Assembly: GCA_951406725.2 (NCBI GenBank)
Contig: OX597820.1
Span: 44,082,001-44,146,000 of the forward strand
Origin: Octopus vulgaris
Taxonomy: Eukaryota
Length of the DNA stretch: 64,000 nucleotides
Direction of reading: 5' to 3'
Shown: piece after piece, positions 1 to 64,000 of the stretch
Numbering within the stretch: position 1 is the stretch's first letter
Layout of the letters: each line of letters begins with the position of its first letter
Made by a program: the position numbers and the translations under genes
The notes under the pieces: model-generated
What the model was told of the DNA's origin: nothing
Database searches by the model: none
The model's input: only the letters and a program-made list of their open reading frames with translations

Positions 1-95
1 TTTGCTAAGCTGTTAGGTTATGGCAACGTAAACACAGACACACATACATACGTACATACATACATACATACATACATACATACATACATACATAC

Positions 96-164
<69 letters not shown>

Positions 165-1440
165 ACGGAATCTACCACCTGCCTTCGCTCAAATTCTTCG
201 GGAAAAAAACCCGGGACCCTACCAAGTCAAGCGACGACGATTTACCGGCCCGATCGATTGGAAAAAAGGTCGCCACGGAAAGAGAGAATTCGGTGGGGGA
301 AAGCGGCGGCAAACACGGCAACCGGCGACCGGAGATAACGACAACAACAACAGTAGCAAGAGATACAAAGAGAGACAGCGGAAGGCAATTGGCTTACATT
401 TAACAACAGTTTATACAATTATACAACAAATCAAATAAATCAAAGATACATCAGGTATACAACAAATCAAAGCATTTAAACATGCAGATACAGTTCAATG
501 TTCAAATCAGTTCAATTCACGATACAGTTCAGAGACAAATTAGAACAGTTCAATACATTAAAGTCTTTCTCTTTCTTTTACATTTCATTATCAATACAAC
601 AATCAAACACAGTTCTTTTCTTGCTTTCTGCAATTCTGTAACAGTTCTTTATAATCTCTGTTCCTTAATTCACAGTTCTTTTCACATATCAAACATAAAC
701 AACACATACCGTTTCAACTCCTACTATAATAGCAGTGCCTTCTATCCGCCGTAATCCCTCTCTCGCTCTCAGTCCTCTGTGTATGTCTTTCTCAACCTCT
801 CATCCTCTCACTGTCTGCCTGTCGTTCTCAACGATGTAGTTGCCCCTCGACATCGCCACCTCTTGGCTGACCGTCCGTATCACTGCTGTCCCTGGCCAAA
901 ACTGCCCCGTTGCCGTCTCAGGCAGAACTACATATTGCCAACTCGCTCTGTTCCCGACTGTCTGACTGACTGCCTGAACACAATCCCAACTGCCGACTGA
1001 ATGTCCCGTCTCTCGTATCAGTCCCGTCTCTTCTAGAGCTCCCGGCCGAACTGTCACAAACTCACAGCTCGTCGCTTTTTAAAGGGTCTTCTTTGACCGG
1101 GAAAAGGACAGAGGTCTTTCCGAAGGCCATTACTCTTTCGTGAATCTGACAGAACAAAGGACAATAACTTTAGATTCCAGACCTTCAGACTACAAACGAG
1201 CCAAGTAGGTCATAGCAGTTGTTTCCCGAATTGACCTACTCGTATCAATATATATATATACTTGTGTGTGTGTGTGTGTGTGTGTGTATACAACGGGTTT
1301 CTTTCAGTTTCCGTCTACCAAATTCACTCAAAAGGCCTTGGTCCGCCTGAGGTTGTAGTAGATGACACCTTCTCAAGGTACCACGTAGTGGGACTGAAGC
1401 CCAAGCCATGTGGTTGGGAAGCAAGCTAACCACCAGCCAG
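1..1440 (-). mobile_element. tRNA-derived SINE family A (internal microsatellite), interrupted by the solo LTR
   Basis: 1290-1440 matches the reverse complement of the head of the intact copies at 35884 and 55441. 1-45 matches the segment after the microsatellite. Confidence 0.7.
161..1247. mobile_element. Probable solo LTR inserted in the (TA)n tract of a SINE
   Basis: Starts TGTTACG and ends CGTATCA (imperfect terminal inverted repeat, TG...CA). (TA)n lies on both sides. No coding homology. Splits a SINE whose halves are at 1-45 and 1290-1440. Confidence 0.6.
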
Positions 1441-1449
1441 GAAAGTATG

Positions 1450-1950
1450 GAATGGAGCAGGTGAAACACGGATTACAACCGTTTCATAGTAGAGCAATGC
1501 TTGTAACATACACAGAATCAGCTTGGCCAATCTTGAGGAGTTATTACTGATAAGTTGCTTACATTGCCACGTTGAAATGAAGAAATGAACTACCAAACAA
1601 GTCACAGCTCGAATAGCAAGTTGAATAAAGACAAACATCAAAATCAAATGATCAATGAAAGTATTAGTTAGAGGGTAGGTCGCCCTGAAAGGAAACAAGG
1701 TGTGTGTTTCTATTGTTGTTATTAGTGGAAAGAAAATGATGCGATGTAAAGGTGGCAGGAGGACTAGCAATAAAACTTCTTTACATTAAGGTGTCATAGA
1801 AATAGTAAGAGACAAAGAACTGATAGCGCAAAAGTTCTAGACGGTAATAGCACCTGAAGGTTAGCTAGGCTGGTTTTGTGTATATTACAACTTATGTAAC
1901 AAGCATTGCTTTGGTATGAAACGGTTGTAGTCCGTGTTTTACCTGTTCTA
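1450..1950. mobile_element. MITE-like element with ~55-bp terminal inverted repeats
   Basis: gagcaggtgaaacacggattacaaccgtttcata...gcaatgcttgtaacata (~1455-1510) is the reverse complement of tatgtaacaagcattgc...tatgaaacggttgtagtccgtgtttttacctgttc (~1893-1948). Confidence 0.6.
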
Positions 1951-2039
1951 TTTGTTTTTGCTACTGTTGTTTAGCAAGTGCTGTCTGAAAAAGACTGCGA
2001 CATTCAAAGGCTGTCTGCACTGATCACATGTTCCTACCT

Positions 2040-2290
2040 CCTTTATCTCTTCTTAGGTAGAGGCTGCCTGTATCATTATTTTTGTAGAGACTTCTAGATG
2101 CGGCTTTTAATGTGTATGGCGTGGATTTCTTCTACAAACCAGTCAAATATTTCAAATGTTGGAATCAGTACTGATGCTGCAAATGCATTGTGGGATACTG
2201 CTTTGTTGTAAGAGGGAGAGTTCAGACTGCCATAATGTTCTTAGTCTGGTGTAATATTCTTGGGTCACACTATCTTTATTCGCAGTACCT
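2040..2290 (-). mobile_element. R4/Dong-type LINE ORF fragment (degenerate)
   Basis: Minus strand translates approximately LNSPSYNKAVSHNAFAASVLIPTFE, similar to the post-RT 'L..YNK..A.N.FA.PVL..TF' region of R4/Dong elements. Confidence 0.5.
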
Positions 2291-2309
2291 TGGTATGATA
2301 TATGTATGT

Positions 2310-2530
2310 ATGTCATTTTTCAATTTTGTTTCAAAATATCTTGCCAATAGGGAAAGAGCCGGTTTCTAACTTAGATCCAAGGTTCCTTCATTGGAATTTC
2401 AACATCAACAACAGAGTATTCTTGTATGTATGTATGTATGTGTGTATGTATGTATGTACCTATGTATGCATACGTGCAGATTTGTATGTTTTGTTTTATT
2501 TATGTCTTCTCATGCATATACTTGCATATC
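2310..2530 (-). mobile_element. 3' UTR/tail of the R4/Dong-type LINE associated with (CATA)n
   Basis: Reverse complement of the tails at 60808-60900 and 61085-61195. Flanked by (TATG)n. Confidence 0.75.
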
Positions 2531-4699
2531 TAGACATGTATGTATGTATGTATGTATGTATGTCGATTCACTTCTTAAAATAGTGACTTGTTTTTTTAAA
2601 AAACTAGGAAAGCTACAGTTCAAGGTATACTACTCAAATAAACATATCCTAGTGTGTAGATATTGGTTTGTACGGGTAACGCTACATACAAGACGAGCCG
2701 AGTTTCTTTCGTGTTTAGAAATCATCGTAGAATAAATGAGATGGTTAAATTCAGGTTTAATATATGTGCAAATTCTCAGACAATCGGAGAGAGAACAAAA
2801 GATAAAAGCGGTAAGACACCCACTTCCAGAATGGAAGAGAGAACCAGAACAAACAAGAAAATAGGCGATGTGGAGCTCCGTTTGGGATCAACAATGATGC
2901 CACTCCTGAAAGAGTAATGATTCGGGCCAAGAATCTGACAGGCAGAATCACAGGTATGTGGCGCAAGCTGTATTGCGAGAATGTATTGATTACCGGAGAG
3001 TTGCCGGACTTGGAATGTATAAGACACTTGAATGATAGAATATTGATAAAATAATAGAAAAATATTACAGTGAGCTGTAGCTTTCTCCAAAACTTATGGT
3101 TTTAGGTTCACGTCTGATATAGTGAACTGAATTTCAGTCGCTGGATAGATGGACCAATTAAATTGCTCGGAAAACAGGTTTGGTCCGGATTTCCAAGTGG
3201 ACAGAAACAGGAATGCGGTTACAATTAGAGTAGCATGTCCCGCCTAGATACTTGGGGTTGAGAGGAAGCTTTCTCTGAAAAGTCGAGTCGAAGTGGGGTA
3301 AGTCTACATTGCCCCCGTCACAATTTACCGCCTGACTATCGTGCTTTGCCCAGTCCCCGTCTAACCAAATTGGAGACCCTGATCTTTTTTGCTTCCTGTA
3401 GAAGCGATACGTTCCACCTGTCATGCAGTCCATCTGTTATGAGCATGTAGATTTATATAAAATGGCTGGTGAATATTGTTACTGTGAATTGAACTGCTCT
3501 AACCCTGCATGGAAAATAAAATTTGAGCGACTGTTTTTTTATGGTCAGAGCGAATTTGGCTCTCTGGAATTCCGTTTTGGCCCCTAGTTAGATGCTATTT
3601 TATGTACTATATGCATTTCACCTTATATAAAGCCTAGGTTTACATATGGTAGTATACCACTTAAAGCACTTTCAATGTTAATCCACAGTATTGATATAAA
3701 TTTCATCTTATATTTTTCTACCATCTACATTTTTATGGAAATCACCAACCAAATTGTAACTTTTGCAATGTCCACCACTCCTTATCTGAAGACCCTGTGT
3801 CCAATAAAATAAATAACTATTTAGTTCTATTAATAAGAATATATTTAGTTCTAGCAGTGAAAATATACGAAGCATAGTCTTCTTGGTCTGTATACCACAC
3901 TTAATAGTAATCGAGTAAAGCTAACCATCAACGGTAAACATGATAATTATGAACGAAAGCAAACCAAAGAAGAGATCTTTGTGATCTCTCAACCTGATAG
4001 AAATAGCAGCAAAACTGCCCTCAAATGTTACCTTATCGTCTGTAAAAATCGGGGACACGTTATGTAAGGTTATCGGAAATACACTGTTTGAAATATAGAT
4101 GGAATAGTCACGATTGGAATGACTTTAGTAATAAATGTGTTATCTGAGAGCTCACCTGATTTTACAGAACTTCAACGGCAAATATAAGCAAATATGTCAT
4201 CATCTTTTAAGTCTTTTATCTCTGATATATGTTTTACAATATCCTATCAAACTATTTTAAATGGAGTTTATATTTGATATTTATGCATAAATATTAAACA
4301 ATTTATACACTTATTATTTTATTCTTTGAAGATTTTATTCCCAAAATATTACTACATAGAAAGTTATAGAAAAAATTATATTAGAAAATAAACAGTAGTA
4401 GTAGTAGTAGTAGTTACCCCATGGTCGTGGTCAAAAGGTACTGGGTTACGGTATGCATACCAGTGTGTCATAGATATAATGTATTCTTTAGTTTTGTAGA
4501 TAGTCTTTATAGAGATGTTTTTTTCAATAAAAATTAATGGTGGTTATACGACCTGAAATTCGCCAACCTCCGTTTATTTTTATAATGATGCAAAACTGAA
4601 ACTAAACTGATCAAATAACGACATAAACGGAACTGAAATTTCAACAAAAATCTCCTCAGCTCCTAAGCTGTAGGGTTAATATGCGGTATCAAGCATTAC

Positions 4700-7680
4700 T
4701 GGAATGCTCTCCAGTCACTTCAAATGAGGGATGAAGTAAGAAAATATGGAATATTATTATTAAAAGTAACCTAGTAAATCAAGATCGAATTCCGGTGGGA
4801 AGATACAGACGGAGGTTTCATCTAGAATGGAGAGAAAAGATGCAACAGAAGAAACTATTCGTTACCTAGCTAGGATGACATGGAAAAATGTACCGTTAAC
4901 TTTGTTAGAGTTTCAAGGAAGGTGCTTTTGAATGATGAGTAGACGAATGACGGGGGTGACGAAGAACAAAACAGACAAATAGGTAGTGAATGGTACAGGA
5001 GATGTGATTGAATTATTAGATAAAAGAATAAAGGGAACTAGTTAGGAAGTACAATATATAGAACGTAATAAAGAATGGTCTTACAATGGTTATTGAGTAA
5101 CGAAAACAAAGAATGGTTTATGAATAGCTGTAATGAATTAAGTGAAGATGATCAAGTGATAATAGCACAGATCGATGAAATTATGAAAAAAATGGTTAAT
5201 GATTTTGTGGGGTACAAAACTTGCAAAAAATATTAGAAAAGTAGATTGAATAAGATTACAAAGAAGAGTCATGAGTTATATCATGAACAATTATGTAAGA
5301 GATACAAACAATTCACCAAGAGCCGCAGGTACTTATGCAGGAAAGGAGATTGGACAGAAGGATACAAGGAATAATAGTAAAAAGAAAAAAACTTTGTTAA
5401 TAAAGAAGAAAATTAGGGGATAAAGAGGAAAAAAGGAAAATTACATTAATGTTTTGGAAAGAAAAATAAATCAATTGAAATTTATAGGAAGGAATAGAAA
5501 ACTACATGGCAAAGACCATACAAAGCATGTAAGGAAGAAAGGGGCTAACAATGGTTAGAGAAGAGTTAAAACAAATGATTAGAAAAAAAGCTAATATTAA
5601 ACTGTATGAGCAACAAATAAATCAGTATGGATACAACCGAATATTCAGTGTATTCCAGACACATTGCACCAAAAGTTAAATAGCAGCATCAGGCATCATA
5701 GTTTCAACTGCCACCACAAATCCAATCCTTGTTGGTTGCAGTTTTGTGGCTTATGTGCCTCAGTGTTTCTGAGAGCTATGTTAGTGGAGCGCATCCTGAG
5801 ATGGTCAAATGATAGAGAGCGAACAAATATTGACCCCCTCTTTCTATAAGAGAAAAGTGGTTTGTGTAGGAACAACACTGCTTCCTAGTAAAAAGAAAAA
5901 CTACATCACTTTCGATAACAAATCAAAAGCAACGAAACCTGAGGAAGTGAAAAAGATAGCCCAGAGTCAAGAACAGAGGCAAAATATCATCGAGGGCCTA
6001 AGTTTCATCGGGAGCGAAAGTCTTAAGTAAGACATGAAAGGGTAAATCTTGAAACGGTTTTAAAATGAAATTACAGGAGAGGGACAGGAACACAATGTGA
6101 AAGATGATTGGCTAGAAGAATTAAAACAGGAGCAAGTGGTTACAACCCACAATTATATACAAGGAAATAAAATGGTAATTAATAAACAATACCGAAGAAT
6201 CCCCAAACGTGAAAGCTTCAGGGCCTAGCGGTTTTCAAAGTTATTGGTTAAAGAAATGAACTCGTTGCAAGAAAGAGTTACCTTACAGATAGATAACATC
6301 TTGAATAAAGATTTGCTGCCTATATGGATAGCATATAGGAAATCATTTTATGTTTGAGATCCGGTATCTCACATCGTTAAGAAGATTGAATCAGCTTTAT
6401 TGAATGAGATTTTGATGGTAAACTGAGTGAATACGAGGGCTGGGTAAAAAGTTCATAGGCTGACCAAGATACCCTCATGGAATGTGATCAAATGACGTTT
6501 AGTGTTTGGATCCCATTAGTGAAGAGGCTTTCATCCTGTTGCTGAAAAAAGTCATCAACAACTAATATGACGTCATCATCACTACGATATTAATTCCATC
6601 CAACTGCAGATGAAACGACCTTAGATCTCTTTGAAACAGGCGAGGTGAGATGTTTCCACAGCATAAATTGTCTCTTTATCTCTGGCTCTAAGTGATGAAG
6701 CCAACACTCATCCTGGGTTAGAAAACGTTCAAGAGAACCAGCTAGATCTGCCTGAAACAATGTCAGATTTTCCCATGATGTGATCAGCTTGGTGCACTTT
6801 TGATCGACTATCAGATGTGACACCCACCGAGCAGAAACCTTCGTCATGCCAAGTCCATTGGGCTGAGTATTCAGAACTCACTCACGTGATATGCTAACAG
6901 CATTGGCTATTTAATTTATAGTCAATCGCCTGCTATCCATCACCATGTGGTGAACACGGTCAATGTTTTCCTCAGTGACGGCAGATGCATGATGTCCAGT
7001 CTTTGAGTCATCTTCAAGACTTCCTTTCCCCTCATAAATTCATCTGTCCACTTTTTCACTGTTGATAAAGCTGGAGTGTCATCGCCTAATGTAGCAACTA
7101 CGTCGGCATGAATGTCGTTGGTGGTGGGGGGAGCTAAACTCTTTCTCTGCAGGTACTTGATACCACCACAAAACCAAACTTTATCCATATTCAAGAGAAG
7201 TCACTACTACTTACTTTTGATGTCTTCTTTGAAGAGTCAAATGTGAGTTTACCTGGAAAGAAACAATGGAACTATTAACAGGAAGAGTTTAAATTAATGC
7301 ACGCACGATTTCACAGCTCTAGCATCACTCTTTCATAGTCAGCCTATGAACTTTTCAGCCCAATCTTTTACAGTAAATTTACATGAAGGGGATACAAAAA
7401 GCACATTAGATTGCTTATTGGAGACTAAATATAATCTGGACCGAGTTGATAGTTGTTTCAGCATGCAATGTGATCGAGTGGTCGAGCCAAGGAAACCAGA
7501 CATTGATATTGACAACACAAACGAAAGACATTATAAAATAACTGATACCGTATCTCTAGGTGGTAACAGAGAGAGTGAAAAAGAACAAGAAATGATTGAG
7601 AAATACCTACATCTGTAAAGAAATGTTGTGAAGGTGTGGAGTAAGAAAAATATTGAAATTATGTCAGTAACAGAGAATAT
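4700..7680 (+). mobile_element. Degenerate R4/Dong-type (RLE) non-LTR retrotransposon, interrupted by a mariner
   Basis: Remnants of 'KASGP.G.Q.YWLK' (~6190-6255) and of the RLE region 'FSMQCDRVVEPRKPDI...EKEQEMIEKY' (ORF 7346-7618). Many stops and frameshifts. Confidence 0.65.
6434..7368 (-). mobile_element. Mariner-type transposon, internally deleted
   Basis: TIRs (ta)cgagggctgggtaaaaagttcataggctgac and gtcagcctatgaacttttcagccc. Transposase remnants 'KVSARWVSHL', 'FLTQDECWLHH', 'KRQFMLWKH' and an N-terminal HTH ('STVKKWTDEF'). Confidence 0.85.
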
Positions 7681-9117
7681 TGTTGCTAACTCGGCATCGT
7701 CCAGTTCTGAGTTCGAGAACGAAGCGATTTTCTTTTGTATTTTCCTTATCTTTGATCACCGGTGCTACAGAAACAGTAGCATCCGGGACTTACTACTATA
7801 AGTGTGAGCCCCCTTCTCCCTCTATCTGTCTGTATGTCTCTTTCTCTCTCTCTCTCTCTCGCCCTCTCTCTCTCACTCTCTCTCTCTCTTTCTCTCTCGC
7901 CATTTTACTCTGTCTGTTTATCTATCTTTCTCTCAGCGCCCACGGGAGGGAGCGGTCTTTGTTTTTCACATTCTTCAGGAAAGGAACTATTAACTGGCCT
8001 TTGCAGACACATGTATAAAACATCCTTGCTTTCTGACTTGCACCTCTTCCGTTGCTTTTGTTTTAGCATCCATGAAGAGGGTGGGGGCGGTAATGTTTTG
8101 TATGTCCATGCTGATGCATTTCAACTACGTCTTGTTCTTCGTGGCTTCTGCGCTTACAACTTGCTCATAGTGCACAATAAAGAAAATAACCAGCCAGAAA
8201 TCTACACTGCAGCCGTTGACTCTGATTATCTCCCTTACATACATTGTTAAATGAACCAATAGGCAAGTGTTTTTCGCACTATGTCCGTTTGTTATTTCAC
8301 TCCGTCATTTGTTCTTGAAGACCAAACACACACGCACCTGTATATTCTCCCGCAGTCTGTGAAAGCTACATCTATTTGTATATCGGCCAGGGCCTCCCTC
8401 AGAGTTCCTTTGAGAACAATTAAAAACACTCACTGTATTATTTTTTTCTTTCTTTTTCGAAGCCGAATTATGTTTCTTCTCCTCTCCCGTTCCCGGATAA
8501 GCGTTTCATGTAAGAAAGCATTTGATTTAGTCATATATTTGTGCCATTTCATCTTTTTCTTTGTTAGATGACTCATAATCAATCTTTATTTTTTATTTTT
8601 TATTTATCTATATATTTATTTATTTTGCTGCTAACGAAATATGGAGGATTCTTTTTATTATTACTGTTGGTATTTTTTTCCGTTAAGATTTCGAGTGACA
8701 TTGTTTAAGTGTGTTTTGTACGACGTACATTTACTACAGAAAATTGCATTTCATCCTCTATTTTCTTTTTACTTTTGAGATGTTTGATCTGGTTTACATG
8801 TCATTTGCTTATCTTTTTTAGTGCAATTTCGGAGAAGTATACTATCTTAGTTGCCATGTTTGAAATACCTGACGACAAAAAAGAAATTTGAGAAGTTAGA
8901 GTCCTTTTTTTGTTATTGCTAAACGAGGAAAATACCAGTTATAAAAGCCTATCTATGAACATAGATAACACAAAAAATCCTTTTAGTTCAGAATGCAATG
9001 CGATTTTTTCAATCACCCGAGCAATGCGTTGCACGTTTTGCAAAGGCAACAACAACAAAACGCCGTTATCACCTGACGGTGATAGCGGCGATGACAACGA
9101 CAACATTGACAACAACT

Positions 9118-9543
<426 letters not shown>

Positions 9544-10344
9544 ACCTAATATCACTGGGGCATTCGGGGTAATAAAGAAAAGAAACAGAAAAATACATAG
9601 ATATGATAGCAGGAAAAGCATACTTAAAACAATCGTGGAAAATAATACTGACGGTCAGTGCGCTCATAATGGTCACAATGTACGTTCGTTGGTTGTTTTA
9701 AACATTAATACATCAGATCAGTAATCAAAGCATATCAGCTATGATAGTCTCATCTTGTAAATCATGAACTACCTTGTCCCAAGTCTTTCTTTTTTTAAAT
9801 CAGATAGCAGACTCACATCTGCGAGAGATTTAGCTACTATTTCTAGCAACATGTGTGACCACTAGGAGTCACCTTCATTTGATTATTGTTGTTGCAAATA
9901 GTTTAATGAGTTCATAGAAGTAAGTGATAATTTGAAGTTTAATAGATTTGGAAATATCACAGCAATCTGTTCTTGTTTTTAGTCACTTCTTCAGTAGTAA
10001 AGTGATCGAATTTACTATTTATTTGACTTTTCTTGATCAGAAACATTCATCAATGTTTGATTAGTGTGAATAAGACCTCTTGAGACACAACTCCACTTCT
10101 GCCCACACGTACGACGAGAAGATTTATTAGCAATTCACTAATGTGTTAGAATGCAATTAAGCCACGTATGATAAAAAAGAAATGGTGTTGCTTTTTTTGT
10201 TTTTGTTTTCTGTCAGTAGTATAAAATGAGTCAACCGTTTCATCTAAACCAACAGCTAGATATACAGGAATTTTGAATTATACACACACGCATACATATA
10301 CACAAATGCACACACACACATATATATATATATGTATATATGTA

Positions 10345-10412
<68 letters not shown>

Positions 10413-10415
10413 AAA

Positions 10416-10446
<31 letters not shown>

Positions 10447-10683
10447 TATACACACACATACATACATACATACATACATACATACATACATACATACATA
10501 CATACATACATACATACATACAAGTGTTAAGCTCATCTTGTATATCAGGAACTACAGTGTCCCACGTCTTTTTTTCTTTTCAAACGATAAACTCGGATCT
10601 GACAGAGATTTAGCTGTTATTTCTACCAACTTGAGTGACCAGCAAGAGGCACCTTCGTTTGCTTATTGTTGTTGGAAATAGGC

Positions 10684-10988
10684 TAACTGGAGGCGATCCA
10701 GCGAAGCTACACGAAGAAGATGGGCTCAATGCGACATATGAACTACTGTGAGAGACTGAAAGAGTTAAGACTCTTCTCCCTTGAACGAAGGCGGGAAAGA
10801 TATGCAGTACTACACATCTGAAAAATCCTAGAAGAACTTGTGCCAAACTTTGGTATTGTCAGTTACACAAGCAGCAGAACGAGGCATCACTTCATGGCAT
10901 CAAAATCTTAACATTGTCATCAGGATACAGGAACAGATATTGCAACAGCTTGGGCTTCAAGGGCCTATAGCTCTGCGATATCATCCCA
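10684..10988 (+). mobile_element. CR1-group LINE fragment (same family as 17268-19343)
   Basis: ctggaggcgatccagcgaagctacacgaagaagat... aligns with 18777-19075. Confidence 0.8.
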
Positions 10989-11011
10989 CACATAGACACA
11001 AACACATACTC

Positions 11012-11053
<42 letters not shown>

Positions 11054-11345
11054 ATTCTTTCATACGAAAACATAATATTTTCATATTTTCTCATTTCAGA
11101 TTAAATTCTCAACCTGAAACCCGACGTATTTACCTCCCCCTGATGGCAAACTATCATACTTGTAATTGTATTTTTACTTCGCTGCATCAAAAGCTATCTG
11201 ACACAAACCACTTCTAGACTCGAATAAATTGTTATATTTTTCGACTCATTTCTTCTCTTTGTAATTGTGTATTGGCATTGCTACAGTTTTGTCTTTTGTA
11301 TCAACAATACATACATGCATACATACAAACAGACAGACAGACAGG

Positions 11346-11434
<89 letters not shown>

Positions 11435-11435
<1 letters not shown>

Positions 11436-11580
11436 TGTTTCTTTATTAGCCACACAGGGCTGCACACAGACGGGACAAATTACAAATTAGAGCTTTTCTT
11501 TTTGGGGAGAGAAAAAAGTAGGGTAGGTTTTCGATCAAAAGGGATCGTAAAAGGGAAAGAAAGAAGTCAATAGGGATGAT
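11435..11580 (-). mobile_element. Non-LTR retroelement 3' tail abutting (GATA)n
   Basis: Minus strand ends ...ccctgtgtggctaataaagaaacat then (ATCT)n, with an AATAAA signal. Similar to the SINE B tail. Confidence 0.45.
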
Positions 11581-11869
11581 AGATATATACTGAGTTGTAA
11601 GGCATGGAATAAAGTACATTTTGTTTGTTCTTAGTGTCAATTATGGAAATGCGATGAGATATAGAGAAGTATTAGAATAATTTAGAATCATTCTGAAATA
11701 CCTGTGTATCCATATGGTCAAAAATGTTGTCACATTCTACAATATTAGGCCTATAAAATATATAGAGTAGGCTTAAACTAATAATGCTAAACGTAAAAAT
11801 ATAATAATTTATCTGGTTTTACACTTCGCTTTTATTATATCAAAAAGTGATGTTGGTGACTTGAGAGGT

Positions 11870-12045
11870 TCGTTGAGTCGCCTTGCGGTATTTGTTCCAG
11901 CCCTTTACGTTCTGATTTCAATTCCGGTTCAGATGAATTTTGCCTTTTATCCTTCCAGGGCCAATAAACTAAAGATCAAGGCAATCACTGGGGTCAAAGG
12001 TATCCCCTAAAATTAATGGCCTTGTCTCTAAATCAGAAATCATTA
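11870..12045 (+). mobile_element. SINE family B, diverged copy
   Basis: B-box-like 'ttcaattcc' followed by tttgccttttatccttccagggccaataaa, as in 47070-47296. Confidence 0.6.
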
Positions 12046-12785
12046 CATAGCAAAAAAACATTCACTAAACTTGGCTTAATGGCTCATCCAACCTGATTAA
12101 TTAGCTGTTAGGCGAAACTTACAATCCTAGTCACAATGATGTATACTACACACAAACACATACACACACGCGCGCGAGCACATATATCACGTTATCGTCC
12201 AGACTATTTGGATGAGGTTATACGTCACTGATCAAAATGCGCTTCGCATTGTATTAGCCTTCGAATGATGCCACCTTGCTGACTAAGCAAATTGGCCCTA
12301 CTCCGTTCAGGGTTACCCATTTACAGACGAGAGAAAATCTTCTTTCGGCATGAAATTAAGGCGTTATTTACCTTGAGAGGACCTCGCTTATGGACTTATG
12401 GTGCAAAAAAGCACTCGCGCTTCTTTTGCTGTTAATCATATTTTTCTGGCTATTCGCGACATCGGTGCTTCAATAGATATGAATATTCTAAATATCGTTG
12501 ACAGGAGATTCAATTTTTTTGTTAAGGGACGTCTGTCACTACTATTATGTCATTGATGTATGCCTGAGGAGCACAAAGTAGGGCGAAATTACGTAATCTA
12601 GCAATTCCGATGACCGCCTGTCAACGATATAAATACGAGTGTTTTAAGCAACTTAGGTCCATCAGCGAAGTTCTTTCAAAGTAAATAACGCAATATTCAG
12701 TGTTTGAACACAACGCTCACGTTGCGTTGCTTATTGGTTAAATCAGTTTCTATTAATTAAGCACACACACACACATATATGTATG

Positions 12786-12836
<51 letters not shown>

Positions 12837-12940
12837 GCATATATATATGTATGTATGTATAATAGTAGGGAATATAATTCCAAACTTACCGGGAAAATTT
12901 TAATTTAGTAATTCTAAATCAAATTTCACGATATATAATG

Positions 12941-13488
12941 TATGTATATAATTAAGAGAAATAACCTCTGTTAAGCAATTCAATAGCGAAAGACATTATC
13001 CATATTAAATAGAAGGAAATTAAATATACTATAATAGATATTATTCAAAAAATCAATAAATTAAATAAACATTAAATTGACTACGCGCGTTTCGTGACTA
13101 TATCTTTAAATCGATACTATTAAAATTAATTTGATTTAAAAATATAGCCACACTTCAGGTCTAAAAGAATAAAATTAATGTATGTATCTAACCAATAAAC
13201 GTATTGTAACAATAAATAATCTAATAAAATTTAACAATATTAATGAAAAATAAATCATAACTTATTTTATCGAAGAATACGAGTTAATTTTAATAGTATC
13301 GATTTTATCATTATCGATTTAAAGATATAGTCACGAAACGCGCGTAGACAATTTAATGTTTATTCAATTTACTGATTTTTAGAATAATATGTATTATAGT
13401 ATATTTAAATTTTTTTCTATTTAATATGGATAATGTCTTTCACTATTGAATTGCTTAATAGAGGTTATTTCTCTTAATTATATACATG
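12941..13488. repeat. AT-rich inverted repeat (~190-bp arms) carrying a hammerhead-like motif
   Basis: 12941-13130 is the reverse complement of ~13285-13488 (e.g. taattaagagaaataacctct / agaggttatttctcttaatta). Confidence 0.8.
13079..13161 (-). ncRNA. Minimal type-I hammerhead-ribozyme-like motif (variant core)
   Basis: Minus strand: GAC-CUGAAGU-[GUGGCUAUAU...AUAUAGUCAC long stem II]-GAAA-CGCGCG-UA-GUC. Core A9 is U. Confidence 0.5.
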
Positions 13489-13500
13489 TATGTATGTATA

Positions 13501-13953
13501 CTCTTTACTCTTTTACTTGTTTCAGTCATTTGAATGTGGCCATGCTGGAGCACCACCTTTAGTCGAGCAAATCGACCCCAGGACTTATTCTTTGTAAGCC
13601 TAGTACTTCTTTTGTCAGTCTCTTTTGCCGAACTGCTAAATTACGGGGACGTAAACACACCAGCATCGGTTGTCAAGCGATGTTGGGGGGACAAACACAG
13701 ACACACAAACATATACACACACATACACACACACATATATATATATATATATGATTTTGATTTTGATTTTGATTTTTCCAGTTTCAGCTAATGAGCTGTG
13801 GCCATGTTGGGGCACGACAGGCTTCTTTCAGTATCCCTTTACCAAAACCACTCACAAGGCTTTGGTCGTCCCAAGGTGTCACGCAGTGGGATTGAAGTCG
13901 GAACAATGTGGTTCGTAAGCAAACTGCATACCGCCCAGCCCCTCCTACGCCTA
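13501..13953 (-). mobile_element. SINE family A, near full length, with a LINE tail inserted
   Basis: Reverse complement of 35884-36357. A CR1 tail is inserted at ~13753-13818. Confidence 0.85.
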
Positions 13954-13975
13954 TCTATATATATGTGTGTGTGTG

Positions 13976-14016
<41 letters not shown>

Positions 14017-14139
14017 GTGTGTATATATATGTATATATATGTATATATATATATATATGTGTGTGTGTACATATATGTGAGAGCATGTATGTATGTATGT
14101 ATGCATGTATGTATGTATGTATGCATGTATGTATGTATG

Positions 14140-15015
14140 ATGTTCCCCACGGCACTGTCTTGGGACCAATGCTTTTTATAGTGGCCTTTTCAGATATGTT
14201 CTCATTGGACTCAATTTACAGACGGGCTGAGAAAGTCCCACTCCCTGCGCTCCCAGCACCCAAAACTGAACGTAAAATTCACAGGATATACTGTCCCACG
14301 TGGGATTACAATCCCAGAACCTAAATCAGTGCGGGACCTGGGTATCGACATGAGTGATGAAACCTCTTTCCAACTGCACATTACGAAAATGGTGACAAAG
14401 TGCAGACGGATGGTAGGCTGGATCCTGAGAACCTTCAGAACAAGAGAGAAAGAAACAGTAAAAATTAACAGCGAACTTTGAAGTAATCCAGCGAATCTTC
14501 ACAAAGAAGATAATCTTATTGCAACAGCTCAACTACTGGGAAAGGCTGAAACAGCTAAGACTCAACTTCTTGGAGCGTAGGAGGGAGAGATATGCAGTAA
14601 TAGACATCTGGAAGATCCTGGAAGGGATTGTGCCAAATTTTGGCATTGAAAGCTACACAAATGCCAGGACGTATCGACACTATACAATTCCAATGATCTC
14701 AGCAATGCCGTCACGCTTCAGGAATAGTTACTGCAACAGCCTAGGTTTCAAGGGCCCACAGCTTTTTAATCTTCTTCCAAGGAGCTTGAGGGACCTAAAC
14801 AAAGTGAATGTAGGTGTTTTCAAATAAAAATGGATCTCATCCTGCCGAGAGTTTCACATGAACCTACCACGCGGTAGGAGGCGCAAATGAGGGCAGCGAC
14901 ATCAAACTCCCTTGTTCATTAAATGCCACATATCAGAGGAGGCTCTCAATAATAACAGTGTTACAAAATGGCAGTGCCCCAGCATCGCCACAGCTTTCAA
15001 CTGAAACTGATAAGA
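14140..15015 (+). mobile_element. CR1-group LINE 3' fragment with internal deletions
   Basis: '[19 protein letters not shown]' and 'YWERLKQLRLNFLERRRERYA..IWKILEG' (ORF 14519-14827). Tail atggcagtgccccagcatcgccacagc. Confidence 0.85.
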
Positions 15016-15054
15016 TATATTTTTTTTAGATATGTATATACATACATACATACA

Positions 15055-15090
<36 letters not shown>

Positions 15091-15099
15091 TATATATAT

Positions 15100-16690
<1,591 letters not shown>

Positions 16691-17090
16691 AATGCACGAT
16701 CATACATATCTTTAACACTGGATCAAAACAGTTGTGCAAAGTCAGAGGTTTACCGTCCACCGTCAAGTCCGGATCTGTGGCCCTTCGACTTGCACCCGTT
16801 CTTCGGTCAAATAAAGAACAATCATTTAGGACAGTGATTTGAGGATTCACACACGAGGGAAAAGTTACTGTCAAGAATTGGGTACATGAGTGCACACGAG
16901 GAAATTTTCAGGGAGGACTCGAAGGATTGGTTCAACGATGTCGTAAATGCATGGCGTGTGATGAAGACTACTTTGAGAAGTATCCTTGTATAGAAGAAGA
17001 GTTACACTGCGAGCATGTTCAATTTGAAATGACTACGTACTGTGTTAATGAAAGCGTTAGATCTATTTTGTATTGATTTCGGTTCTACCC

Positions 17091-17151
<61 letters not shown>

Positions 17152-17267
17152 TGTGTTTGTGTGCGCTCGTGTGTGCGCGTGGGTTTGTGTGTACGTGCGT
17201 AATTTATATATCATAAAAAGGGATTTAATGTATAATGAAAATTTTATATAATACAGATATGTATTGA

Positions 17268-19343
17268 AAGCAAATTGAAAGCAGTGAAAAGTCCCGCCTG
17301 AAAATAAAACTGTTGGAAATTGAAAATTGTCTGCAACTCTCCCATGAGAAGGAAAGAGCAGACAAAGAAGCCTGGGCTATAGACAACATAAAAACTAACC
17401 CCAGAGCTTTCTACAGGTATGCCAAAGAAACAGCTACGGTGCACTGTAGGATAGGGCCACTCCTTGAAAAGGATGGCACACTCACAGGAAAACCAATGAG
17501 GGTAAGTGAAATACTGAATGAACAATTCAAGAGTGTTTTCACTCCACCCCTTGGGCATCTCCAAATCACCAATCCAACTGACTTTTTTACCACTGCAGAT
17601 ATAGAATCAGAGGCGGCGACGTTAAATTACATCGATATAAAGGAAGACGATGTAATAAAGGCTATAGATGAAATGAAAATAGACTCAGCTATTGGCCCCG
17701 ATGGATTCCCGGCAATCCTCCTAAAAGCATGTAAGAGAGTCCTAGCAAGACCACTGCAGTTCCTCTTTCAGAGCTTCCTTGCAGCGGGCAAACTTCCAAG
17801 AAAACTGAAGGAAGGTAAAATATGCCCTATTCATAAAGGAGGTAGCAGAGCGGAGGCCAAGAACTACAGACCTATCTCTCTGACCTCACATATCAGCAAG
17901 GTCATGGAACGAATAGTCAGAAGGAAACTAATCACCTTCCTTGAAGAAAATTACCTGCTGCCTGACACCCAACATGGTTTCCGACCAGGAAGAAGCTGCT
18001 TAACTCAGCTCCTGCAGCACTATGACTGGGTGCTGAAACAACTGCTCAACCACTCAAATGTGGAAGTCATATATCTCGACTTCGCAAAGGCCTTCGATAA
18101 AGTCGATCATGGAATGATATGTCACAAGCTGCGTGATCTTGGCATAGTTGGAAAACTAGGAGAATGGCTTCACGACTTTCTGAAGAATAGAAGTCAGGTG
18201 GTAGTAGCCAATGGGGCCACTTCCATTAGCACGCAAATAGTGAGCGGTGTTCCACAGGGCACTGTTTTGGGACCACTACTGTTCATAATGGCCCTCTCAG
18301 ACATGCCCTCAGCCACGCGGAGAGCCACGATCACAAGTTATGCAGATGATACAAAAGTTTCACAGGCAATACAGAACCCTGAAGACACTAGGCACCTGCA
18401 ATTTGAGCTGGACGAAATATACAAGTGGGCTGAAAAGAATAGCATGCAGTTCAATGCTGAAAAGTTTCAAGCTTTATACTATCAGCATGCAAAACTGAAT
18501 GCAATACCCAAGGAATACACTGGACCCGGAGGGATTGCAATCCCAGAGGCACAATCAGTGCGTGACCTGGGTATTCACATGAGTGATGACGCGACCTTTC
18601 ATGTACATGTTGCTAAACTGACAATGAAATGCAGACGGCTGGCTGGATGGATTCTTAGAACCTTTAGAACAAGAGAACAAGAAACCATGATGGTCCTCTG
18701 GAAGACACTTGTCCTAAGTCACTTTGACTATTGCTCTCAGCTATGGTCACCATCCAGTGTCAAGTTGATCACAGAACTTGAGGCGATCCAACGAAGCTAC
18801 ACGAAGAAGATAGCCTCTATGCAGAATGTAAGCTACTGGGAAAGACTCAAGAGATTAAAATTTTATTCCCTGGAGCGTAGGCGGGAAAGATATGCCATAA
18901 TATACATCTGGAAGATCCTGGAGGGAAGTGTCCTGAACTTTGGCATCGAGAGTTACGCAAACGCCAGAACTGGGCGCCACTGCGTGGTGCCTAGGACTCC
19001 AAACTTGCCATCAAGATGTAGGACAAGATTCTGTGATAGCCTGGGCTTCCGAGGCCCACAGCTCTTCAATATCCTCCCGATGAACCTGAGAGACCTGCAT
19101 GGGGTGGATACAGATGTCTTTAAAATGGAGCTGGATCTCTTCCTGTCAGGTGTCCCAGATGAACCAACTTCACGGCAGGAGGGGCAGATGAGGGCAGCTG
19201 CATCGAACTCTCTCATGCACCAAATAGCAGTTGCTAGAAAGCCTCCATGAAGTGAAACCAAGTAGCAACACCAAATGGCGGTGCCCCAGCATGGCCACAG
19301 CTCATAAGCTGAAACTGGAATCAATCAATCAATCAATCAATCA
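17268..19343 (+). mobile_element. 5'-truncated CR1-group non-LTR retrotransposon with 3' UTR and (TCAA)n tail
   Basis: Open RT frame. 3' end ggcggtgccccagcatggccacagctcataagctgaaactggaa followed by (tcaa)n. Flanked by microsatellites. Confidence 0.9.
17313..19250 (+). CDS. LINE ORF2 reverse transcriptase (C-terminal 645 aa; endonuclease missing)
   Basis: RT motifs GPDG, NYRPISLTS, QHGFRPGRSC, YLDFAKAFDKV, SGVPQGTVLGP, YADD, RDLG, plus the CR1-like C-terminus 'YWERLKRLKFYSLERRRER'. No stops. The TTG start is not a real start; the frame is open from ~17268. Confidence 0.9.
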   Translation: MEIENCLQLSHEKERADKEAWAIDNIKTNPRAFYRYAKETATVHCRIGPLLEKDGTLTGKPMRVSEILNEQFKSVFTPPLGHLQITNPTDFFTTADIESEAATLNYIDIKEDDVIKAIDEMKIDSAIGPDGFPAILLKACKRVLARPLQFLFQSFLAAGKLPRKLKEGKICPIHKGGSRAEAKNYRPISLTSHISKVMERIVRRKLITFLEENYLLPDTQHGFRPGRSCLTQLLQHYDWVLKQLLNHSNVEVIYLDFAKAFDKVDHGMICHKLRDLGIVGKLGEWLHDFLKNRSQVVVANGATSISTQIVSGVPQGTVLGPLLFIMALSDMPSATRRATITSYADDTKVSQAIQNPEDTRHLQFELDEIYKWAEKNSMQFNAEKFQALYYQHAKLNAIPKEYTGPGGIAIPEAQSVRDLGIHMSDDATFHVHVAKLTMKCRRLAGWILRTFRTREQETMMVLWKTLVLSHFDYCSQLWSPSSVKLITELEAIQRSYTKKIASMQNVSYWERLKRLKFYSLERRRERYAIIYIWKILEGSVLNFGIESYANARTGRHCVVPRTPNLPSRCRTRFCDSLGFRGPQLFNILPMNLRDLHGVDTDVFKMELDLFLSGVPDEPTSRQEGQMRAAASNSLMHQIAVARKPP

Positions 19344-22135
<2,792 letters not shown>

Positions 22136-22139
22136 ACAT

Positions 22140-22285
22140 AGGCGCAGGAGTGGGTGTGTGGTAAGTAGCTTGCTTACCAACCATATGATTCTGGGTTCAG
22201 TCCCACTGCGCGGCACCTTGGGAAAGTGTTTTCTACTATAGCCTAGTGAATGGACTTGGTTGACGGAAACTGAAAGAAGCTCCTC

Positions 22286-22362
<77 letters not shown>

Positions 22363-22596
22363 CGTATGTATGTATGTGTGTGTGTGTGTATGTCTTTGTT
22401 TGTTTCCCCTCCACCAACACCATCGCTTGACAACCGAATCTGGTGTGTTTACGTGCTTGTATGTTAGCGATTTGGCAAAACAGAGCGATAGAATAAGTAC
22501 TATTCTTACAAAAAATAAGATCTGTGGTCGATTTACTCGACTAAAGACGAAATCCAGCAGGATGGCAGTCAAATAACTGAAACAAGTAAAAGAATA
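22140..22596 (+). mobile_element. SINE family A
   Basis: Head ggcgcaggagtgggtgtgtggtaagtag (A box) and gggttcagtccc (B box), internal microsatellite, tail ctgaaacaagtaaaag. Confidence 0.85.
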
Positions 22597-22601
22597 GAAG
22601 A

Positions 22602-22661
<60 letters not shown>

Positions 22662-22667
<6 letters not shown>

Positions 22668-23528
22668 TGCGATGGTTAAATTGTCGCCATTTTACATTTT
22701 TTAATTTCATGCAAGTACATTGCTTGTTTTCGATTTTATCTGCTACACAGTATAGTGGGGTCAATTGGGCACTGTCTGCGAGAAAAATAGTGCCATGATA
22801 TAATTCACTCTGCCCGAAATTTTGGAAACGACATGCTGCACTGCTTGGCATTCTCGCCGGAAGCTCCAATACGAACATTTCATTGTGTTTGAGTGTGAAT
22901 CTGGGGATAGGTCAATCTGAGGACATGTATCCAGAGTGAAAAAATCTAACATACAGTCAACATCATTGATGTTTGGACTGACCACTAGTGATGGCGACGT
23001 TATGCCTCCATTCATCTCCCCCACACGACCTCACACTCAACAAGGAGGCCTACAACAAGTGCCTGGATGAGGTAGTGCTGCCCTGGGTGAAGTGGGTGGC
23101 TGCTGGAAGACCCTATGTCTGGCAACAAGACTCTGTACCATGCCACACAAGCAGGAGAACCCAGTCATGGCTGTCAAACAATTTCTGTGACTACATCACA
23201 CCTAACATCTGGCCACCTAACTCTCCAGACTGCAACCCATTTGATTACTATATGTGGGGCACAGTTGAGCGAGAGACCAACAAAAATTCTTGTAACGCTA
23301 GAGATGAACTGCGAGCAGGGATTATGGCAGCATTCACCAACTTAAACAAGAAGCCGTCCAGAAGAAATGCTGGAGATTTCTGGAGGCCGTAGTTGAAGCC
23401 AGTGGCGATTTTATTAATTAATTTACTCTTTAGTATTTCAAGATATTTTAATGTAATTTTGGTAAATGTATCTGTTAAAATGAGATGTCAGGTTATTTTC
23501 ATTTTTGCGTAATTTAGACGACACCCTG
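22662..23528 (+). mobile_element. Tc1/mariner DD37D (maT-like) transposon remnant
   Basis: ORF 22988-23392 'WQQDSVPCH...WPPNSPDCNPFDY' has 37 residues between the second and third Asp. Right end ...gacaccctg|ta. Confidence 0.8.
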
Positions 23529-23534
23529 TATATA

Positions 23535-23570
<36 letters not shown>

Positions 23571-23989
23571 TGTATGTATGTATGTATGTATGTATGTATG
23601 TATAAGCACGACATACCATATATAAAAAGGTGAAAATAAATCTAAAGTTGTTAAAGCTTTCACCTTGAAATTTTTAAACAGTATAAAATACAATTTAGCA
23701 TTATTTCACAGACGAAAATAAAAGAGAATATCTTGCCATGTTTCACGCTTTACGACCACTCATCAGAGGACACTGCCAATGAACAGATCGTGTAGTATTT
23801 ACTATTTAAATCAAACACTAGCTAGAATTTAGCTGTACTGGCTAGATGCATGTCTGCACAGAGCTTTAGAAACGAAAGTTTTCTTAGGTTTGTCTGGAAC
23901 AACTTATGCGGTACATAAACGTTTATCATTTATGCCTAAGTATAAAAATTATTCCTGTTTACAGTTGAATTGTGGATTTTTTTATTTTC

Positions 23990-24600
<611 letters not shown>

Positions 24601-25074
24601 CTTTATGTTTATATTTACACCTCAATTGATTTATTCTTTCCTTAATGGTGGTGTTGGAGTCGGTTTTGTGATCATTTTGGCCTTCTTGGTACGTCTGTTA
24701 CTTATACCCGCTGCACAATACCTCTGGATTTCTGTAAATAGTTCCTGGGTGTTTCTGAAATTAAACTGATTGGAAAGATTGTCTACAGCAGATTGTCATA
24801 ATCCAAGCTATTAATTAAGTGATGAATCTCTTGTACGTGACAATTTTGCCTCATTTTCTGGATCATATTTATTCGAATCTGGTTTAGGGTGGGGTCAATA
24901 AACCTAGCTTTTTGGTTTTTCATTTGTTTATTATGTTTGATAGACAAATTTACGTAACTTGTCAGTAAGTATATGCATCTGAATTAGCCTACCTTACTTT
25001 GAAGAAAGCTAAAGAGATATGGAGAGAAACAGTTAAAGTATTCAATTTACTTTGAAGGGAATATGTTAATATAT

Positions 25075-25226
25075 ATAAAGGGTAAAGACCCCCTTCGTTC
25101 AAAAAGAGGGTCTTTGACCATGGGAATGCGCCTAGAAAGTTCCCCTCCGAGGCATAAGTCCGGGCAAGGTTGTATATGGAAGACCAGCATTTGCCCATGC
25201 ATACCAGCCTCCCTTCTCCACGCCAT
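25075..25226 (-). mobile_element. SINE/RTE-related repeat fragment
   Basis: Reverse complement of 57225-57325 (ccttgcccag...cctcgagg..aactttctaggtgcaatcccatggtca). Confidence 0.5.
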
Positions 25227-25714
25227 CTACTAAGCCATGCGCCTTCATGATAGATATACGTTTACAAATGCACCATGGACGTTTACATCACATCTAGAGC
25301 CAACTTAGTGTTTAAGTTACCGCAACAAGCATAACGTGGAATTTTGTCAAGAACCTCATCAGTATGCGTTATACCAATGCGTTTCACATACAGCGGTACA
25401 TGCAGGGTCTGTCTTAGTAGTGTTATAGGTCCCGGGGCAAATAAATGCACTGGACCCCCTATTAGTTGTCTTCTTACAGCAAACTAAACTATTAATAGAT
25501 CAGAACTGAGCCCCTAAACTGGTGAGGATCCCGGGCAAGTGTACAATGAGCCAAAGAAGACGATAATCAGTATATGAGCACATGTATAAACATAATGAAC
25601 AACAGTGCTAGCGATGGGTTGATCGAATGTATGCATATTAATGTTTTTTCCTTGTAAGGTATAACCAATCATGGGTGTCGTGAACGACTTCTTTCTTTTT
25701 TTTTTTTTTTTTTG

Positions 25715-25806
25715 CTAAAAACACAACACACAACCCGGTTCCAGGAATCGAACGCACTACCTCATGATTGTGAACCCGACACTCTAACCACTGAGCTATG
25801 CGCCTT
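25715..25806 (-). mobile_element. tRNA-derived SINE head
   Basis: Minus strand ggcgcatagctcagtggttagag (A box) ... gcgttcgattcctgg (B box) ... tgtgttgtgttttt. Confidence 0.6.
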
Positions 25807-26902
25807 TTTAAAGATAGTAATATGTAATCTGGCTGCTATTTCTAACAGGTCGAGCAAAATAATCATGTCACTGATGACTGAATAAATGATAGTTGTGTCG
25901 TACATTGATTCAAGCCGTGAACAAAACACTTGCGGCATTTACTTACCTCCATTTTACATTCTGGATTGAAATTCTGCTTTTATCGACTGTCTTATATCTT
26001 TGAGTCAATAAAATCAGTCCAATCTGTTCTACCCTCGATTATATGGACTTTTACACATTCGCAAAATGCCTATCTGACCTTGTTTAAGCTTCATTATATA
26101 ACTGATGTTCTTAGACAAAATGGGAAATTCTAAAATTAAAATTGCACCAAACGGACGGCGGAACGAAGATGTATTTTCACAGGTAATTCAGTAGCAATGA
26201 GGTCTTTCCCGCGGGTAGCAACCACAATGAATGTACAAAACGATTAATCATCACTGCCTTCGCCCGATGAACCGTTTTCCATTTTCCATGACCTGGATTC
26301 GCGTCAATCGAATGGATATCACTCACCACCGTCCACTAGGTAATTTGCCTGTATTTCATTTAAATAGTTATTACATTTCTCTGTCTAAATACTTATTGCT
26401 ATAAATATATTTGTTTTAAATACATTCTCTGATTTGTAAATGAATATATTATATTTTCTTCCCTCTATCTCGATCGTGAAACATAAATAAGCATAAATAT
26501 TTCTTTTTTTTTTTATCCATTCATTTTTTGTTTGTTTTGCTTCATGATATCTTAGAAAAGCAGTTATACAATTTCTATCAATTGTCAGATTATTCAAGCG
26601 CCATCTATTAGTTGTCGTGAAAAGTTTTCTGTATATTAGCCAAATAATTGAAATATCTTGACTAAGATCATTAAACAAGTACATCATTTTTTCTTTTCTT
26701 GCTTTATTTATTATATTATTCAATTATATACACACATATATATAATCTGTGTTTATTTTTACTACTATCTCTATTCCTATCTGCGATAAAACGTCAAAAC
26801 TTTAGAAAGCGAAAAAGTATATTATACATATATATATACATCTACGCGTAGCATATACACATAGATTATACACATATATACACAAATACGTAAATACATA
26901 TA

Positions 26903-26969
<67 letters not shown>

Positions 26970-27488
26970 GAATGTAAAACTGATAAAGTCGACCTCAACG
27001 GGGAAAGTGTTTCAACAACTGAACGGAATTAAGATACCTTTAAAACTCGCACAAAAACCTATCTCGTTAAGCATATTAAGAGTACATACTAATGATAATC
27101 CTTTTTAGAGTATTAAATGAGACTAAAAATCGTCCAAATAATTCCGTTATCAACTTAGCTGAAATAAAAGAAAACAGAAGAAAAAAAATTAAACTAAAAA
27201 GAAGGAAAAAGTCAAGATGGGAAACGAAAAGACTAATTTTCATTGGTTTCACTCAGAACTGCAGTATAGCACTAATTTCACATCTTATTCTACCAAACTT
27301 CCTAATCTGTATTATTTTATCGAAAAATAACTTTGTGAACGAAATGTAGTTGTTTTTTGAGTTCTAAAGTTATCTGGGTACATACACATGCACACACAAA
27401 CACAAAACACATGCACATGCACACAAAAGCACATACATACATATATATATATACATGCATACATACATGCATACATAAATACATACAT

Positions 27489-27535
<47 letters not shown>

Positions 27536-27546
27536 TACACATATAT

Positions 27547-27940
27547 GCCTGCCGTGTAATATGGTTGTAGTTAAGATGTTCACTTTGGAACGACACAGTT
27601 GCGGGTTCAGTCTCACTGCGTGGTACTTTGGGCAAGTGTCCTCTACAAGAGCTCCGGATCGACTAGTGAATTTGTAGGTAGAAAGGGTGTGAAAACCATC
27701 CGCGTGTGAGTATGTGCGCTCGCGCCTGTCTTTGTATCAGTGTTTGCCCCTACCTGCCGCTTGACAACTGACGATGTGATTTTCACGTTCCATAACATGA
27801 CGGTTCGGCAAAAGAGACCGCTAGAATAAGTACCAGACTTGAGAAATAAATAAATATGGGTATAGTAGTTCGACTACAGCTCCTCAAGCTGGTACCCAGT
27901 CATGGTTTGCAGTCCAATGTCTGAAAAAGTAAAAGAAAAC
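27547..27940 (+). mobile_element. SINE family A, diverged
   Basis: gggttcagtctcactgcgtggtactttgggcaagtgtc ... ggttcggcaaaagagaccgctagaataagtacc. Confidence 0.75.
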
Positions 27941-28689
27941 GATTAAATATGTATGTGTATCCGTTTGTGTATGACTGTGTGTGTGCGTGCGCGCTTGTGT
28001 GGCGGTGGGGGGTGCGTTTGTGTGTGTGTGTGTGTGTGTTTGTGTATGTATATATCTTAGGTGCAGTATAGCCGAATCTTTACCGAATGTTCAAAAAGTT
28101 CGCTTCGCAACTACAATCTCACAGCATGATATTTTAAGCATGTGTCATTTTATATAGCCTTAGGTCGATCTATAACTGGCAAAGAAAATCACTTAGATGG
28201 AAACTGTATAGAAGCCCTTCGCTCGATTGTACCTGTAATGCAAAAGTCCAGTCTTGTCATACAGTTTTTATACTAGTTCTCACTGTTTCCTCTAGTGAAA
28301 TTGATATTAAGTCACAGACAGGAATGTACTGTAAGTCGGAATCCTTAAGTTATTGAACTTAACCTTACAATATAAGCATTCTTCCATTATAGGTGTGTCC
28401 CCATATGTACTAAATCTTTTATAGATTAAGAGTTGTTGGGTAATTTAGCTACTGAAGTACCCTTTTCGGCAAATCATAGGTTTACATAAGCCGGAGCTAT
28501 TTCATTCTTTGCTTGACACAGATCAATTTTCAACTTTATTGTATATTTCTTCGATTAGCGGATTTATTGATAATAGTTTCATCCTTCGATCTCTGTCCAC
28601 TATTCCCTGGAGGGTCGTGGAATTTAAGTCCTCAGACACCTCCTCCATAGGGTCCTATCAAAAGCAAACCGTCATTATAATTTCTTGCT

Positions 28690-29190
28690 GGATTACCATG
28701 CGTGGCCAACTGAGATTACAGATATTATCCGACCATGTGTTTCTTAATCTACCCCTAACTCTCTTCCCGGTTGGCTCGATTTGAAGAATTCGCCCAGCGA
28801 CTCTTTCCTTGGACATTCTTATCACATGTCCTTAATACTGGAGCTGTGACTTCTCAATGCAGAGAAGTAACAACTCGACCTGGAGGGATTCCCTGACCTC
28901 CGAGCTTATGTCATCTGTCGAGAAACGTTACTCCAGAGATCCTTCGGAGGAATTCCATTTCGGCAGCTTGTATTCACAGTCGTACTCTTTCGGTCATTAT
29001 TGAACAAACATGACCCTAGTTGGGAATAGACGTGAAAACCGAATAGAAGTAGCTAGTTTGGCATTCATACCAACCTTTCTTCTTTTGACGATTGAATGAT
29101 GGAGCTTGCACACTATTGTGCAATAAGTTGCAAGTCCAGCGTACAATTTAGCCTCCTGCTTCCTATGACTTCTGAGTACAACCACGATGA
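28690..29190 (-). mobile_element. RTE-clade LINE ORF C-terminal fragment
   Basis: Minus strand reads approximately 'IQAAEMEFLRRISGV...EVRESLQVE...IEKSQLQY*GHVIRM', typical of the RTE C-terminus. Confidence 0.7.
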
Positions 29191-29782
29191 ATTTGGTTTG
29201 CTTTCTAACTAGATTCCATCACTCTTTCACTTACATGCAGATTTTGAATTTGTTTCTGAGTAGAGATTACATGTCGTGATTGGTGAATGCCTAACTATCA
29301 CGAAGGCAACACATACTTCAATTATACAGGATATGTACATATGTTTATATGAAATGTTGCGTGTCCATGTTGTGGTGTCCTATAGAACGTATCTATAGGT
29401 TTCTGTTTTTCTATTCAACATTGTGTGTTACGACTATTGTAAATAATTCCTACGTACAATAAGTCTTCGAATAGTGAAAAGGGGCAAAGGCTATACGTAC
29501 GTTTCGACTCTTTTTGGAGTCAATTATCATTAGCTTTGTACTACCATTGAAACGTATGTATATATGTATATATACATACATGTGTGTGTGGGCGTGCGTG
29601 TGTGAGTTAGATTTGTCTTAGACTATAAAAATACTAAAAATGCGATCCGTTGTAAGTTTGCACTGGGAATGTTTTCAGTAATTTTCAAACTTATTAAACT
29701 CATACATACAACAATATACACACGCTGAAGATATATATTTATGGTCTGCATATGTATATATATATATATACATATATATATA

Positions 29783-31245
<1,463 letters not shown>

Positions 31246-31692
31246 GATATTACACACACACACAGAACGAGAGAGAGAGAGGGAGAGAGAGAGAGATGAA
31301 GTCAAACTATCACAAATGATTAAATCTATATTCATTTTTTAAAATAATACTGAAAGATATACACATGTATAGACTGAATATCAGGAATAGACAGATGTAT
31401 GAAAACAAGATTCTGAGAATTCTTGGAAATGATTATAATATATATAATATGGAAGGAGTTTCTGAAAACTCGAAATGGTATGCTAGAAGAAAACGGTGGA
31501 AGAGTGGGAGACAAAAAATGATTAAGAGGCCGAGAAAGAAAGAGAGCTCTTTTTTTTTTTTACTCTATTACTGGTTCCAGGCAGCTAGCAGTGGCCTTGT
31601 TACAGTAGCCACCTAGATTGGTTTTAAAATTAAGACGGCAAAAATATAAAGAAATACATTCAATTGAGAGTCTGAGTGTTATATTGGTAATT

Positions 31693-31749
<57 letters not shown>

Positions 31750-32029
31750 TTCTACATATACATTTTTACACACATATATACTTATACATATACAGTCATA
31801 TACATATATACAGGAGTGAAACTGTCTATAAATGTATTTGGTTTTATGAGTGTATGTGTGTATAAGCTTGTATATGCATGTGTAAGTGTGCATCAATGCA
31901 TGTATGATATATTTTCTATACACACATACGCATATTTTTACATACAAAATATATATAGTGTATGTATAGTTATTGTTTATATGTATGTTTATGTATATAT
32001 ACAGTCAAATATATATATATTTCTTTTAT

Positions 32030-32105
<76 letters not shown>

Positions 32106-32400
32106 ATATATATATATATGTGGATATATTTATATATGGATATATGTGTGTGTATGCATGTATCTATGCATGTATGTGTGTCTGAACATATATATGCGTT
32201 TGTGTGTGTATTTATTTGTATGTTCATGCATTTATATGTACGTGTAGAGTGTTTATATAATCTGTATGTATATGGGCATATTTATGTGTATGTACATATA
32301 GATATATATAATACATGTATGTATATATAGATATGTGTGTATATATATATATATACGTATTGTGTGTGAGCTTATATATATATATATATATTTATATATT

Positions 32401-32434
<34 letters not shown>

Positions 32435-32754
32435 TGTATGTATGTATGTATGTATGTATGTATGTATGTATATATATATATATGCACAGAGAGAGAGATG
32501 TGTACATGGAGGGGTGAAACTGATGTGCAGACTAGCAAAGAAAGAGATACGAAGAAAGGCAGAGAGAAAGAGAGAGAGAGAGAAGTGTGTTCGTAGGGGT
32601 GGGTTGGTGGGTGAGAATGAACAAATGCGTGTGAGAATGAACAAATGAGAAAAATGAGAGAGGGAATTTAGTTATAGGATAGGAAAGCTACGGGGGAATA
32701 ATTGTTAAATTAGTGAATTGAGGCTCGCATACCCTACGGGGAGGAAATAGCGAC

Positions 32755-32767
32755 TGACCTTTGACCT
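32755..32767. promoter_or_regulatory. Perfect DR1 nuclear-receptor element (TGACCTTTGACCT)
   Basis: Exact AGGTCA-A-AGGTCA on the minus strand in non-repetitive sequence. Function not shown. Confidence 0.3.
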
Positions 32768-33113
32768 ACTAATATTCACTTAATGGAAAATCATTTAGCT
32801 TGGCAAGAACATGGTCGTGGGGTGAGGGATGATTGCTTTATGCGATGGTTGTGAATAGTTACGTTTCGTATGCATCTCCATAAGTTACAAGTTATGGGAG
32901 ATCAAGGAGTTGGGGTAACGACTGGAATTCGGAAAGTAATACAGAAAATTAATAAACAGATAGGAAATAGTATAAAATAGCCAAAAAGCAATATGTGTGC
33001 GCGCGAAAACACACACTCACACACATACATACATATATACATATGTACATACGTACATACATACATATACGCACGTAGATGTGTATATGTGAATGTGCTG
33101 GTCGATATCTGTA

Positions 33114-33179
<66 letters not shown>

Positions 33180-33427
33180 CATACATATACGCACGTAGAT
33201 GTATATATGTGAATGTGCTGGTGTATGTCTATGTGTGTATATATATATAGAGAGAGAGAGATAGATAGATATAGATAGATACATACATACATACATACAT
33301 ACATACATACATACATACATACATACATACATACATACATACATACATACATACATACATACATACATACATACATACATACATACATACATACATACAT
33401 ACATACATACATACATACATACATACA

Positions 33428-33461
<34 letters not shown>

Positions 33462-33499
33462 CATACATACACACCTACCACAAAAATTAAGAAATCTGA

Positions 33500-33757
33500 A
33501 TAAGTAGATATCTTCAAAAAGGAACTAGACATCCTCCACTCCACAATACCGGATGAACCAACAACCCCACATGAGATGCAGACGAGGGCAGCGGAATCAA
33601 ACTTTCTTATACACCAAATGGGCCAATAGCTGGGACAAAGGCACATACAGGGGTGGTGATGTGAAACACCGCAGACTGAGGAAGTCAATAAGACCGCGGT
33701 GATGCTCCAGCATGGCAGCAGCCGCATGGCTGAAACGAGTAAAAGAATAAAAGAATA
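33500..33757 (+). mobile_element. CR1-group LINE 3' end (subfamily with a TAAAAGAA tail)
   Basis: 'VDIFKKELDILHSTIPDEPT...RAAESN.L.HQM' matches the end of ORF 17313-19250. Tail tgctccagcatggcagcagccgcatggctgaaacgagtaaaagaataaaagaat. Confidence 0.8.
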
Positions 33758-35425
33758 TATACATACATGCATGCATGCATATATGGGTGTGTGTATACGA
33801 GTGAATGGACAAAAGAAAGAAAGTGGCACTCAATACATTTTGTAGGATTCATATTATTTTATTAACGGTTTGAATCGATTTAAGTTTCGTCGCTATCTTC
33901 CATGAAGTTCTTCCATGATACCCATGCATATTGGCTTCCAAAACCAATTGCTTTGGTCACATGGTTCTTCTCTTCAATATGACAAATTACTTTGATTAAA
34001 ATATCACGTCTACTTTTTCTTTTTTATTCGTGGGGTATCCATCGGTGTTCCCGGCATCTTACGTATCGATTCGTCCCATTCCAAGATGGTCTTTCTCACC
34101 TCAACAACTTTTCTCACAATCCTATCCAATGTGAACAATATTCGCATAGCAGCACAAACCATGGTTCCAGCCAACTTGATACCATTATTTGGTTGTGGCC
34201 TTTCACCCTTTCAAACACCTCTAGCAATAATGTTAAAGATATATTCCTCTAGTGAATGTCGGGAAACTAAGACTAACTCTTCTGTGAACTTCCTAGCATA
34301 CTTTTCTATTTTATCTGATATTTTTAATAGCAAACGAAGCACTTCGAGTGGACATAAGAAACCGGACAGAAAGTCAAGTCAAACTGTAGTTGTCATTGAC
34401 AGTTAATTTCTATCTCAACTTGGTATCATTTCAATAACACCCTTAACATCAATCAAAGGTAGTAGATAGATAAGAATAAAGCGTTTAACTGCCTGTTATT
34501 TGACCGTTGGCATTAGCTTGCGTTCAATTTCAAACCTGAATTGTTTAACTAAGAGGTTCCCAACCATTTTTTACCGATTTTTACCTATAAATCAGCCAAT
34601 TTATAGGCTGATTGTAAGACGAAGTTATAGGTTAAAATATATAAGCTAAGCAATACACCAACCAATAAGCTTAAAGCTATAGGTTAAATTATATGCTATT
34701 AAAAATTATAATTTGATTTGTCCAATAAATATATACATTATAATAAATACTCTTAGGTTAAATTATATGCTTATCTATAGGTTGATTAAATTTTGCTAAG
34801 CCTAAGAATTTATGAGGCATTTATAAATAGATACAAAAATTATTGAGATTTTTATATCAAAAGTAATGTTTAAAAAAAGCTATTCATCAATAGGATAAAA
34901 TCTATAAGCAATAAGCTTACAAAATTTAAGCAAAACTATAAATTCATTGATTAATAGATCAATGCACAAAATTACGTTTTACTACTGGCTAAAAGTCTAT
35001 AATTCATAGATAATTTAAAAAATGAAGATTGATGTCAATACTAGAAAATTGTTCCCATTTTTATGGTATATATATATTATATATTTTATCCTACAGATAT
35101 TTGAATTGATGATTCTATATTTAATTGATATTCGGTGATTCCATTCTATGAGTAATAGGGGATTCAAACTCTATAGACGAAAATTATAGATTAAATTTTA
35201 TAGGTAAAACAAAGGCAGCTTCATTGGCTGAGTTATATACACAAACGCATAAATTAGAATCGAAATGCTAAACTTTAAGGTGATTTTAACTTTAAGGATA
35301 CCTTCATAGAACACCGAACACTGCGTTATAAGCCTTTAGGAGATCCTCTGATATAGGTGCTTGGTCTATTAAAGCATAGCTATAGATCATAGCTGACGAT
35401 TTTCGTCTGTCATAGGTGCCGGAAT

Positions 35426-35469
35426 TCCAATATCAAGTAATTTCGTTCTGTTGGAACTCATCAGTGGCA
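35426..35469 (-). ncRNA. Type-I hammerhead ribozyme motif
   Basis: Minus strand: UGCCA-CUGAUGA-GUUC caaca GAAC-GAAA-UUACUUGA-UA-UUGGA. Canonical core and perfect stem II; stem I partly mismatched. Confidence 0.6.
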
Positions 35470-35883
35470 AGCACCGGGTGCGGGCATGACTGTTAAACCT
35501 TGCTGCGACGATATATAGAATTGCAGCATATTTTCAGACGCTGACATCACAAATAGCCAGCAGATTTATTGAAAATTAATTATTAGCGACGGAAGCTGTA
35601 TTAATACCAAAAGATAATCATTATATCCAATTAAACATGGATGCCTTATTAGAACCCCGAATACTGCATTATTAGCCTTGAGAAATCCTCTCGTAAAGGA
35701 GTTAGGTGCATAAAAGCACACACATAGATCGTAGCAGATGAAATTTGTCCGTCACAGGCGCTGGAATTCCCATATCACGTGCGTTTTTTATATTAATACT
35801 GCTTCCATCACTGATAACTAATTTTTGATAAGCCTACTGGCTATTTGTGACATCTTATCCTGAAAAGGTTTTGGAATTCTATG

Positions 35884-36031
35884 GGCGTAGGAGTGGCTGT
35901 GTGGTAAGTAGCTTGCTTACGAACCACATGGTTCCGGGTTCAGTCCCACTGCGTCGCACCTTGGGCAAGTGTCTTCTACCAAAGGCTTGTGAGTGGATTT
36001 GGTAGACCGAAACTGAAAGAAGCCCGTCGTA

Positions 36032-36108
<77 letters not shown>

Positions 36109-36357
36109 TATGTATGTATGTATGTATGTATGTATGTATATGTTTGTGTGTCTGTGTTTGTCCCCCCAACATCGCTTGACAACCGATGCTGGTGTGTTTA
36201 CGTCCCCATAACTTAGCGGTTCGGCAAAAGAGACCGATAGAATAAGTACTAGGCTTACAAAGAATAAGTCCTGGGGTCGATTTGCTCGACTAAAGGCGGT
36301 GCTCCAGCATGGCCACATTCAAAGGACTGAAACAAATAAAAGAGTAAAGAGTAAGAG
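35884..36357 (+). mobile_element. SINE family A, full length
   Basis: A/B boxes, internal (TA)n(TATG)n, tail ggcggtgctccagcatggccacattcaaaggactgaaacaaataaaagag. Confidence 0.9.
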
Positions 36358-36401
36358 ATATCGTAGCAGTGAGATTTGACTGGCATGCGGTCAACTGGTG
36401 C

Positions 36402-36445
36402 TCCCACTGATGAGGTCCAATAAGACGAAATCATGTGATATGGGA
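36402..36445 (+). ncRNA. Type-I hammerhead ribozyme motif
   Basis: UCCCA-CUGAUGA-G-GUC caauaa GAC-GAAA-UCAUGUGA-UA-UGGGA. Perfect 5-bp stem I, canonical core, near-palindromic stem III. Confidence 0.65.
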
Positions 36446-36919
36446 AATCCTGTGGTCCATGACAGACGAATTTCATTTCCTACGACTTATGTGTGTACTT
36501 TCATTTTGGCTTATACAAAATATTCTTACGTAGCCTCATCGTTCATATAATGTTTTCTTTCTTGGTTAATAAATTCTCCTTATGTCCCGAAAAGTTTCAG
36601 ATTCGTTGATCGTCGTACGACAATATCTACTTCCAATTTTGCATAAATTTAATTTCTATCCTCCTCCGTTAAGGTTGCTTGTCCTTCTTGATTCTCCTCT
36701 ATTTTTTCCCAATTCTTATTTCTTCTATTAGCCCTGCTTTTCCCCAATTTTTTTTCCTGTATCTTCTCTGCCTCTTTCGACTCAATTCTCGCTGTCGTTC
36801 GCTATGATCACAGTCCACAGCAACGCACGAAAGACCGTTTCGATAACAAAATAATTTAAGACACCCGTATTGCTGATATATTGTTATGCACATTTAACGA
36901 AGGAAGTTAAGCATACAGT

Positions 36920-37268
36920 TAACCCTGTCCGCGTAAGAGAAGCAGGGCTATTGTAATCGCTCATCTTTGTTTGTTTGTCTGTATGTTTGAAAAATTACTG
37001 GAAAACGATTGAACGGATTTTTACCAAATTTGGCAAAAATGCTCATTGGATGACTTTTGGTTTGATTATCTCAAAACTGGCAGACAGACGAATCAAAATG
37101 CTTTATTTTTTTTCTTTGTTACAAATATATAAACGATAAACAGGGGAAATAATTCTTGGTGTCATTTTGTTGAAATATAAAATCGTCTAAGAATATATTC
37201 ATTAAAATAAATTTTACTTTATCCTTGTGTGTGTGCAGGGTATGCATCGCTCCTCCGATGCCTTTTTT
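36920..37268 (+). mobile_element. Non-autonomous Helentron/DINE-1-like (HINE) element
   Basis: 5' sub-TIR accctgtccgc with its 3' partner gtgcagggt. (TGTT/TGTC) tract, 'gaacggatttttaccaaatttggc' core, 3' stem-loop gcatcg-ctcctc-cgatgc followed by a T run. Confidence 0.6.
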
Positions 37269-37584
37269 TATTTTTTCATTAATGTATAGATAGATGCGAA
37301 AAGAATCCGTATCCAACACATACCGTTACATATACTTTACGAAGGAAGTTAACAACATGTTTATTAATATACAGGTAATAGAACAGATAGATTTTCAGTC
37401 TTCAAAACAATGACTTTTTTCTGAGATGCATTCTTAAATCATCGGGTAAAATAAAAAGATGAAGTCAGACAAACACTAATGTCATGTGCGCACATACACA
37501 CACACACATACAAACCCCAATGGCGTGTACACACACATACATCCATTCCCTCTTACACATACATAAACACAGCCAACTGTCTGG

Positions 37585-37630
<46 letters not shown>

Positions 37631-38112
37631 ACCAACAACGTCGTACGTACGTGATGAGTGTAGATATGCACGTGCCAGTAGCGTTTATTTGAATCTCTCT
37701 GTCGAGCTATCTGTCTCTTGATTTCTAACTATCTCTTCCTTTCTTATTCTCTCTCCCTCCCTCCTCCCTCTCTCTCTCTCTCTCTCTTTCTCTCTTTCTC
37801 TCGCACACACTCTTTCACTATCCCATTTCTACAGCGTTGCTGAATTTTTTACACCACAGGAATTTATCGTTAGCACTTTAATGAGATAAATTGAAAAATG
37901 TAGCCAGTAAATTAGCTACGGGTGTATAGGTAACAATTATATGAAGTACTATACGCTAAACGTATCATTTAGTCGGCGGGCTAAATATATACGGCTATAT
38001 CCAAAACTGTAAGTTTAATTATGTGCTGATCTATAGGCTGAATTAGGTTGATATCTGGGATAAAACGTCATAATTTATATAATTACACAAATTGTTAATC
38101 AACTATGGATAG

Positions 38113-38395
38113 ATAGATGGATGGATGGATGGATGGATGGATGGATGGATGGATGGATGGATGGATGGATGGATGGATGGATGGATGGATGGATGGATGG
38201 ATGGATGGATGGATGGGTGGATGGATGGATGGATGGATGGATGGATGGATCTGAAAAGACGCATGGCCTAGTGATTACGATGTTGCATTCATTTATGATC
38301 GCATAGTTGTTGTTTCGATTTACTGACCAGTGGTACGTTTCGTTCTTGAGCAAAACACTTCACCTTCACGTTGCTCCAGTCCGCTCAACTATATT
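38113..38395 (+). repeat. (GATG)n microsatellite followed by a tRNA-derived SINE head (38258-38395)
   Basis: Pure GATG run, then gcatggcctagtgattac ... gtttcgattt ... gttcttgagcaaaacacttcac. Confidence 0.7.
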
Positions 38396-38449
38396 GGATA
38401 ACATTGACTTGAATACACACACATACACACACACACACTCACACACACA

Positions 38450-38537
<88 letters not shown>

Positions 38538-39064
38538 CATACATACAAGTCATACACTTTACCCTACACTCTTTTCATAATTTATATCTAAATTATGAGT
38601 TTTCTATAAGTTAATCTTTAAATCAATTTCCATAATAGTTTATTATAAAATCATACCATATGTAAGGTATAGTTATTTAAGCCAATATCAACTCACATTT
38701 TGCCTTTAATTCCATAGGCTAAAAGCTATAATTAATTTAACATTTTATATATACAATAATCATGCTAACCTAACAACATTTAAGTTAAATCATACAGATA
38801 CAAAAGTATATGCTAAATTAGTAATTGTTCAATATCTATAATATATATGATTAAAAAATCTGAGATTCAGCTTAAATATACATTTAAAACATTTTTTATG
38901 GTATATATTTCTAATCGTGGTTGCTTTTTTTATCTTTTCAATAGACAATCTAATTATTGAAATAACATCCAATCTATAGGCCTCGCAATAAGTCAAATTG
39001 AAAGTCAACGGTTAAGCAAGTTCCTAGATTTAACCATGGTCAAACGTGTTGTATTCTTTTATTC

Positions 39065-39235
39065 TGTCATTCTTTTACTTGTTTCAGTCATTTGACTGCG
39101 GCCATGCTGAAGCACCGCCTTTAGTCGAAGAAATCGACTCCAGGAATTATTGTATGTAAGCTTAGTACTTACGGTTGTCAAACGATGGTGGGGGGGGGGA
39201 CAAATATAGGCACACACACACAAATATATATGTGT

Positions 39236-39289
<54 letters not shown>

Positions 39290-39447
39290 CGGTTTTCTTT
39301 CAGTTTCCCTCTACCAAATTCACTCACAAGTCATTGGTCAGTCCGAGGTTATAGTAGAAGACTTGCCCAAGGTGCCGCGCAGTGGGACTGAACCTAGAAC
39401 TATGTGGTTGGGAAGTAAGCTTCTTACCACACAGCCACGCCTGCGAC
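39065..39447 (-). mobile_element. SINE family A with internal deletion
   Basis: Reverse complement of the family A head and tail. Confidence 0.8.
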
Positions 39448-39599
39448 TTATAGGAAATAGTTTTAACACAGCCTATGACAGTAAAGCCTGGAATTGGGCC
39501 TAAAAATATTATAGGCTAAAAAGTTATAACTGATATATCATTGATTATATATAGAAATATATATTTCCAAATCAAATATGTGTATTGGGGGAAGAGTCG

Positions 39600-39870
39600 T
39601 CTCCCCTGTTATAGACAACAGATGAGGGCTCTGCAATTTCTTGCACAGATGATTTGTTTATAGTGATCAAATGTTTGTATACATAACAGCTGACACCTTC
39701 CATCAAATCGACATTGTCTGTACAGGTGTACGATGTGCCACACGTGGTCACAGAGTAACATCCGATGAGATGTTTTGCTCAAGAACACAATGCACCGCTC
39801 GGTCCGGGAATCGAAACCACGATCTTGCAATAGTGAGTGCAACATCCCAACCACTAGATCACGAGCCCTC
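39600..39870 (-). mobile_element. tRNA-derived SINE (family C)
   Basis: Minus strand gctcgtgatctagtggttgggatg ... ggtttcgattcccggacc ... tgtgttcttgagcaaaaca. Confidence 0.7.
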
Positions 39871-40029
39871 ATATATTCGTATTTCTAAGTTACAGGTCAG
39901 AGTACAGGATGAAAGCTACGGGCTGTATAATAGGCAAATTTATTGGCTAATTTTGACCACATAATTACGGCGAGGGAAAGAATGGTAAGTTGTTACGTTC
40001 ATGCTTCCTCATAAAATGTATTACGCTTT

Positions 40030-40575
40030 TAAAGGTTCTCAACTGGGATCTACATGAACCTTGGGGATTCATATAAGAATTTCTGGTTAAAATTTATGTG
40101 CAATAAATTGCTTATACTTTTACAATGCACAAAATATTTTTAATTTTATTTAATCATAAAAATACATAGGGATTTTTTTATACATACCGAATAGCTATGG
40201 AGGTCCAATATAGTAAAATTGTAATGAAATGGACCCATAAGCAAAAACTGGTCTAGATAAGGGGTTCTCAAGTGGGAGTCCATATGGCCCCTGAGGGTCC
40301 ATATATGGTTTTGGGAGGTCCACACAACAAAATAGTATTTTAAGGACCCCGAAAAAATTAGACGTATATATTTGTATGTGTTGCAAAAAACCGCTTGGGT
40401 TCTTTCTCTAACATTTCACATGGTTCAACCTACACAAGTTCATGCGTAGAAAAGAAAATAGGTATTTTGAAAGAAATTTCTATAAAACAAGTTTGTAAAC
40501 ATCGAATGGGTACAGGGGTCACCAGAATAAAATAGTAATCAAATGGGTCCATTGATAAAATATTGTTCTAGATCT
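40030..40575. mobile_element. Two adjacent hAT-like MITE copies
   Basis: Both begin aggggttctcaa/aggttctcaac and contain gggtcca/ggaccc subterminal motifs. They are bounded by tctaga sites. Confidence 0.45.
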
Positions 40576-41019
40576 AGAGGAACAGAAGCAATTTTAAAGC
40601 CGTTCCATATAGTACAGCGTGTCAGATAGTCACGGCCACCATGCCAGGTTTCTTAAGACGGCCTATGTATCGCGTCGGATAAGGGGTTACTAGGAAGCAG
40701 GGAATAGCGGAAGTACACCCACATTCAGAACCGACTATCATGGTGCAGTAGATTCTGAGAGAGAAGAATCAAACCCAGTATTCGATTAGTAGTTTATCTA
40801 TTGACCACAACAGGACGAAATGGAAATCTGGAACTAGGTGGGATTTGAACTCCGAACGTAAAGAGCTGGAACAAATGCAGCAAGTCATTTTATCCGATGC
40901 TCTAATGATTCTCCTAATCAGCCTCAGTTAAAAAAAAAAAGAAACAAAAATATCTAAGACTAATTATCATCAATGTCATCTTTTTTTTAACTGAAGAAAA
41001 ATAATACTAGCAATGAAAG

Positions 41020-41433
41020 AAGAGGTGGAGAATGAGGAAGAGGAGGGGGAGGAGAAGGAAGAAGAAGAAGAAGAAGAGGAGGAGGAGGAGGGAGGCGGTG
41101 AAGGACAAGGAGGTGATGGTGGTGGTGGTAGATGATGCTGCTGATGATGATGATGACGATGAGGATAACGACGACGATGAAGAGAAGGCGAAAGAGAAGG
41201 CCGATGACGGTGGTGACGATGATGATGATGATGATGGTGGGGATGGTGGGTGACAGTGACAACGTCGACGTCGATGACATCAACGACAACGATGACAACA
41301 ACAACAAAAGCGACGACGCCGGAGTCAATATTAGTGACGCCGAACAAGTCAGTACAGTACTAATTACAATATAATTATTTTGACAAAATTATCATGAATT
41401 TGATGTAGTCATTAAGTTGCACCTAATCATCAT

Positions 41434-41505
<72 letters not shown>

Positions 41506-41663
41506 TCATTATCATCGTCGTCATCATCATTATCATCTTCATCGTCGTCATCATCATACTTATATTACCATCAGCATCATCTTCATCATCATCATCATCT
41601 TCATCGTCGTCATCATCATACTTATCATTACCATCAGCATCATCTTCATCATCATCATCATCG

Positions 41664-41736
<73 letters not shown>

Positions 41737-42165
41737 TATCATTGTCGCTTATTCCCTTCATCATCGTCAGAATCATCACCAATACAAATTCTCATTATCA
41801 ACACCACCGCCACCAACGCCACCACCGCCACAATTATTATCATCAGTATCACCACCCCTAACTACCTTCATCGCTAAATCATTAGTCATCACCATCATTA
41901 TCATCATCACAACCATACCCTTGTCATCGTTGTCACCACCACTAACAACAACTGCTAACATTGCCTCCATTAAGTAATTCTCACCACTGACATCATCATC
42001 ATCATCAACACAACCACCATACCGCCACCACCATCATCATCATCATCACCGTCACCATCCTCATCATCACGACCAGTATGCCACCACCACCGCCATCATC
42101 ATCACTTTGCTCTTTCCTCATCACCTCTGTTTTCATCATCATCATCATGAGCAGCAGCAGCACTC
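41020..42165. repeat. (GAG/GAT/GAC)n tract followed by an opposite-sense (CAT/CAC)n tract
   Basis: Imperfect trinucleotide runs. Confidence 0.85.
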
Positions 42166-42318
42166 GATGTCTATTTCCATTTTATGTCTAAATACACCGT
42201 GAAGTGTCAGTAAAAGCAAAAAGAGCGAATGAATCAGGGGCTTTGTATGCAGAATTTCTAACCGGTCTTGAGTCCAAATCTCGCCATTTTCCTAATTAAA
42301 ATTCGTTCTAGAAACAAT

Positions 42319-42700
<382 letters not shown>

Positions 42701-42720
42701 ATAATAATAATAATAATAAT

Positions 42721-43260
42721 GAGGCAGTGGCTCTCATGGTTTCTGGCCTTAACTGATTGGAAGTGTCATCATGAACACGTTTTGTCTTGGTATAAAAGAT
42801 GGGCTACAACAAATATTCTGCTCAATACCACAGATTTACTTCTCAGTTGTTTGGCCTTAACAATTTGACCATGTCCATTAGTGGCTGACGATGCGTGCAT
42901 CTCTGATCACCAGCAGAAATAGTAGGGGAGCATCATAGCCATGTGTTGAAAGGAATTCTTTGTGGTTTGAATAATTCACCGCTGGAAACAAGGGTGTTTC
43001 GTTCACCATCCTTAAACAAATTTTATACAGAAATCTTTTGAGCTGGATGGACTACTTGACCTGAAGAAAGTTCTTGCTGGGCCCCCATCCGCTAGGTCAT
43101 GAGCTATGTATCTTGATATGAGGTCACCATGTCGCACGCAAATGGTTGTGACTCATGTGCCCGGTGTACCCTTATCAGATGGGTAGTCATGATGGGTATA
43201 TTGGGCTTCGTATATTTGTACCCCTGTGTCACTTTGATGGCATGCATTGCTCTCTCACTC
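42721..43260. mobile_element. Interspersed element embedded in (AAT)n
   Basis: ~540-bp block of higher complexity with (AAT)n directly on both sides. Family not assigned. Confidence 0.45.
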
Positions 43261-43604
<344 letters not shown>

Positions 43605-44199
43605 GAAAACATGTCTAGTTATATGACTGTCCTCTTTTCTGCGAGCAAGTTACACAGCTACGAACCTTGTATTACAAATACCTAAACCGAAACATTCACT
43701 GACGCTGTTGTTAAATAATGAATATGATACCACAGAGAGTGAATTTAAAACTTCCAAATCAAAAATTCCATCAGAATAGATGAAGGTCAAACTCATCGAA
43801 TTGAGAAATGGTAATGACTTGACCAAGATTCGAACCTCGAAACAAAATGGTAAAACAATGGGTAAAAGATAAATGTACTTATGAAAGCTGTTTTGAATGA
43901 AAAATGTAGATCTTACCGCACTGAATAATCGCCTCCAAGCTTCAGCTTTGATAACCAATGCACTGTGTGGCATTCAAGTAAAAAGAATGACTTAACATTT
44001 GAACAGGAAACCAATATGAGAAGAGGATAAGAAATAAAATTAGAATTAGTAATAGAATTAGAAATAAAAAGAAAAAATTAAATTTATTCAATATTAACCG
44101 ATTTTGTGAAACTAGCCTCATCTCTTGTTAGACTATGTTAGCCTCAATTGAGTACGTTAATCACTGTGATAGATTGGTCAGTATTTGCACTGGACCATA

Positions 44200-44993
44200 T
44201 GCCATCAGTTTCGAGTCCAATCTAAGAATGACTGATAGGAAAATAGGCCTATCAATAAAGACATCACTTTTCTTTGCGATTTTAGTATTCTAAATTATTG
44301 AGATATTGAGGTCAGATATTGTGATAAAAATCACATCAACAAAACGTGTTTGCTCTATATCAATCCTAGAAGACTGCAACGCCTCAATGGAAAAGGTTTC
44401 AAAAATGAAGTAAATACAAGAACCTTGAAATAGAAGTTTCAACAACTTGAACTGTGATCATCGGAACCCTCAAATATGATCAAGTATCAGGAAGCCCAGA
44501 AGTACCAGAATTATAAAAGATTGTTCTCGTGAGCATAGCCCACATCCTAAGAAAAACATTGTTGACTTGAGAATATCTGAATCTTTTTAAATCTTTCAAA
44601 ATCGCAAATAACACAAATTTTGATTAAATATTACTTCTCGGTATTTAGTCTCGTTCCCTGAAATATATCATTACTACTGACAAATAACACCCATAATAAA
44701 ACCTATTCGTGGTGTCGCTAGGTAAAACTTGGAAACATCTGGATGATCTTGTCTCAAAGAAATCTAAAATATTGTGCTGACAGGAACTACCCAGATCCTC
44801 AGAAAAAACCTATCAATTTAAGTGGCTCTGCTTTATTATATGAAAATATTTCGCTACAGTCCCTGCCACTTTCCCTCCCCCAAGCTTTCAGTCATACTGT
44901 AACATTTCTTATCCTTCACTCGCCCTAGGACGCTGGTCGTGTCTCGGTAAGTGATTGTAACAAACGTGGAAATCAAAAGTAAATAATAATAAT
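44200..44993 (+). mobile_element. R4/Dong-type LINE 3' end with (TAA)n tail
   Basis: RLE remnants 'RSDIVIK...TCLL', 'EL*KIVLVSIAHILRKTLL'. The 3' UTR ends aatcaaaagt(aat)n. Confidence 0.6.
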
Positions 44994-45394
44994 AATTAGA
45001 AATATTGAATTTCTAAATGTCTCAGAGAGACATGAGCGGTGGTGGAGCGATATAGTGGTTGTATACTGTCAACTCAATGTGACAGTCCCGTAAGGGAATT
45101 ACACCACCTCCATTTAGCACTAGGAAATATCGACATTTCCCGTTGGATTTGACACATTTTCTGTGTCCTTATATTTGCAAAGGGGAGGCAATCACCCCCG
45201 CCAACTTGGACTAGCACCTGAAGGCATATGTTTCATCAGTCCAGGGTAGCCAGTCTCGCTCGCCAAGATGACTACAACCTCTCTGCAGATATATCCTATT
45301 TTCAGTAAAATATATTTACTGATCACCGAAATTAGAAATGTTGAATTTCTAAATATCTCAGACATGAGCGGTGGTGGACTATATCATCGAAAGT

Positions 45395-46395
45395 CGAAGT
45401 TCAGAGGATTTTCTAACTTCCGGAAAATTTGATCGAATACTTCCTGGAGAGTTCCGAGGTATTTAAACTTCCGGGGAATTTGGTCGAAAACTTCCTGGTA
45501 AGTTCCGAGGTTTTCTAACTAACGGGAAGTTTGGTCGAAAACTTCATGGAAATTTCGGAGGATTTTCCAACTTCCGGGAAATTTGGTCGCAAACTTCCTG
45601 GAAATTTCCGGGGATTTCCCATCTTCCGGAAAATATGGTCGCAAACTCCATGGAAAGTTTCCGGGATTTCCTAACTTCTAAAGTTTGGTCGAAACTTCCT
45701 GGAGAGTTCCGGGGATTTACCAACTTCCAGGAAATTTGGTCGAAACTTCATGGAAAGTTCCGGGTATTTCTCAACTTCCGGGTATTTTCGTCGAATGTTT
45801 GGTTTAAATTTTCCAGGAAATTTCCGGGGATTTCCCATCTTCCGGAAAATTTGGTCGAAAACTTCATGGAAAGTTCTGCTATTTCCCAACTCCCGGAAAA
45901 TTTGGTCGAAAACATTTTTGAATGTTCCAACAATTATCTAACAGCGTGGAACTTTCGTCGAAAACTTCTTTGAAAGTTCCGATGGATTCTGACTTACTTG
46001 AAATTTGGTCGAAACGATGCGACTTCCTGGGTATTTACGAGGATTTCACGGTAATTTCCGATTATAAGACTGCCTGGAAAATTCAGAAGATTTCCGAGGA
46101 TGGGATTTCATGGAGAATTTCGAGGATGAGTCTTCCTGCAAAATTCCGAGGATTTCCTGGTAAGTTCCAATGTTGAGATATTTCCTGGAAATTTCCGTGG
46201 ATGGGACTTCCAGGAAAATTCCGATGATTACATCGGAATTTTAGAGGATGAGACTTCCTGGAAAATTCCGATGGTTTCCTGGAAAGTTCCGAGGATGAGA
46301 GATTTCCTGGAAAGTGTTGTGGATGAGATAATTCCTGGAAAGTTCCGAGGATGGGACTTCCTTGAAAATTCCGAGGACTTGCTGGAAATTTCCGA
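45395..46395. repeat. Minisatellite: ~51-bp units (45395-46015) then related 21-28-bp units (46080-46395)
   Basis: Consensus approximately aacttccgggaaatttggtcgaaaacttcctggaaagttccgaggattttcc. ttggtcg recurs at ~45480, 45531, 45583, 45686, 45737. Confidence 0.9.
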
Positions 46396-46990
46396 GGCAA
46401 GTGAAATCAAAATCAAAATTCCTGACGTGGCCGATGACAGTACCACCTGTTTGGCACTCAATCCAGTGCAACGTTAGAAGCACATCTGAAATTGGGGTGT
46501 AACCGTCTCATTTATGGGTACCCCTCATTCATTGGACAATGAATTTTGCTTGCGAAGACCTATTGAGGCAAGTGTAAACAAATCAAAATCGCTGATGTTG
46601 CCGGTGACAGTACTGCCTGATTGGCACTCATGCTAGTGGAACGGTAAAAGCGCATCCAAGCATGATCATTGCCAGGGCCACGGACTTGCTCCCATGCCGG
46701 TGACACATGAAAAGTACCATTCGAGTATGGTCATTGCCAGCATTGTCTTACTGGCTCATGTTCTAGTGGCACGTAAAAACACCTTTTGAGCGTGGTTGTT
46801 GCCACCTGACTAGCCATCGTACCGGTGGCAAGTAAAAGCACTCACTACACTCTCAGAGTGGCTGACATTAGGAAGGGCATCCAGCTGTAGAAACTTTGCC
46901 AGATCAGATTGAACTTGGTGTAGCCTCTGGTTCACCAGTCCTCAATCAAACAGTCCAACCCATGCCAGCTTGGAAAGCGAACATAAGACA

Positions 46991-47029
<39 letters not shown>

Positions 47030-47030
47030 A
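46393..47030 (+). mobile_element. Retroposon with internal sub-repeats and an RTE-like (GAT)n tail
   Basis: Repeated gaggcaagtg..aaatcaaaat and cc/tggtggcacgtaaaagca units. Tail ccaacccatgccagcttggaaagcgaac followed by (gat)n. Confidence 0.55.
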
Positions 47031-47069
47031 TTATTATTATATATACACGATAGGCTTCTTTCAGTTTCT

Positions 47070-47296
47070 TATTTCTTTACTGTCCACAAGGGGCTACACT
47101 CAGAGTGGACAAACATGGACAGACAAATGGATTAAGTAAATTATATCGACCCCAGTGCGTAACTGGTACTTATTGACCCTGAAAGCATGAAAGGTAAAGT
47201 CGACCACGATGAAATTTGAACTCAGAATGTAGCGGCAGAAGAAATACTGCTAAGCATTTCGCCCGGCGGCGTGCTAACGATTCTGCCAGCTCGCCT
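47070..47296 (-). mobile_element. SINE family B, full length, with a 16-bp TSD, inserted into a SINE A (head at 47297-47452)
   Basis: TSD gcttctttcagtttct at 47054-47069 and 47297-47312. tRNA-like head and a central ...ctttcatgctttcagggtcaataa... domain that resembles Meta/MESC-type cores. Confidence 0.85.
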
Positions 47297-47459
47297 GCTT
47301 CTTTCAGTTTCTGTTTATCAAATCCTCCCATAAGGTTTTAGTCAGCCTGAGACTATAGTAGAAAACACTTGCCCAAGGTGTCATGCAGTGGGACTGAACC
47401 AGGAACTATGTGGTTGGGATGCAAGCTTCTTACCACATAGCCACGTGTGTGCCTATTCT

Positions 47460-47602
47460 TCACCAGTGCGACCCAAGCACTGCAACTACTAATGGAAGTG
47501 TGTGGAAAGTAAGAGGAACTATGTTAAAAGATGAACTTCATTTAGTCACATTCCATTGAGAGTATCTTGCTCAGATTATGAACATTTCAGCCGACCCTCC
47601 TA
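47460..47602 (+). mobile_element. Mariner 3' end and TIR fragment (family of 6434-7368)
   Basis: tcacattccattgagagtatcttgctcagattatgaacatttcagccgaccctc is the reverse complement of 6434-6490. Confidence 0.65.
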
Positions 47603-47774
47603 ATAATAAAAATTATTATTATACCTGCATTTGTTTTAATGTTAATATTGGAAAAATCAACATTTTCATTAAAGAATTAGGACCTGGTTTTGCACTCCCT
47701 TAGCAAATTTTGTTGCTGGGCCACTATGTGTATCATATTTCATGTACATATTTATATTTTGAAAGTACTTTATA

Positions 47775-47898
47775 ATCTCTGACGAGGCCTATGGATATAT
47801 ATAAGTACCCCATTTTAAATGCCTACAACCTCGATATAATTGATAACTATAGGCACTAAAAATTACTTTTTTCCATAGGCTGAAGCAGCTGTAAGAGT
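47775..47898 (+). ncRNA. Hammerhead-like motif with extended stem II
   Basis: UCU-CUGACGA-GGCCUAUGGA...UCCAUAGGCU-GAAG-CAGCUG-UA-AGA. One core change (GAAA to GAAG). Confidence 0.5.
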
Positions 47899-48112
47899 GA
47901 TTTTGATGATTCCAATTATTTTTATTAAGGTTTTTATAATTGTATTCTTATCTTGTATGTATATAATTTTAATGTATATCTGTATGTTATTATGGTTCTC
48001 GTTTTGTTAAATAAATAAGTCAACATTCTAATATCCTAAAGGTGATAAACCAACTAAATTGTTTCTCCTTATTTGTATTATATATATATATATATATATA
48101 TATTTTCTTATT

Positions 48113-48173
<61 letters not shown>

Positions 48174-48268
48174 CGGGAAGGTTTATGAAAATAAACAAAA
48201 GACGAAGGCAGGTGGAGTAAAAACAAATAATGTATTTGTATGGCGCTCAGGAATAGAAATAAAACAAG

Positions 48269-48306
48269 TCTTTTACATTTCGAGCCTACGCTCTTCGACA
48301 GAAAGA
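48269..48306 (-). ncRNA. Minimal hammerhead-like motif (variant core)
   Basis: Minus strand: UCUUU-CUGUCGA-A-GAGC guag GCUC-GAAA-UG-UA-AAAGA. Stems I and II are perfect; core A6 is U. Confidence 0.4.
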
Positions 48307-48379
48307 TACACAGAAAAGAAACAAGGAGAGAAACAAGGAGAGAAAAAATTACGTGTAGGGGCTAACGATTCAACATGGC

Positions 48380-48443
<64 letters not shown>

Positions 48444-48454
48444 CTATGTATATA

Positions 48455-48676
48455 TAGGGTGGTGAAAAAGTAGATATACAGTAAGTATAACATCAATGTT
48501 ATGATACTTAATTCATTAAAATCATCAGCACATTAAATTAGCTTCAGTGTCATTAATCATAATAATACTATAATAATACTTTTATCGTAACTTTTAATTT
48601 TGGGGGTTAAAATAAGTAAGTATTGTACGTGTTTTTTCTTTTTTAATAACTGTATACTTACTTTTGCACCAGCACA
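48455..48676. mobile_element. Tc1/mariner-type MITE
   Basis: TIRs ggtggtgaaaaagtagatatacagt and actgtatacttacttttgcaccag, within TA-rich flanks. Confidence 0.55.
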
Positions 48677-49331
48677 TATACATACATACATATATATATA
48701 TATCAACGTTGTATTCAGCATAATCTTGATGCCATCACCCAATGCTGCGCGCACCTACTCCCAGAGGACAATTTGACCTCAGTGCTTGAAGCGAACGAAT
48801 CACCTATCAATTTCACACAATCAATTGCATACGCTCGCGCAGTGTGTATGTGTGTGTGTATGTGTGTGCGCGCGTGTGTGCGTACGTGTGCGTTTACACA
48901 TACATATATAAACATATACACACGTGCTTGAATACATATATATATATATACATATATGCATATGAATAGTTGTACTTATGTACATTATGTACACACACAC
49001 ACACACGCACACACGTTTGCACATATATACATACATAGATTTTTACGCACATTACATACAATACGCATTAAATATATATGTGTATATATACATATAAAAA
49101 CTTTCATAAGCTTCTTGAAATTTTGAAATTGTGCAACAAATATATTTCCCCCTCCCTGGAAGAATACACATACATCACACATATATACATACACACATTC
49201 ATACCCATATAAACATACATATATATGATAACTATTATGCATATATATCTAACATGTATGTTTAAGTATATGTGTGTGTGTGTGTGTGCGTTTGTGTGTC
49301 TGTGTGAGAGAGAGAGAGAGAGAAGGAGAGA

Positions 49332-49408
<77 letters not shown>

Positions 49409-50098
49409 CATATATATGTGTGTGTTATATATGATTATCTACATGTACCCGAGATGTGTATGCGCCTGCCATAAATACTGGTGCGTATACATAGGCGTTG
49501 AAATACATACCCATGCGTATTAATGCACAAGAAGGTAAGGGATAATGAAGGAGCATGAAAGCGAAAGAACCCTAAAAACTGGGAGTTAGATAATAGGTAT
49601 TTATGTGTGATCCCATGTGTAAGAGAAACACTATTCCCTTGAGATCCATCGCGAGTGCTGAAATTTATTTTCTTTTAATGTCTTTCTGTTTAAAGTATTT
49701 TGGGGTTTCGTTTTCCTTTTTTTTTTTTTTTGTTTCCTTCGTGCATCCCCTAATATGTCTGCATGTGTATTTTTAAGTATGTGTGTGAGTGTGTGTGTGT
49801 GTGTGTGTACAATGCGCAAACATGCATATATATATATATATAGATATAGATAAACACCTACATAAATATATACATATATATATACTGTATATATGTATAT
49901 ATATATATATATACATATATGTCGGTGTATATATATATATATATATACATATATGTCGGTGTATATATATATATATATATGTGTGTGTGTATATATATGC
50001 ATATATATATGTACACACGCATATGTATCTTTATTATTCGTGCAGCCCTTAATATGTCTTCTTGTGTAATTTTAAGGATATGTATATACATGTGTGTG

Positions 50099-50135
<37 letters not shown>

Positions 50136-50150
50136 GTGTATGCGTATATG

Positions 50151-50197
<47 letters not shown>

Positions 50198-50414
50198 GCA
50201 TATATATATATATATGCGTATGTTCATGTATATATATATATACATTTATATATATAATACGCACATATATATATGTATACATATACATATGCATATATAT
50301 ATACACATAAGCACCTACATATGTATAAATGATAGATAGGTAGATAGATATAGATACGGATATAAATATATATTCATACAAAATATATATATATATATAT
50401 ATGTACATATGCAT

Positions 50415-50477
<63 letters not shown>

Positions 50478-50618
50478 TTTAGAAATTGATTTGAGATTAT
50501 TCCGGTCGGGTTCGGAATAGTCTTCAACATTAATTTAGCTTCTCTCTGGATAGCAATAAAATATGATTGAAAGTCAAATATGAAGAATTTATCCTCGCGC
50601 TGAAAACACCTGCCACAA

Positions 50619-50654
<36 letters not shown>

Positions 50655-51063
50655 TCGTGACGCGCGCATACAAACGCTTACATGCTCACATAAAGAAACA
50701 CGCACATATTTAATATAACGTGCAGAACACGCAGACATAGGCACACGTACATACGCAAGCCGCACGCTATCACTCCTCCCGCTAACATTCACGTAAATTT
50801 AAATATACATAGGAAAAAAGAGAGGACAGTTAAACATAGATCTTTATCCACTTATTATTAGTTACAAAAGAAGCTAAGATTTAAAGACAACAAATGAAGC
50901 AATACATTAGCTTTAACTTCCTTATTGTAAATGTAATATATGTTATACGAGTATTACTATAGTTAACACAAGATATAAGATGTCTCATACACATTGAAAT
51001 CGACACACACAGATATAACAATATATGTCAATATATACATGCATGCATACATATATAATATAC

Positions 51064-51117
<54 letters not shown>

Positions 51118-51119
<2 letters not shown>

Positions 51120-51510
51120 CGCAGGAGTGGCTGTGCGGTAAGTAGCTTGCTAACCAACCACATGGTTCCGGGTTCAGTCCCACTGAGTGGCATCTTGGGC
51201 ATGCCTTGTGAGTGGATTTGGCAGACGGAAACTGAAAGAAGCCTGTGATATATATGTATATATATATATATATATGTGTGCGTGTGTGTGTGTGTGTGTG
51301 TGTATGTGTGTGTGTGTGTGTGTATGTGCTTGTGTGTCTGTGTTTGTCCCCCTAGCATTGCTTGACAACCGATGCTGATGTGTTTACGTCCCCGTCACCT
51401 AGCGGTTCGGCAAAAGGGACCATCTAGCCGTCTGTATTCTATTACCAAAGACTAAAGGCGGTGCCCCAGCATGGCCGCAGTCAAATGACTGAAACAAGTA
51501 AAATAAATAA
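51118..51510 (+). mobile_element. SINE family A with a replaced internal segment
   Basis: Family A head and tail. 51421-51449 is foreign sequence. Confidence 0.85.
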
Positions 51511-51547
<37 letters not shown>

Positions 51548-51990
51548 ATAGGATTAGCTCGTATACGAGTAGGTATATATTTGTAAAAAATGAAGTTCGA
51601 AAATGCCGCTGTATTATACAATTTTTAATTTTTATATATACATTATAACATGTTTCAGTTCCTGAAATGAACCTTATCAAAAAAAGTTATATATAAAAAA
51701 AGACAGCTCATGCCGTCAAACACAAGAAATTCATTTATAATACACAACGGAGTCAGACATCTTAGAGTTCATGTATAGTTGATATATAGTTCATGTATAG
51801 TTGATATATAGTTTGAAGTATATGTTCAAAGTGTTCGATGCAGTGGCCCACGGTGGCGATACGTATTCAATACAAAACACAGATCAAAGTGGTGGAAAGC
51901 GGTCAATACAGAAGACTGATGTTTCCGAAAGAGCGAGGAATTCATTTTTACCTTAAGCAATTGTGATGACCCATGGTGGAAGTTCGCTGG

Positions 51991-52021
<31 letters not shown>

Positions 52022-52024
52022 ATG

Positions 52025-52060
<36 letters not shown>

Positions 52061-52194
52061 ATCAATCCACACATCAACAAGCAAGAAAACAACAGCGCGA
52101 GGACATGGAACAAGTACAGTGTTATTGAACGCTCAGAAAAGGAAAGAAAAGAAAGAGGATATCACGTTCCGAGCGGAGAAAGAAAATCGCCAAG

Positions 52195-53378
52195 TGTTTC
52201 AGCTCTAAAGGTGCGGTTATGCTGGAACACCACCGTTCAGAAGATCCATCCATCTAGCCGTCTGTATTCTATTACCAAATTGGTAATATGCTCTTGGAAA
52301 GATGCATCATTGCTCATGTCAATGTCAATGTCGCTTACTGATTTTGATTCAGGGATTGCAGTCCCCTCTCGGGCCAGTGTATCCTATCTGTATGACGTTC
52401 AGCTTTGTGTGTTATTGGCACAGGGCTTGGAATTTTCCTGCATTAAACTGCATGTTATTGTCCTCAATCCACTTGTATATTGCGTCCAACTTCCGTTGCA
52501 GATGTGCAATATTTTCAGGATTTCGTATTGTCTGAGAGACTTTTGTGTCATCTGCATACCTAGCAAGAGTGGCTATCTGAGCAGCTGAATGCATTCTGAG
52601 AGGGCCACTATGAATAGCAGTGGACCTTAGACAGTACCCCGTGGAACACCACTTATTATTTATGTTTCCTTTGGGGTGGCTCCATTTGCCACCACTGCCT
52701 GATGTCTATCGTTTAGAAAGGCATGTAAGCCACTCTCCAAGTTTTCCAACTATACCGAGATCACGCAATTTGTGACATATCATACCATGGTCGACTTTAT
52801 CAAAGGCTTTTACAAAGTCTAGATATATCACATCCACACTTGAGTCATTTAGCAGCTATTTTAATAACCAGTCGTAATGCTGCAAGAGCTGTGTTAGACA
52901 GTTTCTACCCAATCGAAATCGATGTTGGGTGTCAGTCAGCAAGTAATTTTCTTCAAGGGACGCGATTATTGCCGACTATTCATTCCATGACTTTGCTGAT
53001 GCGTGAGGGCAGAGAGATAGGCCTATAATTTTTAGCGTCTGCTCAGCTTCCTCCTTTATGGAGAGGGTATATTATTTCTTCCTTCGGTTTGTCTGGTTGC
53101 TTATCACTCGCTAGAAAGCTCTGAAAAAGAAGCTTCAGTGGTTTTGCAAGAGTTCGTTCGCACGATTCGAAAAGGATTGTTGGGAATCCATCGGGGCCAG
53201 CAGCTGAGTTTGTCAACCTTATCTACGACTATTGTTACAACTTCGATGTAATCAATTTTCGTCTCTTTGGTTACAGGCAATGTGGTAAACAATTCAGCTG
53301 GTTTGTTCACTTGCCTGTTTCTCAGAGGTGTAGTGAACACACTTTGAAACTGTTCGTTCAGTATTTCACTTATTCTCA
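52195..53378 (-). mobile_element. Degenerate CR1-group LINE (RT region plus tail)
   Basis: 'RYADDTKVSQTIRNPE...MQFNAGKFQAL' and 'MRISEILNEQFQSVFT', homologous to 17313-19250. Confidence 0.85.
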
Positions 53379-53379
53379 C

Positions 53380-53492
<113 letters not shown>

Positions 53493-53546
53493 TAATTCAG
53501 AACGTAAAGAAGGATGAAATGCCCGTAAGCATTCCTTCCTGGTGTA

Positions 53547-54236
53547 CGAGGGGCGTACAATAAGTAATGCCCCTGACCCACTTCCCATAGCAGTAGAGCA
53601 ACGAAACTTGGCACAGTTATTAGTCTTTTTCTACATAGGAATCACTCAGAGTTACGCATTTCTCCCATCGTTTGATGCGGCTCTGGAGACCGTTTTTGTA
53701 GAGGAACCCAGCTTGGTCCTCCAACCTCAACGTGACTTCAGAAACCAAGGCTGCATCATCTGGGAAACGCTTTCTTTTCAAAAACAACTTCATGATTGGG
53801 AAGAGGTGAAAATCAGAGGGTGCAAGGTCAGGAAAGTAGGGGGGATATGGAGGAGTTTATAGCCATACGCCTGTGCTTCTGATCTGGCGACAAGCGAGTT
53901 GTGGACCGGAGCGTTGTCCTGCAGGAGGAGGATGCCTTTGCTGATCTTGCCCCGCCTCTTGATTTTGATAACTTCTCTTAATTTCCTCAAAAGTGAAGCA
54001 TAATAGGCTCCTGCAATTGTGGTACCCTTTGCCAGGAAATCTCTCATCACTACTCCGTCCTGGTCCCAGAAGAGTGTGAGCATGACCTTGCCAGCGGAGG
54101 GCTGCACCCTTGCCTTCTTTGGAGGGGGTGAGTCACGGTGCTTCCACTGCATTGACTGGGCTTTGGTCTCTGGATCATAGTGATGGACCCAGGTTTCATC
54201 CTGTGTAATCAGTCTTTTGAAAAATTTTGACTCATC

Positions 54237-54240
<4 letters not shown>
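53547..54240 (-). mobile_element. Mariner-type transposon, 3' half
   Basis: TIR (ta)cgaggggcgtacaataagtaatgcc. ORF 53790-54245 'LITQDETWVHHYDPETKAQSMQWKH...LLQDNAPVH'. Confidence 0.9.
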
Positions 54241-54941
<701 letters not shown>

Positions 54942-54986
54942 CGTCCCTCGTACTAACACTTCTGCCAGTTCATAGTCTTCCACACT

Positions 54987-55040
<54 letters not shown>

Positions 55041-55099
55041 GTTACTGTTAACAAAAGTCGGGATGCGAGGCGTCCAGTTATTCAATAGATGAAAAATTC

Positions 55100-55638
55100 A
55101 TTAAATACTACAAAACGTAGGACAGACACAGAAGGACGCTAATTCTTCATCGGTGATCGAATAAAAATACTAGTGCTCGGTTTCGTGCATTTAACGATAA
55201 GACTGAGAACTTCGTATATCGGCGGTACCCGCAAGATTTGCGTAGAATTAGGGATCGAGAAAACAAAACAATACAGGGTGGACGTACGAAAGTAAACAAA
55301 CGTAATTTGAAACGATAGACGAAGATAGAATAAATAACGCCCTTCGGCCAAACACGAAATTGATGGGTAACACTTGGAAGAAATCCTCAATGGATATAAA
55401 AAGAGAGAAATAGTGGGAGAGGAGAAAATGTTGACAAATAGGCGCAGGTGTGGCTGTGTGGTAAGTAGCTTGCTTACTAACCACATGGTTCCGAGTTCAG
55501 TCCCCCTGCGTGGCACCTTGGGCAACTGTATTCTACTATAGCCTCGAGCCGACCAAAGCCTTGTGAGTGGATTTGGTAGACGGAAACTGAAAGAAGCCCG
55601 TCGTATATATGTATATATATCTAGATATATATGTATAA

Positions 55639-55691
<53 letters not shown>

Positions 55692-55973
55692 TGAGTTTGT
55701 CCCCCCAACATCGCTTGACAACCGATGCTGGTGTGTTTACGTCCCCGTAACTTAGCGGTTCGGCGAAAGAGACCGATAGAATAAGTACTAGGCTTACAAA
55801 GAATAAGTTCTGGGGGTGATTTGCTCGACTAGAGGCGGTGCTCCAGCATGGCAACAGTCAAATGACTGAAACAAGTAAAAGAGAAAATAGAAGGCATGCT
55901 GCAACTCTTTTTTTTTTCTTTCTCTCACGTCCTAATGTTCCTTTTCTAGCATCCCTACATCCTCTCTCTCTCA

Positions 55974-56017
<44 letters not shown>

Positions 56018-56480
56018 CTTATCCTCCTTCCTTCCATCTACTGCCCGCACGAGACCTGTGACTAATTTTCCCATCTCTGCCTTTTCGCCACCGGACACTT
56101 AAGCCCACCTATCAACATTTTCTCCCCTCTTACTATTTCTCTTTTTATATTCACTGAGGATTTCTTCTAGGTGTTACCCATTACACCCGTATTTGACCGA
56201 AAGGCGTTATTTATTGTGACGTCGTCTATCGTTTCAAATAACATTTGTCTATTTCCGTACGTCCACTCTGTATTGTCACTATTTCCGTACGTCCACTCTG
56301 TATTGTCATGTTTGCTCGAGCCCTAATTCTGTACAAATCTTGCGGGTGCCGCCGACATACGAAGTTCTCAGTCTTATCGCTAAAGGCACAAAACTGAGTA
56401 TTAGTACATTTAGTCGATCACTGATGAAGAATTGGCGTCCTTCCGTGTCGGTCGTACGTGTACGTTTTGTAGTATTTAAT
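55100..56480. repeat. Foldback structure: ~340-370-bp diverged inverted repeats around a SINE and (CT)n
   Basis: 55100-55435 is the reverse complement of 56112-56480 (e.g. gataagactgagaacttcgtat / atacgaagttctcagtcttatc). Confidence 0.85.
55441..55885 (+). mobile_element. SINE family A, full length
   Basis: Complete head, (TG)n, 3' domain and CR1-like tail. Confidence 0.9.
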
Positions 56481-56713
56481 ACATATTTCATTTATATATA
56501 CGATAAGGTACTGAAAATTTTCTGGCTTTGGATAAAAGAAAATACAGAAGGATAAGTTAATTATGATGAACGTTTCCTCACAGACTTCACATCTTATTGT
56601 AGCGTGTATTGTAAGAGCTTCTTTTCTAAGCCCTTTCTAAGAACTCGGAAAGCGCAATGGCCTGGTGGTTAACAAGCGGACTCAATCGCAAGGAAATCGC
56701 GGTTTCAGCCGGG

Positions 56714-57126
56714 CTTATTTCTTTATTGCCCACAAAGGGCTAAACGTAGAGGGGACAAACAAGGACAGACAAAGGGATTAAGTGGATTACATCGACCCCA
56801 GTGCGTAACTGATACTAAATTTATCGACCCCGAAAGGATGAAAGGCAAAGTCGACCTCAGCGGAATTTGAACTCAGAACATAGCGGCAGACGAAATACCT
56901 ATTTCTTTACTACCCACAAGGAACTAAATGCAGAGAGGACAAACAAGGACAGACAAACGGATTAAGTCGAATACTTCGATCACAGTGCGTAACTGGTACC
57001 TATTTAATCGACCCCGAAAGGATGAAAGGCAAAGTCAACCTCGGCGGAATTTGAACTCAGAAGGTACCGGCAGACGAAATACTGCTAAGCATTTCGCCCG
57101 GCGTGCTAACGTTTCGGCCAGCTCAC
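56714..57126 (-). mobile_element. Head-to-tail dimer of SINE family B, inserted in another tRNA-SINE (56650-56712 + 57140-57325)
   Basis: Two units, 56714-56898 (head-truncated) and 56899-57126 (full head). Confidence 0.8.
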
Positions 57127-57583
57127 ACCCTTGTTTCAGCGCTCTCTCATATATACGCGTGTTTTTGTAAGAGCTTGTATGCATATATATATGTATATAT
57201 ATACATGTATATATGCATATATGGACGACAGCTGCTGGTCTCACATAAACAACCTTGCCCAGATTTGTGCCTCGAGGACTAACTTTCTAGGTGCAATCCC
57301 ATGGTCATTCATGATCGAATGGGTTTTATATATGTATATAAATTGAGTCCCAGCCCCCGTCAGTAACTGCTCAGTTGTTATTCATAAATCTACATGAAAG
57401 ATGTAACCTCTGCTTAGGATATGTGTGTGTATGTGTGTGTGTATGCGCGCGCGCATATGTATGCTTGGGTGTGCGACTATGGGTATACCTGTATAGACAC
57501 ATCTGTACATATATATATATATATATATACATATGCATTTACATGCATTCACTCACACACACACCCACATATATATATGTATA

Positions 57584-57618
<35 letters not shown>

Positions 57619-57643
57619 TATGTATACGATAAATATAAATACG

Positions 57644-57727
<84 letters not shown>

Positions 57728-58619
57728 CAGATAGATAGATATGCATCAGCTTAAAGACAAGAATCTACAGAAGATTAAATAAGTATCTGTTTATTTAATT
57801 ATTTATGACGACTGGAGATACACACATACTCACACACAAACACATATATGTACAAGTACATATATAAATATGTATATATAATTGCATTTATATATATATA
57901 TGTATGTGTGTATGTATCTATGCATAGAAAGACAACTTCTCTTCAATGATTTAAATTTAAACATGGAAATTTTATTTTAGTCTAATGCAATTATTGATTG
58001 TTTTATTAATGCATACAGTGAACACCATTTTCTTTTTAGAACATTTAATGTATACATTTTTTGGTTGTTTACTTTTTTTCAATAAAACGTTATATGTGCG
58101 TTAAAGATAGAAATAGATAAAATCTTATGGTAATAATTCTTTGTCGGGTACCTATGTTTGATTATGGTAGTATCTGGGTTTCAGTTATTACAGTTCATTT
58201 TTTGAAAATTTAACTCATGTCCATTGTCCAAAGATCTTTCGTCACACATCTGTGACCTCTTCAGCGACACTTTTCGTTTTCGTGTGTGCTCTTGCTCCAC
58301 TTATTCCCTTCAGTGGATTAAGTGGAGCAAGAGCACACAAGACCCCTTTGAATGAACAGCACATGAAATTAATGACTCCACATTATCCATCTGTAATAAC
58401 AAAATATGAACTCCTACCAGAATTTACATACCATAGACAAGAAGCCTTTTTACCCATTCTACATAGCACTTTCCTTGGATAATGGAATTACAACTGTAAC
58501 ATCCAACATATATTTTAATTTTATTCTCTTTATTCCATCTATACTTCCTGTATCTCTCCCTTTTCAAAATAACTTCTTTTATTGAACTCTACTATTTCCT
58601 TCTATTTAACTCTCATATC

Positions 58620-58667
58620 GGCTCTGATGAAGGGATATCCCTCATATCCCTGAAACAGCTGTAAGAC
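58620..58667 (+). ncRNA. Minimal type-I hammerhead ribozyme motif
   Basis: GGCU-CUGAUGA-AGGGAUAU cccuc AUAUCCCU-GAAA-CAGCUG-UA-AGAC. Canonical core, perfect 8-bp stem II, palindromic stem III; stem I short with one mismatch. Confidence 0.7.
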
Positions 58668-58807
58668 TACCTTTCTTTTTATAAATGTCCTAGAAATTTC
58701 ACTCTGCCTTGGCTTTGTTGTCTCATTTTATTTGATATTTATGTATATCTTTAACTTTCAGATGAATTCTGAAGGGAGAATAATGAGACAAATAATATAT
58801 ATTATAA

Positions 58808-58840
<33 letters not shown>

Positions 58841-58873
58841 ACTGAGAGGCAAAAATTGCGAATAAGCCACTTT

Positions 58874-58951
<78 letters not shown>

Positions 58952-59273
58952 GTATATGTATGTATGTATACATACATACATACATACATACATACATACA
59001 TACATACATACATACATACATACATACATACATACATACATACATACATACATACATACATAGTAATTCTTATAATATATATCATTTGTCCCTTTATTCT
59101 CCCGTCAGAATTCGCTGGCAAGGAAGACGACACAGACAACAATGACAATGATATTTATATGTATACACATATATCCACGCTTGTATGCGTATGTATTCGC
59201 ATTCGTACATAGTAACATCCATGCACATGCACACACATGCATACATACATACATACATACATACATACATACA

Positions 59274-59305
<32 letters not shown>

Positions 59306-59689
59306 CATACACACACATACATACCACACATACATACATGTATACAAAAAGATATCAACCATCTGACTCGCACATTACAAATACAATCTGTAACTGGATC
59401 AGTAAAACTATGCGAGACTTTTCTCGGGTTTAAAATGTAAAAGTGTTTTCGTTATGAACTTTCCAAAGATGGAGTCGTATGTTTGTTTGAAACCAGCACC
59501 TTTTTCAGAAGAATTTAAATGATTAAAAATAGAAGAGAAACATACATACATACATACATACATACATACATACATACATACATACATACATACATTCATA
59601 TATACATACATACATACATACATACATACATACATACATACATACATACATACATACATACATACATACATACATACATACATACATAC

Positions 59690-60979
59690 TATGCAGACTT
59701 TGTGAAGTTAACACCGAAGGTATCACCCATATCATAAGCAGTTGTCCGAAAATGTCATAACGGTATTCTCTACCGATGAGACACGATGTTGCAGCTACGA
59801 CACTCTATAGGGAAATCAGTCGGGAGCATAAGCCCAAGGACAAAGAAATAAGAACCTACGGTATGGTAGGATAAAGAAGGAGTACTGGTGGAATGTCCAA
59901 ATGAAAACCTCAATAAAATCTAAGGACAACAGATTTGATATAAGGATTTGGGATAGAGAAGAGAAACTGTGTACTGTTGTGGAAATTAGCTGCCCAGCGA
60001 TGTTAATATAAAACTGAGGATCAAGGAAAAAGAGAATACCTACGCTGAACTATTGAGAAATCTACAGTTACTCTATCCAGATTACAAGTCCATGTTATAG
60101 CTGTAATTATTGGAGCTCTGTGATGTGTAACGCGCTGCCTAAAAACCAATCTTGAGAAATTAGGCTTCTCAAAACCATAGAGGAGAAAGCTAATTCGAAG
60201 ACTACAGATCTGTTCCATCACTGTATACATGTGCACGTATGTGTCATTATTCAGTTTTATTTCAAGATTTCTTGCCAATAGAGAAAAATCCGGCTTCTAA
60301 GGTGCCTTGTATCTAGGTTAGAAACTGGTCCTTTCTCTATTGGCAAGAAGTCTTGAAATAAAACTGAAAATTGTTATACATACATACATACATGCATGCA
60401 TACATGCATACATACATAAAAACATACATACATACATACATACATACATACATACATACATACATACATACATACATACATACATACATACATACAAACA
60501 CCTATGCTGAACTATTGAGAAATCTGTAGTTACTCTATCCAGATTACAAGTTCAGGTTTATACATGTAATTATTGGGGGCCACGTGATATGTAATACACT
60601 GCCTAAATACCAATCTTGAGAAATTAGGCTTCTCAAAGGCAGAAAGGAGAAAGCTAATTCGAAGACTACAGATCCGAGCCATCACTGGAACTGTAAAAAT
60701 CTGCAAAACTTTCCAGAAGTTTATCATTTAAATATACATGCATGAGAATAGATACAGTAAACATAAAAATCTGCACATGCATATATACATGCATACATAC
60801 ATACATACAAAAATACCCTGTTGTTGATGTTGAAATTCCAATGAAAGGTTAGAAATCGGTTCTTTCTCTATTGGCAAGAAATCTTGAAATAAACTGAATG
60901 ACATACATACATATATACATATATACATACATACATACATACATACATACATACATACATACATACATACATACATACA

Positions 60980-61010
<31 letters not shown>

Positions 61011-61032
61011 CATACATACATACATACATACA

Positions 61033-61063
<31 letters not shown>

Positions 61064-61195
61064 GTACGTACGTACGTACAAACAGAAATACCCTGTTGTT
61101 GATGTTGAAATTCCAATGAAGGAATCTTGGATCTAGGTTAGAAATCGGCTCTTTCTCTGTTGGCAAGAAATCATGAAATAAACTGTATAATGACA
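59690..61195 (+). mobile_element. Cluster of R4/Dong-type LINE 3' ends (CCHC + RLE) in (CATA)n
   Basis: 'CRLCEVNTEGITHIISSCPKMS...RHD', 'YWWNV...NRFDIRIWDREEKLCTVVEISCP'. Copies at 59690-60225, 60498-60900 and 61085-61195; inverted tail pair at 60243-60375. Confidence 0.85.
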
Positions 61196-61255
61196 TACAT
61201 ACATACATACATACATACATACATACATACATACATACATACATACATACATACA

Positions 61256-61289
<34 letters not shown>

Positions 61290-61699
61290 AGGTAGTGAAC
61301 TGGCACAGTTGTTAAAGTTTTTACAAGTGCCTCACAGAGTTTCTTCCTGCTTTCTGCTCCATAATTTCAAATCCAAAGGAGTTGTATTACCTTTTCATTT
61401 TTTCGGGATTGATAAATCAATTATTTGTCCAGTATTTGAATAGGTTAGCTGCATTACGTCGATCTTTACGTTCTGAGTTCAAATTCTGCTGTGGTCTACT
61501 TTTGCCTTTCATCCTTTATGGTTCAGTGAAATAAGAACCAGTTGACCACTGACACTGGGGTCGATGAAATCGTCTTGCCACCTCCCACCAAACTACTGCC
61601 CTTGTGCAAAACGTTAAAGCCATCATTAGAATAGAATTTTGGGTATTTTGCCTAGAGTAGAAAAGAATATTAGAATAGATGTTTCTAGCTCTTTTATCC

Positions 61700-61730
<31 letters not shown>

Positions 61731-61766
61731 TCCCCCCTCCTCGCGTACACACACTGGACGAAATAA

Positions 61767-62060
61767 GGTTCCAATTGATCCGATCAACAGAACAACCTGC
61801 TAGTGAAATTAACGTGCATGTGGCCGAGTACTCCACAGACACGTGTGTCCTTAACGCAGCTCACAGGGAGATCCAGCGTGACACAGAATGTGACAAGGTT
61901 GGCTCTTTGAAATACAGGTACTACTCATTTTTACCAGCTGAGTGGACTGAAGCAACATGAAATAAAGTGTTTTGTTCAAAGATACAACGCATTGCCGAGA
62001 ATTGAACTCACAACCTTACAGTCGTGGGTCGAATACCGTAACCACTAAGTCACACAACTT
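61767..62060 (-). mobile_element. tRNA-derived SINE with a 17-bp TSD
   Basis: TSD cacactggacgaaataa at 61750-61766 and 62061-62077. Minus-strand head gtgacttagtggttacgg ... gagttcaattctc. Confidence 0.85.
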
Positions 62061-62192
62061 CACACTGGACGAAATAATTGAGGCCAATACAAGTACAGAA
62101 ATGGACTCTACCACGTTTAAATGCACAAGACAAATCTGTTTATAGCGTTGGTGCTCCTCAGAAATTATAAGGTGTTGAGTGTCCATGGCAAA

Positions 62193-62228
<36 letters not shown>

Positions 62229-62510
62229 TTTATAGTTTGCAATCCGTTCTCCATCTTTTCACACCCTATCGTTGAATCTCACCCATGCTCAGATATCATT
62301 GTGTTCTAATGTTTGTTCTGTGTATATGTTGTTACATTTAGAATTGTACGTAAAATAAAAGGTAGGTACGTACATACATACATAAATAACTTGATGCATA
62401 CACACATTTATATATATAAAACACAAAAGTATGGTTAACTATACACACACACACTCACAGAGACACACACACATATGCATGTATGTATTATGTATGTATG
62501 TATGTATGTT

Positions 62511-62594
<84 letters not shown>

Positions 62595-62636
62595 CAGAGA
62601 GACAAACAGACAGACAGACAGATATATAGACAGACT

Positions 62637-62676
<40 letters not shown>

Positions 62677-62703
62677 GGCAGGCAGGCAGACAGACAGACA
62701 GAC

Positions 62704-62779
<76 letters not shown>

Positions 62780-63087
62780 CCAGAAAGGGAGACTTTCCAA
62801 CTATAGCAGCTGCCAGACGCCTGCGGCCACCATTTTGTCCGTGCGTTCGCAAGGTTGCTGTTGTGCTGGTGGTGGTTGTGATATGGTGACGCTTCTAGTG
62901 GTGGTGGTGGTGGTGGTGGTGGTGGTTGTTTGGGCGGGGGATTGTTGCTGAAATTGTTTTTCATATCAGCGACTTAACAACCAACTTGCAAACTAGTTTC
63001 CCCAGATTCCATCCTATCGCACTCTCTGGCGACTGTGGGGACAGGCGTTTCCACTACTATCAACACTACCACAAGCGCCACTAACCA

Positions 63088-63090
63088 TGT

Positions 63091-63149
<59 letters not shown>

Positions 63150-63222
63150 CAGCAGCAGTAGTAGTAGTAGTAGTAGTAGTAGTAGCAGCAGCAGCAGTAG
63201 TAGTAGTAGTAGTAGTAGTAGT

Positions 63223-63254
<32 letters not shown>

Positions 63255-63363
63255 CAGCAGCAGTAGTTGTAGTAGTAGCATCAGCAGTAGTTGTAGTAGT
63301 AGCAGCAGCAGTAGTAGTAGCAGCAGCAGCAGTAGTAGTAGCAGTAGTAGTAGTAGCAGTAGC

Positions 63364-63394
<31 letters not shown>

Positions 63395-63435
63395 TCAGCA
63401 GTAGTAGTAGTAGCAGCAGCAGCAGCAGCAGTAGC

Positions 63436-63470
<35 letters not shown>

Positions 63471-63480
63471 CAGCAGCAGC

Positions 63481-63532
<52 letters not shown>

Positions 63533-63585
63533 AGGCAGCGGCAGCAGGGCAGCAGCTGCAGTAGTAGTTGTAGTAGTAGTAGTAA
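63088..63585. repeat. Compound (GCA)n/(GTA)n trinucleotide repeat
   Basis: Visible interleaved runs. The Ala/Val ORF here is an artefact of the repeat. Confidence 0.9.
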
Positions 63586-64000
63586 TAGGAATAGGAGGAG
63601 GAGACAACGGTCGTTAGGATGGAAGAGGTAGGTAGGTAGGTAGGTAGAGAGAGTGAGTGGTAGTCAATAGCGTAGGCGTAGAGTGAATTTGGAGAGGCTG
63701 GCTGCCTGGGTGTTAAATGTCTGCATTATCTCAAAACCGTCCGAAGACACGTCCAGATGATTGTCCTACCAACGGCTAATTCACGCCATCAATATAAATC
63801 AGTTGACTCCTAAATAGAAAAGATATGTCGCTTAGCTGTTTATTAACTGTCGCTGAGGGGCTACATCTGGCATGTATCATCATCAGCAACACGAACGGCA
63901 ACGGCAACGACAACGGCAACGGCAATAGCAGTGATAGAGAGGTGGTGGTGATGGTGGTGGTGGTGGTGGTGGTGGTGGTGGAATGGTGGAGGTGGTGTGG

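Follow-up and report, generated by a model that had tools for sequence, protein, structure and literature searches.

A dispersed 342-nt hammerhead repeat in Octopus vulgaris, probably an extinct retrozyme moved by Penelope-like elements

Animal non-LTR retrozymes are already known from a mollusc, with mussel repeats of ~350-390 bp standing beside axolotl repeats of 330/350 bp in the available parts of PMC7229834. Those of vertebrates have been argued to be non-autonomous derivatives of Penelope-like elements (PLEs) from co-occurrence and pLTR homology, in sections of a study (10.64898/2026.07.22.740005) that also gives two consecutive complete hammerheads as the criterion for an 'active' retrozyme. 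Insertions of PLEs carry marks of their own. Passages of PMC8557442 list 5' truncation, partial tandems, a further copy at the 5' end that is inverted and itself 5'-truncated, a tail of 30-40 bp that is often confined to one end, and microsatellites as targets. Excerpts of PMC4209133 link a palindromic helix III to dimeric cleavage.

Here we describe a retrozyme-like locus in a 64,000-nucleotide stretch of the Octopus vulgaris genome, which we call the window. We put a probability of roughly 0.8 on the reading that a dispersed, non-coding 342-nt repeat, likely a non-LTR retrozyme now extinct, was mobilized by the RT/GIY-YIG enzyme of PLEs and left the locus as one of its old insertions. Taken by itself the locus is ordinary and decayed; it is the insertion record of the whole family that is of interest. 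Its features are collected in Table 1.

Table 1. Positions of the repeat, its hammerheads and related insertions (window coordinates unless a locus is named)
Feature	Position	Strand	Details and basis
3' partial unit	35296..35430	-	monomer 1-134; 73% identity to full unit; nhmmer
Full 342-nt unit, cut site to cut site	35431..35772	-	non-coding
Type I hammerhead	35419..35477	-	Rfam HH9, 23 bits (below gathering score); sequence
Upstream hammerhead remnant	35773..35784	-	only 3' side of helix III; core absent
Inverted 5'-truncated arm, part 1	35785..35882	+	monomer 161-258; alignment, nhmmer
SINE-like insert, high-copy, outside the element	35883..36356	+	depth; absent from run X11 allele
Inverted arm, part 2	36357..36503	+	monomer 259-342, then 1-63; alignment, nhmmer
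Type I hammerhead of inverted arm	36402..36445	+	Rfam HH9, 21.9 bits (below gathering score); sequence
Second, more diverged family insertion	12361..12734	+	profile match; short head-to-head inverted arm; broken hammerhead
Diverged sister family	L204:1498-1567; also L211-L221, L225, L229	- (L204)	found through Rfam

Pairwise alignment on the minus strand returned a unit period of 342 nt and an upstream equivalent of the cut site at 35773/35772, in agreement with the first-pass annotation of this DNA. The tandem units are identical at 132 of 181 aligned columns (73%), and the full unit diverges by 14% from the family column majority; beyond the 3' partial unit, the nhmmer profile reaches weakly to 35263. 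The annotation had described a ribozyme-to-ribozyme monomer, and one full ribozyme is indeed in place, but the upstream end is only a remnant without a core, so that the unit spans full ribozyme to remnant. The inverted copy that it described is also present, identical to the unit at 178 of 244 positions with the SINE excluded (73%), but begins at 35785 and not at 35791; the 5' truncation point and the head-to-head inversion junction both fall at 35784/35785. No stop-to-stop ORF of at least 90 aa lies within the repeat arms, which upholds the description of the element as lacking an ORF, and the three listed ORFs (35879-36318) overlie the SINE. By eye, no target duplication was evident at this insertion.

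Read depth over the SINE-like insert, which contains a microsatellite (36030-36141), is 10^7 versus ~50 in the unique flank. The locus is common to other organisms besides the source genome, and in a contig from a related organism (run X11), which is ~6-10% diverged at the locus, 35716-35880 continues directly at 36358-36545 and spans the inversion junction. Since this contig lacks the SINE, the SINE is younger than the retrozyme-like insertion that it splits, as had been proposed; since it crosses the junction, the inversion is real and no assembly artefact. At the second insertion in the window, a (CA)n run follows soon after the 3' end.

Elsewhere in the window, a Pfam scan of 36 of the 151 ORFs gave one weak GPCR match and otherwise only remnants of RT, transposase and HTH domains. 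A 660-aa open frame at 17268-19250 (+) is a LINE-type reverse transcriptase remnant (RVT_1, E 4e-31), and Tc1/mariner-type transposase remnants were matched by Pfam at 53790-54245 (-), 22982-23392 (+) and 30038-30523 (+). TTCC/GGAA-rich units of 51-52 bp and of 26-28 bp form arrays at 45397-46397. Hammerhead-core-like motifs at 58264 (-), 58624 (+) and 23766 (-) are unrelated to the 342-nt family by profile, and are probably the ends of other PLE-type repeats.

Both hammerheads that had been placed at the locus have an intact core and match Rfam Hammerhead_HH9, at scores that lie below its gathering score of 52. On the minus strand, where the predicted cut at 35431/35430 was likewise recovered, CUGAUGA (35464-35458) and GAAA (35444-35441) are accompanied by a 4-bp helix II, a decayed palindromic helix III, an AUA triplet and a helix I in which 2 of 6 pairs are broken. 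The plus-strand ribozyme, whose intact core lies at 36407, is predicted to cut at 36440/36441 and has a 5-bp helix I and a helix II that is shifted in register. The MFE structures of both differ from the hammerhead fold; more generally, MFE folds of five ribozyme copies gave no clear gain over shuffles (z -1.86 to +1.69), and the monomer folded no better than its shuffles (z 0.77). Two consecutive complete hammerheads are not found here, as the catalytic core of the upstream ribozyme was lost at the inversion, and the inverted arm is shorter than one unit and has a single ribozyme. With one full ribozyme per strand the locus cannot excise a monomer, and from its sequence unit-length RNA is predicted from neither strand.

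The unit belongs to a large family. In its own 2.8-Gb genome the monomer query drew 1415 first-look candidates; the best 40 candidates were scored in each genome search, and the results are lower bounds. Eighty arbitrary 10-kb stretches (800 kb) held 7 family insertions, of which one is weak; the family profile matched this random 800 kb 18 times and the reversed control 0 times. The estimated copy number is ~21,000-25,000 (95% range 7,700-50,000). We mapped the monomer profile on 55 distinct loci, which remained of 66 fetched after 11 duplicates were removed. Unit junctions were crossed by most of the resulting 75 chains: none in 22, one in 46, two in 6 and three in 1, the last including an internal restart, so that the cut junction was crossed in 53 and at least two junctions in 7. 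The copies are thus dispersed partial tandems of 1-2 units, and those that extend upstream of one full unit always have another unit there. Upstream of the units no shared non-repeat flank was found, only common SINEs and simple repeats, and among the best 40 scored candidates of each genome search no array was longer than ~2.5 units. At the cut site (positions 1-20) 5' ends are over-represented, with 17 of the 75 chains, which we discounted, as the first query itself began there.

All of these copies appear old. Across 113 aligned pieces, divergence from the column majority averaged 15% with a minimum of 9%, and since no copy is less than 9% diverged, the family looks extinct. The best non-self matches of two long queries, among the best 40 scored for each, were 78-80% identical. 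A degenerate pattern for the intact ribozyme had one exact match in the genome, and a genome search with the pattern of the commonest ribozyme subtype found no perfect match and 6 dispersed one-mismatch matches. Judged from these sequence comparisons, the assembly looks to be without a young cohort of the family, and the lower-bound searches agree. The suggestion that the family now yields a ~342-nt circRNA is therefore not supported: its copies are old and dispersed, the arrays found reach at most ~2.5 units and the locus cannot excise a monomer.

The ribozyme left a clearer trace in the family than at the locus. The CUGANGA and GAAA core is retained in 31 of 68 pieces, so that other copies with a conserved core, whose lack the annotation had named as grounds for rejection, do exist in a multi-copy family. 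The ribozyme is of the canonical 6-bp/4-bp form and not of the minimal PLE type, helix III is a 10-nt palindrome, and the commonest subtype has a U-U at the base of helix II (in 23 classed pieces, U-U and then a U-A pair). In 58 aligned copies, helix cells were paired at 82%, versus 77% in shuffles and 30-46% in slid controls. Double-sided changes in the same copies numbered 59 versus 22.5 when shuffled (0 of 500 shuffles). Most of this covariation comes from two changes at the level of subfamilies, one in helix I from U-A to C-G (17 copies) and one in helix II from U-A to G-C (12 copies); as markers of subfamilies they count as few events, and related sequences can beat a shuffle without structure. 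This pattern argues that the type I hammerhead was under selection while the family spread.

A strict generic type I scan, with 4 sites in 800 kb versus 0 in the reversed control, missed both window ribozymes and was excluded from the counts. Over the whole genome Rfam HH9 produced 4 matches, all of them under the cut-off and outside the main family; one led to a diverged sister family (Table 1). The hammerhead of this sister family is well formed, with an AUC triplet, the same helix III palindrome as the main family and compensated helices of its own, and its 3' end is sharp at the site corresponding to that of the main family, often before simple repeats. The sister family is also old, with copies 77-81% identical to one another.

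We then considered how the copies are built at their ends, and found all of the insertion marks of PLEs in the family: 5' truncation, partial tandems, 5' inverted copies, a tail that may be present or absent, and microsatellites. Among the 27 insertions not chosen on their tail, 20 had 3' ends at 140-210 nt past the cut, 13 of them at 190-210 and none at 211-335; over all chains the 3' ends form two groups, ~144-175 and ~192-209, which lie ~40 nt apart. Counts over 61 insertions, which leave out L066, L075 and the weak L141, gave 16 head-to-head (5'-to-5') junctions and 0 tail-to-tail, and 13 further loci added 4 head-to-head junctions. A hand count of these 20 head-to-head insertions showed one arm ending at 192-206 and the other at or below 172 in 8, and both arms ending at or above 190 in 2. 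The inverted arm in the window is the usual Penelope-type 5' inversion of one insertion, present in 16 of the 61, and nothing special to the locus. In 24 of the 61 insertions the 3' end has a microsatellite no more than 45 nt away (background 12.4%); the 5' end has one at that distance in 5 of the 61. The clustering of 3' ends, the 5'-to-5' arms and the microsatellites at 3' ends all back the Penelope-like mobilization that had been put forward.

The same insertions carry information on the template. A 3' end in mid-unit, combined with run-through of the cut, indicates a circular, multimeric or uncleaved RNA and not a cleaved linear monomer. Units within an insertion share derived bases (0.019 versus 0.012 in matched controls), as do inverted units (0.024 versus 0.013 in controls; 0 of 1000 permutations), a signal that gene conversion between neighboring copies could also raise; the overall difference within an insertion is not lower (0.22 versus 0.225). 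By eye, unlike ribozyme subtypes occur together in 2 of 6 tandem two-ribozyme insertions (L008, L029), and a single monomer circle therefore cannot explain all copies. We infer that the templates were at least partly mixed multimers, or that the enzyme switched templates.

A search of the genome for GIY-YIG gave 6136 candidates and 148 scored matches, with repeated 781-aa frames among them; this 781-aa ORF has RT, GIY-YIG and a CX4CX2C linker and is followed by (TA)n. The monomer was absent from the 3' regions of 50 PLE loci (30 + 20) taken from the top GIY-YIG matches of the 6136 candidates. We also ran seven Neptune/Nematis-type proteins as tblastn queries. The window gave no coding remnant, L066 was the one family locus that did, and 26 further loci had none; the same queries also matched two loci fetched as PLE loci. 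The element itself contains no RT/GIY-YIG ORF of the kind that would make it an autonomous EN+ PLE. As none of these 50 PLE loci shares sequence with the monomer in its 3' region, we infer the partner from the insertion scars. At L066:1495-1850 and L075:3066-3200 (-), the latter a weak match, a truncated Neptune/Nematis-type PLE is immediately preceded on its 5' side by a monomer fragment in the same orientation; these junctions may reflect template switching or a shared target site. We considered and rejected a chimeric PLE-monomer family, given that the L066 junction was absent in 19 other loci examined from the top 40 matches.

The genome contains further PLEs of note. A young Penelope-like family at L097:1245-3587 (+) has an intact 781-aa RT + GIY-YIG ORF and an upstream open frame; its 3' region contains ~90-bp repeats, and a pattern search found no canonical hammerhead there. 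Another PLE family (L182-L200) has, 3' of the endonuclease, a minimal hammerhead-like motif with a palindromic helix III, whose core UUGAAAA is the U3-A8 variant described in a portion of PMC4209133. At L152 and L070, again 3' of the endonuclease, a PLE hammerhead-like motif has a U-U at the base of helix II, which recalls the commonest subtype of the 342-nt repeat.

These observations bear on other ways to read the family. The repeat might be the pLTR or 3' UTR of an autonomous PLE and its copies 5'-truncated debris, in line with every insertion mark being a PLE mark, with the hammerheads that PLEs bear in their pLTRs (PMC4209133, in part) and with the monomer fragments that adjoin a truncated PLE in L066 and L075. 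We regard this as unlikely: those fragments sit 5' of the PLE piece and not 3', a full unit is preceded by another unit without a shared non-repeat flank, the seven tblastn queries found a coding remnant at no family locus but L066, and the ribozyme is canonical, with its 6-bp and 4-bp helices, and not of the minimal PLE type. It is more doubtful still that the family lives on as young tandem arrays making circular RNA, as in mussel, coral and axolotl. Arrays do collapse in assemblies, which makes the searches lower bounds, and nearly half of the pieces (31/68) retain CUGANGA and GAAA, but the best non-self matches of the two long queries reach only 78-80%, a single exact match to the intact-ribozyme pattern exists, the commonest subtype has 0 perfect and 6 dispersed one-mismatch matches, and all 113 pieces are at least 9% diverged.

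Two further readings seem very improbable to us. One takes the repeat for a satellite or MITE-like DNA repeat with inverted arms that are transposon ends or recombination products; inverted arms do exist, and local tandem amplification is discussed in sections of 10.64898/2026.07.22.740005, but the arms abut at variable points, enclose nothing and are absent in 45 of 61 insertions, while 5' ends are scattered and 3' ends clustered, as reverse transcription predicts. This DNA-level reading is largely refuted already, and with it the concern, raised at first pass, that the repeats belong to the TIRs of a DNA transposon, as no fixed TIRs enclose a body in the 61 insertions. The other, to which we give equally little credence, is that the host has retained this copy for a ribozyme or hairpin function, given that the cores of both hammerheads are intact, that the copy is among the best matches to an independent query and that the locus is common to other organisms. 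Against run X11, however, 42 of 655 positions differ in the element (6.4%) and 64 of 773 in the flanks (8.3%), which amounts to no clear constraint; moreover, helix I is broken, the SINE was tolerated, the monomer fold scores z 0.77, and about half of the family copies retain the core anyway.

The reading that we prefer is a retrozyme family moved by PLEs. Transcripts of tandem source copies would have been cleaved by the hammerhead, probably in dimeric form via the palindromic helix III, and the RNA would have remained as circles or multimers. Simple-repeat DNA may then have been nicked by a Neptune/Nematis-type PLE enzyme, with priming ~160 nt past the cut site (~200 with the tail) and copying through the cut junction that would usually stop after 1 to 1.5 units, often with the addition of an inverted second arm. 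The copy at the locus would afterwards have decayed and received the SINE. We lean, with less assurance than for the origin of the locus, toward the more specific claim that the fossil insertions, which number in the tens of thousands, record priming by a Neptune/Nematis-type PLE at a fixed site ~160 nt past the cut, kept in both sister families, and then read-through of circular or multimeric RNA of mixed subtypes. The family is likely an extinct parasite of Penelope-like elements, and the locus likely makes no circular RNA today. The earlier argument for a link between PLEs and retrozymes was one of co-occurrence and pLTR homology, to which this family adds the scars of many independent copies. 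If the proposal is true, it would provide direct insertion-site evidence for PLE mobilization of animal retrozymes without shared pLTR sequence, and would point to the RNA segment recognized by the PLE enzyme, likely a short one on the 3' side.

The family is called new here from the literature alone, and repeat libraries or supplements may list it, possibly as unknown or Penelope. We found no description of it in the accessible literature on retrozymes or hammerheads in octopus or cephalopods, or in that on non-LTR retrozymes with an inverted insertion; the available text of the cephalopod repeat papers PMC13282606 and PMC8967140 does not mention ribozymes, and inverted arms and tails are not discussed in the text of 10.64898/2026.07.22.740005 and PMC7229834 covered by a word search.

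Set beside known systems, the repeat has a short, low-GC, non-coding unit (342 nt, in a class of ~150-450 bp) with one type I hammerhead per unit, head-to-tail tandem units and many copies in the genome, and the family lacks long terminal repeats of its own. The retrozyme-like family proposed at first pass is thus borne out by copy number, by a covarying type I hammerhead and by a retrozyme-sized unit, and by its unit size, ribozyme and tandem form would fit among the animal non-LTR retrozymes as a member both new and fossil. As far as the excerpts of PMC7229834 go, it shares with these a non-coding, low-GC unit of similar size, a canonical type I hammerhead with palindromic helix III and several ribozyme subtypes, including one whose helix II has a U-U mismatch at its base, as does that of axolotl HHR_Amex2; unlike them, it consists of dispersed 1-2-unit insertions, with no long arrays or young copies found, and whereas they have circular RNA, it is known from DNA alone. 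With the vertebrate retrozymes, as covered in parts of 10.64898/2026.07.22.740005, it has in common PLE co-occurrence, monomer- and dimer-like dispersed copies and a proposed PLE mobilization, but here no pLTR homology was found and insertion anatomy forms the link. Like EN+ Neptune/Nematis-type PLEs (PMC8557442 and PMC4209133, each in part), it forms partial tandems, bears at its 5' end a second copy that is inverted and 5'-truncated, has microsatellite targets, and has a 3' end with or without a ~40-nt tail and a hammerhead near that end; in contrast to them, it has no ORF, a 342-nt unit and a canonical rather than minimal hammerhead. Finally, the non-autonomous Chlamys PLEs, such as MRC1, resemble it in being non-coding, with pLTR-like partial tandems and head-to-tail copies, but MRC1, according to passages of PMC8557442, belongs to an algal and mostly ribozyme-free clade, is similar at its 3' end to an autonomous partner and is active.
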